This document shows, piece after piece, positions 1 through 63,129 of a DNA stretch of 63,129 nucleotides. Each line of letters opens with the position of its first letter. The first letter of the stretch is position 1. Source of the DNA: a virus; the UHGV virus genome UHGV-0087599; one strand, written 5' to 3'. The position numbers and the translations under genes were made by a program. Below the pieces are notes generated by a model, which saw only the letters and a list, made by a program, of their open reading frames with translations, was not told where the DNA came from and did no database searches.

Positions 1-55
1 GCTGCTGGACCGGCTGCTGGACCGGCTGCTGGACCGGCTGCTGGACCGGCTGCTG
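1..55. repeat. 12-nt tandem repeat gctgctggaccg, 4 copies plus 1 partial, continuing at the window end; encodes (QQPV)n on the minus strand
   Basis: Direct reading of 1..55. The same unit occurs at 63106..63129, in phase across the junction. Confidence 0.9.
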
Positions 56-187
56 CGACTCGGACTGGGTCGCAGCCGCTTCTGCTCTGGCATACTGGTC
101 ACGAAAAACCTGTGCCATACCAGGAGTACGCGTAAAGGCAGAAGAGACGGAAGTATTGCCGCCAGGTGCCGCAGGGTTGTTAGACAT
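1..187 (-). CDS. N-terminal part of the same junction-spanning scaffold-like gene
   Basis: ATG is the reverse complement of 185..187; translation MSNNPAAPGGNTSVSSAFTRTPGMAQVFRDQYARAEAAATQSESQQPVQQPV... runs off position 1 in frame with 62351..63129. Confidence 0.6.
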   Translation of the reverse strand, partial: MSNNPAAPGGNTSVSSAFTRTPGMAQVFRDQYARAEAAATQSESQQPVQQPVQQPVQQPVQQ

Positions 188-198
188 AGTGCTTTCTC

Positions 199-480
199 CT
201 ACTTGATGTACTGTTTCAGGGTGGTGACAATATCCTGAAGCATCAGAACGCGCCCCAGAGCCATACATCCCGAACCTTTTTTCTGCTCATCGAGCAGAGC
301 CGCATGTGCAAGGGCGTCGCACTCCGTGGATTCTTTTTTCAGCGCGGTTTCGAACAACCCCACCAGAGAAAGAAGCGCACCCTGATTCGCAGCAAGCGTA
401 GCCAAAAGGTTATCGCCTGCGGATTTGTCGCCCTTAATTGCCAGAAGACGGGACATAACGCAGTCCGTTGATAGTGTCAC
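199..480 (-). CDS. hypothetical protein, 93 aa
   Basis: ORF in the minus-strand structural operon, upstream of the scaffold-like gene. Confidence 0.4.
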   Translation of the reverse strand: MTLSTDCVMSRLLAIKGDKSAGDNLLATLAANQGALLSLVGLFETALKKESTECDALAHAALLDEQKKGSGCMALGRVLMLQDIVTTLKQYIK

Positions 481-619
481 GAACAGACTTGTTGTCGTCA
501 GACGGTCGACGCTGAGGATTCATGACCGTACCGGGACGACCGGCATTGATACCGACATTGGACGGGGGAACAGCAGGCTTGCGCGGGGAGTTACCACCGC
601 AACGAGAACATCCCATCAT
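434..619 (-). CDS. hypothetical small protein, 61 aa
   Basis: ORF abutting its neighbours; overlaps 199..480 by 46 nt. Confidence 0.25.
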   Translation of the reverse strand: MMGCSRCGGNSPRKPAVPPSNVGINAGRPGTVMNPQRRPSDDNKSVRDTINGLRYVPSSGN

Positions 620-867
620 TTACCTCCATAACGCATGTTATCCATGATACCAGCATACACATGCCCATTATAAGGACATTCACGCATATGCTGGTCATCA
701 CGCAAACGTTGCATGTTGCGCCGCACATACCCCGACTCCGGTATGTCAGCAGATTCCGCCAAAAACGGATTGTCCTTAACCAGCATACCCGGATTTTGGG
801 CTTTCTTCCGTGCCTTATCCCACACGCTTTCGGTAGGGATTTCCGCGCAAGAAAACACAGTCGCCAT
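616..867 (-). CDS. hypothetical protein, 83 aa
   Basis: ORF in the operon; 4-nt overlap with the downstream gene. Confidence 0.4.
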   Translation of the reverse strand: MATVFSCAEIPTESVWDKARKKAQNPGMLVKDNPFLAESADIPESGYVRRNMQRLRDDQHMRECPYNGHVYAGIMDNMRYGGK

Positions 868-879
868 AACGCACCCCCT

Positions 880-1260
880 TTAAGCGTCGTAGGCAGGAAG
901 CGATTTGCCCCCGAGCTTCACCCAGGAAGACGGTTTGCCCAACAGAGTAGCGCGGTCGCCGATGACCACAGTACCAAGGGTAGCACCATCCTGTTCAGTA
1001 GGCGCATTGGCAGCTTCGATGGAAGCAGCACGATTCAGTGCATCGGCCAGAGGACGCAGCTCATCAGCAGACAATTTGGTCATAGCGTTGATGATGGTAC
1101 GCAGACTGGCTTCGTCGATAGACACCAGATTGGTCAGCGTGCACCCGCTGAGAACAGAACCAGAGATAGTGCTGTTCTGGATGTTGGAGGATGTGATAGT
1201 GGCATCAATGATGGTGCCACCCTGAATAAATTCGATGATAGGACCACAACCAGGAGCCAT
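880..1260 (-). CDS. hypothetical protein, 126 aa
   Basis: ORF with coding-like composition between portal-proximal genes. Confidence 0.45.
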   Translation of the reverse strand: MAPGCGPIIEFIQGGTIIDATITSSNIQNSTISGSVLSGCTLTNLVSIDEASLRTIINAMTKLSADELRPLADALNRAASIEAANAPTEQDGATLGTVVIGDRATLLGKPSSWVKLGGKSLPAYDA

Positions 1261-1261
1261 A

Positions 1262-1723
1262 CTAGCCTCCTATGAAAATTTCCGGTGCGTACACCTGTCC
1301 GATGTCGTACAGGTCAGCATAGACATTGGCCTTTCCGACCATGGTGGCATCGTTGAGTTCGAGCTGGTAGGAACCAGGAATACCGACAGCCATGACACTG
1401 TTACAGAGAGACAGGCTCCACATGCAATTCAGCGTGCTGACAGCAATGTCAGCCACGAGTTCGCTCGAAATGTTGGCGACATCGACCACCCATCCACTGC
1501 AACTCTGTGTCTTGTCCTTGACAGCAGGCAACTTGGAACCCGTAAAATCGTGGATGAGGCGGTGCAGGCAGGCTTGCATGGGCGTAGCCGCTTCATTCTC
1601 GACGCGGAATTTGTAAGCATTGAATCCAGATGCCCACAAGACGACCACTTTACCCGGGTGGACAGTAAAGACCGAGGACAAGACGGTCGTATTTTCAGGT
1701 GTCCAAAGAGGTACAACAGCCAT
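1262..1723 (-). CDS. hypothetical protein, 153 aa; start moved to internal Met (MAVVPLWTPENTT)
   Basis: Internal ATG at 1723 gives an ATGA-type 1-nt overlap with the stop of the upstream gene 1723..1977. The track ORF start at 1822 would overlap by 100 nt. Confidence 0.4.
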   Translation of the reverse strand: MAVVPLWTPENTTVLSSVFTVHPGKVVVLWASGFNAYKFRVENEAATPMQACLHRLIHDFTGSKLPAVKDKTQSCSGWVVDVANISSELVADIAVSTLNCMWSLSLCNSVMAVGIPGSYQLELNDATMVGKANVYADLYDIGQVYAPEIFIGG

Positions 1724-1977
1724 CAGAAACTCCCCATCATGTAACCGAGGATAGCCCCGTATATGAGCCCTCGAACAGTATTGCAGCAGATGCAATCGTT
1801 CTGTTTGAACGGGAACAACCACATCCTATAGATAGCGTTGTAAATCTTATTGTCCGGTTTTTCAATATCCGTGTCGTACAGATACCCGTGACAAAAATTC
1901 ACGTTGTTACAAAACCAGGCCACAAACTTGTACGCCCAGGTCCCTTTCTTGGGGGAGGGCGTGTTCAGCAATTCCAT
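1723..1977 (-). CDS. small Cys-rich protein (CNNVNFCHG...CICCNT) with hydrophobic C-terminus, 84 aa; lower GC than its neighbours
   Basis: ORF whose start overlaps the portal stop by 1 nt (TGATGG). AT-rich codon usage unlike the flanking genes. Confidence 0.4.
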   Translation of the reverse strand: MELLNTPSPKKGTWAYKFVAWFCNNVNFCHGYLYDTDIEKPDNKIYNAIYRMWLFPFKQNDCICCNTVRGLIYGAILGYMMGSF

Positions 1978-3953
1978 CAGGCTTCACCTCCTGTGATGTC
2001 AGCCGTAACACCAGCACCAGTGGGCGAAGGCGGCGCCGGATTGGGAGCAGACCCAGCTCCCGGCATGACCCCCATCGGTGACATCTGCTCCATCTGGCCC
2101 AGAACATTGTCGGGAACACCCATAGTACCAAGCAGGGTCTTGAGGCTCCAGGAGATTACAGGGGCCAGATTGACCGCCTGACCGAGCGCACCGGCTGCGG
2201 CACCGACAGTCTGAAGAATCTCCATGGCCGACTGCTTTTCCATCTCCTTCTTGAGCAGCCCTTCAGCTCCCTTCGTGATGATATGGCTGTCGCCTTTGAC
2301 CTCCATGTCTTTGGCAAACAACATGTTGGTATTATACAGCAATTCCCCAAGCGGCTTGAAGACACCGTAGGCGATGTTGTCTGCTGCCGCATGGAGGGCC
2401 TTAGTGGCATTGCCTTGCAGCATGGACATGCCACGGAACGTGCGCATGGCCCCGGAACCAACAGCCTCACCATGGAGGGCCGCAGGGATATTGGTGACAC
2501 GGTCAGCAAGCTGCATGAACATTTCCATGAGCTGTGCATACGCCGGGATATTGGAAGGGATATTCGTAAAGCGGAACGCGGGCATGTTGTTGTTGCCCAG
2601 GTCAGAGTCGGACAAGTAAAGACTCCCGGGCACTATTTGCCCGAGCTCACCCTTGCCGATATACGACGCGATGCGCCTGTAGTCTGCTTCACAGATAGGC
2701 GCCGAAGCATTGGCCGCATTCCGCATGAGGTACATAAGGCTCGCCATGTAAGCACGTTCGATGTCGCGCAAACGCTGGGCGATACCATCACCGGCAATAC
2801 GGTCTCCGCCAGTACGATAAAAACTCGCGGTGTATACCGGGCGCGTCTGTATCTTGGGGTCGGAGAAGACCCTCACCTCGATGACGCGCCCCTGGACCAA
2901 CGAAATCTGGCAGTTGTAGAAGTCGCCATCATCGAGACCCTGGATGTCATATTTTTGCAGTTCCCTGCCAGACATGAGCCCGTAGTGGGTCAGGACCTCG
3001 ATAGGGCTCACGTTAGAAGACCACAACGCCATATTGCGCTGTCCTTCATCCGGGGCCCGAGACAACCAGCTCAGGTTGAAGTCTACATTGGGGTCGTCAG
3101 CCTGCTTCAAAATGTCCTTGATGTTGGCCGCGATATAACCGTCGAGCTTGGAAGCATTCAACAACTCGCGCCGTGTCCAACGGGTACGAGTAAAAATACA
3201 TGTCCCACGCTGCGTATCAGGACTGTCAGGACTGTAGGCAAAGTCGAAGGGACTTATGGCGCGGAATGTCGGAAAGACTTCCGTATCAATACGCGGCTTA
3301 TTCTTGCCCCACACGAGACGCGGGGCCCGCGTGATATAGGGGCCAGCGAAAACCGCAAAAGGATAGATGGGGAACCATTGCAGGAAGTCGGTGAGAGCTC
3401 GATTGAATCCACCTTCAGCACACTGGTCGGCCAGCAGAAGCATCATGGCGTCGGCAGATTTCTTTGCCTTTTCCGTTTCTTTGAAATGCATCTCACGCTT
3501 CTGCTGCCGAATGGCCTCGATGAGCTGGGATGCGTCTTCGAAACTACCACTCTGGAGTTGCGCTTTTATCTCGTTGAAAATCTCATCCTGGGCTACAGGA
3601 GAAATATCGGGACGCGGCGTGGGCACCACAGTCCAGGGAAGCGAGGCATCCCCGGAACTTGTCATGGCGTCATTGAGGTACGAGTTGGCGATGTCGGCTT
3701 TCAGAGCAGTCAGGTTGATGTAGGCATCGACACCCAGAGCTTTGGCGCGTTCCTGCGTATCACACGACATGATGCCGTTCTGCTGATTCCAGCAGTTCTC
3801 AAGCACAGTGCGAAGAGGCTTGCCATTCACAAGCTCAGTAGACTGCCACGACACAGCGCCATTGAACCTGTCCATGACGGCATCGGCCAGCGGGTCGTGG
3901 GATTTCTCCTTCACGTCCTCGATTTCCAGCATCCAGTTGATAGCGTCGCTCAT
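1977..3953 (-). CDS. portal protein, 658 aa
   Basis: Large ORF immediately downstream of TerL. Size and position are typical of a portal; Gly/Pro-rich C-terminal tail. Confidence 0.6.
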   Translation of the reverse strand: MSDAINWMLEIEDVKEKSHDPLADAVMDRFNGAVSWQSTELVNGKPLRTVLENCWNQQNGIMSCDTQERAKALGVDAYINLTALKADIANSYLNDAMTSSGDASLPWTVVPTPRPDISPVAQDEIFNEIKAQLQSGSFEDASQLIEAIRQQKREMHFKETEKAKKSADAMMLLLADQCAEGGFNRALTDFLQWFPIYPFAVFAGPYITRAPRLVWGKNKPRIDTEVFPTFRAISPFDFAYSPDSPDTQRGTCIFTRTRWTRRELLNASKLDGYIAANIKDILKQADDPNVDFNLSWLSRAPDEGQRNMALWSSNVSPIEVLTHYGLMSGRELQKYDIQGLDDGDFYNCQISLVQGRVIEVRVFSDPKIQTRPVYTASFYRTGGDRIAGDGIAQRLRDIERAYMASLMYLMRNAANASAPICEADYRRIASYIGKGELGQIVPGSLYLSDSDLGNNNMPAFRFTNIPSNIPAYAQLMEMFMQLADRVTNIPAALHGEAVGSGAMRTFRGMSMLQGNATKALHAAADNIAYGVFKPLGELLYNTNMLFAKDMEVKGDSHIITKGAEGLLKKEMEKQSAMEILQTVGAAAGALGQAVNLAPVISWSLKTLLGTMGVPDNVLGQMEQMSPMGVMPGAGSAPNPAPPSPTGAGVTADITGGEA

Positions 3954-3992
3954 AACTTTCTCCCTATCAAATCACACGCCTGGGCGTCAATC

Positions 3993-5501
3993 TTACACGA
4001 CGCTGGACAAAGAACTGCGCCTGCGTATGAGTTCGTCCCTGACGTTTTGCATCGTGGTATCCTTATCCATATTGTCCCCACGCTGGATAAGAAGGGCCGC
4101 GTACTGGAGAGCGTCATGCACATGACTCGCATCATTCTTTTCCGGGCTCGGCGTGTACACAGAGCCCAGCGTCCCAGATGCACGCAACTTGCGGTATCGG
4201 TATTCATGCGAGAACCCGCGAATGAGCATCTGACAGGCCGGGTCGATGAGCAACCCTCCGACACGCTGGTTAAGCATATGCTCTACTGTCTGGATGCGGA
4301 CCCTGGGATTGTTCGTCAATTCCGTCACGGCCTTGATACCGGCATCAGCAAAACGCTGTTTGGGCGTGACGGCCTGCCATGAATCCCGGGTATTACTCGG
4401 GTCGATGGCAGCGACCAGAGGATTCGTGCTGTATCTTCCACGCAGCAGCGGTAGCAGCATACCATGCAGGAAATTCTCGAACCCCTCGTTATCAGCGTAC
4501 AATTCATCCAGCACACACCAGGTCCCATTGATGTTTTGCAAGATGACCGCAGCAGGATGGATACCGGACTGGTCGACACCGATGATGATGGGCTGGAAAG
4601 GTCGCGGTTCCAATGCTTCCGCCGCCACATGGATATTGATGTTGAAATTCGAGTAGACCGGCTTGCCATCAACGATAGGCACGTCCATCATGCAATACTG
4701 GTTGTCGATGATGTCCGTGCGCCCGGTCTTGAGCAAGGCATCTATCTGGTTACGGTAATACCGCATACCTTGCTGTTCAGGAGTGAAATCATCCGGGTCC
4801 CCCTCTTCTCTAGCACCCAGATTACGCAGATTCTCGGCATCCGGGTTCACCTCGTAGGTCACAGCACCCGTGACTTCATCAACGTGCTTGAAGGCAGCGG
4901 GGGGCTGCCTGAACACTGCCCAGTTGGGTTGCGGGTTGCGGATGTACTCATCGAGCCAGGAGCCGGGTTCAGGCTGGTTGAAGTCCATGATGGTACCGCC
5001 CCACGAGATACCACCAAGGTCCTGGGACGGGTAACGTCCGATACGTCCTGTGACAGCGTTGTACACTTCGGGCGAACAACCCGTGGCTTCATTGAGCCAG
5101 GCGAAAGTCCAGTTGGCAGACCGCAACTTGTGAGCATCATCAGCCGTCTTGAGGGCCCACAACTCCAGTTCAAGAGAGACCTTGGTGCCGTCAGGCAGCG
5201 GAATGAAGTAGAACCCGCGCACAGGAGCACCAGAACTGGCAATCGTACCATATTCAGCGGGCAGCAGTTCGATAAGCGACCTGCGCGTGGTGGCGATGAG
5301 TTCGGGATAAGACGAACGCACGACCCCGACACGGACATATCGTACACCGTCTGGGGCAGGATTCTGGGCACACGCGCACGTCAGCACATCTGCAACACAG
5401 GCACATGATTTCCCTGACCCATAGGGCCCGACAATCATTTTGAGGTACTTGTCGCAGTTATGCAGGAGCATACCGGTAGGCGAAGGCACATAGTTGAACA
5501 T
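3993..5501 (-). CDS. terL: terminase large subunit
   Basis: Walker A GPYGSGKS near the N-terminus; ATPase-like N-domain and a C-terminal nuclease-like region (HVHDALQYAA); 502 aa; next to the portal. Confidence 0.85.
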   Translation of the reverse strand: MFNYVPSPTGMLLHNCDKYLKMIVGPYGSGKSCACVADVLTCACAQNPAPDGVRYVRVGVVRSSYPELIATTRRSLIELLPAEYGTIASSGAPVRGFYFIPLPDGTKVSLELELWALKTADDAHKLRSANWTFAWLNEATGCSPEVYNAVTGRIGRYPSQDLGGISWGGTIMDFNQPEPGSWLDEYIRNPQPNWAVFRQPPAAFKHVDEVTGAVTYEVNPDAENLRNLGAREEGDPDDFTPEQQGMRYYRNQIDALLKTGRTDIIDNQYCMMDVPIVDGKPVYSNFNINIHVAAEALEPRPFQPIIIGVDQSGIHPAAVILQNINGTWCVLDELYADNEGFENFLHGMLLPLLRGRYSTNPLVAAIDPSNTRDSWQAVTPKQRFADAGIKAVTELTNNPRVRIQTVEHMLNQRVGGLLIDPACQMLIRGFSHEYRYRKLRASGTLGSVYTPSPEKNDASHVHDALQYAALLIQRGDNMDKDTTMQNVRDELIRRRSSLSSVV

Positions 5502-5504
5502 GGT

Positions 5505-6023
5505 CTACTCCGTAGGTAATGCATGGGCTACTTTGGCTACACCCTTCGGTAACGGAAGAGGTACAGCGACATTGACCTGGGTATTCACCTGCGTGGTCTC
5601 TTTGGCATCGGCAAGACCAGCCACTTTGACCAGCATATCAAGAAGTTTCAACGCATCACGGGAGTCCATCTCTCCACTGTAAGCATCACGGAACAACTTT
5701 TCCCAAAGCGCTTGAGAAAGCGTCAGGGCCCTGTATCTCGCCCCGGCTTTGCTGCCCTGATTTTTGACCTCTTCCAGACTCCCCTGAAAAAGCTGCTGGA
5801 AATAGGGGTTATGCAGGATGTCCATAAGTTCCTGCTTCGTGAGACCATATTCAGACATGATGGACTTGATGTCCGTAGGACTGTCAGGAACCTGCAAAAT
5901 AGCAAGGTCGCGAGCCAGAGACGGCCAACGTACCTGATTCTTCAAAGGTTCATTCATGGTGCTGAGTCTCCAAGATAAAAAGGGGAGACATACGCCTCCC
6001 CTTTCGGTATTCGATTGTTGCAT
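5505..6023 (-). CDS. putative terminase small subunit; alternative start at 5957 (MNEPLKNQ...)
   Basis: Directly upstream of TerL; HTH-like segment IMSEYGLTKQELMDIL; 151-172 aa. Confidence 0.4.
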   Translation of the reverse strand: MQQSNTERGGVCLPFLSWRLSTMNEPLKNQVRWPSLARDLAILQVPDSPTDIKSIMSEYGLTKQELMDILHNPYFQQLFQGSLEEVKNQGSKAGARYRALTLSQALWEKLFRDAYSGEMDSRDALKLLDMLVKVAGLADAKETTQVNTQVNVAVPLPLPKGVAKVAHALPTE

Positions 6024-6043
6024 CGAGAACAGCGCATCTGCGC

Positions 6044-6286
6044 CTATTTAACGTCGGCAGCCGGGGGACTGTCAACCTGGCTCGCAGCCACAATGGCAAT
6101 GAGCTGAGTAGCAAGCCGTTCCAACTGCACAAGGCTAGGGAGCCTCTTCTGCATAGCCAGAGCCATAGCCCAGGGCATAGCCTCTTTCATAGCGTCTTCC
6201 AGCAGCCGCGCCGCCGTAGGGTATGTTTCCATGAGCTGGGCAGCATTCAGCCGAATCCGCTCGTAGACCTTGTCGTCAGAGGCCAT
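6044..6286 (-). CDS. hypothetical protein, 80 aa
   Basis: ORF between the Gly-rich gene and TerS. Confidence 0.4.
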   Translation of the reverse strand: MASDDKVYERIRLNAAQLMETYPTAARLLEDAMKEAMPWAMALAMQKRLPSLVQLERLATQLIAIVAASQVDSPPAADVK

Positions 6287-6371
6287 ATATTACGCCTTCG
6301 TATCCGAACCGGGCTGGCCCGCAGGCTGCGGGGGCAGCTTCTTCTGCTGGGCCTCAGTCGCATCTTGCGGC

Positions 6372-6602
6372 TCAGATGGAATCCACGTCGGAACGCATGG
6401 TGGTCAGGGATTCCATCACATACTGGTTGCCGTTGTTGCCGCAGCAACCACCACCGCAGCAGTTGCCATTGTTCCAATTGCCACCACGACCCCAGGCAGA
6501 ACCCACGGCACCACCGATGGCGCCACCGATGAGGGCGCCGCCCCAGTTGCCCATGCCGTTGTTGTTACCGCCGATGTCGATAGTAGGCTGGAGACCTTCC
6601 AT
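6372..6602 (-). CDS. glycine-zipper small protein, 76 aa, with a CCGGGCC cysteine cluster; start moved to MEGLQPT
   Basis: GGALIGGAIGGAVGSAWG matches a GxxxG-type glycine-zipper membrane motif; Gly/Asn-rich flanks and NCCGGGCCGNNGN. Confidence 0.45.
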   Translation of the reverse strand: MEGLQPTIDIGGNNNGMGNWGGALIGGAIGGAVGSAWGRGGNWNNGNCCGGGCCGNNGNQYVMESLTTMRSDVDSI

Positions 6603-6685
6603 GAGAAAAACTCCTTGTAAAATGTGGCGATGACCTAGGAACAATGCCCAGGCAGGCTTATGTAATCAGCGGGAAATCCGCTAAT

Positions 6686-7339
6686 TTACGCAGTGAAGCG
6701 AACGAGGGCCGACACATAGGACTGAGTCGTCATACCGGTGACAGCCAATTTCACAGCCTTGCCTTTGAGTGCGCCAAGTGCCTGCGGAGAGTCATTCAGC
6801 GTGATGGGGTTGGCCCCGGATTCCGAGCTCAACAGCACCTGCAAACCCCCGGTACCCGCACCATCAGCTTCGATGTAGCTGAGAGTGACATTGTTCCAGT
6901 CACTCGCAAGGACTGTGTGGATGACTTCGTCAGGAAAGGCAAAATACAGCGGGAGGACGACAAAAGCGGAAGGCATCTGTGCAGCCAGCCACTCCTGGTC
7001 GACCTGAATCACGCCCGCTTTGGTAATGGTGATACCTTCCCCAGCAGTCAGCGACCCACCGAGGGCATCTTCAAGAGCCGTAAGGTCGATTTCCACTGCG
7101 ATGGAATCGCCCTGCAAAGGAGCCTCTGCTCCGTCATTGAACGTGAGGATACCCCCCGTGCTCTTAAGCAGAAACTTATCGGGAACCGTGGGGTGTCCGC
7201 CAGCAGTCGAACCGTCATGGACGACCACGACATGCTTGTCGGTGTCGACGGTGAGCTCACCGGGGAGGCCCTTGTATGTTTTGTGCTGGGCAGTCGTCCC
7301 CCTGAACTGCTGGATAGGACTGGAGTTGTTTCTCGCCAT
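6686..7339 (-). CDS. tail-fibre paralog A, 217 aa, with Mtd_N-like N-terminal domain
   Basis: N-terminus QQFRGTTAQHKTYKGLPGELTVDTDKHVVVVHDGSTAGGHP. It is near-identical to fibre B and resembles the N-terminal domain of Bordetella phage BPP-1 Mtd (from memory). Confidence 0.65.
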   Translation of the reverse strand: MARNNSSPIQQFRGTTAQHKTYKGLPGELTVDTDKHVVVVHDGSTAGGHPTVPDKFLLKSTGGILTFNDGAEAPLQGDSIAVEIDLTALEDALGGSLTAGEGITITKAGVIQVDQEWLAAQMPSAFVVLPLYFAFPDEVIHTVLASDWNNVTLSYIEADGAGTGGLQVLLSSESGANPITLNDSPQALGALKGKAVKLAVTGMTTQSYVSALVRFTA

Positions 7340-7455
7340 ATGTATATACCTACCTCTTTACATACTGCATTAGGAGGGGACGTATAGAAAACTACCCTCT
7401 CAAACAAGAGGGTGCAGCCGGGGGGCTTTCCTCGGCTGCACCCATGGCAAAACGC

Positions 7456-8814
7456 TTAGGCGTCCATGGTGCCGTAGTCGGAATAGACCATCAGCTTGCC
7501 ATTGTCGCACTGAATCTGATTGCCCGCAGTCTCGGAAATCATGGAGCAGCCCAAAGAACCGTCCGGGTTGTCTACCATACCGTTGACGATATTCTCGACC
7601 GGGGTCTTGAGGTCAGTTTTAGTCAGCAGCGCACCCTTGTCAGTACCGGTCTTGATGACGTTACCGGCAGCAGCAGACACGATCTTCACGGACAGCTTGC
7701 CGTCGGCACCGGCCTTGATAGCGTTGTCAGCGTCGGAAGAAATCGTGTTGGTGAAGTCCACCACGATGTTGCCGCTTTTATCGAACTTGATACCGGTTCC
7801 CAGCTTGGCAGAGATGGTATGACCGGAGATGGTGATACCCCGACCTGCGGTGTACACATCCACGAGGTCGGTAACATCCACATAGGTGTCGGCCACGGAA
7901 CCATCGGACAGGGCCCAGATGAAGTGCAGGTACATACCGGATTTCAGGCCCACCTGGGGCGTGAAGCTGACAGTGCCGCTGACCGTGGTACCGCTGACAG
8001 CGAACGGGACAGAGGCGGACGACGTGTCATCGAACGTCACCGTGACCGGGCTGGAACCACCTTTCACGGTCTTGTCGTCGCCGTTGAACACAGCACGCAC
8101 AGCAGCGACCGAGGTGCCGCCTTCAGCCAGCTCAGTGGAGTATTCAGCGCTACCGGCGGAACCCTTGGTGGTCGTCACCTGGACACCCACGGCATCAGAC
8201 CAGGTGCCGTTCTGGTCACGGAAAATCAGGGTCAGGTGGTAGTCACCTTCGACCTCTTCACCGCCAGCATCAGGCTTACCGTTCGTCAGTTCAACACCCT
8301 TGAGCACGGAAGTGCTGGACGGGATGGTCACGTTGGCGACTTCGGTGGAACCGTCATGGCCGATGAGTTTCAGCTTACCAGAGGGCTGGTCGTAGGTCAT
8401 GCTGAGGTCAGCGGCGACCTTGCCGTCGGCATCATGCAGAATCTTGTCACCGGCACGGATGATGAGATCGGCGTCAGGGGCCTTAGCATACAGCTTACTG
8501 TCGGAACCGACGGACAGACCGTTGTTGGCGTCGGTGGACACCAGGTCGGTAGCCAGGGAAGTCATGTCCACAGTGAGCGTCACGTCACCAGCGAGAGTGC
8601 CCTTGGTGGAACCGTTCACTTTCAGGTGGGTGTCGCCAGTGACCTTGCGGTCTTCGCGGGCCATAGGAATACCACCGGCAGTGGAACCGTCGTGGACGAC
8701 CACAACCTTCTTATCGGTATCGACAGTCAGTTCGCCGACTTTGCCGGTGTACGCGGCGTGCTGCGCAGTCGTACCACGATACTGCTGGATAACGTCGGGA
8801 GTTTTACGAGCCAT
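7456..8814 (-). CDS. tail-fibre or tailspike paralog B, 452 aa, Mtd_N-like N-terminus
   Basis: N-terminus IQQYRGTTAQHAAYTGKVGELTVDTDKKVVVVHDGSTAGGIPMARED. The middle and C-terminal regions (GKLKLIGHDGST...EGDYHLTLIF...; GMYLHFIWALSDGSVADTYVDVTDLVDVYTAGRGITISG) are homologous to fibre C. Confidence 0.7.
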   Translation of the reverse strand: MARKTPDVIQQYRGTTAQHAAYTGKVGELTVDTDKKVVVVHDGSTAGGIPMAREDRKVTGDTHLKVNGSTKGTLAGDVTLTVDMTSLATDLVSTDANNGLSVGSDSKLYAKAPDADLIIRAGDKILHDADGKVAADLSMTYDQPSGKLKLIGHDGSTEVANVTIPSSTSVLKGVELTNGKPDAGGEEVEGDYHLTLIFRDQNGTWSDAVGVQVTTTKGSAGSAEYSTELAEGGTSVAAVRAVFNGDDKTVKGGSSPVTVTFDDTSSASVPFAVSGTTVSGTVSFTPQVGLKSGMYLHFIWALSDGSVADTYVDVTDLVDVYTAGRGITISGHTISAKLGTGIKFDKSGNIVVDFTNTISSDADNAIKAGADGKLSVKIVSAAAGNVIKTGTDKGALLTKTDLKTPVENIVNGMVDNPDGSLGCSMISETAGNQIQCDNGKLMVYSDYGTMDA

Positions 8815-8882
8815 AAATCACTCCACAGTTTGAGGCCCGGACCCTATGCCCAGGCCGTATCAATGTTACTCAGGTGGCCGCA

Positions 8883-10421
8883 CTACCTCGTAGTCGACAT
8901 ATCCCCACGGTCCATGGGCGTATAGGCGCCCTTGTCCGAGCCAGACACCAGAAGGTTGTCCTTATCCGCAGACACGACAACGACCTTGAGCTTCTTGTCC
9001 GAGCCAAGGCGAAGCACGTTATCACTGTCAGCGGAAAGCAACTTGGAACAGTCAATCCCGATGGAACCGTCGGGGTTAATCACGACAGGACTGTCTTCGC
9101 CCGTACCCAGGTCAAGAACAAGGTTGTTGTCCTTGAGCGCCAGACCGGCACCGGGAGAGACGCCGATACCGCCCACAGGGTCACACTTGATAGCCCCCTC
9201 GGGATGGAGCTTCACAGACACTTCCCGGCTGGCGCTGATGTCAATACCACACCCGGCCCTGTAGATGTCGACAAGAGCCGACACATCCACATAGACATCC
9301 TGCACAGTACCGACAGCCAGTGCATATACGAAGACCAGATAGGTTCCCGGAATGAGCCCGACGCCAGGCTCGAAAATGACTTCAAGCCGCGTAGCCTCCG
9401 GCGTCACGACGATACGGGTGCCGTCAGCAAACTGGAGTGCTGCGGTACCGTCGATGAAAAACTGCTCCGCCGTCTGCCCGTTGAAAATACCGCGAACCCG
9501 GACAGCACCCATGCCCGCCACAGACTCGATACTGGTCGACACGGCTGCGCTTTTATGCGTCCGCACCGTGGCCGGGACAGGGTCGCCCCAGACGCCATCG
9601 GCCTGGGCAAACATGAGCGAAAAATGGTAGTCGCCCTCGATGTCCTCACCGCTCTCACTGGGCATACCATCCACGAGGTAAACACCCTTGAGCGAAGAAC
9701 TTGCTCCGGGGACGCGGACCGTGGAAACCACAGTCTGACCATCATGGCCCAGGATGTCGAGCTTGCCGGTGTCAGGCGAATACGCCAGCGAGAGCCCGGA
9801 GGAAATGCGACCGTCCTTGTCTTCGTACAGGATAGCGTCGCTCGGATTCAGGATGTCATCCATGGACAGGTACACGCCCTTGTCAGAACCGGGATGTACC
9901 AGGTTCCCCTCATCCTGAGAGATGACGGGAAGATTGTCCTGGATGTTTTCCTTGGTCAGAATGATTTTTTTGTCGACAGGGTCGATGGTCAACAGATTGG
10001 TGTGTCCATTGGACAACATGTCGTTAGGCGTGAGCTTCGCCCCGCCATCACTTCCGACCGTGACCAGGTTATCAGTATCCACAGAGACCACGGTCTGGTC
10101 AACGAACAGGCCACCGTCACTGCCGACCTGCAGTTCATTCCCTCTGTCCTTGGAAACAAGGCCCTCAGCAGTAGCCGACATGTCCGGGACGTACAACTTC
10201 CCGCCACGCACTTCCAAAGCATTGTCAGCTTCGAGGGAAATGAAATCACCGGCACGGACAGCCAGGCCCTCAGCGTCGGATTTCAAAAGGTTAGGTGCCC
10301 CGGAAGAAGCGGCGCCGCTCAAAGGGAGAGCCGCTACGTCAACGAACTGCCCGTCAGGGAGCTCAGAAAACTGCTTATTCGCCGAGTCGCGAACAAGGGG
10401 GCGCTTCATAGGTTTCGCCAT
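8883..10421 (-). CDS. tail-fibre or tailspike paralog C, 512 aa; different N-terminus, shares middle and C-terminal modules with B
   Basis: GKLDILGHDGQT...EGDYHFSLMF... and GTYLVFVYALAVGTVQDVYVDVSALVDIYRAGCGIDISA align with B; Gly/Asp/Ser-rich beta-repeat composition. Confidence 0.7.
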   Translation of the reverse strand: MAKPMKRPLVRDSANKQFSELPDGQFVDVAALPLSGAASSGAPNLLKSDAEGLAVRAGDFISLEADNALEVRGGKLYVPDMSATAEGLVSKDRGNELQVGSDGGLFVDQTVVSVDTDNLVTVGSDGGAKLTPNDMLSNGHTNLLTIDPVDKKIILTKENIQDNLPVISQDEGNLVHPGSDKGVYLSMDDILNPSDAILYEDKDGRISSGLSLAYSPDTGKLDILGHDGQTVVSTVRVPGASSSLKGVYLVDGMPSESGEDIEGDYHFSLMFAQADGVWGDPVPATVRTHKSAAVSTSIESVAGMGAVRVRGIFNGQTAEQFFIDGTAALQFADGTRIVVTPEATRLEVIFEPGVGLIPGTYLVFVYALAVGTVQDVYVDVSALVDIYRAGCGIDISASREVSVKLHPEGAIKCDPVGGIGVSPGAGLALKDNNLVLDLGTGEDSPVVINPDGSIGIDCSKLLSADSDNVLRLGSDKKLKVVVVSADKDNLLVSGSDKGAYTPMDRGDMSTTR

Positions 10422-10932
10422 TGGTGTCTCCTTTACGCCCGCAGCAGGCCATGCACCGGGCGCAGTCGTTCTGGAACGGGCACTGCTGTTTGTGCTGCTC
10501 GCGTTGCGCGGGCGTCAGCTTTTTACGCAGCTCGTTAATGTCTGCTCCGTCCATCATGTCGATGAATTTATACCCAGATTTCCACCGTATAAATGCGTCA
10601 ACAGCTTTCATACCCCCAGCAGAGAGAAAAATCGTGACGCCGAGGTCCGTTTCAGGAGACCGTGTAAGACCGAAAAGAGGTAGGCATAATGTCACGCCTA
10701 CGGCCACAATAGCCATAAATGCGCTGGAAAACAGGATATTGAAAAAAACGCTGCAAAAATCTCGATGTAGATAGCTGCGCTTCACGCCATGCCAGCCCTG
10801 GTACATAGCAATGACGAAGGCGCCTGCAATGAGCGGCCACAACTCAACAAGCAGATTCAAATAGGTACTACTGCGCCCTGTGATGGTGTCAGGAGAAACA
10901 GGAGGGATACTCATAAGTTGCGGACCGGACAT
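10375..10932 (-). CDS. membrane protein with about 3 TM helices and a Cys-rich C-terminus; possible holin or lysis-associated protein; start moved to MSGPQLMSIPPV
   Basis: Hydrophobic helices LLVELWPLIAGAFVIAMY and FCSVFFNILFSSAFMAIVAVGVTLCLPLF; directly downstream of the endolysin. Confidence 0.45.
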   Translation of the reverse strand: MSGPQLMSIPPVSPDTITGRSSTYLNLLVELWPLIAGAFVIAMYQGWHGVKRSYLHRDFCSVFFNILFSSAFMAIVAVGVTLCLPLFGLTRSPETDLGVTIFLSAGGMKAVDAFIRWKSGYKFIDMMDGADINELRKKLTPAQREQHKQQCPFQNDCARCMACCGRKGDTNGETYEAPPCSRLGE

Positions 10933-10939
10933 AGTTTGT

Positions 10940-11437
10940 TTACCACGACATGGCCATGACTTCGCCGTAGCTGGACCGACGAACCGGACCACCCACGCGC
11001 TTGAATTTCACAGCACGCTCATCTTCGCGCCCGCGCACAATGGCCACATGAATCCACCCTCCAGGGAGATTCTCTGCGATGAGTTCGGTGAAAGGCAGAT
11101 TTTCAGCGATAAAAGCGAAGATGTCCCGCAAAGGCACACCTGCAGAAACAGGCTCGATGTCAGCAGCCGCACCAGAACAATGATGGGAGGTTTTAGAAGA
11201 GCCGGGAATGACACGATTCAGTGCGGCGCTACGATACCCAGAAGTCACCCGAATAGGACCGAACCGGTCTCGCACAGGCTGCAGGACAGTTCTTGCCAGA
11301 TACTCCATGCTATCCCAAACGCGCGGGTCATCGGGAATATTCTGGATACCCTCACGCACCGCAGTGTCCGAGTGCAGGAGTTCTTCATAGGTGAAATTCG
11401 GGGCCCCGGGAATAGGTCCATATCGCATAACGGGCAA
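10940..11437 (-). CDS. endolysin, peptidase M15 family (zinc D-Ala-D-Ala carboxypeptidase / L-Ala-D-Glu peptidase-like)
   Basis: SGYRSAALNRVIPGSSKTSHHCSGAAADI fits the M15 zinc-binding and catalytic signature; 165 aa. Confidence 0.75.
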   Translation of the reverse strand: MPVMRYGPIPGAPNFTYEELLHSDTAVREGIQNIPDDPRVWDSMEYLARTVLQPVRDRFGPIRVTSGYRSAALNRVIPGSSKTSHHCSGAAADIEPVSAGVPLRDIFAFIAENLPFTELIAENLPGGWIHVAIVRGREDERAVKFKRVGGPVRRSSYGEVMAMSW

Positions 11438-11537
11438 CCTCCTAGAAAAAAGCGGACGGCGCGCTTTCCAGGGGTATCCTACCGGAAAGACGCACTCGCC
11501 CGCTCTTTTGTCTTACTACAACCGGGTGTCCCCGGTG

Positions 11538-11705
11538 TCAATATTCGTCAGGATGCTTCAGCAGCGCTTTGAGCTGTTCGACATCTTCGACGGTCACGGA
11601 ATCCTTTTTCCAGGTTTCGATGATGGCTTGCACCGCAGGGAGCCCGTAGACGGAAACCAGCTCAAGAATTTGCAGCACCAGTTTGATGTCGATGGAGTTA
11701 CTCAT
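11538..11705 (-). CDS. small hypothetical protein, 55 aa (MSNSIDIKLVLQILELVSVYGLPAVQAII...)
   Basis: GGAGG ribosome-binding site 6 nt upstream of the ATG; not in the track because it is under 60 aa; in the lysis cluster. Confidence 0.3.
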   Translation of the reverse strand: MSNSIDIKLVLQILELVSVYGLPAVQAIIETWKKDSVTVEDVEQLKALLKHPDEY

Positions 11706-12099
11706 GGCTGACCTCCTTCACATCGACACCAAGGTCGATGGCGGCCTTGAGAAGTTCTTGCAGGTCCTTGGTCATCTTATCGACAAGAGCCTTGAGATTG
11801 TCGCGTTCCATGGCACCCGGGGACGAAAGCCCCTCAGAAGCCCGCATATAGGTCAGAAGACCGCTGGCCGTCACCTGGTAAGCATCGTAATACACCAGGG
11901 CGGCATCCTTGAGTTTTTCCCAGTCATCATCCTGAAGTTTGCCCTGCGAATGCATGTCACTGGCAGCAGTCATCACCGTATCATAGGTGATGGCACTGGT
12001 CTCCAACGTTTTATACGCCGTGAGCGTGATTTCATCCTGGGCCGCGCAGCCCACCAGACTGGCAGTGAGGGCCACGACAATGAAGAAATAACGGAACAT
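11698..12099 (-). CDS. lipoprotein (signal peptide with lipobox LVGC); candidate outer-membrane spanin-like lysis component
   Basis: N-terminus MFRYFFIVVALTASLVGCAAQ; 133 aa; in the lysis cluster. Confidence 0.55.
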   Translation of the reverse strand: MFRYFFIVVALTASLVGCAAQDEITLTAYKTLETSAITYDTVMTAASDMHSQGKLQDDDWEKLKDAALVYYDAYQVTASGLLTYMRASEGLSSPGAMERDNLKALVDKMTKDLQELLKAAIDLGVDVKEVSHE

Positions 12100-12111
12100 A
12101 TAAACCTCCTT

Positions 12112-12513
12112 TTACACTTTTCCGCGTGTGATGACCAGCGGGCGGCCCTTAATCCACCCCTTGTCGCTAAACGCCGTGAGATGCACCTTAGTCCCATCAT
12201 CAGTAACCAGGTCATACTGGTACGGCGCATACCCGGGACGCGAAGCATAATATGCCGTGTACTGCTTACCCTTGTACGTCACACGCATACCATGGCGGCA
12301 GTCTTCTTCGGTATGGTGAGCATGGAAGTCGTAGTCATTCTGACGCCACTCCTGTCCAGCAGCAAGAACAGGCGTAGTGACAGTACCCAAATCAACGAAA
12401 TATTTGGGAGTGCTGCCGTTACAGTCATTTTTGGCAAGTTCGATATGCATGGAAAGGGAGGCCGGTTCCGGCGTCATATCCCCGTAATCACTTGCGACAT
12501 AAAAAGAATCCAT
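12112..12513 (-). CDS. hypothetical protein, 133 aa
   Basis: ORF upstream of the lipoprotein gene. Confidence 0.4.
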   Translation of the reverse strand: MDSFYVASDYGDMTPEPASLSMHIELAKNDCNGSTPKYFVDLGTVTTPVLAAGQEWRQNDYDFHAHHTEEDCRHGMRVTYKGKQYTAYYASRPGYAPYQYDLVTDDGTKVHLTAFSDKGWIKGRPLVITRGKV

Positions 12514-12631
12514 ATTTACACCTCCTTACAGTCACCAGACGAAACACCCGACACGCCAGGATTTACTTGCATAAAACGACTATACAAGGAATAATACCGA
12601 GTGTCCATAATGGTGAACAAGGAGTCTAAGT

Positions 12632-13615
12632 ATGGATAGCCTCGTTATGCAAGGGTATAAAAGCGGACTCAAAATCGTCCCCACTATCCCTCGCTATGAT
12701 AACTCCGGTGCAGAAATCACCGACGCCAATTATTGGCCGGTGCCTATTGATAGTGTATTCAGAACTAATTATGGGTTCAACGTCTACACTGGGAATGGTA
12801 AACTCGTAACTACGACCGACACGACCAAACGCTTCATTGTTACCGATTACGGCGGATTCACCCCCGAGAACCCGCAAGAATCCTACAGCGCGCAGGAACT
12901 CTACAACCTCGTACTCGACGCCAGAGGTCTCACCCACGGGAAAAACTACGCCTTATCTATCCTGGACAGCACGACAGGGAAATCGGGGCGCGTCATCCTC
13001 ACCGCGTCCAACACTGCTGCACGTCTCACCTACGCTCTGCTACTCCACCTTGAAGACAGCGAAGGTAACACACTTTCCAACAAAGCTATCCCGGTGAACA
13101 AGTGCGCATGGCACATCCTCCCCGATGGTGTCGATGGCGGTATCTTCCCCCTCGAACCCAGTATCGTTACTCCGGGCATGACACTGAGGGACCCCAGCAA
13201 CCTTCCCACGCAGGTCTATATCCGATACGTCCTGTATGTAGCACCTTTTATGGGACGCCTTGATGGTGGCATTTCTGGAGACGTAGCCACCATCGGTACC
13301 GTTGCTCTCCCCGAAGGGTCCTGGGGCACGAACAGTAGCAAAACAGCAGAAATCGCGGTGTCGGACACAGCCCGGGATTTCCCTTTCTGGTGCTTCGCCG
13401 GGTCCGCAGATGCCCTTAAAGAGCTCGGTATCGGGCGATACCGTGCCACTGTTGCGTCGGCATGGACATGCGAAATCACTCTCCACCGGCATTCTAGCAT
13501 CACCAACAATATCGACCAAATCACAGTCACAACTGACAAGCCGTGGTACATCAGACTCCAGGGGGACACAAACCCTGCCGAATACCACCGTGACAATGGC
13601 TCGGTAGAACCGTAA
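12632..13615 (+). CDS. hypothetical protein, 327 aa; probable tail-fibre or receptor-binding module partner
   Basis: AAGGAG ribosome-binding site; lower GC than flanks; opposite strand to its surroundings; followed by the tail-collar domain gene. Confidence 0.5.
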   Translation: MDSLVMQGYKSGLKIVPTIPRYDNSGAEITDANYWPVPIDSVFRTNYGFNVYTGNGKLVTTTDTTKRFIVTDYGGFTPENPQESYSAQELYNLVLDARGLTHGKNYALSILDSTTGKSGRVILTASNTAARLTYALLLHLEDSEGNTLSNKAIPVNKCAWHILPDGVDGGIFPLEPSIVTPGMTLRDPSNLPTQVYIRYVLYVAPFMGRLDGGISGDVATIGTVALPEGSWGTNSSKTAEIAVSDTARDFPFWCFAGSADALKELGIGRYRATVASAWTCEITLHRHSSITNNIDQITVTTDKPWYIRLQGDTNPAEYHRDNGSVEP

Positions 13616-13636
13616 ATGTGAAAGGAGGTAACTGCA

Positions 13637-14122
13637 ATGCCTATCAATTTGGCTGGCAAAGTGGCATTTTTCTCTGGTGAATTTGGCGGCAGCGATGGCC
13701 GCCGACCCATCGACGCCAAAACCAAAACCCCCAACGAAGATTACGTCCTCTGCGACGGTATCAAAACCAACGGCATCGCCATCCCCGACCTTCGTGGACT
13801 GATGATTGTCTGCACCTCTGATAACCACCCGATGGGCGAGACCGGTGGGTCTGACACGGCAACCTTCGCCATAGAAGGTACTGTCGGGGGCTGCACCCTC
13901 ACTGTCCAGCAGACACCCAGACATACGCATACAGTACGAGGCATAGGCAGCGCCGCTGGCGGTTTTGGTGGCGGCGGCACTGGCATTTGGGAGGCGACCG
14001 CGACTACTAGCGCCGTCGGCGACTCCCAATCCCATACCCACCCCATTAGAGGAACCGCCTCTGTGGAACGCTCCCTCCCGCCGTACTACGCCCTGGCAGC
14101 AGTCATGTACATCGGCAACTAG
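13637..14122 (+). CDS. phage tail-collar domain protein, 161 aa
   Basis: FFSGEFGG...YVLCDGI...AIPDLRGLMIV...GETGGSDTATFAIEG...TLTVQQTPRHTHTV matches the Phage_Tail_Collar domain pattern; Gly-rich C-terminus. Confidence 0.65.
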   Translation: MPINLAGKVAFFSGEFGGSDGRRPIDAKTKTPNEDYVLCDGIKTNGIAIPDLRGLMIVCTSDNHPMGETGGSDTATFAIEGTVGGCTLTVQQTPRHTHTVRGIGSAAGGFGGGGTGIWEATATTSAVGDSQSHTHPIRGTASVERSLPPYYALAAVMYIGN

Positions 14123-14130
14123 AACAAAAA

Positions 14131-14157
14131 GCCCCCGCTCGAGCGGGGGCTTCGTTT
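14131..14157. terminator. bidirectional rho-independent terminator (perfect 20-nt palindrome gcccccgctcgagcgggggc with T/A runs on both sides)
   Basis: Sequence aaaaagcccccgctcgagcgggggcttcgttt. Confidence 0.7.
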
Positions 14158-14283
14158 ACAACTCATCCAGTTCTTTCTATATAGCGTGTTTTCGCGGATG
14201 CGCTCCCCCGCTGCCTATGTACGACCGATAGTATCCGGCGTAAACATAACACATCACCTCCCTAAATATGTGTCGAGTATCCC

Positions 14284-14469
14284 TTACGCGTCCATCTCGA
14301 AGTGGTCGCAGACAGAGAATGCCTTAGTACGGAAACCGAACTTGCCGCAGGTGAGTTTTTCTCCATATTCTCCTAAGCGACGGTAGTGCTTACAGGTATT
14401 GCAGGCTTCGATTCGCGCCTGTTCCTTCCACCCGACAGATTTCTTGGGTACTCTCTTTCCTTCAGGCAT
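14284..14469 (-). CDS. small zinc-ribbon-like protein, 61 aa
   Basis: Cys pattern CNTCKHY...CGKFGF...CDHF. Confidence 0.4.
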   Translation of the reverse strand: MPEGKRVPKKSVGWKEQARIEACNTCKHYRRLGEYGEKLTCGKFGFRTKAFSVCDHFEMDA

Positions 14470-15945
14470 AGTCGTCTCCTTTGTTCACAGCATAGCGCCT
14501 ACGAGGCGCTGTATCACTTGACATCCTCCCCCGCCTAAAGTCGGGGGATTCCTATCGGTAGCAGCTCTAACGAGCCGCGCCACAGGCGGGTTCCTGCTTC
14601 GACGCGGGCGCTTGAGCCCTTCCCGCTCCACAGGCTGTCACGGCCTGCCCGGCCGCCAGAATGTTCAACGCCGCATTATGGTCGGCGTTACATTCAAACC
14701 CGCAGGCCGTACATTTGAATTTTGCCTGCGTTGGTCTGTTTGCTCTGTCTACGCATCCACAATGACTGCATGTCTGACTGGTATACTGCGGAGGTATGAC
14801 AACCAGCTTTCCACCCAGCCATTTCAACTTGTACTCAAGCTGCCGCCGAAACTCGAACCATCCCTGATCCAATATGGACTTGTTTAATCCGGCCTTGGCT
14901 CGCACGTTTCTTCCAGGAGCTTCCACAGTGCCTGACGCCGACCGCGACATATTCCGCACCTTCAAATCTTCAATCACAACAAGAGCGTGGTTTTTGCTGA
15001 TTATCGTGGTTGTCTTATGCAGAAAATCGTTGCGTACATTGGCTATTGTACGGTGCAGGCGCTGGATTTTGGCTTTGAGCTTCTGCCAGTTGACGGAAAA
15101 CTTCACTCGTTTTGCCAACTTCCGCTGCAGCTTTGCCAGCTTCTTTTCATGCTTACGGAAAATATGCAGTGGTCTGATAGAAGAGCCATCTGAAAACGTC
15201 GCAAAACGGGCAATGCCCATATCTATGCCGACGACACTTTGCGAAGGATGCACAGGTTCTGGAACTTCCCGTTCCGTCTGAATGGAGACGTACCACTTTC
15301 CAGCGGAAAGAGAGACTGTCACCTGTTTCGGCGTTCCCTCTATTTTGCGGCTGTTGCGGTAGCGTATCCACCCGATTTTGGGAAGGAATATGCGGCTGTT
15401 GCTTTCGTCCAGCTTGAAGCCCTGCGGATAGCGAAAGGCATCGTGAAGACCTTTCTTCTTGAAACGTGGGAACCCGGCACGCTTCTCAAAGAAGTTTTTG
15501 TAGGCTCTATCGAGGTCTTTCAAGACTTGCTGCAGAATTTGAGAATGGGCTTCAGAAAGAAAAGAAGTAGCGTTTTCCTTCTTCCAATCCCGAAGGAACT
15601 TGCAGAGCAAGGAAAAGCCCAGACGCTTCCCTTCGTTTTCGTAGGTTTCCTTTTCCGATGCAAGCGCCTTGTTCCAAACAAAACGGCAACATCCGGCAAA
15701 GCGCCGCATGAGGCTTTCCTGCCCGGTTTTGGGGCGGAGTTGAAACTTGTAGGCTTGCAATATTTCCATAGGTTCCAGTCTATCGCAGCACAAACGAAAA
15801 GGCAAAAATTCCAGTTAAGGTGCGCCTTATATCCCCGCCCTGAAGGGCGAGGCTTTACGGCGCGCTGGGTAATCCTTATCAGAAGTCTTCACTTGACGCA
15901 AAACACGGGACAAAGAATCCTGTGTCTTAATATCGAATGCATTCA
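14470..15945 (-). mobile_element. IS200/IS605-family (IS1341-like) insertion carrying only tnpB; boundaries approximate
   Basis: tnpB is flanked by subterminal hairpins. Right end: 14494..14510 agcgcctacgaggcgct and 14528..14547 cccccgcctaaagtcggggg. Left end: 15836..15849 cgccctgaagggcg. Flanking phage genes are intact; no tnpA. Confidence 0.7.
14567..15769 (-). CDS. tnpB: TnpB (OrfB) RNA-guided endonuclease-type transposase-associated protein; start moved to MEILQAYKFQLRP
   Basis: Canonical N-terminus (AYKFQLRP...GCCRFVWNKAL), RuvC-like segments (GIDMGIARFATFSDG; ALVVIEDLKV) and a C-terminal zinc finger CSHCG...CTACGFECNADHNAALNI; 400 aa. Confidence 0.85.
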   Translation of the reverse strand: MEILQAYKFQLRPKTGQESLMRRFAGCCRFVWNKALASEKETYENEGKRLGFSLLCKFLRDWKKENATSFLSEAHSQILQQVLKDLDRAYKNFFEKRAGFPRFKKKGLHDAFRYPQGFKLDESNSRIFLPKIGWIRYRNSRKIEGTPKQVTVSLSAGKWYVSIQTEREVPEPVHPSQSVVGIDMGIARFATFSDGSSIRPLHIFRKHEKKLAKLQRKLAKRVKFSVNWQKLKAKIQRLHRTIANVRNDFLHKTTTIISKNHALVVIEDLKVRNMSRSASGTVEAPGRNVRAKAGLNKSILDQGWFEFRRQLEYKLKWLGGKLVVIPPQYTSQTCSHCGCVDRANRPTQAKFKCTACGFECNADHNAALNILAAGQAVTACGAGRAQAPASKQEPACGAAR

Positions 15946-16137
15946 TTACCTGTTCTCCAGGAGGTCAGAAATTATGACCACGAGCCATATCAGCATCAGG
16001 ACGATGCGAACAACGGCCCCGGCCTGGACCCACCCCGGCATAGTGGACAGCGTGTACAACACACCAAACACATCAGTCACGATACCGAAAACAACGAGAG
16101 CGACGAAAAAGGCCACTACCCAGTACACACGAGACAC
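15946..16137 (-). CDS. small 2-TM membrane protein, 63 aa (holin-like topology)
   Basis: Two hydrophobic helices (VVAFFVALVVFGIV; VVRIVLMLIWLVVII). Confidence 0.35.
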   Translation of the reverse strand: MSRVYWVVAFFVALVVFGIVTDVFGVLYTLSTMPGWVQAGAVVRIVLMLIWLVVIISDLLENR

Positions 16138-16140
16138 GGA

Positions 16141-16782
16141 TTAACCCTTCCCGGAAAGTGTCTCATCCTCAGCAGAGGATTTCTCCATAGTGTCGGCCCT
16201 GCTTAAAGAATGTCGCACAGGCAACAGTTCAGGATGACCCAGGGCAGGGAAAAGCGCGTCGAAGAAAAATTTCCACTCAGGGAGCTTGTGGTTCTCGCGC
16301 TGCAAGATGATGTTCTTCAGGACCGCATAGTTCCCCGTCCAGATGCGACGCTGCAACCAGCTCTGCGGGAGCCAGGCGTTGAGCCTGCTGAAATCCTTGT
16401 GCTTCCGCAAATCTTCCAGGAAGTCGATATAGAAATCAGGAACATACCCGAACTCGAAGCAATCCTTCGTGACAGGCTTCTTCATCAGCGTGTGCATCGT
16501 GGACTCGGACTGGGCCACGGTGGACACCTTGTAGGTGTCCATCTGCTTCCACCAGTACAGCGGCGCCGTGATGTCGAGGATGACACCTATCTGCCGCAGG
16601 AACTTGTCATGGCCACCGCTGCCGTACAGCGCGAGTTGCGGCGCCAGTTCGCACAGCCTGGACCATTCATCATGCTGCTGGGCCTCTTCGGGCGTCGCAT
16701 ACCCGGACACCTTCCCATACGAGAGCCCGATACCGAACAGGGCCTCTTCGTACCCGAATTCTTTCATCAGCCGAACACGCAT
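16141..16782 (-). CDS. hypothetical protein, 213 aa; weak ThyX-like resemblance, uncertain
   Basis: Segment APLYWWKQMDTYKVSTVAQSES loosely resembles the ThyX RHR...SQRY region but lacks the catalytic Arg residues; adjacent to dUTPase. Confidence 0.3.
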   Translation of the reverse strand: MRVRLMKEFGYEEALFGIGLSYGKVSGYATPEEAQQHDEWSRLCELAPQLALYGSGGHDKFLRQIGVILDITAPLYWWKQMDTYKVSTVAQSESTMHTLMKKPVTKDCFEFGYVPDFYIDFLEDLRKHKDFSRLNAWLPQSWLQRRIWTGNYAVLKNIILQRENHKLPEWKFFFDALFPALGHPELLPVRHSLSRADTMEKSSAEDETLSGKG

Positions 16783-16783
16783 A

Positions 16784-17080
16784 TCAGTTGTCCTCCTTGA
16801 GCCACGCCTCAAGCGCAGCTTCTCCATCCTTGGTCAAAAGATAATACCCACGCACATTGCCGCGATGTCTGGGCAGTCCGATGCGCATGAGGAACCCCTT
16901 GCCGCACAGCTTGTTGGCCATCGCGCAGGCACGCATGGCAATACCCTGACGATACCGCGCGGAAGGTTTCCTGGGCGGTAACGACGCGAAGGCCCTGAGA
17001 CCCAGCACATAGCCGAACGCCTGACCCCTCGGCAGGTCAGCCACGGCCTTCAGGATACGGTATTCCGCCAGTGTCAGCAT
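16784..17080 (-). CDS. winged-helix DNA-binding protein (PadR/MarR-like), 98 aa
   Basis: GYYLLTKDGEAALEAW wing motif and a preceding helix-turn-helix. Confidence 0.4.
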   Translation of the reverse strand: MLTLAEYRILKAVADLPRGQAFGYVLGLRAFASLPPRKPSARYRQGIAMRACAMANKLCGKGFLMRIGLPRHRGNVRGYYLLTKDGEAALEAWLKEDN

Positions 17081-17595
17081 CAGTCACCTCCCGTGGACCC
17101 GAAGCCCTTCGTTTCCCTGTAGGTATGCGACAATTCCTCGACCACGGCGAACTCAACGTCGATGCTGAGACCCCTGTTGATGTCAGCGACCACGAGCGCC
17201 GGGGCCATGATGGTCGGCACGATGATGAGCTGCGCCACTCTCTGGCCCTCATAGTAGGCCACAGTCGGCTTGCGCAGGAGCGACGCGGCGCCTCTGGCCT
17301 GCACGCTGTCCGCTTTGCGGAACAACACCTTCACCGTGCCCCGATAATCAGGGTCGATGACCTGGACACCGCTGCCCATCATCTCCAGACCGGAACACAC
17401 CACAGAGCTGCGGGCAACAAGCAAACCGGCAAACCCCACGGGCAACTCCATCTCCACACCGGTGTCAAAACAATAGACCCCATTCCGCCGTGTGAGCTTC
17501 GCACCCCAAAGGTCGAACCCCACGGCACCGCTGCTCATGCGACACGGGACCTTCGCTCCCGAGAGTTTGAGCCTGCACGGGATGATGACAGCCAT
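17080..17595 (-). CDS. dut: dUTP diphosphatase (trimeric dUTPase); start moved to MAVIIPCRL
   Basis: Motifs SGAVGFDL, GVQVIDPDYRGTVKVL, QRVAQLIIVP and a C-terminal RETKGFGSTGG. Confidence 0.85.
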   Translation of the reverse strand: MAVIIPCRLKLSGAKVPCRMSSGAVGFDLWGAKLTRRNGVYCFDTGVEMELPVGFAGLLVARSSVVCSGLEMMGSGVQVIDPDYRGTVKVLFRKADSVQARGAASLLRKPTVAYYEGQRVAQLIIVPTIMAPALVVADINRGLSIDVEFAVVEELSHTYRETKGFGSTGGD

Positions 17596-17673
17596 ATCTT
17601 CCTCCTTGTTGTGATGCATAGTAAAGCATAGTAAGTTGCGAACGTCAATAAAAACCCCCCCGCATCTGAATAC

Positions 17674-17788
17674 GGGAGGGTCCAGAGAGGTGTGGCTCAC
17701 CAGGTTTCAATACACAGTCGCCGCGTCTGGAGAGCGGGAGGGTCTTGAGAGGTGTGGCTCACCAGGTTTCAATACACAGTCGCCGCGT
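17674..17788. repeat. 53-nt direct repeat x2 (period 62; 2 mismatches) in the intergenic region upstream of dut
   Basis: gggagggtcc/ttgagaggtgtggctcaccaggtttcaatacacagtcgccgcgt at 17674..17726 and 17736..17788. Confidence 0.85.
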
Positions 17789-17983
17789 TTGCCGACTGCC
17801 TTCACAGGAATGTATCCGGTCCCTGCACCATCCCGGGCGTATCACCCTTGTTTCACCCAGGACAGCGTTCAGGCAATTTTGGTTGTACCCCAGGTGTGCG
17901 CCATAGTCAACAGTAAGCCGTATCCAGCGTGCCTTTTCTTTTGGCGGGGCCGTCCGTCTACAGATGCCCCTGGGGTACAAATA

Positions 17984-18421
17984 TCAATATTGCAGCGGCG
18001 GCGGAGAAAACATCTCCAACATCTCCATGCCGGAGACCCCATCAGCAGGAGTCCAGAAGGGCGACAGCCCTCGCATGGCTCGCAGCAACGCTGCATCATA
18101 AGCTCTGCCGTAGACCGCGAACTCGTCGGGGTGACTGCCATTCGCGACCACGGCATACAAAACCGACATGTCTTCGGGCGTTATGCCCTTGTAGACTGCC
18201 GGATAGAGGAACTCAGGCGTACCAAGCGACAACTCCGTCATCACACCCCCGCCAGGGAGCGTCTGGGCGGCGAAGCCCGGGCCTTTCAGCGTACCGTCTA
18301 TACGGTCTCCGAAGTCATAGCCCTGCGTGGCTCGCATGAGTTCAGGTCTATACGGCATGTGGAGGATGATGGCATCAGCCTTTATCCGTGTCAAGCCGTA
18401 AAAACTGGCACCCCGCCCCAT
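17984..18421 (-). CDS. hypothetical protein, 145 aa
   Basis: ORF. Confidence 0.4.
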   Translation of the reverse strand: MGRGASFYGLTRIKADAIILHMPYRPELMRATQGYDFGDRIDGTLKGPGFAAQTLPGGGVMTELSLGTPEFLYPAVYKGITPEDMSVLYAVVANGSHPDEFAVYGRAYDAALLRAMRGLSPFWTPADGVSGMEMLEMFSPPPLQY

Positions 18422-18560
18422 AAACTCAACCGCAGGCAGTATGGGGCGGGGATTTTAAGTTCGGCGTTTCGGGGTCGGCGTCCGGTCGAGTACCCCAGAA
18501 ACATATCGGGTGTGCAGTCACCCGACAGCAAACGACGCATCGTCTTGCTGTTGGCTGAAC

Positions 18561-19325
18561 CTACTCGGAAGAAGCCTCGGCGTCAACAGGAGAATGTGCT
18601 TCGCTGCGAATTTTCCTGGCCATGAGCGCCTGCGCCTGACTGCGGCCCGTACGCGGGCCACGGTGCCCTTCAAGACGTATCCACCAGCGTGTGGCATAGC
18701 AGTTCTCGGCCCGGACCTGTCCGCCCGCTGTGGCCACCAGCCCCCGGCAGACACCGGGCAGCCAGTTGGCCGGACGCAACATGCCGCGCAGGCCTTCGTC
18801 GTTCCATGCCTGCCCCAGATGGGCCAGCCAGTCCCTCAACATGATATGCCAGCCACGCCAGAGACAGGGTTGGTCAAAGACGCAGTCCACGGCCTCGATG
18901 CGGCCGCCGTGATGTGCCCAGGCCCCGAAGGACCGCACGTCGAAACGGTCTGGAGCGCCCCAGTTGCGTATCAGGCAGCCTCGCAACATGACCCGCATAC
19001 CAGACTGCGCTTCCGGTCCCCGCCGCCCGAAGTCTTCGAGGATACAGTCCTCGAAAATGACAGTCTTGCCGCGCTCCACCGCCAGCTTGTCCGCATCTCC
19101 TGAACCGCAGAGGATGAGCTTTCCCGCGCCCCGGATGACACAGCGTCGAAAAACGGCACTGCTTCCCCAGGTCACGCCCACGGCCTCATCCAGCTTATCC
19201 AACGGGCAGGCCGACAGGTCGATGAGGCAATCCTCCACCAGCCAGTCCTGCCCGTTGCTCATATCCAGGCCATGCCCACCCGCGTCAGGAGCGGTGATGG
19301 TCTGTCCCGCCAGGCTATACGTCAT
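18561..19325 (-). CDS. right-handed parallel beta-helix repeat protein, 254 aa; start moved to MTYSLAGQ
   Basis: Periodic segments: WLVEDCLIDL / VIRGAGKLILCG / VIFEDCILEDF / VMLRGCLIRNW. ATG overlaps the stop of the upstream exonuclease gene. Confidence 0.45.
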   Translation of the reverse strand: MTYSLAGQTITAPDAGGHGLDMSNGQDWLVEDCLIDLSACPLDKLDEAVGVTWGSSAVFRRCVIRGAGKLILCGSGDADKLAVERGKTVIFEDCILEDFGRRGPEAQSGMRVMLRGCLIRNWGAPDRFDVRSFGAWAHHGGRIEAVDCVFDQPCLWRGWHIMLRDWLAHLGQAWNDEGLRGMLRPANWLPGVCRGLVATAGGQVRAENCYATRWWIRLEGHRGPRTGRSQAQALMARKIRSEAHSPVDAEASSE

Positions 19326-19989
19326 AGTCCACGGCCTCCACGGCAAAAAGGGGCTTAGAAGCCAGGGCCAGAATCTTGTACATGGCCTGACGCAGATACT
19401 CGGCTTCCCACTCCGCATCGCACAGAGCATGGTGTGCGATGGCAGTATCAGGAACTTCGACGGTGATGCCCATGGCCTTCGCCATCAGCTCCACGGTCCT
19501 GAGCGACTGGTTGTTACGGTAGGTCCACACCTTCGACAAGAAAGCGGAATCATCATAGCACGCAATCGCATCGCGCCAGATGACATTGTCGAACTCCGGT
19601 CCCTTTCCCCAGAACTGCACATCGGCGCAGGACATCAGGTCAGGGTCCGGCATGACCCAGTCCACAAAATTTACCACTGCCCGCCGCAGGGCATAAGCAT
19701 CGGCATGGAACACCGCTTCCAGTGCAGCAGGACTCGTCTTCAGGGCCCACCACCGCACCGTATCATAATCCATGGCCCTGCCCGGCTGGTCGTCACCACG
19801 AATGGCACGATAGAACCTGCCGATGACTTCGTAGTGTTCGTCGAGGGCCACGGCACCGATGGCGATGATGACAGGTCTGAGACCTAATCCGAGGGTTTCG
19901 ATGTCGATGACGATATGCGCCGGGGTGTGGTCCACGCGCATATGTTCGGTCAGCCAACACTGTTCGATACCATATCCTTCCTTATGCAT
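19315..19989 (-). CDS. DnaQ-like (DEDDh) 3'-5' exonuclease, 224 aa; start moved to MHKEGYG with AGGAGG ribosome-binding site
   Basis: Exo I HIVIDIETLGL; Exo III-like HHALCDA; first gene of the minus-strand early block. Confidence 0.7.
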   Translation of the reverse strand: MHKEGYGIEQCWLTEHMRVDHTPAHIVIDIETLGLGLRPVIIAIGAVALDEHYEVIGRFYRAIRGDDQPGRAMDYDTVRWWALKTSPAALEAVFHADAYALRRAVVNFVDWVMPDPDLMSCADVQFWGKGPEFDNVIWRDAIACYDDSAFLSKVWTYRNNQSLRTVELMAKAMGITVEVPDTAIAHHALCDAEWEAEYLRQAMYKILALASKPLFAVEAVDYDV

Positions 19990-20129
19990 GTATGCCTCCT
20001 GGTGTTTCAGAGGTATATACAACAACAGCAGCAATACAGCAAGGAGATAACAAAAATTTTTCCCGCCAGACGCGAAGATATTCGAGGGTGGGGTCTGTCC
20101 AGATGGGGTGGGGGGGGAGGAAGTAATCT

Positions 20130-20217
20130 GGAATAGTGATGCATAGTAGGAGAGTTACGAAGGTGGAGGGAGGACGTTGGAATAGTGATGCATAGTAGGA
20201 GAGTTACGAAGGTGGAG
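20130..20217. repeat. 39-nt direct repeat x2 (ggaatagtgatgcatagtaggagagttacgaaggtggag) in the divergent intergenic region; (gccgaacgc)x3 follows at 20292..20325
   Basis: Copies at 20130..20168 and 20179..20217. Confidence 0.85.
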
Positions 20218-20637
20218 AAGGTTGTGAGCGCAGCACAGAGTATATGTTTTCTCTACAGGTCTGCGAAACCGCCGTCCAAACCCACCCGGCCCTCGCCGAA
20301 CGCGCCGAACGCGCCGAACGCGCCGCCTGCCTCTCGCCCAGGCCCCCGCCTAAGTACCTGAAATCATTAAACTTTCCGGTATATAAAATACGTTATTGAC
20401 ACAACCCCTTATATAGGCCAGTATAACCTTAACAGGAAGAAGGAACCGCCTAGCGGAGAGCCTCCCCTGCCTTGATCTTTGACAATGCGGACGGCCTGCC
20501 CATCCGCCTTGCGCCTCATAGCGCACAAGCGCCACAACCCCGCCCCTCGCGTCTGCCATCAGGCCACGTTGAGACGGCGCGGCGCACGCTATGAGAACAC
20601 GCGAGGGGCAACGGATGCACCGGCAAAGTGCTGGCCA

Positions 20638-20670
20638 GATATAGAGACACCACACGGAATGGGGAGACGG
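20638..20670. repeat. left arm of a 33-bp inverted repeat flanking gene 20685..21359
   Basis: gatatagagacaccacacggaatggggagacgg. Its reverse complement matches 21378..21410 at 30 of 33 positions, with 2 C/A mismatches and 1 G/T. Confidence 0.85.
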
Positions 20671-20684
20671 AAAGGGGCTGCATT

Positions 20685-21359
20685 ATGAGCAACACAACCT
20701 CCACCTCCACCTCCACCACCAATGCCAACGCCAAGCCCAGCGCCGTTCCCACGGCGAAGGTCTTCGCCGGATACGTCGATGACTTGGTCAAGGCTGGCGC
20801 CGAAGTCGAAAAGGCTGCTGCCAAGATTGCGCTTGCCGCAACGCGCCAAGCTGCGCATAGGTCAAGCTTGACCTACCTCAACGCAGCATATGCAGCTTTC
20901 AAGACCTGCCATCTCACATGCTTGCCGCAGCTCATGCGCTACGCGCTGGGAGTGCTTGGCGGATTGACCGCTGACGATAAGGGAAACCCTATGATTTCCC
21001 GGTCAAAGTCCATCCTTCGCATCACAGATGCGCGAGAACGCAAGGCCAACGGCGGTGACGCCTTCGCTTGGGCAGTTGAACCGAAGACCTCCCAAGCCAA
21101 GGAAGAACTTGCACGCGCGCGCCGTGCGCTTGCACATACGGACTTCGCGGACTTCTTGACCGCGCACACGGCTTCGGCCAAGTATGTCAAGGAAGACGGC
21201 TTGACCGCTTCCGAACGTGAGCTGATGGCGCTGCTCAATTGGGCACGCCGTAATAACAAGGCCAGCACGGCCAAGCGTGCTGGAGAGCGCGGATACGCTG
21301 ATTTACAAGATGCGCTCAAGATAGTGAAGAGTATGTTCAAGGAATTCAACGAAGAATAA
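20685..21359 (+). CDS. hypothetical Ala-rich protein, 224 aa, flanked by 33-bp inverted repeats; start moved to MSNTTSTST
   Basis: ORF between the divergent promoter region and the ori-like region. Confidence 0.5.
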   Translation: MSNTTSTSTSTTNANAKPSAVPTAKVFAGYVDDLVKAGAEVEKAAAKIALAATRQAAHRSSLTYLNAAYAAFKTCHLTCLPQLMRYALGVLGGLTADDKGNPMISRSKSILRITDARERKANGGDAFAWAVEPKTSQAKEELARARRALAHTDFADFLTAHTASAKYVKEDGLTASERELMALLNWARRNNKASTAKRAGERGYADLQDALKIVKSMFKEFNEE

Positions 21360-21377
21360 ACAAAACAAAACAAAACA

Positions 21378-21410
21378 TCGTCTCCCCATTCCATGTGATG
21401 TCTCTATATC
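21378..21410. repeat. right arm of the 33-bp inverted repeat
   Basis: tcgtctccccattccatgtgatgtctctatatc, 18 nt after the stop of 20685..21359. Confidence 0.85.
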
Positions 21411-22400
21411 AGGGATTCCCGCCTGAGTGATAGGTAAACGATGGAACCGCACATGGTGGTGCGCTCCAGTAATATGGCGCGTCCAGTGTGAACGTGTGCG
21501 GCAAGTGTCGTGTGGTGTGAAGACACGACACAAAGGGCCGATGTCTGACAAGCATACTGCGTGTGCAAGTCAGACATAGCGGCCCATGTTTGACTAGCAC
21601 ACGGCGTTAAATTATTACGTCGTGTGCTAGTCAGACAATAAGTACCTACGCAGGAATACTTATGGAAGTTGTACGACAGGCCGTGTTCGCCTACGCAGGA
21701 ATACTCATAGAAGTCGAAGCAAAAAACAACTTACGTTAAATTTAAGAATGTTTCTCAAAAAGAAAATATGCTTTTTTGAGTGTTATTTTTCCATGATTTT
21801 TACCTGATTTTCACACTCGCGAAAGTTTCGCACTCGCGAAAGATGAAGTGTAAAACTTTTGCGCGTAGGTGAAACTTTCGCGAGTGTGCTGCAAAAAAAT
21901 GCAACAATGCAAGAAAAAAGTTGCGAGAAAACGATGAACACTCGCGAAAGTTCTACCTACGCGCAAAAGTTTCACAGTTTGACTTACGCGAGAGAGTAAA
22001 CTTTCATTTTGCTGTGAAGATTCCTGCAAAAGCTGCATGTCCCCAAGCAGCAAGGGAGAAGAAAAGAAAAAAGTAAATAATAATAATATATTATATATTA
22101 TATATATATTATATATATTCTTCCTCCTCACAGAAGAAATTTCTTTTTCATTTTTCTGCCGATTTTGGGGTTTTTTCTGGGGATTTTTCGTGGGTTGAGA
22201 ATGTTGCGTGTTTTTCGTTTTTGCGTATGTTTTTTGTGTTGTTTTTCGCCTTCCTCAAATCTTGGCCGTTTTATCCCAGATTGCCGAAAAACTTTCAATC
22301 TTTTGTGAGTAACCTTCCTCACCTTCTCTACCTTCTCACTCGCACAAGGCTACTCACTTTACTCTGCAACCTCAAAAAGTGTCGAGGGAGGACATACAAA
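21411..22400. promoter_or_regulatory. AT-rich non-coding region: candidate replication origin and early promoter region, with palindromes, iterons and a (TA)n tract
   Basis: GC drops to roughly 35-45%. At least 4 copies of ACTCGCGAAAGTT in both orientations (21816..22005) with palindromic core TTTCGCGAAA; 22-nt direct repeat tacgcaggaatactYatRgaagt at 21649..21670 and 21692..21713; inverted repeats gtctgac/gtcagac and tgactagcacacg/cgtgtgctagtca. Pure A/T tract at 22071..22123 with (TATAT)n core at 22090..22118, and a hairpin at ctcaaaaag...cttttttgag. Confidence 0.55.
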
Positions 22401-22688
22401 ATGGCTGTGAAGTTATACCGTATCATCAACGCCAGCAAGACCTGCAAAGGACGTGCTGCGTGGAGGCTTGTCGAAGTGATGTATCCGGCAAGCCTCCCCT
22501 GCAATCCGGTGTCACCTGACGAACTTCAAGCTGCTGTTTGGCAGCAGCTTGAAGAAGAGCCGTGGTTCCCGCCCATCGTGGCGTTCGAATGGCACGACGG
22601 GAATCTGTACTTGGTGCAGCATCCCCGTCTCAACGTCGTCGTGCCGCATGTGCTGACGGCATGGCGCAAGACGCACGCTGCTGAATAA
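22401..22688 (+). CDS. early hypothetical protein, 95 aa
   Basis: GAGGGAGG ribosome-binding site; first gene after the regulatory region. Confidence 0.5.
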   Translation: MAVKLYRIINASKTCKGRAAWRLVEVMYPASLPCNPVSPDELQAAVWQQLEEEPWFPPIVAFEWHDGNLYLVQHPRLNVVVPHVLTAWRKTHAAE

Positions 22689-22737
22689 CCTTTACCCCAG
22701 CATCTTGTAGCTGGGCTTTTGGAGAAAGCACTATACT

Positions 22738-23163
22738 ATGAAGACGCCTGAACTGCAATTGTCTGACATCCGTGCGCTGATGGAAAAAACTTACCGGGGC
22801 ATTGCCAAGGTAACGGGGAATGAAGACGTCGACCCCGTGAAAGAACAACACCCTTCCCGTGTCGTCCCCACGCCGAAGCATGAGGCCACCAACGAAGAAG
22901 TGTTGGTGTGTTGGGGAGCTGTCTCGGCTGCTTCCAGCGCTGACGATATGACGCAGGGCGACTTTGCCGCTGGCCTGCTGCTGACGGGTCGTGCCGAACC
23001 CGAAGTCACCGGCGCCATCATCCTGGCCATATGCGACAGACTGCTCAAGGTCGGCGTCGAAGCCGGGGCCTTCCCTAGTATCCGTGAGCCGCTGGCCATG
23101 CTGGCGTCGAGCAGCATCCCGGACATGTCCGATGATGATGATGACAGGTGCGACCATGCGTAG
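22738..23163 (+). CDS. early acidic protein, 141 aa, C-terminus DMSDDDDDRCDHA
   Basis: ORF rich in Asp/Glu. Confidence 0.45.
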   Translation: MKTPELQLSDIRALMEKTYRGIAKVTGNEDVDPVKEQHPSRVVPTPKHEATNEEVLVCWGAVSAASSADDMTQGDFAAGLLLTGRAEPEVTGAIILAICDRLLKVGVEAGAFPSIREPLAMLASSSIPDMSDDDDDRCDHA

Positions 23164-23326
23164 ACCCTTCCTCGACCTCGTGACCGGTGAAGTCTTTCTC
23201 GACCTTGAGTCCTTGCGTCTGGCGCAGCCCGGCGCGTTCATCGTCCCCGTTTCGTGGGACGACCCTGACCTCAACCCTGCTGACCCTGCCACTTGGGCAG
23301 GCTATATGGAGCAGCACCATGTGTAG
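23156..23326 (+). CDS. small early protein, 56 aa
   Basis: Start overlaps the upstream stop (ATGCGTAG). Confidence 0.35.
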   Translation: MRRPFLDLVTGEVFLDLESLRLAQPGAFIVPVSWDDPDLNPADPATWAGYMEQHHV

Positions 23327-23648
23327 ACCCAACAACAAGATTTCCAAGGCCGCCGCGCAGGCGTTCATCGAGCGCCGTCCCTTCTGCCGGGACAACACGG
23401 AAGTCGTCGTCACTTCCCCCTCCTGCGCCGTGTTGAAGTTGCACGGCCACGTCATCGGCGAGAACTCCGCGTCCCGTGGGATGCATCTGACGATGGCTGG
23501 GTGGGGCACCATGACGACGGCTGCCCGGCTCAATGCCGTCATGCAGGCCCTGGGGCTGGGCATCCGCTGGTTCCGCAAGAACTGGGAATGGCACTACGGC
23601 GACAGGGTGCTGGAGAGCACGTACGAAGTCGTGGAAGTGGAGGTGTAA
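23319..23648 (+). CDS. early hypothetical protein, 109 aa
   Basis: ATGTGTAG start/stop overlap; ends 1 nt before the ATPase gene. Confidence 0.4.
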   Translation: MCRPNNKISKAAAQAFIERRPFCRDNTEVVVTSPSCAVLKLHGHVIGENSASRGMHLTMAGWGTMTTAARLNAVMQALGLGIRWFRKNWEWHYGDRVLESTYEVVEVEV

Positions 23649-23649
23649 C

Positions 23650-24612
23650 ATGGAATATTGTCTCTACGACTTCGGTGAGATTTTCACCGGCAAGAAGTCA
23701 GGCAAGCTGGTTCCCGGTTTCACCGGCGACCCTGTGCATCCGCTGGCTCCGGCCTGCGTGGCCGACTATGAGTACCCGGCATGGAGCCGGGACGTGTTCC
23801 TGTGGTGGTGCGGCGAGAAGCCCGAACCGTTGTACATCGGCGGCCCGACTGGCTGCGGCAAGTCAAGCCTTATCCGGCAACTTGCTTCCAGACTGCTCTA
23901 CCCTGTCTATGAGGTGACGGGGCACAGCAGGCTGGAGACGCCGGAGCTTGTGGGCCATCATGCCCTGAAGGACGGCGCCACTGTCTGGGTGGACGGCCCG
24001 CTGACTTCGGCCATGCGGCATGGCGGCATCTTCCTTATCGACGAAGTGGACTTGCTCGACCCGGGCACGGCCACGGGTCTGAACACTGTCCTGGACGGCG
24101 CTCCCCTGTGCATCCCTGACACGGGCGAGACTGTCATGCCCCATCCCGGGTTCCGGTTCGTCGCCACGGCGAACACCTTCGGCGACGGCGACATGTCGGG
24201 CAGGTATCAGGGCACGCTGCGGCTGAACGCCGCCTTCATGGACAGGTTCGTGGTGCTTGAGGCTACGTTCCTGCCCGAAGTAGCGGAGCTGCGCCTGCTT
24301 GCCCGTCGCACCCCGTCGCTGCCGGAAGAATTGCGCAAGGGCATGGTGCGACTGGCGGGCATGGTGCGCGACCAGTCGAAGCTGCCCAGCGATGTGCCCC
24401 GGGCCCAAGCCCTCGAAGGCATGACCTTCTCGACCCGCACGCTGCTCAGGTGGGCGACGTGGACGGAGGCGTGCAGGCCGCAGGCCATGCGTGCCGGTGA
24501 ATCCCCCGTCGCCTATGCGCTCACGAGAGCGCTGGGCAACAGGTGCGGGGAAGGTGGCAGGCGTGTGCTGGATGAACTTGTCCAGCGTGTGTTCGACATC
24601 AGCAGCAAGTAG
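23650..24612 (+). CDS. MoxR-family AAA+ ATPase (CobS-like), 320 aa
   Basis: Walker A GGPTGCGKSS, Walker B IFLIDEVDLL, sensor-1 VATANT; start moved to MEYCLY. Confidence 0.8.
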   Translation: MEYCLYDFGEIFTGKKSGKLVPGFTGDPVHPLAPACVADYEYPAWSRDVFLWWCGEKPEPLYIGGPTGCGKSSLIRQLASRLLYPVYEVTGHSRLETPELVGHHALKDGATVWVDGPLTSAMRHGGIFLIDEVDLLDPGTATGLNTVLDGAPLCIPDTGETVMPHPGFRFVATANTFGDGDMSGRYQGTLRLNAAFMDRFVVLEATFLPEVAELRLLARRTPSLPEELRKGMVRLAGMVRDQSKLPSDVPRAQALEGMTFSTRTLLRWATWTEACRPQAMRAGESPVAYALTRALGNRCGEGGRRVLDELVQRVFDISSK

Positions 24613-24622
24613 GAGGACGACC

Positions 24623-25177
24623 ATGGCAATCCATACCGAATATTCCCTGCGGCACAAGGTCGAGTTCCGTCCCGATGAATTCGCCGACGACCCGAGGACG
24701 TTCGCACACCCGGCCATCCGTATCATCTGCGCGCCGAACAGGTACGGCATCGGCGATGAGCAGACGTGGCACCGTTCGCAGAACCCCATGCCGAACCATG
24801 CCCACCTGCCGCTCTACGTCATGGACCACAGCGCCGTGCACATCAGCCTGACGCCGTTCGCCGGGGCAGGCCCCGATGCGTGGCAGATAGGCGTCGTGGA
24901 CATCGACATCCTCGCCTTCGCCGGTTCGTCGGAGGCCATGCTCAAGGCCGTGAATGATGCCGTCGAAGACTATGATGCCTGGCTCAACGGCGAGGTGTAC
25001 ACGCTGGTGTACAGGGAGCGCGGCACGAACGTCCGCATCAAGACGGACGAAGGTGTGTACGGCTACGTCAACGCCGTGCAGACGGCTCTCGCCGAGCTCG
25101 ACAGGCTGGACGCCGTGCGTCCCTACCAGCTCCGTCTCCCCGGCGTGCCTGACGTGCGCCATGCCGATGCCGTGTAA
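24623..25177 (+). CDS. hypothetical protein, 184 aa
   Basis: AGGAGG ribosome-binding site; start moved to MAIHTEY. Confidence 0.45.
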   Translation: MAIHTEYSLRHKVEFRPDEFADDPRTFAHPAIRIICAPNRYGIGDEQTWHRSQNPMPNHAHLPLYVMDHSAVHISLTPFAGAGPDAWQIGVVDIDILAFAGSSEAMLKAVNDAVEDYDAWLNGEVYTLVYRERGTNVRIKTDEGVYGYVNAVQTALAELDRLDAVRPYQLRLPGVPDVRHADAV

Positions 25178-25245
25178 GTGAGACATGCGGCCACGGCTCC
25201 CATCGTGCGGGGCCGTGGCTGGATGAAAATACGGAGGATTGACAT

Positions 25246-25779
25246 ATGGGTATTTACAGTGATGTTGCTCTGGTGATGAACGCCAAGGGTATGGAATGTC
25301 TCAACGCGCAGCTTGAAAATCTGGATAAGGATACGCGTGATGACGTTCTGGAGTTCCTCGGATGGGCCGACGAAGAGGCCGAGAGCGCGAGCGAATGGCT
25401 GCTGTGCTGGCGTGACATCAAGTGGTACGGAGACGACACTATCGACGTGCTCGTGGGTATCCTGGATGCAATGCCCGAGGCGTACTACAGGTTCAGGCGC
25501 GTCGAAGAGACCGGGGACACCGACTATATGGGAGACCTGCACGGAGACTTCAACGTCATCGCCGTGCACAAGCTGGAGTGGAAGGATTTGACCGCCGTGC
25601 CTGCGCCGACGACGTACTCTCTGCGACCGCCCGTCATCACGTCTGAGGATGTGGCCGATATGCTCGGCATGACCGTGGCCCAGGCCGAAGAGATCCTGCT
25701 CGATAACAGCACGCGCATCATCCAGCGCATGGTGGCCTCCGCTTGGTCGGCCATCGCAGACATCAAGCGCAGCATGTGA
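25246..25779 (+). CDS. hypothetical acidic protein, 177 aa
   Basis: ORF. Confidence 0.45.
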   Translation: MGIYSDVALVMNAKGMECLNAQLENLDKDTRDDVLEFLGWADEEAESASEWLLCWRDIKWYGDDTIDVLVGILDAMPEAYYRFRRVEETGDTDYMGDLHGDFNVIAVHKLEWKDLTAVPAPTTYSLRPPVITSEDVADMLGMTVAQAEEILLDNSTRIIQRMVASAWSAIADIKRSM

Positions 25780-25789
25780 GGGTACGACG

Positions 25790-26110
25790 ATGACGCGCAA
25801 AGAATACCTTGACCTTTCCCGTCTCGGCAATGGCACCGAAGTCTTCCATCAGTATTACAGCCAGTTCGTGACGCCGTATGTGACGGAAGTCGTGCGGACG
25901 TGCATCGGTGAAGACATCATCCGGGCGTCGAAGGACGTTCACTTCAACGACATCCCCATCAAGCTGTGGGACAAGCTCGTTCCGCTTGTCCGTCACGGCA
26001 TCGCCAGCAAGAACGAAGAGCTCAACGGTATGCGGGCCGTGTCCGAGTGCGAGTGCGTGTGCACTCTGAAGACTGCGGCCCATATCATCAGGGACAGTTT
26101 CAACAACTAG
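25790..26110 (+). CDS. hypothetical protein, 106 aa
   Basis: ORF. Confidence 0.4.
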   Translation: MTRKEYLDLSRLGNGTEVFHQYYSQFVTPYVTEVVRTCIGEDIIRASKDVHFNDIPIKLWDKLVPLVRHGIASKNEELNGMRAVSECECVCTLKTAAHIIRDSFNN

Positions 26111-26122
26111 GAGGAAAGCACC

Positions 26123-27079
26123 ATGTCCGAAAACAACGTGAGCTACATGAACAACTGCGTGTATCTGAAGCTGGACATCTCTATCTGGACGGGCAAGGCC
26201 CGCCTCACCCCCGAAGACATCCCGAACGCCGTGGTCGACATGCCGCCCGAGGCGCTGGCTACGCTCGGTTCCAAGCGCATCTTCGACCCCCAGGCGTTGC
26301 GCCCCTTCAACGCTGCGAAGACCAAGGCGTTCCGCACCTGCGACCAGTACGGTGTGCGCTGTATGGGAGGCTGGCTGGTGGACAACGGCGTCCTCAACAA
26401 TCTGACTGCCGAGCTCGACAAGCTGCGCGGAGAGTTCGACCGCAGCGTCGGTACGTTCATCTCCACCTATGAGGATGGGGCATCGAACTGGCTCCAGCAG
26501 TTTCCCGAATGGGAGGGCATCATCCGTGCCGCCTTGCCCGACAGCACGGCCATCGGGAAGAAGTTCGCGTTCAGGTACTACGTCCTCAAGGTGCAGACCG
26601 AGAACTACGATGCCCAGGATGCGACTTCCGAGGCTCCGTCAACGGCTGCCGCCACCATCGCCGCCGAGATTGCCCGCATCAGGGAGCAGGTGTTCAACGA
26701 TGACCGCACGACGCCCGTGACCAGCAAGTCCTTCTGCTGCCTCGACACCCTCGCAGACCGGTGTGACAACATGTCCTTCGTGCATCCCGGCTTTGCCCAT
26801 CTGGCCCATCTGCTCCGCAGCATCGTGGTCAACAGCACCGACGTGAATGTCGTGCGTGCCTTCCTGACCGGGCTTTCCACGCCCGAGGCCGTGGCCGCCG
26901 TGACACAGGAGACCCGCATCTATGACTTCGAGAAGGACAGCCTCGATATGCCTGAGCCTGTGGATAGGCCTGAGCCTGCTGCTCCCGTGGAGACGCCCGA
27001 GCCTGTGGCCCCCGTCGTCACCAGCCAGCCCACCGCTGCCGACGACAGTCTCGCTGCCCTTCTCGCTGACTTCATTTGA
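26123..27079 (+). CDS. hypothetical protein, 318 aa, with C-terminal (P-E-P-V/A) repeats
   Basis: ORF; AGGAGG ribosome-binding site. Confidence 0.5.
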   Translation: MSENNVSYMNNCVYLKLDISIWTGKARLTPEDIPNAVVDMPPEALATLGSKRIFDPQALRPFNAAKTKAFRTCDQYGVRCMGGWLVDNGVLNNLTAELDKLRGEFDRSVGTFISTYEDGASNWLQQFPEWEGIIRAALPDSTAIGKKFAFRYYVLKVQTENYDAQDATSEAPSTAAATIAAEIARIREQVFNDDRTTPVTSKSFCCLDTLADRCDNMSFVHPGFAHLAHLLRSIVVNSTDVNVVRAFLTGLSTPEAVAAVTQETRIYDFEKDSLDMPEPVDRPEPAAPVETPEPVAPVVTSQPTAADDSLAALLADFI

Positions 27080-27189
27080 CATCCTCCCTTCAGGGAGGGC
27101 CAATCCGCACGACCCCTATCCGTCGGCTGCGGAGTCAGTCGGCGGACGGGGGCGACTGTGGATTGAAACATATAGGAGAGGTGACACCT

Positions 27190-29127
27190 ATGTATGATAT
27201 AGTAGATGTTGTGTTACTATGCCGTATGATGTCGGCACAGTACAGAATCAAGATTCAGCCCGGGGTTTTCTCCGTAGCGGACAAGTTCGATGCACAGGCA
27301 TGGTGCCGGAAGGACAAGGACGGCTATGTCCTGAAAGTCCCCTTCTCCCCGCGCATGACTGATGAACAGTGGCGCTACCTGCGCGGTTACATCGACCATG
27401 AATGCGGGCACGTCAAGTTCACGGACTTCCAGACATACATGGACCTGCAAAAGTCTGTTGTGGATGACTGTCTGAGGAACTACAAGCCCGGGGCTTCAGT
27501 CACGCTCAAAGATTTTCTCCATGATTATGCCTCTATGGTTATCAATATTCTTGAAGACGTGCGTATCGAACGTCTCATGGGTATCGACTTCCCCGGCTCA
27601 AGAACGAACCTCAATACGTTGAGCGAGTATCTGTTCAAGGACTGCTGCTCTGTGAGTACGATGATGGGCGATGGTATGACCGGAAGACTCTACAGTCTCC
27701 TGTTCATGCGTGTCAGGTCGCTTATCAATCCGGCGCTGGAAGAGTCTGCACAGCTCTTGTACGATGACATGAAGGCCGATGTTCTGGTCGAAGATTACAC
27801 AGAATACACCCGTCATCTGGACGCTGTGTGGGGCGTCGGTGACATCTTCGTGCAGGATTGGAACGTGGAGCGTTCTGCACGGGAGTTCATCCGTATCGTC
27901 ATCGAAGTCCTCGAAGACTATACGAACACAATCGTCGTCGAAGACCATACGAACATGCTCGTCGTCGAAGACCATACGAACACGACACAGGGTACCGACA
28001 GCAACAGAACATCTTCTGGTGACACCGGCGATTCCTCGGATGGTGACACCGGCGATTCCTCGGATGGTGACACCGGCGATTCCTCGGATGGCGGGACTGC
28101 TTCGGGGAAGAAGTCTGTTACTATCAGTGCCAAGATTGTTTTTTCCTCTATGGCATCTGATTTGTATGACATGCAACGGGATGATAAGGGTAATATCCGT
28201 AGGCGTTTCCTGGATGCTGTGCAGGATATGACGGACTCGCTTGAGAACAACAACCAAGTCTCAGATGAAGACCTGGCGTTCATGGATTCCATGTTCTCTC
28301 ATACAGCGGAGAGACTGGACACGCTGCTCGACAAGCACAAGATGGACGATCTGGCTGACGGCAAGCGTGTGTATATCACCAAGGACATCCATGTACATGC
28401 GCTGAGTCCTGAGCAACGGGGCGACATGGATGTTGTGATGTACAACCTTTACGGCAGGCTTGCCGACGTGTTGCAGACCATGACCTTGGTACGACACAGC
28501 ACCGGCCTGTGCGGCGCTCGCCTGGATGCGCATGTGCTGCATCGGGCATCCGTCGGGGACGGCAGGATTTTTTCCAAAAAAGTGCAGCGGTTGCGGCGTG
28601 TCACGGAGGTAGCGCTGCTGTTCGACGCCAGCGGAAGCATGTGTATGACTGAATACGGCAAGAGCAACAACAATGAAATGGCGCAGTGCATGGCTCTCGG
28701 TTGTCTCAAGGCACTGCGGGCTCTGCCGGGGGTCAAGTCTTCTCTGAGTGGGTTCTCCAACGGAAAAATGTTCGTCATGTCTGACTATGGCGCCCCCGTA
28801 CATGAAGTCATCTTGTCTGCCGTCGGCGGTACGCCGCTCGGGGCATCGCTTGTCGAACTCACATCGCAGTTCTCCGACGGTCCTGACGTGCGTCGTATCA
28901 TCCTGTTCTTTACCGACGGGTTCCCGGACAATGTCGGGTCTGTGACCATGGCTCTCAATCTGGCGAAGCGTTCCGGCATCGAGGTCTACGGCATCGGGCT
29001 GCAGACGAAGGCTATCCATACCTTCATGGACAGCGACCATAGCATTATCGTCAACAGTATCCACGAATTGGCGGACGGCATGTGTGACATGCTCCGCAAG
29101 GGAATGGTGCGGGCATATGAAGTATAA
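27190..29127 (+). CDS. VWA-domain protein (CobT-like partner of the MoxR/CobS ATPase), 645 aa, with internal tandem repeats
   Basis: C-terminal VWA/MIDAS region (LLFDASGSM...GTPLG...ILFFTDG); start moved to MYDIVDV. In-frame repeats VVEDHTN x3 (27898..27990) and SSDGDTGD x3 (24-nt unit at 28018..28090). Confidence 0.7.
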   Translation: MYDIVDVVLLCRMMSAQYRIKIQPGVFSVADKFDAQAWCRKDKDGYVLKVPFSPRMTDEQWRYLRGYIDHECGHVKFTDFQTYMDLQKSVVDDCLRNYKPGASVTLKDFLHDYASMVINILEDVRIERLMGIDFPGSRTNLNTLSEYLFKDCCSVSTMMGDGMTGRLYSLLFMRVRSLINPALEESAQLLYDDMKADVLVEDYTEYTRHLDAVWGVGDIFVQDWNVERSAREFIRIVIEVLEDYTNTIVVEDHTNMLVVEDHTNTTQGTDSNRTSSGDTGDSSDGDTGDSSDGDTGDSSDGGTASGKKSVTISAKIVFSSMASDLYDMQRDDKGNIRRRFLDAVQDMTDSLENNNQVSDEDLAFMDSMFSHTAERLDTLLDKHKMDDLADGKRVYITKDIHVHALSPEQRGDMDVVMYNLYGRLADVLQTMTLVRHSTGLCGARLDAHVLHRASVGDGRIFSKKVQRLRRVTEVALLFDASGSMCMTEYGKSNNNEMAQCMALGCLKALRALPGVKSSLSGFSNGKMFVMSDYGAPVHEVILSAVGGTPLGASLVELTSQFSDGPDVRRIILFFTDGFPDNVGSVTMALNLAKRSGIEVYGIGLQTKAIHTFMDSDHSIIVNSIHELADGMCDMLRKGMVRAYEV

Positions 29128-29326
29128 CACCAACAAGGATGTGAACCGCTTCATCAAGGACATGTTCGGTCGTGGGTGGAGACTGGTCAGTCACAACAAA
29201 CACATCAAGTTGCAGCATGACAACGGTTCCATCATCAACATGGCTACCAGCAGCAAGGAAGGGAAGCTGTCGAGGAAGCTGAAGAACTTCAAAGCCACGG
29301 TGCGGAAGCTGGAGGAAAGATGTTGA
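29117..29326 (+). CDS. HicA-like small protein (possible mRNA-interferase toxin fold), 69 aa
   Basis: MKYNTNKDVNRFIKDMFGRGWRLVSHNKHIKLQHDNGSIINMA...KLSRKLKNF aligns by eye with E. coli HicA (FRRWLESQG...GSNHLKLRFHG...LRKAILKQ). Translationally coupled to the upstream and downstream genes. Confidence 0.3.
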   Translation: MKYNTNKDVNRFIKDMFGRGWRLVSHNKHIKLQHDNGSIINMATSSKEGKLSRKLKNFKATVRKLEERC

Positions 29327-29535
29327 AGCAACGTTTCTGGAAACTGTTCCGGCAACATAACGATGACTTCGTCATGGAGCGCCGTGAAATAGCGGCACGC
29401 TGGATGACTCGTGCCCGGATGGCTATGGACGATGTGTCGGATGATGAAGGTGAAGTCCTGGATGCGGTCCTCACTGTCATGTGGAGCGGGCTTGACAGCA
29501 CCTATAAAATGTTAGACAACGAGACAAATCCATAA
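29320..29535 (+). CDS. small acidic protein, 71 aa, downstream partner of the HicA-like gene
   Basis: ORF overlapping the upstream stop (ATGTTGA). Confidence 0.3.
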   Translation: MLKQRFWKLFRQHNDDFVMERREIAARWMTRARMAMDDVSDDEGEVLDAVLTVMWSGLDSTYKMLDNETNP

Positions 29536-29547
29536 GGAGGGTATAGA

Positions 29548-30090
29548 ATGAGTATCCAAGAAGACGTACAGAACATGCCTCCCATCGAGGTCATTCTCAA
29601 AATCATCCTTCCCAAGATGAACAACCGCATCAAGGCGCTGAACGCCGCTGTCCAGGCGCTCCAGGAAGAAGTCGAAGCGCTGAAGGCTGCGGCTCCGAAG
29701 AAGCGTGCGCCGCGCAAGAAGAAGGCCGACGACGAAGCTCCGGCTCCCGCTGCCCAGCCTGCTCCGGCTCCCGTGCCTCAGCCTGCTGACCCGGCTCCCG
29801 CTGCCCAGCCTGCGGCCCAGTCTACGGGTACTCTGCTGTGTACCTACGACAGCGAGCAGGATGAGTTCGTGCCGTTGAATATCGAGGGGTGGCCGCTCAC
29901 AGGTAACAACGTCGGCCTTGCCCTGTACTCCATGCACACGCTGTATAACGACATCACGGCGGCTGCGGCCATGTCCAAGCTGCCCGAGGGATTCATCAAG
30001 TTCGTCACCGATATGACGCCGGAGCAGCGTAAGCAGGTCAACGGCAAGTTCCCTGCGCAGAATCCCGCCTATCAGGAATACTTCGTCTAA
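29548..30090 (+). CDS. hypothetical protein, 180 aa; coiled-coil N-terminus and P/A/Q-rich linker
   Basis: AGGAGG ribosome-binding site; linker APAPAAQPAPAPVPQPADPAPAAQPAAQ. Confidence 0.5.
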   Translation: MSIQEDVQNMPPIEVILKIILPKMNNRIKALNAAVQALQEEVEALKAAAPKKRAPRKKKADDEAPAPAAQPAPAPVPQPADPAPAAQPAAQSTGTLLCTYDSEQDEFVPLNIEGWPLTGNNVGLALYSMHTLYNDITAAAAMSKLPEGFIKFVTDMTPEQRKQVNGKFPAQNPAYQEYFV

Positions 30091-30137
30091 CATGTACACG
30101 AGGGAGGGGCGACAGCCCCTCCCGTTGGAGATGCATC

Positions 30138-33100
30138 ATGCCTGAAAGCACGCTTGTCGTCATAGACTTCGAGACCTATTGGGACAGCAAAACGTACACG
30201 CTGTCGAAGATGGGTCCCATCGAGTATGTCCGTAACGAAAAATTCACTCCGCAGCTTTGCGCCTTTACCCTGTCCAACGGCTCGTGTTGCGTGGACTGTT
30301 CCGTCGTTGAACATGAGCGTCTGAGAACGACGTTTGAAAATCTGGATACGCATGACGTTGCCTGGTGCGGGCATAACATGCACGGCTTCGACAGTCTCAT
30401 CCTGTCGGAGTTCTTCGACTTCCATCCCCAGAAAATCTACGACACCATCGCCATGATGCGATGGACAGGCTTGTCTCGTGTGTGTCGTGAGAGCCATGCC
30501 GCCCTCACCGAGTTCCTCGGCAACGGCAACAAGGCTGCCGGTACCGTCGTCAGTGACCACAAGCAATGGCCGGACGACTTCACGCCGGAAGAGCGGGCGT
30601 TCTTCATCCAATACTGCAAAGACGACGCCGCGCAATGCTACCAAAACGCACAGGCCATGCTGCCTTACATGACACCTGATGCCCTGCGCTTCATGTCCAT
30701 CACGGCCCGCATGGCCACAGAACCTTCGTTCGTGCTGGATGAAGACCTGCTGCTGGAATACCTGTCCGACCTCGACGCCGCTGCGGACAAGGCGCGGCAA
30801 GAACTCATGGCCATGTTCTCATTCCAAACCAACGCAGACATGCTGGCTGCGCTGCGTTCGGCTGACAAGTTCGCCGATATGCTGCGCTCCCTGGGTGTCG
30901 AACCTCCGCTCAAAGAGAGTGCGGCGAAGACCAAGACCAAGAGGGAAAAGCTCCAGCTCGCTGCCGATGTCGGGAGACCAGGAGCTGCTGAAGAGCTGGA
31001 GAACATGCAGCCTGTGATGACCTATGCCTTCAGCAAGACCGACGTGGACTTCGTCCTCATGCAAGACCATCCCGACCCTCGTGTCGCGCTGCTCGTGCGC
31101 ACCAGGTTGCAGCTCAACAGCAGCATCGACCGCAGCAGGGCTGAGACCTTGCTCAAGTTTGCCCGGATGCATAAGCCCCTGCCTATCATGCTCGGAGCGT
31201 GGCTGGCGCATACGGGACGGTATTCCGCCGGTGCTTCCGCCGACGCCGGGACGAAGACCGACAAGCTCCAGTTCCAGAACCTGAGCAAGCGGGACCCTTC
31301 CAAGCGCAAGCTCCGGCAAGCCATCAAGGTCCCGAAGGGCAAGGTCGTCGTGGCCTGCGACTCTTCCCAGATTGAAGCGCGTGGGCTGGCCTTCGTGGCC
31401 AACGAGGTCGGGCTGCTCACGCAGTTCCGCGAAGGTCGTGACCCGTATTCGGAACTGGCCGAGACCATCTTCGGTGTGCCGTGGCAAGACATCAAGGCCG
31501 GGGCCAAGGCGGGCGACAAGCAGATGAAAATGTACCGTAACACCGGGAAGACTGGTATCCTGTCGTGTCTTGCGGGCACGGTGGAGGTATTAACAAATAC
31601 GGGGTGGAAACGTATTGATACGGTATCTGTTAATGATAAAGTTTGGGATGGCGTATCATGGGTGAAACACGAAGGACTTATCTGCAATGGCTGGAGGAAT
31701 ACCATCAACGTGGCTGGGATAGACATGACTCCAGACCACTTAGTGTTCGACGGTTCCTCTTGGAGAATGGCTGCCGAATTACTGGGCGAACCCCGTTATT
31801 TGAAATCGGCGACCGAGTGGGCGAGCGCGTCATACGAGACTGTGCTGTTGACACATCAGAAGGACATCGCACCATATGGGTTCTCGCCGCGTGTATTAAC
31901 TGCGGCACCGAACGATGGTATAGAGGCTATACCTTGGCTAATGGAAAGGTTAGCAAGTTGTGCACGCACTGCTCGCCACGAGACCTTGAGCATCTTACAA
32001 GTTTTAAGAGGCGTACTAAAGACCCTGAAGTCGGTGCCGTCTTTGGCGAACTCACAGTTCTTGACAACGACCGTCACGAATACGTTGATACCAATGGCAG
32101 AAAACGTACAGAGTACCGTTCATTGGTGCAGTGCTCTTGCGGGGCAGAACCCCATTGGGTATTGCAAAGTAATCTGCGTAGCGGACGGACCACAAGATGT
32201 GATGCTTGTGCAAAGAAGAAAGCAAGAGCAGCACAAGACAAAAAGTATTGGCACTATGCAGATGTGGTGCCGGATACTGCAACACGTCGGCGATTACTTG
32301 CGCGTATTTCCGCATGTATCACACGATGCAGTCCGACACAGAATAAGTGTAAAGCCTGGAAACATTATGGAGGCCGGGGTATCCGAGTCGAATTTCCAGA
32401 CCGTAGAACCTTTCTCGAGTATCTTATCACGCTGCCGGGATATGATGACCCGTCTTTGGAGCTGGATAGGATTGATTGTGACGGGAACTACGCGCCAGGT
32501 AATCTCCGTTTTGTTACGCAGGCGACGAATATACATAACCGAAGACAGGTTGGGGACTTGCAGCAGAAGCTCGACCATATCAGAAAAAATAAAGCCTTGC
32601 TTGCATGGTGTATCGGTGCCGTCCAATACCAATTGCATACAAAAGGTGTACGACCTGAAGAACTGTGGCCCGAACAACCGTTTCCTGATACGTCAGGGGG
32701 GGACGGTACTGATGGTGCATAATTGTGGATACGGTGTAGGCCACACAAAATACAGCAACACGCTGCTGCGGCAGGGAATCCACCTGCATGAAGACCTCGA
32801 CCGTCACCATGAGCTGGCCCGTTATGCCCACGGCATCTACAGGGCAGCACATCCCAACATCGTCGCCTTCTGGAAGACGGCGGAGAATGTTCTGGAGGCC
32901 ATGCTGCGTGGCGAATCCGGTACCTTCGGCGGCCCCAACAATGACATCTACACCTTCGGCATCATGCCGGTGGGCCCCAGGACTGACCTGTGTGTGCCGT
33001 CTGTCCAGTTCCCGAGCGGCTACATCCTGCGCTACCCAGGCCTGCGTGCCGAGCGTAACGACCGGGGAAAGTGGCAGTTCCTCTATGATACTTACAAGGG

Positions 33101-33386
33101 TGCTTCCAAAATTCCTACCCATATTTATGGGGGGGCGTTTACAAATAATCTCGTTCAGGGTCTTTCCTTCGTTGACGTTATTATGTATCAAGGTTGTCGG
33201 ATGGATGAGGCCGGAATCAAGCTGGCCTGCAACATCCACGACGCCTGGGCATCTGTCGTGCCGGAAGAGCAGGGCGAGTATGTGAAGCAGCAGATGCTCC
33301 ACTACATGTCCATAGTCCCGCCTGCTCTCAATGGTTTGCCTGTGGCGTGTGAAGCGGAGATAGGGACGACCTTCGAAATCGTCTAG
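30138..33386 (+). CDS. family-A DNA polymerase with N-terminal 3'-5' exonuclease, interrupted in motif B by a 386-aa intein
   Basis: Exo I VIDFETYWD; motif A ACDSSQIEARG; motif B split as RNTGKTGILS / CGYGVG; motif C NIHDAW. Frame stays open for 1082 aa; extein total 696 aa. Confidence 0.9.
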   Translation: MPESTLVVIDFETYWDSKTYTLSKMGPIEYVRNEKFTPQLCAFTLSNGSCCVDCSVVEHERLRTTFENLDTHDVAWCGHNMHGFDSLILSEFFDFHPQKIYDTIAMMRWTGLSRVCRESHAALTEFLGNGNKAAGTVVSDHKQWPDDFTPEERAFFIQYCKDDAAQCYQNAQAMLPYMTPDALRFMSITARMATEPSFVLDEDLLLEYLSDLDAAADKARQELMAMFSFQTNADMLAALRSADKFADMLRSLGVEPPLKESAAKTKTKREKLQLAADVGRPGAAEELENMQPVMTYAFSKTDVDFVLMQDHPDPRVALLVRTRLQLNSSIDRSRAETLLKFARMHKPLPIMLGAWLAHTGRYSAGASADAGTKTDKLQFQNLSKRDPSKRKLRQAIKVPKGKVVVACDSSQIEARGLAFVANEVGLLTQFREGRDPYSELAETIFGVPWQDIKAGAKAGDKQMKMYRNTGKTGILSCLAGTVEVLTNTGWKRIDTVSVNDKVWDGVSWVKHEGLICNGWRNTINVAGIDMTPDHLVFDGSSWRMAAELLGEPRYLKSATEWASASYETVLLTHQKDIAPYGFSPRVLTAAPNDGIEAIPWLMERLASCARTARHETLSILQVLRGVLKTLKSVPSLANSQFLTTTVTNTLIPMAENVQSTVHWCSALAGQNPIGYCKVICVADGPQDVMLVQRRKQEQHKTKSIGTMQMWCRILQHVGDYLRVFPHVSHDAVRHRISVKPGNIMEAGVSESNFQTVEPFSSILSRCRDMMTRLWSWIGLIVTGTTRQVISVLLRRRRIYITEDRLGTCSRSSTISEKIKPCLHGVSVPSNTNCIQKVYDLKNCGPNNRFLIRQGGTVLMVHNCGYGVGHTKYSNTLLRQGIHLHEDLDRHHELARYAHGIYRAAHPNIVAFWKTAENVLEAMLRGESGTFGGPNNDIYTFGIMPVGPRTDLCVPSVQFPSGYILRYPGLRAERNDRGKWQFLYDTYKGASKIPTHIYGGAFTNNLVQGLSFVDVIMYQGCRMDEAGIKLACNIHDAWASVVPEEQGEYVKQQMLHYMSIVPPALNGLPVACEAEIGTTFEIV
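31566..32723 (+). mobile_element. intein inside polA motif B, with low-GC composition
   Basis: Starts CLAGTVEVLTNTGWKRIDTV (block A) and has TPDHLVF (block B). Ends KVYDLKNCGPNNRFLIRQGGTVLMVHN followed by Cys+1. GC about 45% versus about 60% in flanks. Confidence 0.8.
31643..32722 (+). CDS. alternative-frame (+2) ORF inside the intein encoding an HNH homing-endonuclease domain with zinc knuckles
   Basis: WKHYGGRGIRVEF...LELDRIDCDGNYAPGNLRFVTQATNIHN (HNH_3-like) plus CINCG/CTHCS/CSCG/CDAC. Its TAA stop lies inside the intein's terminal CAT-AAT codons. Whether it is translated on its own (ATG at 31643) or is a frameshifted endonuclease domain is unresolved. Confidence 0.5.
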   Translation: MGWRIMGETRRTYLQWLEEYHQRGWDRHDSRPLSVRRFLLENGCRITGRTPLFEIGDRVGERVIRDCAVDTSEGHRTIWVLAACINCGTERWYRGYTLANGKVSKLCTHCSPRDLEHLTSFKRRTKDPEVGAVFGELTVLDNDRHEYVDTNGRKRTEYRSLVQCSCGAEPHWVLQSNLRSGRTTRCDACAKKKARAAQDKKYWHYADVVPDTATRRRLLARISACITRCSPTQNKCKAWKHYGGRGIRVEFPDRRTFLEYLITLPGYDDPSLELDRIDCDGNYAPGNLRFVTQATNIHNRRQVGDLQQKLDHIRKNKALLAWCIGAVQYQLHTKGVRPEELWPEQPFPDTSGGDGTDGA

Positions 33387-33397
33387 GAGGACAGCAC

Positions 33398-34084
33398 ATG
33401 CCTTTCGTTTACTCCCCGAGCAACATGCAGACCTTCAGGGATTGCCCGTTGCGTTTCTGGGGGCAGTCCATAAGCAAGGAAATCAAATGGAAAGCCAGCG
33501 GTTCCAAGTCCCGTGGGCAGACCATCCATACCGCCATCCAGCGCAGGCTCCATTACGGCTGGAGTGATGATGTTTCCTGGGACGCTACCATCGACGTGGA
33601 CTTCGTTCGTGATTGCGTCGGGGAAGTTCGTCGGCTCATGTCTCAGGGCGCTTCCTTGTACACCGAACACGAACTTGTCCTGAACGCGAACGGCGGTAAG
33701 ACTGGCTGGTGGGATGACGATGCGCGTATCAGGGCCCGGGCGGATGCCTTGGTCCTCCCTGTCGATGCAGCGGAACCCGCCTTGCTTATCGACATCAAGA
33801 CTGGGAAGAAGTGGGACATCGACGACTTCCAGCTCAGGGTCGAATGCTTGCTCACGCACATCTTGTATCAGCGTGCTGTGGTTCGATACGCCTATTGGTA
33901 TGTGGACAGCGGCGAAGAAGTCGATGGCATCATCGACTTCCGCAACGGCCTGGCCCCGGTACAGGATGTCTTGGAGCTGCTCGGAACCATGGAGAAGGCT
34001 CTCAAGAACAATCATTTCCCTCCCACGTCCAACAAGTTCTGTCGCTGGTGCGACTTCAACAACACACCCAAATGCATGAGGTAA
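33398..34084 (+). CDS. PD-(D/E)xK nuclease, Cas4/RecB-like, with Cys cluster (probable Fe-S)
   Basis: LIDIKTGKK core motif; YQ motif; N-terminal Cys (DCPLRFW) plus C-terminal CRWCDFNNTPKC. Confidence 0.7.
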   Translation: MPFVYSPSNMQTFRDCPLRFWGQSISKEIKWKASGSKSRGQTIHTAIQRRLHYGWSDDVSWDATIDVDFVRDCVGEVRRLMSQGASLYTEHELVLNANGGKTGWWDDDARIRARADALVLPVDAAEPALLIDIKTGKKWDIDDFQLRVECLLTHILYQRAVVRYAYWYVDSGEEVDGIIDFRNGLAPVQDVLELLGTMEKALKNNHFPPTSNKFCRWCDFNNTPKCMR

Positions 34085-34087
34085 CCT

Positions 34088-34546
34088 ATGGGACGCGAAA
34101 AGTTCAAGCCGCGCACTCGGGTACATGAAAGCTGGAACATGAATAACAGCGGTGATGTGTACAACGCCATATGTCGCATGGCGCAGACCGGCGGTAATCC
34201 AGCGTTGGTCGGCAAGCATATCGGGCTGAACTTCCCCGGACAGATGGAATGCATGCTGTTTTTGGAACGGGGCGGCAGACCTGTGACGTTCAACATCACA
34301 CCTGTGATGGATGAAACCCGGTACATCATCGACGCTTTCGGCTATGATATGCGTTGCCCTGATGTCGTGCTCACCGCGTCTGACCGTTACGGGTATGTCA
34401 CGGCCTACACCATCTATGCCCATGCTGACTACGACATCGTCTGGTCCATTACGTTCAACATCGACGACTTGGTCGCCGTACAGTTCAAAGTCTTTGAATA
34501 CAACAAGAAGGATTCCCGCCCCTGGTACAAGAGGCTGTTCTCGTGA
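34088..34546 (+). CDS. hypothetical protein, 152 aa
   Basis: ORF. Confidence 0.45.
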   Translation: MGREKFKPRTRVHESWNMNNSGDVYNAICRMAQTGGNPALVGKHIGLNFPGQMECMLFLERGGRPVTFNITPVMDETRYIIDAFGYDMRCPDVVLTASDRYGYVTAYTIYAHADYDIVWSITFNIDDLVAVQFKVFEYNKKDSRPWYKRLFS

Positions 34547-34830
34547 CACCTGAAGGCAAGGTGAAAGCGAGGGTCAAAAGCATCCTCAACAGCTTGGGGG
34601 CATGGTACGCCATGCCCCTGGGCACGGCTTTTGGAAAGCGTGGCGTCCCAGATTTTCTTGTCTGTCACAAAGGGAAGTTCTTTTCCATCGAGACGAAAGC
34701 AGGCAGGGGCAAGACCACGGCGTTGCAGGAGTATGAGATGGCGCGTATCCGGGATGCCGGAGGTGTCACGCTCATCATCAACGAAAAGAATATGGAAGAC
34801 CTTCCGAGGCTCATGGAGGAATTACTATGA
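34543..34830 (+). CDS. VRR-NUC domain nuclease, 95 aa
   Basis: GVPDFLVCHKGKFFSIETK matches the VRR-NUC PD-(D/E)xK signature. Confidence 0.6.
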   Translation: MTPEGKVKARVKSILNSLGAWYAMPLGTAFGKRGVPDFLVCHKGKFFSIETKAGRGKTTALQEYEMARIRDAGGVTLIINEKNMEDLPRLMEELL

Positions 34831-35429
34831 TTGACACATCCAAAACATTGCAGCAGCTCGCTACCGAGTTCGGTGTGCCGCCCAAAATCATCCTTGCCAG
34901 GCTGCGTAACGAGAAGTCCATCGAAGAAAGTTTCACCGCGCCGTACACAGTCAGTGCCGCATATACGGCGCCGGATGGGCGAAGTGTGACGAACCTGCGA
35001 GAGCTGGCGCGGGAACACGGTATCAACTACCTCACGTTGCGCAACCGGCTGGCATCCGGCTGGTCCATGGAAGACGCACTGAAGACGCCGAGAAGGGCTG
35101 TGTCCGTAGACCTCGACAAGCGCTATGGTATGCCCATCATGGAATGGCTCAAGCAGTCCGGCATCACCAAGGCGCAGTTCAACAGTCGCATCTCTCGTGG
35201 GTGGGACCCGGAGCGAGCCGCCCGGCAGGGCAAGAGCTTCGAGGCTGCCGTCCTGTATCGCTTCCCTGACGCCGACATCAAGACCGTGCTTTCCAGTATG
35301 TCTGAACACGGTATCTCCGAGCAGGCTGTCCGCAAGCGTATGGCTGAAGGCTGGCCGCTGGAGAAGTGCATCACTGTCCCTGCTGTCCTGCCGCTGGCTA
35401 AGGTCCATGCCGCTGTGCCGAAGGAGTAA
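34827..35429 (+). CDS. protein built from 4 tandem repeats of about 40 aa, each HTH-like (L..LA.E.GI....L..RL..GWS.E.AL..P); probable DNA-binding protein
   Basis: Repeats visible at PKIILARLRNEKSIEESF / TNLRELAREHGINYLTLRNRLASGWSMEDAL / IMEWLKQSGITKAQFNSRISRGWDPERAA / LSSMSEHGISEQAVRKRMAEGWPLEKCI. Confidence 0.5.
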   Translation: MIDTSKTLQQLATEFGVPPKIILARLRNEKSIEESFTAPYTVSAAYTAPDGRSVTNLRELAREHGINYLTLRNRLASGWSMEDALKTPRRAVSVDLDKRYGMPIMEWLKQSGITKAQFNSRISRGWDPERAARQGKSFEAAVLYRFPDADIKTVLSSMSEHGISEQAVRKRMAEGWPLEKCITVPAVLPLAKVHAAVPKE

Positions 35430-35436
35430 CAGCACC

Positions 35437-37086
35437 ATGTTCAAGTTCGGCAACAACCTCGTCGTTTTCCCCGAGGAAGGTCAGATGGTGGCGGAGGTGA
35501 CTGACCCTGTGAGCGTGGCGCACATGAAAAACCTCAACACCATCTCGACCTTCCCCATAGCGATGATGGACAGGCCGGGCGGAGCATTGCTCATCCAGCT
35601 TCCCTGGACAGAGGAAGGGTGTCGTATCCTGCAAAACATGGGTATCGACACCGTAGGTGCTTCGCCTATGTATCACGCCACGGATACGCCCCTTGTCGAA
35701 GGAAAATTCAAACCGCTCAAGCACCAGTTGCTCACCGCTGCCTTCCTGACTTTGTACGACAAGAGTTATGTCTTGTCTGAGCCCAGGCTAGGCAAGACAG
35801 GCAGCATCATTCTGGCTATGGACTATCTTCAGCGGCATCGGGCATTGATTGGTGGTGTCCTCATCATCACGACGTACACCACCATCCATAGCGTTTGGGC
35901 CAGTGGTATCAAGGAGACGCTCCCCAACGCCATCGTGCAGATAGTACATGGTCCGACGCGCGCTGCTGACCTTCAGCGTCCGGCTGATTTTTATGTCACC
36001 AATTACGAGTCGGTACGTCTCGATGATAAAGCATTCCGAGACGCTGTCAGGGATTCTCGTATCGGTGCCGTCATCATCGACGAACTGACACATCTCGGGA
36101 ATCCCGAGAGCAAGCGGAGCAAGGCCATTCAGAAGTTGTGCCAGCGGGTGCGTGCAGACTTGCGTGTCGTCGGTATAACTGGTTCTCCGGCTGATGACCC
36201 TGAAGCTGTGTACGGCATGGTCAAGTGTGTCACGCCGACGCGCCTGCCGGTGACTACCAAGACGGCATGGAAAGACCTCGTGATGTTCAAATGGGGCAGC
36301 CTGCCGTGGCAAAAGGACATCCGGGCCAGTGCGAGCCAGACCATATTCAACACGATGCAGCCCGCAATCAGGTTCAAGAAGTCCGAAGTCCTCGACTTGC
36401 CGCCCGTCACAGAACAGGTGCGGAGCTGTGAGCTCACCAAAGAACAGGAGCGGCATCGTGACAAGCTGCGGGTCGATGCCCTGACCATCATGGCCAATGG
36501 CGAAGTCATCACGGCAGCAAATGGCGGTGTTCTTCTCCAGCGTCTCATGCAGATATACCTCGGGGTCATCAAGGGTGGTGATGGGAAGGCCATCGAGCTC
36601 GACCATGCCCCCAGGACACAGGTGATGCTCGACGCCATAGCTGAGACGAATCGCAAGGTAGTCATCTTCTGTTCCTACATCGCCGGTGTGCGTATGCTCA
36701 CCAAAGAGATAGAAGCCGCAGGTTACACGACGGCATTCATAGACGGTAGTGTCACCGGTCAGAAGCGGGCTGCCATCCTGTCGGACTTCCAGAACGCCAA
36801 AGACCCTCATGTTCTGGTGTGTCATCCGACGACGGTAGGTTTCGGTACGGAATTGTCTGCTGCGGATACGATGATTTTCGCGAACCCATTGTTGCTTGGG
36901 GGCTTCGCCTATACACAGGCGCTCGAACGCCTGAGTTCCGTGCGGCAGAAGGCAGACAATATTAACATCATCCACATCGTAACATCGCAAGACGAACGCC
37001 GTATATTGCGCAGGCTCCAGGCCGGACACTCGGAAGCTATGGACATCGCCGGGCTGTTCGAGGCTTTTGTCAAAGGAAATGATTGA
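35437..37086 (+). CDS. SF2 helicase (SNF2/DEAD-like), 549 aa
   Basis: Walker A PRLGKTG; DEAH-like VIIDELTHL; C-terminal helicase domain; AAGGAG ribosome-binding site; start moved to MFKFGNN. Confidence 0.8.
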   Translation: MFKFGNNLVVFPEEGQMVAEVTDPVSVAHMKNLNTISTFPIAMMDRPGGALLIQLPWTEEGCRILQNMGIDTVGASPMYHATDTPLVEGKFKPLKHQLLTAAFLTLYDKSYVLSEPRLGKTGSIILAMDYLQRHRALIGGVLIITTYTTIHSVWASGIKETLPNAIVQIVHGPTRAADLQRPADFYVTNYESVRLDDKAFRDAVRDSRIGAVIIDELTHLGNPESKRSKAIQKLCQRVRADLRVVGITGSPADDPEAVYGMVKCVTPTRLPVTTKTAWKDLVMFKWGSLPWQKDIRASASQTIFNTMQPAIRFKKSEVLDLPPVTEQVRSCELTKEQERHRDKLRVDALTIMANGEVITAANGGVLLQRLMQIYLGVIKGGDGKAIELDHAPRTQVMLDAIAETNRKVVIFCSYIAGVRMLTKEIEAAGYTTAFIDGSVTGQKRAAILSDFQNAKDPHVLVCHPTTVGFGTELSAADTMIFANPLLLGGFAYTQALERLSSVRQKADNINIIHIVTSQDERRILRRLQAGHSEAMDIAGLFEAFVKGND

Positions 37087-37130
37087 CAACAGACCTGTGT
37101 AGATATATCCATTTTTATGGAGACAGTACC

Positions 37131-37430
37131 ATGAGAGTAAAATCACAGGAATTTATCGACTATCTGCGCGAGGTTCTGCCGCCTTTCTTCGCCCGCAAAG
37201 ATGTCGAAAAATTCACCCAGGGCATCATCACCCGCAAGCAACTGGAGATGATGGACTACAGAGGCACCGGTCCCACTTGTAGCAAGATGCGCACCAGGGT
37301 CTACTACAAGAAAGAGGACTTCATCGCATGGCTTGAACGCGCCGAAGGAGAATACCGTGTCGAAGACTATACGCAATATGGCGTCCGAATTGTCCGAAAT
37401 TCGGGCGAAGAAGAAGGCTCTCCAAGATAA
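37131..37430 (+). CDS. hypothetical protein, 99 aa; start moved to MRVKSQEF
   Basis: ORF immediately after the helicase gene. Confidence 0.4.
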   Translation: MRVKSQEFIDYLREVLPPFFARKDVEKFTQGIITRKQLEMMDYRGTGPTCSKMRTRVYYKKEDFIAWLERAEGEYRVEDYTQYGVRIVRNSGEEEGSPR

Positions 37431-37806
37431 TCTCACCGACATCATGGAGCAGGAAAAGGAACTTGAACGCAGCATCCTTCTGGAACTCGCTGCTGCCGGG
37501 TCGTCGTCCATGAAGATAGATGGCGTGGGCCGTCTTGTGGTCAAGGAAAAGGTCCGTTACGAAATAGCGGACAAGGAAGCGCTGGCCTATGCCGTGCTGC
37601 GCGGCATGGTTGAGAATGCTGAACAGGGCTTTGCTTTGAGTGACGGTTTGCTGTTGCAGCAGCGCGTCGCTGCCCGCAACTTCGAAGAACGCGCCGAGCG
37701 TGCCGGTCTCGAAGGCGAAGCCTTTGATAACTACATCGTGTCATGCGGCCTTCGCCGTGTGGCAGAACCCTCCCTCAATTTCACCAAGGAGAAGAACCAT
37801 GAGTGA
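37333..37806 (+). CDS. hypothetical protein; start uncertain (37333, 37378 or 37444), coiled-coil-like
   Basis: ORF overlapping its upstream neighbour; stop overlaps the next start (ATGAGTGA). Confidence 0.35.
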   Translation: MNAPKENTVSKTIRNMASELSEIRAKKKALQDNLTDIMEQEKELERSILLELAAAGSSSMKIDGVGRLVVKEKVRYEIADKEALAYAVLRGMVENAEQGFALSDGLLLQQRVAARNFEERAERAGLEGEAFDNYIVSCGLRRVAEPSLNFTKEKNHE

Positions 37807-39028
37807 GACCAATCTTGTTCCTGTCGTCGTCAATAACCAGCCCCCTGTGCTCGCCGACGGGCAGTTCTCTGGTGTCGTTGACACCCTGATGGACAACGCT
37901 TTCTCCGGCTTCGGCGCCGGGCTGCGTATCCTCAAGCCGGGGAAGATGAGCTTCAAGCTCATCGAGAATCGTCAGGAAGTCGACATCCCCAACGGTCAGG
38001 TCTTTGGCGTCCTTCTGGGCGTGGCGCCTTGCAACTATGCTTCGTGGTATGCCAGACAGTATGCTCCCGGGCAGGAACCGTCTCGCCCTGACCTCGTGTG
38101 GATGATGCCTACGGCTGACACGTTCCCCGACGCGCTTCCTCCTGAATACCACCAGAAGGTGAGCGTCAACGGTCAGGAGCGCTGGGGTTTCCGTATCGCC
38201 AGACGTACCGTGTGGGCCCTGATGACCAACCAGAACGGGCAGTTCTACCTCGACCTTGAACGTCCCGTCGTCCTGGACATCACCAGCACCAGCCTCTACG
38301 GCAACTCTGACCCGCGCAGCAACAGCTATCGCTGGGGCGGCATCAAGGGCTTCTGTGACCGTCACAGCCAGCCCGGGGTTTTCCGCTGCAACCCGGCCAT
38401 GTTCGTGACCCAGATTATCCTTGACCCGCAGAGCCCTGTCTCCGGCGTCATGCTGTTCCGTCCCAACCTTGACCAGAACGGTAATCCGGCTTACCTTGAC
38501 AGCCAGACTTACACGTCTGTAATCCAGACGGCCAGCACTGAGCGCATCACTGAAATGCTGCGCGTCAACGAAATCCTGACCTATACCCCCAATGGTGTCG
38601 GTGCTACCCAGCCCGTCCCTGCGGCGGTCAATATCGGCAACAGTGCGCAGGTTATGCAGCCCATGGCCCAGCCGGTGCAGCAGCCCGTGGCCCAGCCGGT
38701 GCAGCAGCCCGTGGTCCAGCCGGTGCAGCAGCCCGTGGCCCAGCCTGCGCCTCAGCCTGTGCAGCAGCCCGTGGCCCAGCCTGCGCCTCAGCCTGTGCAG
38801 CAGCCCATGGCCCAGCCTGCGCCTCAGCCTGTGCAGCAGCCCATGGCCCAGCCCGCGCCTTCTGGTATGAATGACATGCTGTCCCGAGCTGCGGCTGTGC
38901 TGGATGGTGCTCCCGCTGCCCAGCCTGCTCCGGCTCCCGCTGCCCAGCCTGCCCCTATCCAGGCCAATGTGAGCAAGGAAGCCTCTGATGCCCTCACGGG
39001 CATTCTGGCTGATGTTGCCGGTTACTAG
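37799..39028 (+). CDS. hypothetical protein, 409 aa, with C-terminal QPV(A/M)QP tandem repeats
   Basis: Start moved to MSETNLVPVV; repeat tract 38640..38960. Confidence 0.5.
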   Translation: MSETNLVPVVVNNQPPVLADGQFSGVVDTLMDNAFSGFGAGLRILKPGKMSFKLIENRQEVDIPNGQVFGVLLGVAPCNYASWYARQYAPGQEPSRPDLVWMMPTADTFPDALPPEYHQKVSVNGQERWGFRIARRTVWALMTNQNGQFYLDLERPVVLDITSTSLYGNSDPRSNSYRWGGIKGFCDRHSQPGVFRCNPAMFVTQIILDPQSPVSGVMLFRPNLDQNGNPAYLDSQTYTSVIQTASTERITEMLRVNEILTYTPNGVGATQPVPAAVNIGNSAQVMQPMAQPVQQPVAQPVQQPVVQPVQQPVAQPAPQPVQQPVAQPAPQPVQQPMAQPAPQPVQQPMAQPAPSGMNDMLSRAAAVLDGAPAAQPAPAPAAQPAPIQANVSKEASDALTGILADVAGY

Positions 39029-39057
39029 TTGACAGACAACTCGTAGACGGCTATATA
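39029..39057 (+). promoter_or_regulatory. near-consensus sigma70-type promoter (TTGACA-17 nt-TATATA) upstream of the primase-helicase gene, followed by an 11-bp imperfect hairpin at 39062..39091
   Basis: ttgacagacaactcgtagacggctatatat begins immediately after the stop of 37799..39028. Confidence 0.55.
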
Positions 39058-39248
39058 TGCTCCATGAGGTGGTCGACCAACCACTTCATGGAGCCTCAAC
39101 CTGAACAAGAAGGTTTTCACGGAGGCGGGAATCGAGGGAAGTCTGGATTTATGAGGGCTTGAAGCACCCTCGTGTCCGCCCAGACTGAATGGTGGTTCTA
39201 CTGAGATTCCCTCCTCCCTGAAAACCTTCTTTTCATAGGACACAGCGT

Positions 39249-42200
39249 ATGCTTCAGCAAACAAGACGTTTCCTTTCGAGTCTGCTCCCCCCGCTCCCTC
39301 CCCGTGAAGACTCTTTCAGCTTCCCCACATATTTTTCTCTGGGTATCAAAGACGGTTCCCGTCGGCAGAGCCCTTGCCCCAGTATCGACGACATAATCTC
39401 CGAAGGATTTTCCCTGTCGTCACAGGGCTACAACGCCTACTTCGCCCTCGCTTCTTTCGCTGATGGTGCGGCAGGTCGCAAGCAGGTGAATGCGCGTACC
39501 CTCAAAGCCTTCTGGGTTGACCTCGATGTCGGTAAGCAAGGTATCTCCTACCCTACCATTCAATTCGCAGCCTTTTGCCTGAACCGTTTCGTGCGCGAGA
39601 CGGGTCTCAATCCGTCGTGGATTATCCATTCCGGTAAGGGCCTGCATGTATATTGGGCCCTGTCTGAACCTGTGCCGGTCTCCTGGTGGCGCCGCGTCGC
39701 TTTCATGCTGGAAAAGGAATGCGCCGCTTTCGACCTGTGGGCTGACCCCGCTTGCACCAAAGACCCGGCGCGTGTGTTGCGTCTTCCAGGCACCATCCAT
39801 CAAGGCACTGGAAACACCGTATCCGTGGTGCGGGAGACCGGCTGGGTATGGGAGCCGCACAAGTTCGTAGAAGTCATGCTGACTTCGATGGCGGAGAAAC
39901 ATCCCGATGCCATCATCAAGCTCAAGGCCGAGCTCAAGCCTGCGGTTCCTCAGAACATCGCGCAGACGCCGCAGCCTGTGGCATTGACCGGCAATGCTCT
40001 GTTCTCCGATGGCATGGGGTTCACATCTTCCGCACCGGTGGCGAAGTCCGAACCCATAGTGCGCGGCTGCCGTCAGATGCTCTTCTCCGGTAAGGGGCAA
40101 GAGCCGCACTGGTATGCCGCCATGTCCGTGTTCAAGCGCTGTGTGGACGGCAGGGAGTGGGCACATGCTGTGTCGGCTTTGGATAAGGAACGCTACAACC
40201 CTGCGGACTGCGACGCAAAGTTCGACCGTGCCCCTGATGACGCTCCTGCCCGGTGCGACCGTTTCGACAGCTTGAATCCCGGGGTATGTCCTACATGTCC
40301 GCACTGGGGCAAAATCACATCCCCTGTGCAGTTGTGGCGGAAGTCGCAGAATGCCGGTGAAACGTTCGTGCAGCAGCCTGTGGCCCAGCCGGTGCAGCAG
40401 CCCATGGCCCAGCCTGCGCCTCAGTCGGTGCAGACCATGCCGCAGCCTGCGGCCCAGCCGGTGCAACGCCTCATCATCCCGGAAGTCTTCGACCACCCGC
40501 GCATCGGGTTCCGCAGCAAGCGCTACAGCGTGGATGACAGAGGATGCATCTGGCACAAGTCGGAGAAACAGGATGACGGTTCGTGGGTGACGACAGACCA
40601 TATCCTCACCACATCCCAAGTCTATTACATCAAGTCGGAATGGACATACACGAATGGTGTTTCTGAGCGGTCGCATTGGTTCGAAGTGCGCCACAAGCAT
40701 GGGGCTGTCGAACTGATGCGCTTGCCTGCTTCCACGCTGGCAAGCAATCAGAGCCTTATGGCCGCGCTCAATTCTTCCAACATCCTCTCGTGTAACCTTG
40801 ACATGTACACCCCTAAAATATTTGCAAGTTTTATGAACAGCTACCTTCGCAGTGTTTTGGAAAACGGGTACAGTACAGAGATTCAGACGCGGGATGTGTT
40901 CGGGTGGACGGACATTACCGACCCCGTGACGAACCAGCCCACGTTGGGTTTTGGCGTGGGCCATGGTGTCATCACAGATACCGGCATCCACGACATGGTG
41001 TATAAAGGCTCGGCTGAAAAGCTGGCGAAGAAGGAACTGTCCATCAAGGGCGATCTCGACAAATGGAAGTACGTCCCGCAGATGTACCGCATCCTCAATC
41101 AGCCTGCTGCCCAGCTCGCTATCTGCCTGTCCTTCGCGGCTCCGCTCATGCACTATGGCCCGGGCGTCGTGCGTTCCGCTGCCTACTCTTTGTGGAGCAC
41201 CACATCCGGCAAGGGCAAGTCGCAGGTGTTGTGCTCTGCCGCATCCATCTGGGGGCATCCTGAAGAGCAGTTCGTGCAGCGCAATTCCTCTGCCGTCATG
41301 CGGATGCGGAAAATGGCCGTGCTGAACAATCTGCCCGTCTACATGGACGAACTTTCGGACATGAAAGACGAAGACCTCTATGCCCTCGCCTACAGCCTCA
41401 TGGGCAATCAGGAGAAGCAGAAGCTCAAGAGCAATGGCGCTGAGATGGTCGACACCGGTTCGTGGTCTACGGTCACGTTTATCACGTCGAACAAGTGCAT
41501 CAAGGAAGCCGTTGCCCGCCATGCCGGGGATTCGGAGGCCAGTATCGTGCGCGTGATGGAGTACGAATGCGACTTCCCCTCGTATGCCGACAAGCCGGAA
41601 GTGCAGGAATATATCCACGCGTGCATGGATGCCTGCAAGACGAACTACGGACTCGCCGGGCCAGAATTCATTTATCAGGTCTTGAAGCACAGAGACCGGC
41701 TGGCGACGCTCACGCAGCAGGTAGAGACGTGGTGTCGTAAATACGGCTTCGACAACTCGGAACGCTTCCTGAGCTATCCCTTGGCGATGGCGATGAAGGC
41801 CGGGCGCTGGGCTGTGGAGTATGGTCTGTTGGACTATGACATGGACGCGCTGGAGAACTGGGTCATCAATGTCTTCGTTCCGCATAACCGTCGCAGCACC
41901 GAAGCGAATACGTCTGACCCCGTGCATATGCTGACAACGTACCTCATGGAGCGCCAGCTCAATATGCTGGTGGTCAGGGCCAATCATCGCGATAAGACCA
42001 TGCCCGAGCAGCCGCATGGGGTACCGGACAAGTACATCGTGAGTCTACCAAACAATAGGGATATCACCATGCGGGCCGTGCTGGCGACGCAGGAATTGTA
42101 CATCTCGCGTTCCGACCTGCACAAATGGCTCAAGACCCAGAAGCATTCGCCTTCCAATCTCTGGAAGCGTCTCGAAGACAGAGGCATCACAGCCAAAGAT

Positions 42201-42350
42201 ACGACCAAGAATTTTGGTGAGAATATCGGCTGGATGCAGCTCCCCAATACACGCTGCTACAGGCTCGACGCGACAAGCGTGAAGCGGCTTGGCTTCAACA
42301 TCAAGGATGCCCCGTCCCTTGAGGCCACGGCAAACGTGAAAGTCCTGTAA
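39249..42350 (+). CDS. bifunctional primase-polymerase (AEP prim-pol) fused to a D5-like SF3 helicase, 1033 aa
   Basis: AEP motifs FWVDLDVG and HSGKGLHVYW. Walker A TTSGKGKS and Walker B PVYMDELSD in the C-terminal half. QPV repeat tract near 40375..40470. Confidence 0.8.
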   Translation: MLQQTRRFLSSLLPPLPPREDSFSFPTYFSLGIKDGSRRQSPCPSIDDIISEGFSLSSQGYNAYFALASFADGAAGRKQVNARTLKAFWVDLDVGKQGISYPTIQFAAFCLNRFVRETGLNPSWIIHSGKGLHVYWALSEPVPVSWWRRVAFMLEKECAAFDLWADPACTKDPARVLRLPGTIHQGTGNTVSVVRETGWVWEPHKFVEVMLTSMAEKHPDAIIKLKAELKPAVPQNIAQTPQPVALTGNALFSDGMGFTSSAPVAKSEPIVRGCRQMLFSGKGQEPHWYAAMSVFKRCVDGREWAHAVSALDKERYNPADCDAKFDRAPDDAPARCDRFDSLNPGVCPTCPHWGKITSPVQLWRKSQNAGETFVQQPVAQPVQQPMAQPAPQSVQTMPQPAAQPVQRLIIPEVFDHPRIGFRSKRYSVDDRGCIWHKSEKQDDGSWVTTDHILTTSQVYYIKSEWTYTNGVSERSHWFEVRHKHGAVELMRLPASTLASNQSLMAALNSSNILSCNLDMYTPKIFASFMNSYLRSVLENGYSTEIQTRDVFGWTDITDPVTNQPTLGFGVGHGVITDTGIHDMVYKGSAEKLAKKELSIKGDLDKWKYVPQMYRILNQPAAQLAICLSFAAPLMHYGPGVVRSAAYSLWSTTSGKGKSQVLCSAASIWGHPEEQFVQRNSSAVMRMRKMAVLNNLPVYMDELSDMKDEDLYALAYSLMGNQEKQKLKSNGAEMVDTGSWSTVTFITSNKCIKEAVARHAGDSEASIVRVMEYECDFPSYADKPEVQEYIHACMDACKTNYGLAGPEFIYQVLKHRDRLATLTQQVETWCRKYGFDNSERFLSYPLAMAMKAGRWAVEYGLLDYDMDALENWVINVFVPHNRRSTEANTSDPVHMLTTYLMERQLNMLVVRANHRDKTMPEQPHGVPDKYIVSLPNNRDITMRAVLATQELYISRSDLHKWLKTQKHSPSNLWKRLEDRGITAKDTTKNFGENIGWMQLPNTRCYRLDATSVKRLGFNIKDAPSLEATANVKVL

Positions 42351-42388
42351 ATACAGAGGCAAACAGCGGGCATAGATAGAAACAAGAA

Positions 42389-42443
42389 AGCCCTCTCATG
42401 TCGACCAATGCGGGCGGAGTGTCGACATGAGGGGGCTTTTTTT
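42389..42443. terminator. bidirectional rho-independent terminator at the convergence of the plus and minus gene blocks
   Basis: agccctctcatgtcgac...gtcgacatgagggggct followed by TTTTTTT; the minus strand has TTTCTTGTTT after the same stem. Confidence 0.7.
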
Positions 42444-42495
42444 GTATCCGGCATCCTGGGGGGAACGGGAGGTAAAACCAGGACGACGGAAATGT

Positions 42496-43098
42496 TTATT
42501 CGGCGATGTCGATGGTGATGGGGATACTGCTCACAGCCGTACCATTGCAGTTCGTGGCGCACACGCTCATGGAGAACTGTCCCGATACGTTCGGTGTGCC
42601 GGACAGTGTGACCGTGTTGGCTTTGGTCTCGACCTGCATCCAGTCAGGGGCACCGTTCGCCCCCAGGGTCATAGGCATCGAACCCTGGAACGCCACATGC
42701 CCCATCCACGGCTGGCCCTTCGTACAATCCGGGAGCGCATAACCACCGACTTCCACCGGTTCACATTCACACGGACCTTCGCAGCAGGTGTAATTGCACA
42801 CAAGGTCTTTGATGGCGGCGATGATAGTGGGAGAAACGGTGCGGATACAGGCGCCGTATGCGAACGCTTGGGGTTTGGTGCCCCCGATACCGCGTTCCAG
42901 CAGCAGTGTGCCGTGGTCGTTCCGCACCTTCACGGTCTCCATATCGGTGTCGCCGACGATGGACAGGTAGGTGTAGTCGTCTTCACCACTGAGCAGGTCG
43001 AGAAGGTCAGCCTTGGCCTTCCCGACGATAGGTAGGTCGAGGTCGCTGGCTTCGAGCTTGCGTATCAGGAATGTGGCGAAATACTTGTTTTTGAACAC
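42496..43098 (-). CDS. putative Ig-like domain structural protein, 200 aa
   Basis: Last gene of the minus-strand structural block; C-terminal beta-rich region with Cys (CCEGPCECEP...CATNCNG). Confidence 0.4.
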   Translation of the reverse strand: MFKNKYFATFLIRKLEASDLDLPIVGKAKADLLDLLSGEDDYTYLSIVGDTDMETVKVRNDHGTLLLERGIGGTKPQAFAYGACIRTVSPTIIAAIKDLVCNYTCCEGPCECEPVEVGGYALPDCTKGQPWMGHVAFQGSMPMTLGANGAPDWMQVETKANTVTLSGTPNVSGQFSMSVCATNCNGTAVSSIPITIDIAE

Positions 43099-43113
43099 GA
43101 CTGTGTCTCCTGT

Positions 43114-43704
43114 CTACTTGCTTGCAGCAAGCCTGTGTTCAAGTTCTACTACACGCCTTTCGAGTTTGGCAAGCGCTTCTTCAGAAGCGAACCCGGTATG
43201 CCCGCTGTTGGCGTAGTCGAGATTGGACAGTGCGCGGTGGTCACTCGTTCCGGGAGGGCCGGGAGGGCCCTGCTTGCCTGGGGAGCCGGTTCTCCCGGTA
43301 GCTCCCGGGCGTCCTTCCGGGCCCTGCTTTCCGGGCGGGCCAGGGTCGCCCTTCGGGCCGGGAATGCCCTTCGGGCCAGGTACTCCGCGCAGACCGCGCT
43401 TCCCAGGGATACCTTGTCTACCGGTTTCACCAGGAGGGCCGGGAGGGCCGGGAGGTCCCTGCTTGCCGGGAGGACCGGTGAGACCCTGCTTGCCGGGGGA
43501 ACCCGGTTCCCCTTTGGGACCAGTCTTACCGGTGTTGCCGGTGTTACCCTTGTCGCCCTTCAGCGGTTCGCCCCACCGCAGGAGGCAAGGCGAAGAACTG
43601 TCAAAGATGAGAGCTTGTCCATCCTTGCCACCGGGCGGGATACCGATGACGGGATTGACAGGGTAGCCTTCATCGCAACCGTAAGGGATGTCGTGCCGTG
43701 CCAT
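43114..43704 (-). CDS. collagen-like (Gly-X-Y)n repeat tail-fibre protein, 196 aa
   Basis: About 40 uninterrupted G-X-Y triplets (GKDGQ...[22 protein letters not shown]...GPPGPPG) followed by a coiled-coil C-terminus. Confidence 0.8.
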
Positions 43705-44295
43705 TTATACCTCTTCGTCACACGTCCCAAGCATGAATTGTACCTGGGCCATGTCGATAATGTGTTCACTGCATCGAGGACCGTAGTCTATATCGAACCG
43801 CGCCAAAACGCAAAACAGCGGCTTGGGGGGCAGGTGCACCGGAGAATGGATACTCAGGTCAGGAACACACGGAGAATCAACAGGATGCGGTGTATCACGG
43901 AGGGTGCGGAGCATTCGGAAATCGAGTGGCTTGTTGAGTGCCGGATGATACTGCAACACACCGGTGTAGCGTCCCCAAGGCAGTGTACGGAACACATCGG
44001 GGATACGGAACTCCACAGTGCCATCTTCTCCCCAGGAGAATGCTCTGCATACGATAGGGGCGAAGTCAGGCGGTGCAGGATTCGCCACATCGACATCGAC
44101 GCGATGCCCCGGCCAGCAACCGTGCAGATACCATGGACTGCCGCCGGTGTGACACCCGCAAGCGCAATCATTGTCGACTTGCCCGGGCATGATGGTCAGT
44201 ATGACGTTGCGCCAGTCCTGCAAGATGCGATTGTTACGCCAGTCTTTGATACGGATACCGATGCGGGTGACATCTTCGGTGAGCGACAGAATCAT
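43705..44295 (-). CDS. hypothetical structural protein, 196 aa
   Basis: ORF. Confidence 0.4.
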   Translation of the reverse strand: MILSLTEDVTRIGIRIKDWRNNRILQDWRNVILTIMPGQVDNDCACGCHTGGSPWYLHGCWPGHRVDVDVANPAPPDFAPIVCRAFSWGEDGTVEFRIPDVFRTLPWGRYTGVLQYHPALNKPLDFRMLRTLRDTPHPVDSPCVPDLSIHSPVHLPPKPLFCVLARFDIDYGPRCSEHIIDMAQVQFMLGTCDEEV

Positions 44296-44296
44296 C

Positions 44297-47200
44297 CTAA
44301 CCCCTCGTCTGGTAATAGTTCAACGCGCTTACGGCTGCATCGTATAGGTTCCCGGACGAAAGCTCAAGGTTGGCGAATGCGGTACGCAGTTCTTCCGAGT
44401 CTTCCATCGCGAGCCACCTGTCCTTGTATTCCTTGTTGAAGTCCATGCCGTTCTTCCGAAGCGCTTTGTCGGTTTCCCAGATGAGCATGTAGTCGGAAAT
44501 CTCTTCCGGGGTGAAACCGATTTTTTCGAGCTGGGCCTGACGATAGGCTCTGGCGTCGACGCTGCGGTCAGGTGACGTTATCTTCACACCGGAACGCCGG
44601 ATGCGGGATTCATATTCATCCTTGGCGTTGTAGTACAAAAGCTGGCTCGACTTCCCGGCATTCCCGAACCATGTGGACGTACCAAGTCCACGCAGCAGCG
44701 GGTGCATATCACGAAATTCGGACATGCTCTGCGACCCTTTGTAAAGGGCTTCGTCTTCCACGGCACCCATGACCATGCGCAGGGGACCGGTGAGGATGCT
44801 CTTCGCCATGTAGCGCAGTTGTTCAGGAGCGAAGTCGATGCCGGTCTCGCTGTTGAGGCGTTTCGCCATGTTGTGCCAGATGACCGGGGTGTTCGTTCGT
44901 CCCATAGACGACAGCGCCGTCGTACCCTGGGAAGACTCGCGGGTTATCTCTTGCCCGAAATACGACCGGTTGATGGCAACATCGACAAAGGGGCGCAGGG
45001 GCGGCGGGCAGAGAAACGCTGCCAGATAATCAGCAGGATGTTCCGTGAAGCGATAGTCGGGCCAGTTGCCAGGCATAGTGTTCTTGACCGTGAGGAACAG
45101 CGTATCGAAGGCCAGGTCTTGCGGAGACATGAGACCGCTCGCCACACGTTCCTGACCAACGGACAGCATGGCCGCTATCTGCGGCAGACCAAAACCGACA
45201 GGGAAGCGGATGAAGTCTCCCTCAGACCCCATGCCGATGGGTATGCCGCGCACCAGCTCGGACAGCGACATGGCATCCATACGATACTTGCCATTCTCAT
45301 CCCGGCCAAGGGATTCACGGGCCAGCGGGTACAACATGGAATACGCCCCGTAGGCAGCCAGCAGACCCATGTATCCACGCATCCCCTGTTTGATGATGTC
45401 ACCTGGGGTACGCGCACCGAGACCCAAGGTGCGGGCCAGGGCCACACCAGATTCCACAGTGGGTACGACATAGGGAAACAGGACGCGAAGGTACGGCGTC
45501 AGTTCACCACGATGGCTCAGGTTCATCATCTCCAGCACGCCACGGGCCGCACGGCTTGCCGGTACTCCGGCTTCGCGCAGGGTGACGAACTGGGCAAAAG
45601 CACCCGCATTCTGGAAGAAGTCGTTCCAGCCATCCAGTACACGCATGACTTGGTTCTTCGACGTGCCGAGACTTCTCAGCCAGCGTGCTACGCTGGGGCC
45701 CCCATAACCGACGATGGTCTTCTCCAGTCGGGAAGAAGCATCCGGCAGTCCAGAGATGGTCCCGGATTCTTCGACCGGAGACCGCTGTCCCTGGATGTAT
45801 TTCTGGAACAGACCGCCGCGACGGTATTCATCCAGATATTGGTACATGGGATTCGATTCGTCGAGCCTGCCCTGCATGATGTCCAGCAAGGCTTTGGATG
45901 TCCTCGGCGTGTTCGCCAGCACTTTAGCTGCCAGAGAGCTGCCTTTAATGCGAGTGCCATCTTCAGCGTAGTAGTCTCGGTTCACCATGTTGGATGCACG
46001 TTCCATCACATCACGAGAACCGGACAACGGAGCGAACAGAGGCGAGAACCGCGTATTGAGCTGGCTGACAAGACTGGTGAAACGCCCGGCAGCTTCGACT
46101 GGCAACCCGGCGCTGCCCAGCTTGTAATCACTGGACATGGCATTGTTGAGCATTTCACCGGTGAGACCGGATTCCACATGGGACCACTTGGGGTCGAAGC
46201 GAAGGTAACGCCTTTTGATGACAGTCTCACCGTCAGCAGTAGGCGTAGGTACATCTGCCACGATACCACCCCCGGTAAGGAGCTGGTCAGCGATGGCGCG
46301 CTGCTTGGGGTTCGTGCTGTGAGCCATCCGCATGAGGGAGGCGTAATCGTAGGTCTTGATACCAGAAGCGTCGATAGCGCCGGTCTCCAGCAGATGGTCA
46401 GCAACGGCGAACATGTTCACAGCAAACTCACGGGAACCGACTTCGGTCGCCGCCCGGTTGATGTAGAAGAACAGCGTGTCATACGCGCTGTCAGGACGGG
46501 ACGACCGACCCTGGATGGCGTAGTACGACCCGGGGTTGTATGCCGTGCTGTCGTTCGATACACCGAGCAGGTTGCTTTCACGGGTTCTGATAGCGACGTA
46601 ATGCTCGAACCCTGGGAAGCTGTCCAACACTTCTCGCGAGACGACACCAGCCTTGACGCGTTCTTCAAGCACCATGTCGAAAAGACCGGAGATACCATCA
46701 GCGATGGTGTCAGCTTCTTCTTTGGAAAGACCGGTCTCTCGCAGGATGCGGTCCATCTCGAACTGCGCCTCTCCGTTGGTGTAACCTGCGGACACGAGGT
46801 CTTCGGGGAGGTCGGTAGTTTCGTCGATGAAGTCTTCGAGCTGTTCGATGTTGCGCTCCAGCTCCATCAGACGCTTCTTGTCCCTGCCGTTCATGTCAGG
46901 GCCCTTGCTCACGATGTCTTCAGCTTCATCCATCCAGCGCCCGAGCAGCAAATCGTTGGTCTCCGGGATGTGCCTGCACACAGCGTAGTGGCCCATAACA
47001 CGCGCAAGGTCTTCCAGGCTGCCCGTCCAACCGATACGACGGGCAACAGGTTCGAGCGATTGTGTGAAGCTCGCGACACGGTCGCGCATGAGCAGATTCA
47101 GTGCGCGTACTTTCTGAGGCGTCTGGTCAAAGATGCGCCAGAGAGTGTTCTCGTTCGTCGGGCGGTTGGCCTGGTCAGCAAAGAGTCTGGCCCACTTGGC

Positions 47201-47638
47201 GAAGCCGCCGCGAATGTTCACGAACTTCGTGTAGATACCATTCTGGAAGTTCAACCACCACGAGGCAGCACCAAGACTGGTGTTCGTCGCCATGCGAACG
47301 GCTTCATCAAATTCTTCGTTACGCCTGGACACGGCTTCATCAGCCAGCTCTTTCATGCGCGCCATGCGGGCGGCTGCTTTGCGGGCAGCCGCCTGGTCGG
47401 AAGCGCTGGGTTCTTCCGCCGTGTATTGGGTACTACGAGAAAGCTCATCGAAAGACGCATAGATGTCTTCACGCTCACGCTGCTCTCGTGCCGCATGGAG
47501 TGCTTCATCGCCAGCAGGGTTCCCTGCACTATCCATACGGGAAGCCTGCTGCGGGCCGAAACCCGTGGGGTTATCAAGTCCGGCCCGCAGGAACTCGGTA
47601 TCGTTAGGACATTCAGCCATGTCTGTTATCCTCAGCAC
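44297..47638 (-). CDS. large virion or internal (ejection) protein, 1113 aa
   Basis: Size and position in the structural block; no catalytic motif recognised. Confidence 0.5.
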   Translation of the reverse strand: MLRITDMAECPNDTEFLRAGLDNPTGFGPQQASRMDSAGNPAGDEALHAAREQREREDIYASFDELSRSTQYTAEEPSASDQAAARKAAARMARMKELADEAVSRRNEEFDEAVRMATNTSLGAASWWLNFQNGIYTKFVNIRGGFAKWARLFADQANRPTNENTLWRIFDQTPQKVRALNLLMRDRVASFTQSLEPVARRIGWTGSLEDLARVMGHYAVCRHIPETNDLLLGRWMDEAEDIVSKGPDMNGRDKKRLMELERNIEQLEDFIDETTDLPEDLVSAGYTNGEAQFEMDRILRETGLSKEEADTIADGISGLFDMVLEERVKAGVVSREVLDSFPGFEHYVAIRTRESNLLGVSNDSTAYNPGSYYAIQGRSSRPDSAYDTLFFYINRAATEVGSREFAVNMFAVADHLLETGAIDASGIKTYDYASLMRMAHSTNPKQRAIADQLLTGGGIVADVPTPTADGETVIKRRYLRFDPKWSHVESGLTGEMLNNAMSSDYKLGSAGLPVEAAGRFTSLVSQLNTRFSPLFAPLSGSRDVMERASNMVNRDYYAEDGTRIKGSSLAAKVLANTPRTSKALLDIMQGRLDESNPMYQYLDEYRRGGLFQKYIQGQRSPVEESGTISGLPDASSRLEKTIVGYGGPSVARWLRSLGTSKNQVMRVLDGWNDFFQNAGAFAQFVTLREAGVPASRAARGVLEMMNLSHRGELTPYLRVLFPYVVPTVESGVALARTLGLGARTPGDIIKQGMRGYMGLLAAYGAYSMLYPLARESLGRDENGKYRMDAMSLSELVRGIPIGMGSEGDFIRFPVGFGLPQIAAMLSVGQERVASGLMSPQDLAFDTLFLTVKNTMPGNWPDYRFTEHPADYLAAFLCPPPLRPFVDVAINRSYFGQEITRESSQGTTALSSMGRTNTPVIWHNMAKRLNSETGIDFAPEQLRYMAKSILTGPLRMVMGAVEDEALYKGSQSMSEFRDMHPLLRGLGTSTWFGNAGKSSQLLYYNAKDEYESRIRRSGVKITSPDRSVDARAYRQAQLEKIGFTPEEISDYMLIWETDKALRKNGMDFNKEYKDRWLAMEDSEELRTAFANLELSSGNLYDAAVSALNYYQTRG

Positions 47639-50600
47639 TTCCGTGCACGTTTGGTGACTTTCTTGACAGCCTCGGCAGTGGTCAAAGAACTGTCTGTCTT
47701 GTTGACATTGAAGCCCAGGTCATGTGCCATGGACTTCCAGTTGGACTGGATGTCGGCAAAGTCCCGCGTGTCGATGGACGGCAGGTCTGTATTTTTACGC
47801 AGATAGTTGAGGGCCTGGACTTCTTTGTCTGTCAGCTTGAGCCTGGGATTCGCTTCCTTGGTCAACAGGCGCAGGACTTTACCGTACCCCATGTTGATGT
47901 CGAGCTTGGGAGAGTTGAAGGCGTCTCGCATGACCTGCTCGGGGATGTCGCGGATGAAGTCCGTGATGTCCCCCAGGGATACAGGCTCAGACTCCAGGGC
48001 TTCCAGATTGGCTGCTTCCTTGGCGGCCACGGCCTGAGCTTTCTCGGCCCGCTGCAAGGCATCCAGGATACCCGCCTGTGCGGCTTCCTTCGGGTGCTGC
48101 TCGATAAGCGGCTGGAGAGCATCGCGGGCTTCCTTCGTCGTCGAAGCATTCAGAGCCTTCGACGCCTGTGTGAAATAGTCCGGCACCGGAGGTGTCTCGA
48201 TGGTCCCCAACACAGCATCCAGGTCAGCGTTGATGACAGGAGATTCCCCGCCTCTCTGTCTCGCGTACCATCCGAGAGCGGACAAACCTGTGGAGTGTCT
48301 GTTACCGTGAGGATGCAGCGCAGCAGACGCCGTAGAGATGGCAAAGATTTTCTCCGCATCATCGAGGGAATCCTGCAAGGCTCTACCCAACATCAAGTCG
48401 TCGAAGAGCGCAGCACTGGAGGTCGCGTTCAAATCTACCCGGGAGAAATCCAGCTTTCCGTAAGGATTTACTCGGTCCCGTGCGGGAGTCTCAGTCCTGG
48501 AGCGTTTGTTGCGGCCAGTGTTTGCTGCATCCCCACCATCGCTCTTCCCTGCGCTTCGCGCAGTCCGAGGGCTTCCTGTGCTCTCACCTGTTGTTGCAGG
48601 CTGCGCGGTTGCATCGCCAACACTTCGTTCTCCGTCGGCTGGCGTGGCTTTTCGAGCCCTCTTGCGGACAATAACTCCCGCATCCGGCGCAGTCGTTCCG
48701 GCAGTCTGTGCCGGGGCCCCAGCATCCCCTCGTTTTGTAACCGCCGAACCGCCATCAACAGCTTGTGCAAGAGCGGCAGCGGTAGCGGTTCCAGCATCGG
48801 GCGCGGTACCGGGTTCCCCTGCAACAACAGGAGCAACACTTTCTGCAACAGGTCGGTTCGTTGCGTCTTGTCCATCATTTCCCACGACGGCAGCTTGTTT
48901 GCTTCGGCTGCCTCTTTTACTGGGTCGTGTCGGTTTTGCACCATTGGTGGTGTCCTCCTGGGAAAGTTCTGCGGCCAGGCTGGCAGCACTGTCTCGCAGC
49001 GTATTCGGCCCAAGCTGCTGCTCGAACCAGGGAGAAAGCTCCGCATAGTTGGCGGGGTTCAGCTCATCAATACGGGCCCAGACCTGTACACGTTCAGGTT
49101 CCGTCAGACTGTTTCCGAACCGTCCGACATAATCCTGGATAGCCTTGATGTCGGCATTGGGGAGGAAATCCTTCAATGCCTGGCGCGCAGGCTCGACCAC
49201 AGGCTGCTGCACAGGTTCGGTCACGGGCTGCTGCACAGGCTCGGCCACAGGCTGCTGCACAGGTTCGGTCACGGGCTGCCGCACAGGCTCGGTCACAGGC
49301 TGTTGCACAGGTTCGGTCACGGGCTGCTGCACAGGCTCGGCTTCGGTCTGACGTACCTTCGCGGGTGTGGGTTGCTCCGTTGCATTGGGGGGTTCAGCAG
49401 CGACATGTTCGGGCGTGATGAGACGGTCACTGAAAAGGTCGTTGAGGTACGTTTCATCATTGAGACGCTTCGCCACTTCCTGAACGATTTGACGTTCGCG
49501 CCGCGACTTGAAAATATTGTTGAAGCCCGGCATCGAGACACGGCTGTTGACTTCGGCCCTGAGCTGTTCGACAGACATGCCGGTGAATTTCAACAGACCG
49601 TTGATGTAGTCCCCGATGTAGAGGTCGTTGCGGAATTTTGCATTGGCCTTCGCATCAGCGCTGTCATTGGGACGTGTCGTGACGAAGTTATTCTCAGCCG
49701 TGCTTTTGTCCGTGAACATCCCTCGAAGCATACTTGCGACATCATCACTGATGCCGATGTAACGCTTGTTACGTCCCGCGTAAGGTTTGAACGTGGACGA
49801 ACCCGCCGTCTTCACTGCGGATGCGTCGGTCGCTTCGGCGGCATTGGAGACACCCGCACCATCAGAACCCGACGGACCGATGGGTTCGACAGGAGATGTG
49901 GCAGAATCCGCAGCATCGGCAGGAGGCTGCGTTGTGGCCGTCGTTCGTTCGACGGGACGCCGTGATGTGGCCGGAGCGGCGTTGAACGGGGCGAACGGAA
50001 CACCGGTCACAGCACCGGCGAGAGCCGCATCCAGGACGTTCTCAGACAAAGGTGCAGCCAGACCGGTATTCTGGTTGAAGACTACGTTCTCACCGAATTG
50101 TTGCCCGGCATTCATCATGGCGCCTTCAAGCATGGAAGCAGGAAGGGCACGCACCGAACGGGCCAAAAGCCCCTGCGATGCGACATCCGTACCTGCGTTA
50201 GCCAGCCGTTGCATGGCGCCACCGCCGATACCTCGCTGGGCCAGAGCAGCCGCACCACGAGAGATAGGCGCCAAGGCGCTGCGGGCGAAGACGCCACCAG
50301 GCAGCGCATTCGCGGCAAACCCAGTCAGACCGGCACCGGCAGAGCCCGCCTCGATGGCCTGCATCTGCTGCTGGTCACTGAGGTTGGGGTCATTCACCAC
50401 GCGTCGCGTGTAGCTCCCGACACCCGTCGGGACACCAGCGAGACCACCAAGCAAGGCGCCACCCACAGCGCCACCCACAGCGCCGGGGAGACCAAGGGTC
50501 GCGCCCAGGGCACTGCCGGTCTTGGCACCGACGACAGCACCGGCAAGACCGGCGCCCAGGTCGCCGATGGTATCGGCCATGGTATCGAGAGGATTGGTAA

Positions 50601-51294
50601 CGACATGCGTGAGCGTACCAAGACGGCCTTCAGCGCGCAGACGTTCCTGCTCCTGCCAGTAAGGGTTGGCAGCGATAGCTTGCTGCCTACGTTCTTCACC
50701 GCGTTTGGCGATGAGCTTTTTTTCTTCAGCAGAAGCCCCCAGCATATCGAGGTTGTCACCGAAGGTGGAGATACCTTCCTTGACACGGGAGAAGAGCGAA
50801 CCCCAATCGTTATCTTCGATAGCGCGCAACTGCTGCCTTCGTGCCGCTTCGTGCTCGGCCAGCCCTTCGCGTATGAGTGCAGCAGCAGGGATTTTGAGCG
50901 TCTTCTCAAGGCGAGGGATGTCCTCTTTGCGGATGGATTCGAGGACTTCTGCCTGTCCTTCAGTAGACAGCTCGGGAAGATTGGCAAGTTTTTTGGATAC
51001 GACAGGGTCGTTCGACAAAGCAAACTTCGCCCTGTCATTGGTCATGGCCTCGAAGTTTCGGGTAGCCAGTTTTTCTGTGCCACCATAGACAGGTTCATAG
51101 ATGGGGTTCCCCTGTTCATCGAGACCACGGTAAATGTGATACACCTTACCGGCGCCGCGTCCCCCTCCCGCACCGCCACCACGCTGTCCGCGAGCCATTG
51201 CGGCATACAGCATAGACAAGGACCTCAAGTCCTTCGTGTAGTCGGGGGCTTCGAAAGGACGTATGTTGACAGTGGGGAGGGAAAACTGCGGCAT
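47632..51294 (-). CDS. large internal virion protein, 1220 aa, with glycine-zipper segment and EPVQQPV repeats
   Basis: GAGLAGAVVGAKTGSALGATLGLPGAVGGAVGGALLGGLAG; repeat tract around 49170..49340; extensive low-complexity A/T/G-rich region. Confidence 0.5.
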   Translation of the reverse strand: MPQFSLPTVNIRPFEAPDYTKDLRSLSMLYAAMARGQRGGGAGGGRGAGKVYHIYRGLDEQGNPIYEPVYGGTEKLATRNFEAMTNDRAKFALSNDPVVSKKLANLPELSTEGQAEVLESIRKEDIPRLEKTLKIPAAALIREGLAEHEAARRQQLRAIEDNDWGSLFSRVKEGISTFGDNLDMLGASAEEKKLIAKRGEERRQQAIAANPYWQEQERLRAEGRLGTLTHVVTNPLDTMADTIGDLGAGLAGAVVGAKTGSALGATLGLPGAVGGAVGGALLGGLAGVPTGVGSYTRRVVNDPNLSDQQQMQAIEAGSAGAGLTGFAANALPGGVFARSALAPISRGAAALAQRGIGGGAMQRLANAGTDVASQGLLARSVRALPASMLEGAMMNAGQQFGENVVFNQNTGLAAPLSENVLDAALAGAVTGVPFAPFNAAPATSRRPVERTTATTQPPADAADSATSPVEPIGPSGSDGAGVSNAAEATDASAVKTAGSSTFKPYAGRNKRYIGISDDVASMLRGMFTDKSTAENNFVTTRPNDSADAKANAKFRNDLYIGDYINGLLKFTGMSVEQLRAEVNSRVSMPGFNNIFKSRRERQIVQEVAKRLNDETYLNDLFSDRLITPEHVAAEPPNATEQPTPAKVRQTEAEPVQQPVTEPVQQPVTEPVRQPVTEPVQQPVAEPVQQPVTEPVQQPVVEPARQALKDFLPNADIKAIQDYVGRFGNSLTEPERVQVWARIDELNPANYAELSPWFEQQLGPNTLRDSAASLAAELSQEDTTNGAKPTRPSKRGSRSKQAAVVGNDGQDATNRPVAESVAPVVAGEPGTAPDAGTATAAALAQAVDGGSAVTKRGDAGAPAQTAGTTAPDAGVIVRKRARKATPADGERSVGDATAQPATTGESTGSPRTARSAGKSDGGDAANTGRNKRSRTETPARDRVNPYGKLDFSRVDLNATSSAALFDDLMLGRALQDSLDDAEKIFAISTASAALHPHGNRHSTGLSALGWYARQRGGESPVINADLDAVLGTIETPPVPDYFTQASKALNASTTKEARDALQPLIEQHPKEAAQAGILDALQRAEKAQAVAAKEAANLEALESEPVSLGDITDFIRDIPEQVMRDAFNSPKLDINMGYGKVLRLLTKEANPRLKLTDKEVQALNYLRKNTDLPSIDTRDFADIQSNWKSMAHDLGFNVNKTDSSLTTAEAVKKVTKRARKC

Positions 51295-51299
51295 GATGT

Positions 51300-51524
51300 T
51301 TACTCCAGGGTAACGGCTTCGATGATGCGACGCAAATCAGCATCATAAGGAGAGACATCACCAGAGACGACACTTTTGGATGTGCTGTCTTGACCAAGCT
51401 CACGCAAAGCCGATTCGAGCATATACATATTCTGGTGGTACTGTTCGTCGTCCATGAACTGCGTCTTATCGACAATAGACGCACCGGACTCAGCACCTTT
51501 GATGGTATCCAAAAGCATACTCAT
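51300..51524 (-). CDS. hypothetical small protein, 74 aa
   Basis: ORF. Confidence 0.35.
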   Translation of the reverse strand: MSMLLDTIKGAESGASIVDKTQFMDDEQYHQNMYMLESALRELGQDSTSKSVVSGDVSPYDADLRRIIEAVTLE

Positions 51525-51534
51525 GGTCTAGTCC

Positions 51535-52512
51535 TTACTGTGCCACCGTGGGCGCAGCCTGCTGCGGCTGCCGGATGTAGTCCTTACCAGACAGGAGAGC
51601 GGCGAGCAGGGCAGGCAATTGCATGTAGGCCGGGAGCTGGTCGATGTCAGCCGCCACACGTCCCAGGGTGGCAGCAGAGGAATTGGGGTCGTAGGTGGGC
51701 CCAAGTCGCTGGCCGAGCTCCCGTGCCGAAGGGAAGCCGCCAAGCACCTGCGCCGTGCGCGGGTCTCTGGCAAGGGTCATGGCCTGCGACATGATTTCAC
51801 CTTCATCATAGGACATGTCGATAGGACGGTCAGGATACACCACCGTCTCGGCAGGCGCGGGCTGGGCAGGTGCCGGAGCCGTGGTGCGCACTTCTTCCTT
51901 GAGCGGGAAGGGACCTTCCCCGGAGAGTTTGAGACCCCGGCGTGCTGCGGGCGCAGCGGCAGTGGTCGCAGTAGAACGCTGCGCAGGGGCAGCAGGCGCG
52001 GCACGCCGTACCGGAGCGGTCGCCTGCTGGAGAGCAGGACCGGTAGGCACCTGCATGAACGGCATAAGGCCGGGCATCTCTCGCACCATGGGGTCGATGA
52101 CAGCACCGTTCACCACATGCGGATACTGCGACGGGAACCCGACCAACGGTTGGACACCGACATTGCCGTAGGGGTCCATGGTGGTGCGAAAAGCTGCCGT
52201 GGCATACGGGTTACTCTGATGCATCACCGGGGGCATCCCGGCGGCCTCATATCCGGCACGCGCGCCGGGGGCAGAGTAGTGCGCCCCGGATGCCTGAGTG
52301 GCGACCATGCCGGGGACAGGGGCGGCAACATAACCACCAGCAGGGGGCGCAGCCGCAGCTTGTGCGACGCTGTTGGCGAGCTGCATAGCAGGATGGTCGA
52401 CAGGAAGATACCATTCCTGCGCTCCCATGACGTTGTTGAGATGTTCTTCGGAGATGGCCTGTGCACGGGCTTCCGCCAGAGCGCGAGCAATCGCAGGGTC
52501 AACAGTAGGCAT
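51535..52512 (-). CDS. Pro/Ala-rich virion protein, 325 aa
   Basis: ORF. Confidence 0.4.
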   Translation of the reverse strand: MPTVDPAIARALAEARAQAISEEHLNNVMGAQEWYLPVDHPAMQLANSVAQAAAAPPAGGYVAAPVPGMVATQASGAHYSAPGARAGYEAAGMPPVMHQSNPYATAAFRTTMDPYGNVGVQPLVGFPSQYPHVVNGAVIDPMVREMPGLMPFMQVPTGPALQQATAPVRRAAPAAPAQRSTATTAAAPAARRGLKLSGEGPFPLKEEVRTTAPAPAQPAPAETVVYPDRPIDMSYDEGEIMSQAMTLARDPRTAQVLGGFPSARELGQRLGPTYDPNSSAATLGRVAADIDQLPAYMQLPALLAALLSGKDYIRQPQQAAPTVAQ

Positions 52513-52523
52513 GGTAGAACTCC

Positions 52524-53003
52524 TTACATGGAAGAGGGATTAGTCTGCGAGGGAACCGCGCCGCCGAGACCACTACCGAGCAGGGCACGGTACAGTGCGA
52601 TGTCCATGGGATTCAACCCGCCGCCAGCAGCCCCGGCACCGGCCAGCATACCCGGCATCTGCCGGTACATGTTGGCGAGCAACTGCTGTTCGAGCTGCGC
52701 GTTTTGCGGCGCGTACAAACTGGCGTAGTAGTTGCGGGCCATGAGGGCCGGATGCAGGATCCAGTTCTGTGCCGTGGTCATGCGATTGTTCAGTACACCA
52801 AGCCCCGAATTGCGGGCGGCGTCATAAACAATTTGCATCCGGGGGTTGAACGTTTGTTCAGTGAAGGCATTTTCGAGCTGTCCGGCTTGGACCTTGTTAT
52901 ACTGGTTCAAGTCGGTCCAGTTATCCTGGACGGCCATACGTTCGCCTTCGACGAATCCAGGAAGTGCTCGCCCAATGGCGGCGAAAAGGCTACCGAAATC
53001 CAT
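52524..53003 (-). CDS. hypothetical virion protein, 159 aa
   Basis: ORF. Confidence 0.4.
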   Translation of the reverse strand: MDFGSLFAAIGRALPGFVEGERMAVQDNWTDLNQYNKVQAGQLENAFTEQTFNPRMQIVYDAARNSGLGVLNNRMTTAQNWILHPALMARNYYASLYAPQNAQLEQQLLANMYRQMPGMLAGAGAAGGGLNPMDIALYRALLGSGLGGAVPSQTNPSSM

Positions 53004-53014
53004 ACATCATGCTC

Positions 53015-53929
53015 CTATATAGCGAGACCACCACCCGGGGCGGCGGGGTTCGTGGCACCGGCAGCGAGTGAGACGATGCCTCCGTTACCGGCCTGTCCGT
53101 TAGTACCCAGATAGGTCGTAGGGTATACGGTATCGAATCTGGCACCGTAATACCCCAACGCCATGCCGATACTTCCAAACGCTTTGTTGGCGATACCTGA
53201 CACATCATTCATCAGAGAACGTGCCACATCACCATATTTTATCGCCATGGAACCAAGGTTTCGACCCAGATTGAGTACATTACCTCTACGGTTCCAGCGC
53301 TGGTCACGCTTGAAGTCGACGAACCAGGTGTCATCACGAAGGTTGTAATTTTCCGTATCCACCAGCATCAGACTGCGACCAAAAGACATCCGCGCCATCA
53401 TGGACGGGTCGATGCACAACCGTTCGGCCTTGGCCCTGCGGGAGAGAAATGCCCCGACAGTATCATAGGCACTGTTGACAGCATCTTCCGCCCGGGCCCG
53501 GTCATCGAGACAATCCATCTCCGCTACGGGCGCGGTGGAGACTTCTTGCAGCAGTTTCTCTTCAAGCGGACGATACCTTTTATCGAACCTGTCCCACTTG
53601 TATTTTGCCTGCTGATAGTAGCCTTCAGCGAGGTCCTGCTGCTTGTCTGCTATCTGCCCCTGGATGATGGCGTTCAGGGTGGCAATGGCTATCTGCGCTG
53701 CCTTGAAGAAGTTCGACCAGGCATTCTCACCCACCGGACCATATTCGGGTGCGGCCCAGTGGCAAAACCTGAGTGTGTCGAGAACACCAGAAGAACCACC
53801 ATGGCCTGCCCCATGTAATGTCTTGTCTATCTTGTCGCCTGCGCCGTCGATGCTTTTGGAGACCTTGCTCGACGCCTGATTGATGGCATTGGCTACGGCT
53901 TGGGGGTTGGCACAAGTGCATTCAGCCAT
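53015..53929 (-). CDS. hypothetical virion protein, 304 aa
   Basis: ORF. Confidence 0.4.
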   Translation of the reverse strand: MAECTCANPQAVANAINQASSKVSKSIDGAGDKIDKTLHGAGHGGSSGVLDTLRFCHWAAPEYGPVGENAWSNFFKAAQIAIATLNAIIQGQIADKQQDLAEGYYQQAKYKWDRFDKRYRPLEEKLLQEVSTAPVAEMDCLDDRARAEDAVNSAYDTVGAFLSRRAKAERLCIDPSMMARMSFGRSLMLVDTENYNLRDDTWFVDFKRDQRWNRRGNVLNLGRNLGSMAIKYGDVARSLMNDVSGIANKAFGSIGMALGYYGARFDTVYPTTYLGTNGQAGNGGIVSLAAGATNPAAPGGGLAI

Positions 53930-53935
53930 AGGTTA

Positions 53936-54667
53936 CTACCCTCCTTTGGGCGCTTCGCGAGCAGGCTGTTGCGTAACGACATTACCAGCGAGATACGTCG
54001 TAGGATAATGCGTCGGGTTGCGGTTCAGTTCATAACCAAGATACTTGCCAGCGCCTACAAGGCCCTGCCATGTCTGGTCAAGGAGGTCTCCATAGATACC
54101 CGCTGATGCGGCACCGAGAGACACCACATCTGTGATGATGTCACGCCCACGTTTCGCCGTATTCAGCATCTTCTCGAACCGCACGTCGTTGCGCGTCTCG
54201 ACATAGGCGCGCTCGTTACGATACCCCAGACCATCCGCCATAGCCACGGCATCGGCCTGGGCCATCATCACCTGTGTGAGTATGTCTCCACGCAGACCGG
54301 TGCAGTACCGGCTCAGGCAACGCATGGGTTTACGCAGCTTGCCCTGGAACTCTATCCACGCGCTCGTTCGGGCCCTCCCCCGCGCTATATCATACAAGGG
54401 TTCCGCCACTTCCAGGTTCAGAGCTTCATCTATCTCCTGGTCTTCGACGGGAGCGTAGGCATTCTGGTAGTAGTCCATCCAGTTCTGGGCTATCCGCCAG
54501 TATTTCTTTGCCATCTCCCATTCTTGGATGGCGATGTCATAAGCCTTGTAGGCACTTATGGTCGCGGCAGCCAGAGCGGCAGCGGACAAGATTTCCCCAA
54601 AAAGGCTACGTTCAGAATCGTTTACGCCTCGTTTGGGGTTACACTCGGTATTGTTTGCCATGACCAT
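53936..54667 (-). CDS. hypothetical virion protein, 243 aa
   Basis: ORF. Confidence 0.4.
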   Translation of the reverse strand: MVMANNTECNPKRGVNDSERSLFGEILSAAALAAATISAYKAYDIAIQEWEMAKKYWRIAQNWMDYYQNAYAPVEDQEIDEALNLEVAEPLYDIARGRARTSAWIEFQGKLRKPMRCLSRYCTGLRGDILTQVMMAQADAVAMADGLGYRNERAYVETRNDVRFEKMLNTAKRGRDIITDVVSLGAASAGIYGDLLDQTWQGLVGAGKYLGYELNRNPTHYPTTYLAGNVVTQQPAREAPKGG

Positions 54668-54682
54668 AAGTCAAACCTTCTT

Positions 54683-55153
54683 CTAGCTGTTGGTGTAGCG
54701 AATCTGCGTGGTGCGCGAAGCCTCGCGCCAACGGATGCTCAGATTGGGGGCATGTTCGTGTTCGCCCAGAGAAATCCAGACTTCATCACAACCCATGAAA
54801 CGCACGGCATTTTCCATGTAGCGGAACAGTTCCCCTTCACACAGCTTGTCCCCGCCAGCGTACCAGTCTTCAATTTGGAACACCTGCGAGTTGTACGCCA
54901 GCGGGCGGAACGGGATGCCAATGAGGTATCCGACGGGCTTGTCATGCTCATCCCAGGCCATGAAAATCTTCAGTGCCTTGGTGAACCAGAGCTGTGCGAA
55001 CGTCTGCACGTTCATGTCGAACGGCTTGCCGTAGATGCGCTGCTTTTCGTTGACCCAGGACGCCGTGTAAAGCGGGGCGAACTCTCGCGTCAAATCGTCC
55101 AGGGCGATGTTGATGTCCTTGTCGGGTTCCAGAATGTCGATGCGATAGTCCAT
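54683..55153 (-). CDS. hypothetical protein, 156 aa
   Basis: ORF. Confidence 0.4.
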   Translation of the reverse strand: MDYRIDILEPDKDINIALDDLTREFAPLYTASWVNEKQRIYGKPFDMNVQTFAQLWFTKALKIFMAWDEHDKPVGYLIGIPFRPLAYNSQVFQIEDWYAGGDKLCEGELFRYMENAVRFMGCDEVWISLGEHEHAPNLSIRWREASRTTQIRYTNS

Positions 55154-55168
55154 GGTGTCGTTCTCCTG

Positions 55169-56848
55169 TTAGCGCCCGTCGTTGACGGTGAAATGTGCTG
55201 TGCCGATGTCGATGAAGTGTACGGGCTCCACTCCGCGTAACGTCACAGTGTACCAAAGATGCCGTCCCATACGCTGGATGCGCACAGGTTTTTCTTCTCT
55301 GACCATCCTGTCCAGCATGGCGCCGTCGTGGGGGTTTTTGATGGTCACATCCACAGGGCCGCCACCCACCTTGCAGGATACGGGGGCCCAGGCGACGCCA
55401 CGGGCGGGTCCGGCATTATTGAGACTGTTCTGGCCCACGGCATCGCCACCGGACGTAAGCGGTCTGCTGCGCCAGATATAAGGCCGGTATTGTGCTGCAC
55501 TGTCCCAGCCCCATACCTTGTCATCTTCCAGCAGCAGGAGCTTGCCTGTGTTCGATGTGAGACATGCGACCGGTCTGTCGGACAATGTGACAAGCTCGGC
55601 ATCTTTCATATCGCCGAAGGGGTCGCTGTCAATATCCAACATGAAAGTCGCCATGTCCGTAGCGAAAAAGAGAAACCCCTCCCAATACGCCATGCGGATG
55701 GTATCGGGCTTGATGCGTTGCCAGTCGCGTTCACCAAACCATTTCTTTGTGATGACATGCCAGGAGCCGGTACCGGTGAGCAGGACAAGACCCATCGTGG
55801 ATGCATAGATGAATCCGTGACGGGTCATCACAGCAGCATTGGCATAGCGACAGCCGATGTCAGGCAACGGCGTGTCGATGCTGATGACCGGGGTGCATTT
55901 GGTATCATCACAACTCGATATGTCGATGATGTATGGGGAACCATCGGTGGTGACACAGAGCTTGAAATCCTGCTCCCCCATGTGGATGATGTTATGGTCC
56001 AGAGTAAGGTCGTACTTCGCGGGCCAATTATGCGGCTGAAAAACTTCCGACAGGAAGACCTTGTTGTTTCTCCACCCGGCAAGCCGGATGCTGTCCCGGA
56101 CAGAGACCACACCTTGCATCCTGTCAGGCGGCATACGGTCTTCCTGGGTCTCCAACGCGGCGCCGAGATAGGCTGTCTCAGTCGTATCAATGAAGGAAGA
56201 CATCCCGACAGGCAGGGCAGCGACGAACAAGAACGCGGTCAGCTTCTTCTGCACCTTACCGTCTGCCGGTCTGAAACCGGTGGCGGCTCTGTAGAGATAC
56301 ACCCACTTGATGCCGTAACCTTCGGGCGGGTTGACTATCCCCGAAACCGTCACACCACTACCATCTTCGACCCGCACGATATTGCTGGCCGGGGACGGAG
56401 CGCTCTCTTCCATCCGGGCATTGACGTAGGTGTAGACATAGGCCCGGGCGTCGGCTTCACGACTGCACTGTTCAGGTGCGGAGGCCACGGGCGGATACAT
56501 CGGTGCCGGTACGCCAGCATAGTAGTACACAGGCTGGCAGGAACGGTAGTTGGAGAGTTCCACGACTTCGAGCCCATGCCCTTCACGTCCTGTGATATAG
56601 AACGACAGGTGGTCAGGATTGAGGTCGGCAGCCATGACTTTGTCCGCCCACGACACCATGCAGCAGCCGTGCATATGGAACGACCGCGCATTCTCGACAG
56701 TATCATACAGGGGGAGCTTTTCACGCCACGCTTCCAGGCGACCATTACGCAGCAGTGCGTCGTGGGCCATGGTCGCCTGGGTCGGCGCCAGCGAATGGTC
56801 AGACAATCGCGGGATGATACCGCCGAAACTGGAGAGGGTGATATTCAT
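55169..56848 (-). CDS. putative tail (nozzle or tubular) protein, 559 aa
   Basis: Size and position only. Confidence 0.4.
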   Translation of the reverse strand: MNITLSSFGGIIPRLSDHSLAPTQATMAHDALLRNGRLEAWREKLPLYDTVENARSFHMHGCCMVSWADKVMAADLNPDHLSFYITGREGHGLEVVELSNYRSCQPVYYYAGVPAPMYPPVASAPEQCSREADARAYVYTYVNARMEESAPSPASNIVRVEDGSGVTVSGIVNPPEGYGIKWVYLYRAATGFRPADGKVQKKLTAFLFVAALPVGMSSFIDTTETAYLGAALETQEDRMPPDRMQGVVSVRDSIRLAGWRNNKVFLSEVFQPHNWPAKYDLTLDHNIIHMGEQDFKLCVTTDGSPYIIDISSCDDTKCTPVISIDTPLPDIGCRYANAAVMTRHGFIYASTMGLVLLTGTGSWHVITKKWFGERDWQRIKPDTIRMAYWEGFLFFATDMATFMLDIDSDPFGDMKDAELVTLSDRPVACLTSNTGKLLLLEDDKVWGWDSAAQYRPYIWRSRPLTSGGDAVGQNSLNNAGPARGVAWAPVSCKVGGGPVDVTIKNPHDGAMLDRMVREEKPVRIQRMGRHLWYTVTLRGVEPVHFIDIGTAHFTVNDGR

Positions 56849-56851
56849 GGG

Positions 56852-58195
56852 TCAGTCCCAAAGTTCTTCAGCTTTGTACTTGTTGACAGAGTCTACGCCG
56901 CCAGCAGGGCGTATATGAAGACTCACCGGATACCCGGAAGGGAACCCGGAATCCGAATGCAGGATGAGCTCGTGCTCCCCTGCCATCCACACACCGGCGG
57001 GCTGCACACGCGCAAGGACGGTGGACGAAAAGTCGAGCGTGGTCTCGGCTGTATGCGGGTCATCGGTCCCACTCACAGTAGTCTCAGCCGTGGCCGTGGT
57101 GCTGCACCGCAGGATGTTGGACTGAGGCGTACCATCGAGCCGGACCTGGAGCTGCGAAATCCATTCTCTGGTCGCGACGGTCAAGATGTCGATGACGATG
57201 GGCACGGCAGTGCGCAAGGTGAAACCGATGACCTGCCGCACGATGTCTCCAGCAGGGGCAGGGAGCAGAGTATGGATGGCATCAGGGCGTTGCGTATCTT
57301 CGATAGCCACCACAGAGCCAAGCGCGTTCAGCTCCACGTTGAAAGGCCCAAAAGCATACGTCTGCGCTTGGACGTTGATGCTCTGCGTCAGGTTGAAAAT
57401 ACGGTTCTTGAGGTCGAGCTGGATGTCATAACCACCGAGCTGGTAGATGCCTTCCAGCGCATTCGCCGGTTTGCTCAGAGAGACTGTAGCGATTCCGGTC
57501 TTGTTGTCAGTGGATACGTCTATGCCGTCACCAGGAACGAGGGCATTCACCGTGCCAGACGTAGTCGGTTCCGTGTATTCCACCAAATGACCGTATTGGT
57601 CGAAGCGCATACCGTTCACGGTGGTGTTGAGACCACCGGTCTTGTGCGCAATGACCAGAGCATCGTCAGCAGTCCCAGCGCCGGAAACGGTAACGCCGTT
57701 GTTACCAGCTACAATGCGCAACGTCTCCGCAGAGATGTTGGCCTTGATACGGTATGGGTCAGAAGTGGTGCCGCTGCCGCTGACGACGATGCCGTCATCA
57801 CCCTTGATGGTGCACCGCACCAACGGACGCCCAGAAGCATCGCAGGTGTAAAGATTACCGACCAGCGTAGAAGCATCACATAAGGAAACGTCTTCACCGG
57901 ACGACGCACAATCGGCAGGAACTTCCGTACAGGACGGAGGCACATACAGCGACACGTCAGCTTTCTCCAGACCAACGATACATCCGTCGGCTATGATGAT
58001 GCGGTCGTAGACACCATCAGGTGGCGGCGTTCCGGGCTGCATCTTCAGGCAACTGTTCTCTTGCCACAAACGTCCTCCCCAGGGGAGACACAACGAAAAA
58101 TCAGGGCAACGAGACGGAGCCTTCGATTCCTGAAGGATATTTCCATCACAATCGAATGCCATACGGGGGGAACATTTATCTTTCATTGGTGTCAC
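56852..58195 (-). CDS. putative tail protein, 447 aa
   Basis: Size and position only. Confidence 0.4.
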   Translation of the reverse strand: MTPMKDKCSPRMAFDCDGNILQESKAPSRCPDFSLCLPWGGRLWQENSCLKMQPGTPPPDGVYDRIIIADGCIVGLEKADVSLYVPPSCTEVPADCASSGEDVSLCDASTLVGNLYTCDASGRPLVRCTIKGDDGIVVSGSGTTSDPYRIKANISAETLRIVAGNNGVTVSGAGTADDALVIAHKTGGLNTTVNGMRFDQYGHLVEYTEPTTSGTVNALVPGDGIDVSTDNKTGIATVSLSKPANALEGIYQLGGYDIQLDLKNRIFNLTQSINVQAQTYAFGPFNVELNALGSVVAIEDTQRPDAIHTLLPAPAGDIVRQVIGFTLRTAVPIVIDILTVATREWISQLQVRLDGTPQSNILRCSTTATAETTVSGTDDPHTAETTLDFSSTVLARVQPAGVWMAGEHELILHSDSGFPSGYPVSLHIRPAGGVDSVNKYKAEELWD

Positions 58196-58462
58196 CTCTG
58201 TTGAAAGTGATACCGCATCCGTACTTAAAAGAAAAGAGCGCTTGACTTTACGGAGGCGCTGCGGTTAAATGGGCTTCGACGACAGAGATGCCGGACGGGC
58301 TGATGAACATGGTGCTGTTCTCCGCCGACGCGGTGAGGCTTTCCTTACGGGTCTCACCGCGTCACACATCTCTTGGTACGCTCGGCCATGTGCGCGTTAT
58401 GAGCTTGCGGAAAGGCCCCCGTTTCCTGATGGGAACGGGGGCCTTCGTGTTTTTGTCTGGGG

Positions 58463-59218
58463 TTAAAGGGCTCTGCCGAACCCCATCTTGATGATTCCGC
58501 GTTGTCCTTGCAAGGCAGCGTCCTGGGCCAGTTTGCCCAGCATACGTCGGAATTCGGCATACAATTCGCTGCCGACTTTGAGATTGGTCCACGGACGACC
58601 TGTGATGAGCATGATGGAAGCCCGCGTCCCCATGATGAGGGCAGGAAAAAGTTCATGCTCGAACTGGCTCGGAAGAGCGCAGCTATTGCGCCCAGGGACC
58701 ACACCCATGGACACGCGAAGTTCTCCGCCACAGTCGCACATGCACGCATGGAGAACTTGTTCGTCAGGGTCATACCAGACCTTGTCCCCGTGCAAACGGG
58801 GCCACTCTTCTGTGGCTACGAGAGTTCTGCGTACATCATGGAGGCAACTGTCGCCGCTTGTCGGATGATGCGAAACGCCTGTCAGGGCCGTCATTTCCAT
58901 CCCATCAGGCGATTTCACTGCATACCGAGTGACCCCAGGCTGCAATTTGATTCGCACCGTCCGCGTCACAAGGGGCGCCTTGCGGCACATCTCGATGGCA
59001 GTACGGAGCAAGTAATAGTCAAACAGCTCCGCCGGAAGGTCTTTCCATTCGAACCGGAGTTCGGCATGGAACTCACTTAGCGGCGTTGTTGGAAACGGCT
59101 CGTACACGACCATCAGCATTTTCCTCCAGCAGTCTGCGGGCTGTCTCAGCTTCGACCAGCTTGAAATAGGTATCTCTGTGAGATGCCGCAAGCTGCGTGA
59201 TGGTGGGGTTGTTCTCAC
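58463..59218 (-). CDS. hypothetical structural protein, 251 aa; start may be the internal Met at 59119
   Basis: ORF overlapping its upstream neighbour by 40-145 nt. Confidence 0.35.
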   Translation of the reverse strand: MRTTPPSRSLRHLTEIPISSWSKLRQPADCWRKMLMVVYEPFPTTPLSEFHAELRFEWKDLPAELFDYYLLRTAIEMCRKAPLVTRTVRIKLQPGVTRYAVKSPDGMEMTALTGVSHHPTSGDSCLHDVRRTLVATEEWPRLHGDKVWYDPDEQVLHACMCDCGGELRVSMGVVPGRNSCALPSQFEHELFPALIMGTRASIMLITGRPWTNLKVGSELYAEFRRMLGKLAQDAALQGQRGIIKMGFGRAL

Positions 59219-59762
59219 TGTCCATGCTCAGGGCCCTGTACAGCATCCACTGCTTGACCATAGGCACGAGTGCAGCAGGGACATCGGTGTCGTCATCATA
59301 CCCATCAGGGATGACATAGCACTCCACGAGGACATAGTGGTCGACGCGGTCAGACCGCGATACTCCGGGATATACCCGAAACATATTGTCCACCGTGGCA
59401 CTGATGGAATACCCGGTAAGGGCCCCGCCGCTGTGACACTTCGAAGCAGGGCCGCTCCAGATGTTGTCTTCATCATCGGTCACACGGGACAGCTTGCGAA
59501 GAATCTGCTGCCCGTCCCGTGTGACTTCACCCAGGATACGTTCGATACGCTCGCAATCGCAGGTCTTCTGCCATACTTCTCCAGGAACCAGCTTCACGAT
59601 TTTGTGCTGCATGAATCTGTCGCTGAAGCGTTCGCTCACCATGAGCAGGGCTTCGGCCAGATAAGACTGCAACTGGGAATACACCCAATGCGTGAAGGCA
59701 TACCCGGGTTCCTGGTCATTGAGGTCCCGGGATACTTCCAGGATGATGGTAGATACCTTCAT
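59073..59762 (-). CDS. hypothetical structural protein, 229 aa
   Basis: ORF. Confidence 0.4.
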   Translation of the reverse strand: MKVSTIILEVSRDLNDQEPGYAFTHWVYSQLQSYLAEALLMVSERFSDRFMQHKIVKLVPGEVWQKTCDCERIERILGEVTRDGQQILRKLSRVTDDEDNIWSGPASKCHSGGALTGYSISATVDNMFRVYPGVSRSDRVDHYVLVECYVIPDGYDDDTDVPAALVPMVKQWMLYRALSMDSENNPTITQLAASHRDTYFKLVEAETARRLLEENADGRVRAVSNNAAK

Positions 59763-59768
59763 GGAAGA

Positions 59769-60272
59769 TTACTCCGCAGACTGGAGCAGGGCCGCGATGT
59801 CGGCCTCGATACCGTGGTAGTAGGTGTCGAGAGGCTGGGCCGCGTAGGGCATACGGGTAGCTTCTTCGACGCTTTTCGAGGTCGCGATTTCTTCCATCGT
59901 GGGCTTATGCTCACCAGAAAACGTCTGGGCCTGTTTGATGACCGTGGCCTGCGCTTCGGCCAGCAGAGCGTCACGTTCGGCAGGCGTGTATTCTGCCTGA
60001 TTGACGGTGGCAAGCCACGCCTTGGGGTCTGTGTTGCCGTTGCTATCGCAGCATTCCATGATGTCACGCTGCTCGGCCAGTGTCGCATCCCAAGGAAAGA
60101 CGATACCGTTCTTCTTGCTGCGCAGGTGCGAAGAACGCGGCAACGGAGGAACCGCGTTCTTCGCACCTGCGGCGTAAAGGGCTTGCTGCCGTGCAGTGGT
60201 GTCACGGACATCGAGGATGTTATGCAAGTCCTGGGGCGGGACAGGGGTGGCATCGACGAGAGGCTGATACAT
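59769..60272 (-). CDS. hypothetical structural protein, 167 aa
   Basis: ORF. Confidence 0.4.
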   Translation of the reverse strand: MYQPLVDATPVPPQDLHNILDVRDTTARQQALYAAGAKNAVPPLPRSSHLRSKKNGIVFPWDATLAEQRDIMECCDSNGNTDPKAWLATVNQAEYTPAERDALLAEAQATVIKQAQTFSGEHKPTMEEIATSKSVEEATRMPYAAQPLDTYYHGIEADIAALLQSAE

Positions 60273-60310
60273 AGTGCTGTTCTCCTTTGTATGGGTGGAG
60301 GGTATGGAAC

Positions 60311-60532
60311 CTACGCAGACGGCTTCTTCAGGAAAGCCGAGCCGGGGTCGTTACCGAAGCCGGTACTGGCGACTCGCAACCCCATGATGGTGCGCCGGGC
60401 ATCTTCAGAACTGTTGGACAGCTCCTTGATGGGGCCATTCTGCGCCTTGAAACGAGGGGTAAAGGTACTGCCGCCGGAAACAGCGTCCTTAGACGCCGGA
60501 CCCGTAGCCTTGGTGTTGGCGACGTTAGCCAT
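60311..60532 (-). CDS. small structural protein, 73 aa
   Basis: ORF. Confidence 0.35.
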   Translation of the reverse strand: MANVANTKATGPASKDAVSGGSTFTPRFKAQNGPIKELSNSSEDARRTIMGLRVASTGFGNDPGSAFLKKPSA

Positions 60533-60544
60533 GGCAATTCCTCC

Positions 60545-61366
60545 TTAGCCGACCTGCGTGGAACCTTCAAAGGCGAACAGCTTGGCCGACATGTACACGG
60601 CGATGTTGGACTTCCACACGGCCTTGAGGCGTTCAGCATCACCAGCCACGAACTTGTAGCCCAGCAGCACCGCGCCGTAGTGTTCATCGAGACCTTCGGT
60701 GGCATTGCCCTGTTCGTCGTATTTCACCATGTTATGCCCGAAGGTGCAAGGCAGAGCGCCCAGAGACTTGGATTCGGTGGTGGTTTCCACACCGGTCACA
60801 TTGCCGGGATCACCCTGCACGGTCGATTTGGACGTGGAAGACACTTCGGGCAGACCGAGGCGGGCCAGACCCCACAGCTTGTCGCCTTCTTCGGGGGTAC
60901 CCAGCGGGAACTGCGTGATGCCGCTGTTGGTCACAGCAGTATCGAACTCGGCGATTTCTTCATACTTCCAGTCTTCGGTGGCGAAGTCCCACGAGACACG
61001 CATGGCGCACGGTTTGATGTACACACCATCCAGATTTTTGTCCGTAGCAGACACCTCGTAATGGATGGCTTCGACCCAGGCCCGCAGCGGGACCCAGTTG
61101 AGCATGATGGTATCACCGACAGCGGCAACTTTCTTCAGCGCAGTGCGCATCCAGTTGTGGCCGTAGGTATCCGCCAGATTGGGCACCAGGGGGAAATGGA
61201 GGTTGAGATAACCCTGCCCATAAGCAGCATCGGCATGGGAGTCATACGGGGGAGTGAAGGCCGCATGAGGGGCGCTGAAAGGCGGCTTGAACTCGGGCCA
61301 GTCGCCCCGGCAGAACCAACCCTTGAAATCGGGCGTACCGCCTCGGAACATATTGATGTTAGCCAT
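60545..61366 (-). CDS. structural protein, 273 aa (capsid-associated?)
   Basis: Directly downstream of the putative major capsid gene. Confidence 0.4.
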   Translation of the reverse strand: MANINMFRGGTPDFKGWFCRGDWPEFKPPFSAPHAAFTPPYDSHADAAYGQGYLNLHFPLVPNLADTYGHNWMRTALKKVAAVGDTIMLNWVPLRAWVEAIHYEVSATDKNLDGVYIKPCAMRVSWDFATEDWKYEEIAEFDTAVTNSGITQFPLGTPEEGDKLWGLARLGLPEVSSTSKSTVQGDPGNVTGVETTTESKSLGALPCTFGHNMVKYDEQGNATEGLDEHYGAVLLGYKFVAGDAERLKAVWKSNIAVYMSAKLFAFEGSTQVG

Positions 61367-61378
61367 TGTCTGGTTCTC

Positions 61379-62332
61379 CTAGTTGATAGGGTCGAAAGTC
61401 CAGTAGCCCATCGCAAGGGCATCGGGGTAGATGACTTCGGCGCCCCAGGCCACGAGGTACTGGTACCGCACACCGAAGCTGTTGGGGTCGCTGGTGTTGA
61501 GTCGGGCCTCGATGATGTTGGAAGCATACGCGGTGGCTTCCTTATGGCCCGCGAGGATGAAGAAACAGAGGCTACCGGACTGGTCGCGCACCACAGGCAC
61601 ATGGATGGATTCGATGACCGTGAAGCCCATGAGCGGGTGGTCCCACATACCGGACACGATGCCGCCACAGTTACAACTGTACAGGCTGTTGCTGTAGTTG
61701 GACATGGCGAGATAGGTGCGGAGCTGCGGCGGCACGATGATGAACATTTCATTGTCGACCCAGCGCTTGGACTCGATGAGGACGCGCTGGAGGTCGGCCA
61801 GAACCTTGGGAAGATTCTGCGGCGTCACATGCACAGGTTGGCCGGGCTTGCCCAGATTCACGTCCTGGTTCATACCAGCGAGGTCGAGACTCGTGCGCGG
61901 AGAAACTTCGGCCATCATGCGGCCCAGGACGAAAGTGCGCATGGTGCCCACATACGACTGGTACATGGATTCCAGAAGTTTTTCTTCGTAACTGGGCCAG
62001 CGCTCGCAAGCCATCTTGATGTCGGTGGAGTCGAACTTGATGTCCTGATAGCCCATGTAGCAGATGCTCAGACCACGCGCCTGCGTACTGACAGTGTTGG
62101 GCACAAGCTGCTGGTTCTTCTGATACGAACGCAGCGGGCCCACTTCAGGGGCATACATGAGCTGAATAGTCTGGTTACATCTGGTCACAGGTTCCAGAAG
62201 TTCAGACGCCGTGATACGCGGCAGCCAGTCGTTTTCGTACACGCGGGACAGAATGTGGTCGCTGTAATCGACACGGGCGAGAGGTGTGGCCTCAATGCCG
62301 GTGTACCCGCTTGCGCTGGGGAAAATAGGCAT
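61379..62332 (-). CDS. putative major capsid protein, 317 aa
   Basis: Immediately follows the scaffold-like gene; the size is compatible with an HK97-fold capsid protein. No sequence motif confirmed. Confidence 0.4.
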   Translation of the reverse strand: MPIFPSASGYTGIEATPLARVDYSDHILSRVYENDWLPRITASELLEPVTRCNQTIQLMYAPEVGPLRSYQKNQQLVPNTVSTQARGLSICYMGYQDIKFDSTDIKMACERWPSYEEKLLESMYQSYVGTMRTFVLGRMMAEVSPRTSLDLAGMNQDVNLGKPGQPVHVTPQNLPKVLADLQRVLIESKRWVDNEMFIIVPPQLRTYLAMSNYSNSLYSCNCGGIVSGMWDHPLMGFTVIESIHVPVVRDQSGSLCFFILAGHKEATAYASNIIEARLNTSDPNSFGVRYQYLVAWGAEVIYPDALAMGYWTFDPIN

Positions 62333-62350
62333 GGAAAAGCTCCTTGAAGG

Positions 62351-63129
62351 TTATCCGGCGGCCCGCAGCTCTTTCAGCCGCGTGCGGTATTCATCCGGGG
62401 AAATCCGCCGCATTTGGTACAGGCTGTTGAGTTCAGCCAAGGTAAGAGTGGGTTTGTCGGCAGAAGAAGTCGCCGGAGTAGCGGCCCCACCCGCCACCTG
62501 CACAGGCGGCACAGTAGTGACCTTGCCATTGTCAGGACGGTTCTGTTTGAACTTGTCCACGATGTCGATGACATAGCGCGTGTTACCGGCGTAGAACTCC
62601 TGCGTAGCCGCCTGGTCACGACTCCGGCTGCTCAGACCGTCAGGTTCCTGGAGATATTGCAGGAAAGCCGGGTCATTGAACAGGATGTAGAAATCAGGAT
62701 GCACTTGCAGGATTTCACCAGCGTAACGCGCTATCTGTGCCTGCTGCGTAGCGTTGAGCGCTTCGACACGATTGCGTTCGATGTTCTCACGCTGGGCCTT
62801 AACTTCAGCCGCAACGCTATCAATAGGCTGCTTCAGCATACGCGCTGTCATAACAGCGATACGCCGGGCGTCGGCAGGGTCCACCGTCTCCAAAGCGTTC
62901 AGCTCATCGGCGTTGTCGAGACTCGCCAACATGGCCTGCTGCTGGTTGGCAACTTCGAACTCAGCATTGTGTTTCTGCATCTCGGCCAACTGGTTGGTGA
63001 GAATATCACGTTCATGCGTAAGCTGCTGTATCTGCTGCGTCTGCTGCGTCATAAGCGCAGCCTGGCGCTGCTGCTGGGCCATGAGCATATAAGGGTCGAG
63101 AGGCGGCTGCTGGACCGGCTGCTGGACCG
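62351..63129 (-). CDS. C-terminal part of a junction-spanning Q-rich putative scaffolding-like protein; full gene runs 187..1 then 63129..62351, 322 aa
   Basis: Minus-strand frame from ATG at 187 (MSNNPAAPGGNTS...SESQQPVQQPVQQPVQQ) continues in phase through the junction codon (1, 63129, 63128 = ccg) into PVQQPVQQPPLDPYMLMAQQQRQ... of ORF 62351..63088. Total 966 nt. Gln-rich with probable coiled coils; lies immediately upstream of the putative capsid gene. Confidence 0.6.
   Translation of the reverse strand, partial: VQQPVQQPPLDPYMLMAQQQRQAALMTQQTQQIQQLTHERDILTNQLAEMQKHNAEFEVANQQQAMLASLDNADELNALETVDPADARRIAVMTARMLKQPIDSVAAEVKAQRENIERNRVEALNATQQAQIARYAGEILQVHPDFYILFNDPAFLQYLQEPDGLSSRSRDQAATQEFYAGNTRYVIDIVDKFKQNRPDNGKVTTVPPVQVAGGAATPATSSADKPTLTLAELNSLYQMRRISPDEYRTRLKELRAAG
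63106..63129. repeat. 12-nt tandem repeat gctgctggaccg x2, continuing at 1..55 (circular closure)
   Basis: Identical unit and phase to the window start. Confidence 0.9.

Follow-up and report, generated by a model that had tools for sequence, protein, structure and literature searches.

A probable non-autonomous, tnpA-deleted IS605-group element with a predicted omega-RNA in an uncultured gut phage

Introduction

How should a solitary, intact tnpB gene in a gut phage be understood: as part of a stranded insertion sequence, or as one half of an RNA-guided nuclease that could act on the genomes of competing phages? The question is raised by a locus of the UHGV virus genome UHGV-0087599, of which one stretch of 63,129 nucleotides was analysed as a whole (the window). 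Phage-borne tnpB has been discussed before (bioRxiv 10.64898/2026.02.14.705889), and 620 of 50,697 deposited phage genomes, about 1%, have a TnpB homologue, so that taken alone this locus would be a routine annotation of a well-known family. Based on comparison with related insertion sequences and with sister phages, we consider it probable that positions 15868..14518 are a non-autonomous, tnpA-deleted copy of an IS605-group element residing in a phage of about 62 kb, and that this explains the locus as a whole.

The window is phage DNA, with genes for a family-A DNA polymerase, a primase-helicase, a helicase, an internal virion protein, tail-fibre-like proteins and a dUTPase. Contigs related to it measure about 62 kb, and those relatives that are in culture are very distant. 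A megablast search with the region returned one 249-bp match only among GenBank phages, and no match among E. coli genomes. We infer the probable host from TnpB copies, 82-90% identical to that of the window, in Desulfovibrio and Mailhella assemblies.

Results

Ends and architecture of the element

We compared 80 viral and 80 genomic loci encoding TnpB relatives and added seven sister-phage loci, obtained via a neighbouring 228-aa gene. From these comparisons, 15868..14518 is an insertion sequence of the IS200/IS605 family, 1,351 bp long and read on the minus strand. Its ends were set in two ways: other IS copies, including L001 (94%), L002, L003 and the Desulfovibrio and Mailhella copies, are homologous over exactly 15872..14518, and the sister phages align to 15869 and again from 14517. 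A reading made earlier from the DNA letters alone (the sequence-only reading) had put the boundaries near 15945 and 14470, which is off by 48 to 77 nt. The parts of the element are as follows.

15869..15872, minus strand: TTAC, the target/TAM tetranucleotide directly 5' of the left end (TTAC or TTAT in 21 copies)
15770..15868, minus strand: left end (LE), 99 nt, from the LE alignment and an inverted repeat
15863..15822, minus strand: imperfect palindrome of the LE, from an inverted-repeat search, with the core hairpin at 15852..15833
15856..15853, minus strand: AAAG, the putative internal guide tetranucleotide of the LE, from covariation with the flank
15796..15770, minus strand: remnant of the 3' end of tnpA within the LE, about 27 nt, from alignment to full copies
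14567..15769, minus strand: tnpB, an intact ORF of 400 aa starting MEILQAYKF, from the ORF, profiles and structure alignment
14518..14661, minus strand: right end (RE), coinciding with the predicted omega-RNA scaffold, from covariation and a covariance model
14548..14527, minus strand: subterminal hairpin of the RE, from covariation
14521..14518, minus strand: terminal TCAA of the RE, from the conserved RE end

The element adjoins TTAC (15872..15869) on its 5' side, and its terminal sequence is ...GGATGTCAA. The RE terminus ...GGAGGATGTCAA is kept in more than 90 copies, and the flanks downstream of it are unrelated among them. Between the left flank ..GATTAC and the right flank GTGATAC there is no target duplication, and terminal inverted repeats are also absent; instead, subterminal imperfect palindromes lie at both ends and the insertion is 3' of a fixed tetranucleotide, as is the rule in this family. 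By every sequence criterion except the missing tnpA, the element is therefore IS200/IS605. In dozens of copies the hairpins of the LE and RE are maintained, with compensatory changes, and the window copy keeps both of the ends that TnpA recognises. Two of the three hairpins previously assigned to the IS ends hold up, 14528..14547 in the RE and 15836..15849 as the core of the LE palindrome; the third, 14494..14510, is phage DNA outside the element, and in IS-less sister phages it belongs to the last codons of a gene. The TTAC flank is at the same time the last codon (..GAT TAC) of the interrupted phage gene.

TnpB is intact and under purifying selection

The TnpB profile search, whose failure was to have counted against the sequence-only reading, succeeded, and the IS ends are intact. 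The protein matches the Pfam families HTH_OrfB_IS605, OrfB_IS605 and Cas12f1-like_TNB at 66.4, 103.5 and 86.6 bits, each above its cut-off, and the NCBIfam guided_TnpB model (RNA-guided endonuclease TnpB family) at 385.5 bits against a cut-off of 100. The solved ISDra2 TnpB aligns over about 375 residues (E = 1e-53), placing D183, E267 and D363 on the catalytic positions of the RuvC triad, and the zinc-finger cysteines C334, C337, C353 and C356 are all present. The description of a 400-aa TnpB with RuvC segments and a C-terminal zinc finger, with D-E-D and Cys4 aligned to ISDra2, was thus correct. Comparison with five homologues of exactly 400 aa each gave dN/dS values of 0.10-0.28, which shows that TnpB is under purifying selection. 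The 400-aa ORF is intact in the window, L182, L001, L002, L088 and L003, and tnpB is truncated or frameshifted in other copies, for example L067 and L093. Within the Desulfovibrionaceae clade, TnpB proteins are 82-94% identical; an exact-protein look-up returned no identical TnpB on record.

A search of 14100..16300 for a sigma-70-like promoter was negative. Since tnpB lies on the same strand as the flanking phage genes, read-through transcription is likely.

Secondary loss of tnpA

As had been noticed from the letters, tnpA is missing: tblastn with TnpA from full copies of the same family found none anywhere in the window, and no second IS copy was found in the window either. Full copies in a phage contig (L002) and in Desulfovibrio (L088) have a divergent 138-aa Y1 tnpA between about nt 72 of the LE and tnpB, the product of which matches Pfam Y1_Tnp (E = 4e-43) and also the NCBIfam IS200/IS605 transposase. 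One identical deletion of about 430 bp, leaving about 27 nt of the tnpA 3' end, is common to the window, L001, L089 and L182. The window copy does not encode the Y1 HUH TnpA that characterises an autonomous IS605-group element and, since its full siblings do, it is a non-autonomous derivative. The tnpA-less form occurs in at least three unrelated contexts (the site shared by the window and L182, L001, and a Desulfovibrio assembly), and it has therefore been mobilised in trans. With tnpB as its sole gene, the element falls into the IS1341 group by gene content only; this membership is nominal because the 27-nt tnpA remnant and the full-length siblings mark the state as secondary. Accordingly, the previous label of an IS605/IS1341-type solo TnpB is right about the IS200/IS605 family and the solo tnpB, and wrong in so far as the lack of tnpA reflects a secondary deletion and not a primary IS1341-type organisation.

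A conserved omega-RNA scaffold is predicted at the right end

From an alignment of 49 non-redundant copies over their final 150 nt, we derived a structure with RNAalifold, completed by hand. It has six helices with 28 pairs, of which 18 show compensatory changes, and 93.9% of the paired cells are standard; none of 500 shuffled alignments reached the observed pairing, and slid controls were 46-49% paired. An independent covariance model, R1, was built from 38 distant copies with the window clade excluded. It finds 14661..14518 on the minus strand at full length with 99.5 bits (E about 2e-29) and has no other match, that is, no second omega-RNA, in the window. These results show the conservation of a predicted structured omega-RNA scaffold of about 144 nt, although covariation in the terminal hairpin, which TnpA also binds as ssDNA, cannot separate a role in RNA from one in DNA. 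The final 95 nt of tnpB lie within the scaffold, which extends no further than the right end. Its parts are a RAGATH-18-like stem (14634..14591), an invariant GGAAT 5' of the hairpin at 14548..14527, that hairpin itself, and the terminal TCAA. At gathering thresholds, Rfam had no match to the window or to any of six related loci. Relaxed thresholds gave a sub-threshold RAGATH-18 match (30.9 bits, E = 8e-4, 14634..14591) and HgcC, both on the correct strand and just inside the RE.

The first phage bases after the RE would serve as the guide, since this flank differs completely between copies.

14502..14517, minus strand: predicted 16-nt guide, GTGATACAGCGCCTCG

The covariance search that the sequence-only reading had proposed thus recovered a scaffold, by covariation and by the independent model. 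Its idea of an omega-RNA 3' of tnpB guided by flanking phage DNA is borne out as far as both are predicted, with the guide at 14517..14502, about 48 nt from the place it had implied.

The left-end tetranucleotide covaries with the target

TnpA is reported to find its target, the TAM, by base pairing with a DNA guide in the LE (PMC10055086). In a set of 21 distinct copies, 6 of 6 with a TTAC flank have the tetranucleotide AAAG directly 5' of the LE hairpin, and 15 of 15 with a TTAT flank have AAAA there, two of the latter with an offset of one base. The window copy belongs to the AAAG/TTAC group. This pattern matches that expected under LE DNA-guide targeting by TnpA and is a clean natural confirmation of the rule. 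Such base pairing is the classical model for IS608, in which TTAC and a right terminus of TCAA are likewise found.

Turning to TnpB, no residue column was found that separates the TTAC-flanked from the TTAT-flanked copies, and TTAT is the natural flank of TnpBs 82-94% identical to that of the window. Judging only from the absence of covarying residues, the window TnpB likely tolerates TTAY.

An ancestral right junction and a rearranged left junction

The phage sequences on both sides of the element were compared with those of the sister phages.

15946..16137, minus strand: intact upstream phage gene of 63 aa, hydrophobic, from the ORF list and sister comparison
15869..15946, minus strand: 5' gene fragment of 26 codons, MNAFDIKTQDSLSRVLRQVKTSDKDY (..KDY), from a gene of about 145 aa in all sister phages
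14485..14517, minus strand: 3' gene fragment of 10 codons, VIQRLVGAML*, the end of a sister-phage gene of about 148 aa
14284..14469, minus strand: intact downstream phage gene of 61 aa with a CxxC..C motif, conserved in sister phages

In the window, the 26-codon fragment reads on into the LE for 13 codons. The fragments on the left and right share one codon phase. Between the two flanks, all seven sister loci have 0.8-2.7 kb of sequence that the window lacks. The missing stretch is a variable array of small genes in the sister phages, for which no Pfam or PHROG function was found.

The right junction, RE joined to GTGATACAG, is common to at least six related contigs, most of them already without tnpB. 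L182, a metagenome contig, has the full tnpA-less element at the same right junction, with the IS 95.0% and the right flank 96.7% identical to the window; its left flank, ending in ..TTTGATTAC, differs from that of the window. Others keep at this junction only RE remnants without tnpB, of 79 nt (L084 and L180), 114 nt (L081 and L172) and about 140 nt (L179), the last being a complete omega scaffold of 87.9 bits. Altogether, tnpB is kept in only 2 of about 12 related contigs. Because the same right junction recurs across contigs, the insertion predates the divergence of these phages, and tnpB has been lost at least three times. Judged from these junctions, the right junction is ancestral and the element has been inherited within the phage clade. 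Comparison with related phages, proposed at the outset as the way to fix the ends, did define them together with the TTAC flank, and what it revealed is no fresh insertion but a right junction shared by at least six contigs. L170 and most metagenome pattern matches were rejected as chance matches.

By the same comparison, the left junction of the window is secondary and goes back to a rearrangement in which 0.8-2.7 kb of small accessory genes were lost. Two origins of it are conceivable: deletion or illegitimate recombination at the GATTAC microhomology that it has in common with the L182-type flank, or a recombination event involving two IS copies. The junction to be expected from the latter, RE joined to GAAGTCTTCAAGAA, had no match in IMG/VR, which neither proves nor excludes the two-copy history. 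A junction of RE to GAAGTCTTCAAG, or of the ~148-aa gene (..TTAC) to LE, would be the mark distinguishing two-copy recombination from microhomology deletion.

Sister phages carry the predicted target, unoccupied

In four sister contigs (L083, L086, L087 and L187) the site is unoccupied and reads ..CATTAT followed by GTGATACAG(C/T)GCCTC(G/A): the guide-identical sequence of these IS-less phages follows TTAT, with 15-16 of 16 nt matching the guide. The predicted recognition site is therefore the unoccupied allele of close relatives, as in homing systems. The sister-phage sites are TTAT, and the window flank and LE guide are of the TTAC type. In L082 the target is mutated at guide positions 1-3 and 12, and in L085 the region is absent. 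The search for further sites matching the guide, another of the checks proposed with the sequence-only reading, found no second target in the window and, in IMG/VR, TTAY-adjacent matches at the sister phages' empty sites only.

Discussion

Predicted activity of TnpB and its omega-RNA

TnpB-omega-RNA complexes cleave vacant sites and promote retention of their elements by recombination (PMC10055086, PMC10690162). By analogy with these related complexes, vacant-site cleavage and retention is the most likely predicted activity here. Going by the family, read-through on the minus strand or transcription driven from the LE would yield TnpB and an omega-RNA with 16 nt at its 3' end, GUGAUACAGCGCCUCG, that derive from the adjoining phage DNA. 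The ribonucleoprotein would then cut TTAY followed by the guide sequence, which is the unoccupied allele, and the element would be restored or spread when recombination repaired the break from an occupied genome. To move at all, the element would require Y1 TnpA supplied in trans from full-length copies in the host or in other phages. In a phage without tnpA, the classical trigger, excision that makes a donor joint, depends on a TnpA copy of the host. In the phage setting, the complex could accordingly act on the genomes of relatives that infect the same cell or, once a host TnpA has excised the element, on the donor joint left in the phage itself.

Homing between phages, raised as a possibility in the sequence-only reading, is plausible on account of the near-perfect guide matches in four sister contigs and the right-end remnants in others; the anti-competitor role that it also raised would be conjecture. 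A more specific proposal is that, during mixed infection, the TnpB-omega-RNA complex turns on sister phages as an RNA-guided nuclease for homing or marker exclusion. The cut would fall at the sister TTAT-GTGATACAGCGCCTCG site, at the 3' end of the ~148-aa gene; in the repair that followed, with the IS-bearing genome as template, the element would take the place of up to 2.7 kb of accessory genes in the rival; and the RE remnants of the sisters (79-140 nt, flush with the same flank), which part the TAM from the target, would make their genomes immune, so that the remnants persist. We regard this linked scheme as unlikely. Since few relatives keep tnpB and at least three have lost it, decay of the element is here at least as frequent as its spread. 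Natural TnpBs are not all active in assays: HpyTnpB of IS608 was found inactive (PMC10055086). The loss of tnpB in most relatives, the lack of a promoter-like site and the inactivity of the IS608 TnpB in published assays all speak against a strong drive.

Alternative explanations

The alternative that deserves most attention is that the element is a passive, decaying passenger, a stranded non-autonomous IS whose TnpB and omega-RNA are not made, or are idle, during infection and which is heading for deletions of the sister type. The window without tnpA, the three or more independent losses of tnpB at the same site in relatives, the failure to find a promoter-like site in 14100..16300, and the truncated or frameshifted tnpB of other copies such as L067 and L093 would all agree with it. 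However, the 400-aa ORF is intact in the window, L182, L001, L002, L088 and L003 with dN/dS of 0.10-0.28, both ends and the entire omega scaffold are intact, and tnpB is co-oriented with the flanking phage genes, so that read-through is likely. We therefore hold this passenger state to be possible but doubtful. It is very unlikely, on the other hand, that TnpB has been domesticated for a new phage role, as a guide-directed repressor, an anti-defence factor or an anti-host nuclease, and no longer serves transposon maintenance. Phage-borne tnpB is widespread (620 of 50,697 phage records), and at least one is induced during infection (bioRxiv 10.64898/2026.02.14.705889), but the catalytic triad is intact and the protein hence no nuclease-dead derivative, both IS ends are canonical, and the guide is merely flanking DNA, as in mobile copies, with TTAY-adjacent matches in IMG/VR at the sister empty sites only and no second match in the window. 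With catalytic residues and both IS ends intact, we rejected a nuclease-dead or domesticated TnpB.

The sequence-only reading had the element inserted between two intact genes, and a simple recent insertion of this kind, with ends near 15945 and 14470, can draw on the flanking 63-aa and 61-aa genes, which are indeed intact. The mapped ends at 15868 and 14518 contradict it. What actually flanks the element is codon 26 of the ~145-aa gene on the left and, on the right, the final 10 codons of a gene situated 0.8-2.7 kb away in seven of seven sister loci, the sister genes in between being missing; moreover, L182 has the same right junction with another left flank, and five further contigs have it with remnants. 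End mapping and the comparison of sister-phage junctions thus refute a simple recent insertion, which we give hardly any chance.

Comparison with known systems

The element shares several properties with the ISDra2 TnpB-omega-RNA of Deinococcus radiodurans (PDB 8EXA, 8BF8, 8H1J), namely the RuvC D-E-D triad and the zinc finger. As in ISDra2, the omega-RNA overlaps the 3' end of tnpB and stops at the RE, with flanking DNA as the guide. The window TnpB is homologous but divergent in sequence, with a 15-aa insertion after E267, and unlike ISDra2 the window copy lacks tnpA and has TTAY as its TAM. The TAM of ISDra2 is TTGAT.

In the layout of its ends and target (TTAC, then LE ... RE-TCAA), the element resembles IS608 of Helicobacter pylori, a member of the IS605 group. 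Both insert 3' of TTAC, have a right end of TCAA and similar subterminal hairpins, and have a tetranucleotide 5' of the LE hairpin that covaries with the target; neither has terminal inverted repeats or a target duplication. Unlike in IS608, full copies of the window's family have tnpA divergent from tnpB, and the window copy is entirely without tnpA.

RAGATH-18 is the core of the reRNA of IS607 TnpBs (PMC11061315), and compared with that of ISFba1 (PMC11061315) the window stem CCUGUGGAG...GAAGCAGGAA (14634..14591) matches the RAGATH-18 consensus over the full model. The score, however, is 30.9 bits against a gathering score of 44.9, and the inner hairpin is 11 nt and not 38 nt. Further, the partner transposase of the window's family is a Y1 TnpA and not a serine recombinase, the IS607 TAM is AGGAG, and NCBIfam IS607_TnpB scores the window TnpB at 189.8 bits with a cut-off of 350. 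Since both the Rfam gathering score and the IS607_TnpB cut-off were missed, we rejected an IS607/RAGATH-18 system.

Phage homing endonuclease genes, for example those of T-even phages, would follow the same predicted logic, in which one phage has the nuclease gene and the recognition site is the unoccupied allele of close relatives; unlike theirs, recognition here would be RNA-guided.

The value of this locus lies in a compact natural test set at a single site in one small phage clade: an occupied allele in two left contexts, an empty one that matches the guide perfectly, one in which the target is mutated, and three different tnpB-less scars. With the ends, TAM and guide defined to the base, a cultured host would allow a direct test of TnpB homing between co-infecting phages.

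The closest named phage-borne homologues are the tnpB genes, annotated 'insQ' or IS605, of Escherichia phage RCS47, Salmonella phage SJ46 and Morganella phage IME1369_01, the products of which are 60-61% identical over 97-98% of the window protein. These enterobacterial phage elements fall into another clade than the Desulfovibrionaceae clade of the window. The ...GGAGGATGTCAA end and a TTAT flank are also found in chromosomal relatives from enterobacteria (Serratia, Pantoea and Kluyvera loci).

Scars and predicted excision products

Three related phage contigs (L081, L084 and L179) retain remnants of the right end (RE) of the element without tnpB. These scars differ from one another, yet all of them run from RE into one small phage ORF (MKIFIIVPLDFKFSTLSTVGQQFEK..), which is 131 aa long in relatives lacking the IS:

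L081, ORF part 7693-7767: 114 nt of RE plus the first 75 nt of the ORF
L084, ORF part 8045-8085: 79 nt of RE plus the first 41 nt of the ORF
L179, ORF part 5117-5179 (reverse complement): ~140 nt of RE plus the first 63 nt of the ORF

At the L179 junction, which falls within a GGGCAG microhomology, the TnpB C-terminus and the small ORF are fused in frame. The scar end points are more tightly clustered than would be expected of independent random deletions. The window has no counterpart of these ORF segments.

Precise excision of the IS would join 1526-1584 to 2936-2968 in L182 (a metagenome contig with the full tnpA-less IS) and restore a 29-codon ORF, MWGKFKVWFVDMTDAAFDY-VIQRLVGAML*, which has its own ribosome-binding site. 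The same event in the window would fuse the 26-codon gene fragment left of the IS in frame to VIQRLVGAML*. Upstream in L182, an 85-bp segment (509-593) is a duplicate homologous to window 14183..14266.

ORFs overlapping or flanking the IS

A long ORF of 301-337 aa lies antisense to tnpB in the window, L182 and the Desulfovibrio locus L088:

window 15239-16144 (+)
L088:2995-4008 (-)
L182:1507-2466 (-)

It resembles the "TnpB_rev" frame that bioRxiv 10.64898/2026.02.14.705889 reports in cyanophage A-1(L). The antisense ORF could also be an artefact of codon composition.

Two ORFs occupy equivalent positions, though the left flanks otherwise differ:

window 16784-17080 (-): 98-aa ORF upstream of the IS locus
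L182:624-944 (+): 106-aa ORF

From sub-threshold matches, both look like distant winged-helix, PadR-like regulators.

Candidate insertions in other phage genes

In phage contig L002, the complete tnpA+tnpB IS lies ~25 nt downstream of a terminase-like ORF:

L002:970-4470 (+): terminase-like ORF, 1,166 aa

This ORF seems to contain intein-like insertions, on motifs (..CADDTPVLTVDG.. and ..VLVHNC) read by eye. A second, isolated sequence resembling the left end of the IS occurs at L002:380-421.

The window also encodes a family-A DNA polymerase:

window 30138-33386 (+): family-A DNA polymerase ORF, 1,082 aa

Its polymerase matches fall in two pieces (residues 4-478 and 900-1072), between which lies a phrog_93 endonuclease-like segment (residues 496-560); insertion of a homing endonuclease or of an intein may explain this arrangement.

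Follow-up and report, generated by a model that had tools for sequence, protein, structure and literature searches.

The nesting of a homing endonuclease gene inside an intein, in a reading frame other than that of the host protein, was first described in 2025-26, and the architecture that we analyze here is thus already published for other genes. In a published clamp-loader intein, splicing domains in the host frame flank a low-confidence, disordered middle, which is overlapped by a +2 open reading frame (ORF) that encodes an endonuclease and is under purifying selection in that frame; alleles with the full intein, a mini-intein or none occur side by side, and a Shine-Dalgarno-like motif was noted. 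The locus described below resembles this system in its layout, selection and alleles, and the best PDB sequence match of its N-terminal Hint region is a DnaX mini-intein (7cfv). The two differ in the endonuclease, which is LAGLIDADG in the clamp-loader intein and HNH-like here, and in the host, which is cellular there and a phage family-A polymerase here. Furthermore, no second group in the other alternative frame was described for the clamp-loader system.

A set of 63 non-canonical inteins was reported from actinobacteriophages, where such architectures were called rare and were proposed to originate from a free-standing endonuclease gene invading an intein (Gosselin, Arsenault & Gogarten, bioRxiv 10.1101/2025.01.02.630785). 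As in our locus, the endonuclease lies in "frame 3" (+2) and the in-frame middle is without recognizable structure, and the endonuclease VII-like enzyme found there falls into the same broad His-Me finger class as the putative enzyme described here. Their exteins are DNA polymerase (Pol III alpha), minor capsid, terminase and thymidylate synthase, but not motif B of PolA, and the paper makes no mention of a start codon or ribosome-binding site. Unlike in the actinobacteriophages, out-of-frame nesting was the only state among the 132 nested loci of our collection.

Two further systems share parts of the architecture. The ShiLan insertion (2025, PMC11855218) also hides an HNH gene in the third frame without introducing a stop into the host frame, has flanking zinc fingers and shows a homing-like distribution, as does the present element; splicing blocks could not be detected in it, and it is presumed to stay in place as a loop of a methylase, whereas Hint blocks, a predicted Hint fold and mini-inteins are found here. 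In the fractured genes (Dassa et al. 2009, PMC2677866), a free-standing endonuclease gene intervenes between the halves of a split intein and overlaps the downstream half by 6-69 bp at its 3′ end. The evolutionary model, in which a free-standing endonuclease gene invades a mini-intein, is common to both cases. However, the fractured hosts consist of two ORFs joined by trans-splicing and their endonucleases are GIY-YIG or Vsr-like, while the overlap is total in our locus and, because the host frame is continuous, splicing would occur in cis.

Canonical bifunctional inteins with in-frame HNH or LAGLIDADG endonucleases also invade conserved motifs of replication enzymes, use the same splicing blocks and follow an inferred homing cycle, but their splicing and endonuclease domains share one polypeptide, an arrangement seen in 0 of our 132 nested relatives. 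Finally, introns of the I-PfoP3I type (PMC3428280) place an HNH-type mobile gene within phage family-A polymerase genes; these are group I introns removed by RNA splicing, whereas our insert has no intron signature and its host frame is translated through. Here, we analyzed a 63,129-nt viral genome (UHGV-0087599; the window) and conclude that its polymerase gene very probably contains a mini-intein in motif B of PolA that carries a separately translated homing endonuclease gene in frame +2. This was the first of the options considered in the preliminary description, and it is favored by frame selection, the start codon and the comparison with relatives.

An insert splits motif B of a family-A polymerase

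The ORF at positions 30138..33386 (1082 amino acids [aa]; all features discussed lie on the + strand) encodes a family-A polymerase (Pfam DNA_pol_A, E = 7e-14; PHROG DNA polymerase, E = 6e-42). Its anatomy could be read directly. As proposed previously, motif B is split by an insert at 31566..32723, which measures exactly 1158 nt or 386 codons and leaves the polymerase frame open throughout. The N-extein (30138..31565), to which the Pfam and PHROG matches belong, ends with the first half of motif B, YRNTGKTGILS, and the C-extein (32724..33386) begins with the second half, CGYGVG. At the 5′ junction, GKTGILS is followed by CLAGTVEV..., and at the 3′ junction ...LMVHN is followed by CGYGVG. Removal of the insert yields R-x3-K-x7-Y-G, the spacing of motif B (the O-helix) of Pol I. 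The insertion is exact, since the same 1158 nt are missing from an intein-free allele of 696 aa (locus L169) that is 98.1% identical in the DNA of the N-extein.

In the polymerase frame, the insert comprises an N-terminal splicing (Hint) subdomain (31566..31844; Cys1, a WDGxSW segment and block B, through ...ASYETV), a spacer (31845..32618) and a C-terminal splicing subdomain with blocks F and G (32619..32723; ...QKVYDLKNCGPNNRFLIRQGGTVLMVHN). The spacer is unconserved and without predicted structure and amounts to an out-of-frame reading of the endonuclease gene. The preliminary description had put the GC content at 45% against 60% and had called the insert the lowest-GC DNA of the genome. 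The insert is indeed poorer in GC than the exteins, but the values are 49.6% and 58.0% (56.6% overall), and a region at ~21.15-22.4 kb is lower still, at 41%.

The insert is supported as a class-1 intein

All of the splicing blocks that had been assigned to the polymerase frame were found there. The first residue of the insert is Cys (TGT, 31566..31568), as in nearly all of 125 unique relatives; block B contains Thr-Pro-Asp-His (TxxH; 31728..31739), read in the sequence and with T, P, D and H invariant in the family alignment; and the splice junction reads His-Asn/Cys (CAT AAT/TGT, 32718..32726), with HN followed by C or S kept throughout the relatives. Conservation in this frame was restricted to the first ~93 and the last ~30-35 residues, both intein-like in predicted fold. 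In the AF2 model of the polymerase-frame product, pLDDT reached 81-92 at the N-terminal end and 62-87 in the beta strands of the C-terminal end. The intervening ~260 residues had a pLDDT of 20-50 and appeared unstructured, which agrees with the previous remark that nothing recognizable is encoded there.

Profile searches, which had been suggested as a check, gave a divided answer. Curated intein and Hint models did not match the insert (Pfam at E ≤ 1, NCBIfam at E ≤ 10), apparently because this intein family is too divergent for them. By contrast, the family's own N-terminal Hint profile matched the Spl DnaX and Neq Pol mini-inteins (7cfv and 5oxw) at E = 3e-4 and a RecA mini-intein at E~0.1, and the C-terminal subdomain matched the family HMM at E = 6e-17. 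A Foldseek search of the intein model against the PDB returned inteins or BIL domains as all of its top 17 matches (E 3e-3 to 7e-2, probability 0.90-1.00), a moderate support given that the alignments span only about 76-87 columns. Collectively, sequence and predicted structure support the assignment of the insert to the class-1 inteins with a Hint domain. Intact phage genomes of ~62-64 kb, found in many samples, carry the insert within the O-helix of their replicative polymerase, which gives indirect support to its presumed removal by protein splicing.

Frame +2 encodes a putative HNH-like endonuclease

The ORF in frame +2 at 31643..32722 exists as previously described; nevertheless, its likely start is not the TTG at 31643 but the ATG at 31658, which is conserved in relatives. 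The putative homing endonuclease gene therefore spans 31658..32722 (354 aa and TAA), with the TTG codons at 31643 and 31760 as alternative starts; the column at 31760 holds M, L or V throughout the endonuclease family. The TAA stop (32720..32722) falls within the CAT-AAT codons for the terminal His-Asn of the intein, and the ORF encodes the sole recognizable nuclease of the insert, both as had been claimed. Its product matched PHROG families labeled HNH endonuclease (E = 4e-26, 4e-14 and 9e-11) and, weakly, a family labeled endonuclease VII (E = 2e-4). We found 76 homologous proteins of free-standing size, and the homolog at locus L003 was 62% identical over the full length. The AF2 model of the protein had a pLDDT of 86.4.

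The four CxxC knuckles of the preliminary description turned out to be three CxxC motifs and one CxC, which together make two four-Cys ribbons. The first ribbon (CINC...CTHC, 31892..31972), a predicted beta-barrel module, occurs only in the long form, while the second (CSC...CDAC, 32132..32209) is family-wide, with C159, C161, C181 and C184 nearly invariant. The nuclease core LELDRIDCDGNYAPGNLRFVTQATNIHNRR (32456..32545) has a predicted beta-beta-alpha topology. At the end of the first strand, where canonical HNH enzymes have their catalytic His, the protein carries Arg, and Asp270-Arg271 was invariant in 34/34 aligned family members, with the HNH Asn positions kept (N282 invariant, N294 nearly so). 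The endonuclease family numbers thousands, and the Arg is invariant across it, so that the replacement cannot be put down to damage in this particular copy. We therefore label the protein HNH-like (DRxD...N...N variant).

An invariant Asp-Arg where HNH enzymes have Asp/His-His could also mean that the protein is not itself a nuclease but binds DNA at specific sequences and either brings in or relies on a second nuclease, or that it serves another role in the phage. No HNH family was detected when both frames of the insert were scanned with Pfam and NCBIfam, a sequence profile of the endonuclease family found no HNH match in the PDB but just weak zinc-ribbon-like ones, a Foldseek comparison of the model with PDB structures had no significant match, and structural similarity to beta-beta-alpha-Me nucleases was weak. 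On the other hand, several PHROG families labeled HNH endonuclease or endonuclease VII do match, the motif Asn residues are kept, a beta-beta-alpha topology is predicted, and the presence/absence pattern of the element is what homing produces. We consider a non-nuclease role improbable and the reading as an endonuclease by far the better one.

An in-frame form of the element was looked for among two candidates. PHROG family 374 (a 617-position profile) was considered as a possible intein-HNH fusion, which would imply an ancestral in-frame form, but the polymerase-frame product does not match it. The HNH relative at locus L145 (an ORF of 1476 aa), considered as an in-frame intein, proved to be the N-terminal domain of a large non-intein protein.

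Both frames are under selection in different segments

That both frames stay open for longer than chance allows had been suggested from the sequence, and the counts bear this out. Given the HNH protein and codon usage, 6-6.8 stops were expected in the polymerase frame of the insert, and none was found (P < 5e-5 by codon shuffling within the ORF; 9e-4 under genome codon usage), while the third frame contains 33. Across 123 unique nested loci, the polymerase frame held 0 stops compared with about 579 expected, and free-standing relatives of the endonuclease had 6-10 stops in alternative frames. The polymerase frame is thus under selection to stay free of stops.

These figures bear on the possibility that the insert is a group I intron with an HNH gene inside it and that the open polymerase frame is coincidental. 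HNH genes are known from group I introns that interrupt DNA polymerase genes of phages, I-PfoP3I being an example (PMC3428280). However, none of the 123 loci has a polymerase-frame stop, no Rfam match at E ≤ 1 was obtained in 31300..33000, conservation of the Hint blocks follows the polymerase frame, and in-frame mini-intein alleles exist. We regard an intron as virtually excluded and retain the reading as an intein.

The frame on which selection acts could be followed directly along the insert by the phase of substitutions. At the ends of the intein, substitutions fall on third positions of the polymerase frame and in the center on third positions of the HNH frame; the phase changes at about 31800 and returns at about 32610. 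In the center, the HNH frame was 84% identical with 83 synonymous and 42 non-synonymous codon differences, whereas the polymerase frame was 59% identical with 11 synonymous and 109 non-synonymous differences. In deep comparisons, these counts clearly point to purifying selection on the HNH frame. Against the nearest relative (L088), the center showed 7 synonymous and 9 non-synonymous HNH-frame changes, and recent constraint may therefore be weak. The substitution phase fits two real frames and speaks against the suggestion that the frame difference is an artefact of two sequencing or assembly indels, which had been raised a priori alone; moreover, the identical two-frame layout, with no polymerase-frame stop, recurs in 132 independent assemblies. 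An artefact of this kind is hardly conceivable. The locus represents a clean natural case of overlapping genes, in which a stretch of about 1 kb serves two reading frames and segments are selected in different frames.

The probable endonuclease start codon lies within the Hint-coding sequence

The ATG at 31658 arises from a Ser-Trp codon pair (tcATGg) inside the Hint-coding sequence. Relatives with the endonuclease in frame +2, the group that includes the window, have an ATG at +77, +92 or +98 of the insert in 64/70 loci, and an A precedes the Trp codon in 57-69% of cases, compared with a background of 14%. In a sister group with the endonuclease in frame +1, an ATG stands at +145 in 40/49 loci, and an AGGAGGT-like site, itself inside the intein-coding sequence, lies 8-9 nt upstream of the start in 34/37 (controls, 18%). 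This positional conservation and enrichment show that the start codon of the endonuclease is under selection, and that translation signals of one gene can be encoded in conserved residues of another.

Ribosome-binding signals are less pronounced in the +2 group, where a core Shine-Dalgarno motif was present in 29% (controls, 13%) and where the sequence upstream of the start is just a weak GGGATGG. The first ~47 endonuclease codons evolve in polymerase-frame phase, so the true start could lie downstream of 31658. A scan for promoters and terminators was at chance level, with 2 sites found and 1.9 expected, and a TTGATA-16-TAAAGT site at 31615..31642, just 5′ of the ATG, was accordingly given no weight as a promoter.

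The alternative that the two frames are joined in one bifunctional intein by two programmed ribosomal frameshifts, from 0 to +2 and back, was proposed on the grounds that both frames are open and that an A6 run lies near the point of return. The run is present at 32584..32589, but it is missing in the closest diverged relatives, L001 and L003. In many relatives, an in-frame stop stands directly before the conserved ATG (frame open from +89 with ATG at +92, or open from +142 with ATG at +145). In most relatives, the endonuclease ORF also terminates at a stop of its own, 22-49 nt short of the end of the intein, and in many +1-group members the ORF extends 22-58 nt beyond it. Together with the Shine-Dalgarno sequence and ATG embedded in the +1 group, the mini-intein alleles, which show that the ends suffice, and the use of different alternative frames by the two groups, these observations leave compensating frameshifts very improbable and favor separate initiation.

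Proposed mechanism

We propose that ribosomes translating the polymerase pass through all 386 codons of the insert and that the first ~93 and last ~30-35 residues would fold into the Hint splicing domain, with the ~260 middle residues forming a meaningless loop whose sole requirement is to contain no stop codons. The Hint domain would then excise the insert and ligate ...GKTGILS to CGYGVG..., restoring motif B. Independently, ribosomes would initiate inside the Hint-coding sequence, at ATG 31658 or possibly TTG 31760, to produce a free-standing protein of 354 aa that combines an HNH-like core with two zinc ribbons. This protein would cleave polymerase alleles that lack the intein at the site encoding motif B, and repair from an occupied allele would copy the intein and the endonuclease gene together (homing). 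Splicing, internal initiation, DNA cleavage and homing are all inferred from the features described above and from the alleles described below.

Coexisting alleles are consistent with homing

Presence/absence polymorphism was observed directly in the same phage population. Alongside the full-length form, with exteins 99-100% identical, we found exact empty alleles (696 aa), mini-inteins in which the middle spacer is deleted (841/847 aa), an allele of 1007 aa whose endonuclease gene has lost 225 nt, and, at the identical site, an intein of another lineage. At the empty site, the sequence reads ...AAAACAGGAATTTTGTCC before and TGTGGCTATGGC... after the point of insertion, and the corresponding DNA of L169 reads ...GGGAAAACAGGAATTTTGTCC and TGTGGCTATGGCGTAGGACAC..., respectively. 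Eight of the 27 differences between the N-extein and that of L169 are located within the last 30 nt before the insertion site, a clustering that looks like co-conversion. Empty alleles with near-identical exteins, combined with this flank, point to recent movement, and the pattern of presence and absence matches the outcome expected of homing. A single phage population contains all stages of the homing cycle, namely, empty, full, damaged endonuclease, mini-intein and rival lineage, and such staged alleles should be useful to theories of how selfish elements persist. The layout also supports the model of intein origin in which the splicing domain comes first and the endonuclease later.

The decayed forms in the population, that is, the 225-nt deletion allele and the mini-inteins, raise the question of whether the +2 gene of the window is itself an inert relic within an intein that still splices, open only since it has not yet decayed. 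The 7 synonymous and 9 non-synonymous changes relative to L088, the weak ribosome-binding signal of the +2 group and the missing canonical catalytic His fit this view. Yet the ORF is intact across 354 codons, the deep comparison with its 83 synonymous and 42 non-synonymous differences indicates purifying selection, the start codon is enriched group-wide, the empty alleles and the co-conversion-like flank suggest recent movement, and the Arg replacement is invariant in a family of thousands. A relic is the foremost of the alternatives but is still unlikely, and we favor a functional endonuclease gene.

Out-of-frame nesting predominates among related loci

The nested layout was present in 132/168 related loci, and these 132 came from viral, metagenomic, isolate-genome and cultured-phage records with 30-99% identity; IMG/VR alone yielded 547 relatives, of which 80 were taken into the analysis. 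The endonuclease lay in frame +2 in 75 loci, in frame +1 in 57 and in frame 0 in none. The host frame was continuous in 132/132, and nearly all of these loci sit in motif B of PolA. The family is a very large addition to the known inteins with out-of-frame endonucleases, and it suggests that such inteins, reported as rare, are common in phage family-A polymerases. We lean, by a modest margin, toward the view that out-of-frame nesting is the stable, selected and dominant state of this whole intein lineage and not a rare transitional accident. If so, separate low-level translation of the endonuclease would be favored over domain fusion, and hundreds of sequenced phages, among them 146 Salmonella phage records with Jerseyvirus included, would have an unannotated overlapping gene within their polymerase gene.

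Annotation of the nested loci is affected accordingly. Gene callers either hide the endonuclease beneath a long "DNA polymerase" coding sequence or call the endonuclease and cut the polymerase in two, and the occasional split polymerase ORFs among the nested loci are such calling artefacts. A megablast search of the polymerase gene of the window against cultured phages returned no match, and its nearest cultured relatives at the protein level were the Pseudomonas phages KPP25 and phiR18, with about 29% identity. The element is also carried by Salmonella phages of the genus Jerseyvirus such as f18SE, whose hidden ORF is at ~6025-6768 of NC_028698, in which translation and homing of the endonuclease could be studied in culture; in these well-studied Salmonella phages, the nested endonuclease gene is unannotated.

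An intein interrupts motif B of a family-A DNA polymerase and overlaps an endonuclease gene

The family-A DNA polymerase of the window is encoded on the plus strand by an open reading frame (ORF) of 1082 amino acids (30138..33386; Pfam DNA_pol_A, E=7e-14; PHROG 'DNA polymerase', E=6e-42), which carries an insert of 1158 nt at 31566..32723. The insert, flanked by ...YRNTGKTGILS and CGYGVGH..., begins with a Cys residue, contains a TPDH motif read from the sequence (31728..31739), and ends with ...VYDLKNCGPNNRFLIRQGGTVLMVHN followed by Cys. When joined, the flanks give R-x3-K-x7-Y-G, which we take to be the spacing of motif B (O-helix) of Pol I, and therefore the insert interrupts the dNTP-binding helix. 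On the same strand, a second ORF in the +2 frame, running from TTG 31643 or ATG 31658 to TAA 32720..32722, matched families that PHROG annotates as HNH endonuclease (E=4e-26, 4e-14 and 9e-11); the match of the polymerase-frame product to a PHROG 'endonuclease' family was confined to its first ~65 residues. Collectively, the ORFs, junctions and PHROG matches confirmed the preliminary description of an intein-like insert with the endonuclease in another frame. Where the terminal His-Asn of the intein is written CAT-AAY, as in the window (32718..32723), a TAA stop for the +2 frame is built in, and several relatives use it; in the ShiLan insertion, a terminal TAAC similarly provides the stop for the third-frame HNH (PMC11855218).

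The profile searches that had been proposed gave a divided answer. Pfam and NCBIfam scans found neither an intein nor an HNH domain in the insert, and the HNH assignment came from PHROG. A profile built from the N-terminal 100 residues of six related inteins matched the Spirulina DnaX mini-intein (7cfv) and the Nanoarchaeum polymerase intein (5oxw), each with E=3e-4, and RecA mini-inteins at E ~0.1. When AlphaFold2 was used to model the polymerase-frame product of the insert, residues 1-90 were beta-rich and confident (pLDDT 81-92), ~260 residues in the middle were unstructured (pLDDT 20-50), and the last ~30 residues were confident again (pLDDT 62-87). When this model was compared with the PDB by Foldseek, the best 17 matches were all inteins or intein-like domains (gp41-1, NrdHF, DnaB, RecA, BIL). 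A search of the region against RNA families, including group I introns, gave no match.

Both frames are open beyond chance in a large family of loci

The double open frame had been called unlikely by chance, and this was borne out by a test in which the +2 protein was held fixed, its synonymous codons were shuffled, and stops in the polymerase frame were counted. None was observed against 6-6.8 predicted (P <5e-5 when codons were drawn from the ORF itself, 9e-4 under the codon usage of the genome), and the third frame of the same region contained 33. A search with the +2 protein retrieved 76 homologs of free-standing size (206-368 amino acids), including some with 99%, 83% and 62% identity over the full length. 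The contigs coding these homologs were syntenic phage fragments, with the polymerase frame again open across the whole insert, and homologs at 41-52% identity repeated this layout at the motif-B site of family-A polymerases that were themselves quite different.

We fetched 160 more loci from viral contigs and species genomes and placed the ends of the splicing (Hint) domain with family HMMs. In 132 of the resulting 168 loci, an N-terminal and a C-terminal Hint block enclosed the endonuclease ORF, and the host frame was open throughout; 33 were apparently free-standing endonucleases lacking flanking Hint blocks, and 3 were cut by contig ends. The nested ORF was in frame +2 in 75 loci, in +1 in 57 and in frame 0 in none. 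Across the endonuclease core of 123 unique nested loci, we counted 0 host-frame stops versus 579 expected; the third frame averaged 11 stops, and free-standing relatives had 6-10 in each alternative frame. In most hosts, PolA motifs A and C flanked the insert. The recurrence of this open-host-frame layout excluded assembly indels, one of the explanations first offered. At three related loci (L001, L002 and L003), metagenome gene callers took the endonuclease ORF and cut the polymerase down to a 223-residue C-terminal fragment, so that proteins deposited from loci of this kind are split as an artefact.

Selection switches frame within the insert

The phase of substitutions was examined by comparing the window with the related loci L001 and L003. 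In the exteins and 31566..~31790, substitutions fell on third positions of the polymerase frame; from ~31800 to ~32600 they fell on polymerase position 2, the third position of the +2 frame, and beyond ~32610 they returned to polymerase third positions. Hence, coding is in the polymerase frame at either end of the insert and in +2 in its middle. Over the centre (31796..32600), the window and L001 shared 84% amino acid identity in the +2 frame, with 83 synonymous and 42 nonsynonymous codon differences, versus 59% in the polymerase frame, with 11 and 109. In the middle, the only constraint on the polymerase frame is that it remain free of stops. The +2 ORF overlaps the Hint ends with its first ~47 and last ~28 codons, and these codons evolve in phase with the polymerase frame. 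As a caveat on recent constraint, comparison with the nearest relative, L088 (97% endonuclease protein identity), gave 7 synonymous and 9 nonsynonymous differences in the +2 frame of the centre.

The nested gene probably has its own start and stop

The start codon is conserved in position. Of 70 unique +2-group sequences, 64 have their first ATG +77, +92 or +98 nt into the intein, formed by the base before a conserved Trp codon (xxA-TGG); this base is A in 57-69%, versus 14% A at extein third positions. The +1 group comprises sister PolA motif-B inteins (L104-L158 and others, e.g., in Gardnerella, Allobaculum, Megasphaera and Acetobacterium genomes). Here, the ATG is at +145 in 40 of 49 sequences, formed by Tyr TAT plus GAx and often directly preceded by an in-frame stop, and an AGGAGGT-like Shine-Dalgarno sequence, written inside the Hint-coding sequence, stands 8-9 nt upstream in 34 of 37 (versus 18% of control windows). 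The window's own group has only GGGATGG upstream, derived from Trp-Asp-Gly codons, so its ribosome-binding signal is weaker. TTG 31760, a second candidate start, arises from a Ser-Trp pair at the switch of selection to the +2 frame, in an alignment column that is M/L/V across the family. In most relatives, a separate stop closes the ORF 22-49 nt short of the intein end; in the clade of the window the ORF extends to the built-in TAA of CAT-AAT, and in many +1-group members it continues 22-58 nt into the C-extein.

Compensating frameshifts near an A6 run (32584..32589) had been another option; this run is absent from L001 and L003. The start and stop positions, the Shine-Dalgarno sequence and the absent run speak against frameshifting and fit a gene that would initiate and terminate independently. 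The +2 gene is probably translated from an internal start codon inside the Hint-coding sequence. The relatives, the frame-specific selection and the start signals thus bear out the interpretation initially favored, a nested endonuclease gene in another frame. A sigma-70-like site (TTGATA, 16 nt, TAAAGT, extended TG) lies at 31615..31642, ending 16 nt before ATG 31658; such sites occur in the region at chance level (2 found versus 1.9 expected).

The +2 protein is HNH-like

The AlphaFold2 model of the +2 protein was confident (pLDDT 86.4) and showed a pair of small beta modules that each bear a four-Cys ribbon, together with a helical segment and a beta-beta-alpha unit at LELDRID...GNLRFVTQATNIHN. 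Of the four CxxC knuckles reported at first, three are CxxC and the fourth is CxC. The family motif is 'DRID...N...N', in which D270-R271 (32465..32470) is invariant in every aligned member. Since this Arg replaces the catalytic His of canonical HNH enzymes, 'HNH-like' is the safe label; nuclease activity is what we infer for the protein. The wider family is very large: 26,812 representative proteins pass a cutoff of E<=1e-3, and 1,033 pass E<=1e-10.

Occupied, empty and degenerate alleles coexist

A search with the whole polymerase revealed several alleles within the same phage population: an intein-containing form of 1082 residues (96% whole-protein identity to the window), an empty-site form of 696 residues (1082 - 386) in >50 clusters (99-100% extein identity), mini-inteins of 841 and 847 residues with the endonuclease region deleted (93-97%), and a 1007-residue form with an internal deletion in the endonuclease gene (93%). 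In the latter (L171), 225 nt are deleted (32241..32465), removing YGGRGI through LDRID, and the polymerase frame is still open. Three further polymerases (P0088 and P0090, 1073 residues; P0079, 1081 residues) match the window almost completely in the exteins, and their insertion site is occupied by another intein lineage; their intein and endonuclease are clearly different, the intein being roughly half identical by eye in the alignment. Judged from these sequences, this indicates that one phage population was invaded repeatedly and independently at this site.

The DNA of an empty allele (L169) lacked exactly 31566..32723, and 8 of its 27 N-extein differences from the window fell within the last 30 nt before the site, a clustering as would be expected for co-conversion during homing. 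The L001 and L003 elements (L001:246-1400, L003:460-1614) agree at 100% in the Hint ends and almost fully in the exteins, and their endonuclease centres share only 65% identity, which makes the element a mosaic. The window and L001 share 84% identity in the centres and only 65-70% in the exteins. These patterns suggest recombination inside inteins.

The hidden gene in cultured phages and related architectures

The hidden gene was carried by 225 cultured-phage records, 146 of them from Salmonella phages (Jerseyvirus among them) and the rest from phages of Staphylococcus, Enterococcus, Escherichia and others. Among the 40 rows listed, the match lay under a coding sequence annotated as DNA polymerase, except in those without any annotation, and nothing else was annotated under it. 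In Salmonella phage f18SE (NC_028698.1 4592..7690; L168:951-4049), the 1032-residue 'DNA polymerase' contains the intein, and an unannotated 247-residue +2 ORF lies within its coding sequence (L168:2384-3127). DNA polymerase inteins from the Salmonella phages SETP3, SETP5 and SETP12 are presumably entered in the InBase intein registry, and thus the intein itself may be on record.

A LAGLIDADG gene in the +2 frame of a cyanobacterial dnaX intein (bioRxiv 10.64898/2026.09.14.751524), an endonuclease VII-like gene in 'frame 3' or antisense endonuclease genes in actinobacteriophage inteins (bioRxiv 10.1101/2025.01.02.630785), and the out-of-frame, intein-less HNH insertion of ShiLan (PMC11855218) have been described; split-intein 'fractured genes' are a related arrangement (PMC2677866). 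These papers call the arrangement rare. Our literature search found no account of phage family-A polymerase inteins with an endonuclease out of frame. The architecture is thus already published, and the window's case is a very large addition to a recently recognised kind. Beyond this, our analysis shows how large the family is, that it completely lacks in-frame forms, that both alternative frames are in use and that Hint-coding sequence contains translation signals; it further adds, as inferred from the alleles, what would be a full homing cycle in one phage population.

Other features of the window

The GC content of the insert is 49.6%, versus 58.0% in the exteins and 56.6% in the window overall, which corrects the earlier figures of ~45% and ~60%. 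Nor is the insert the lowest-GC DNA, as had been stated: this is the stretch ~21150..22400 (41%), which has no long ORF at ~21.4-22.2 kb and could hold regulatory sequence or an origin, or be a further foreign insert. The 12-nt tandem repeat GCTGCTGGACCG occurs at both ends of the window (1..55, 4.6 copies; 63104..63129, 2.2 copies), and it is probable that a circular or terminally redundant contig was broken inside the repeat.
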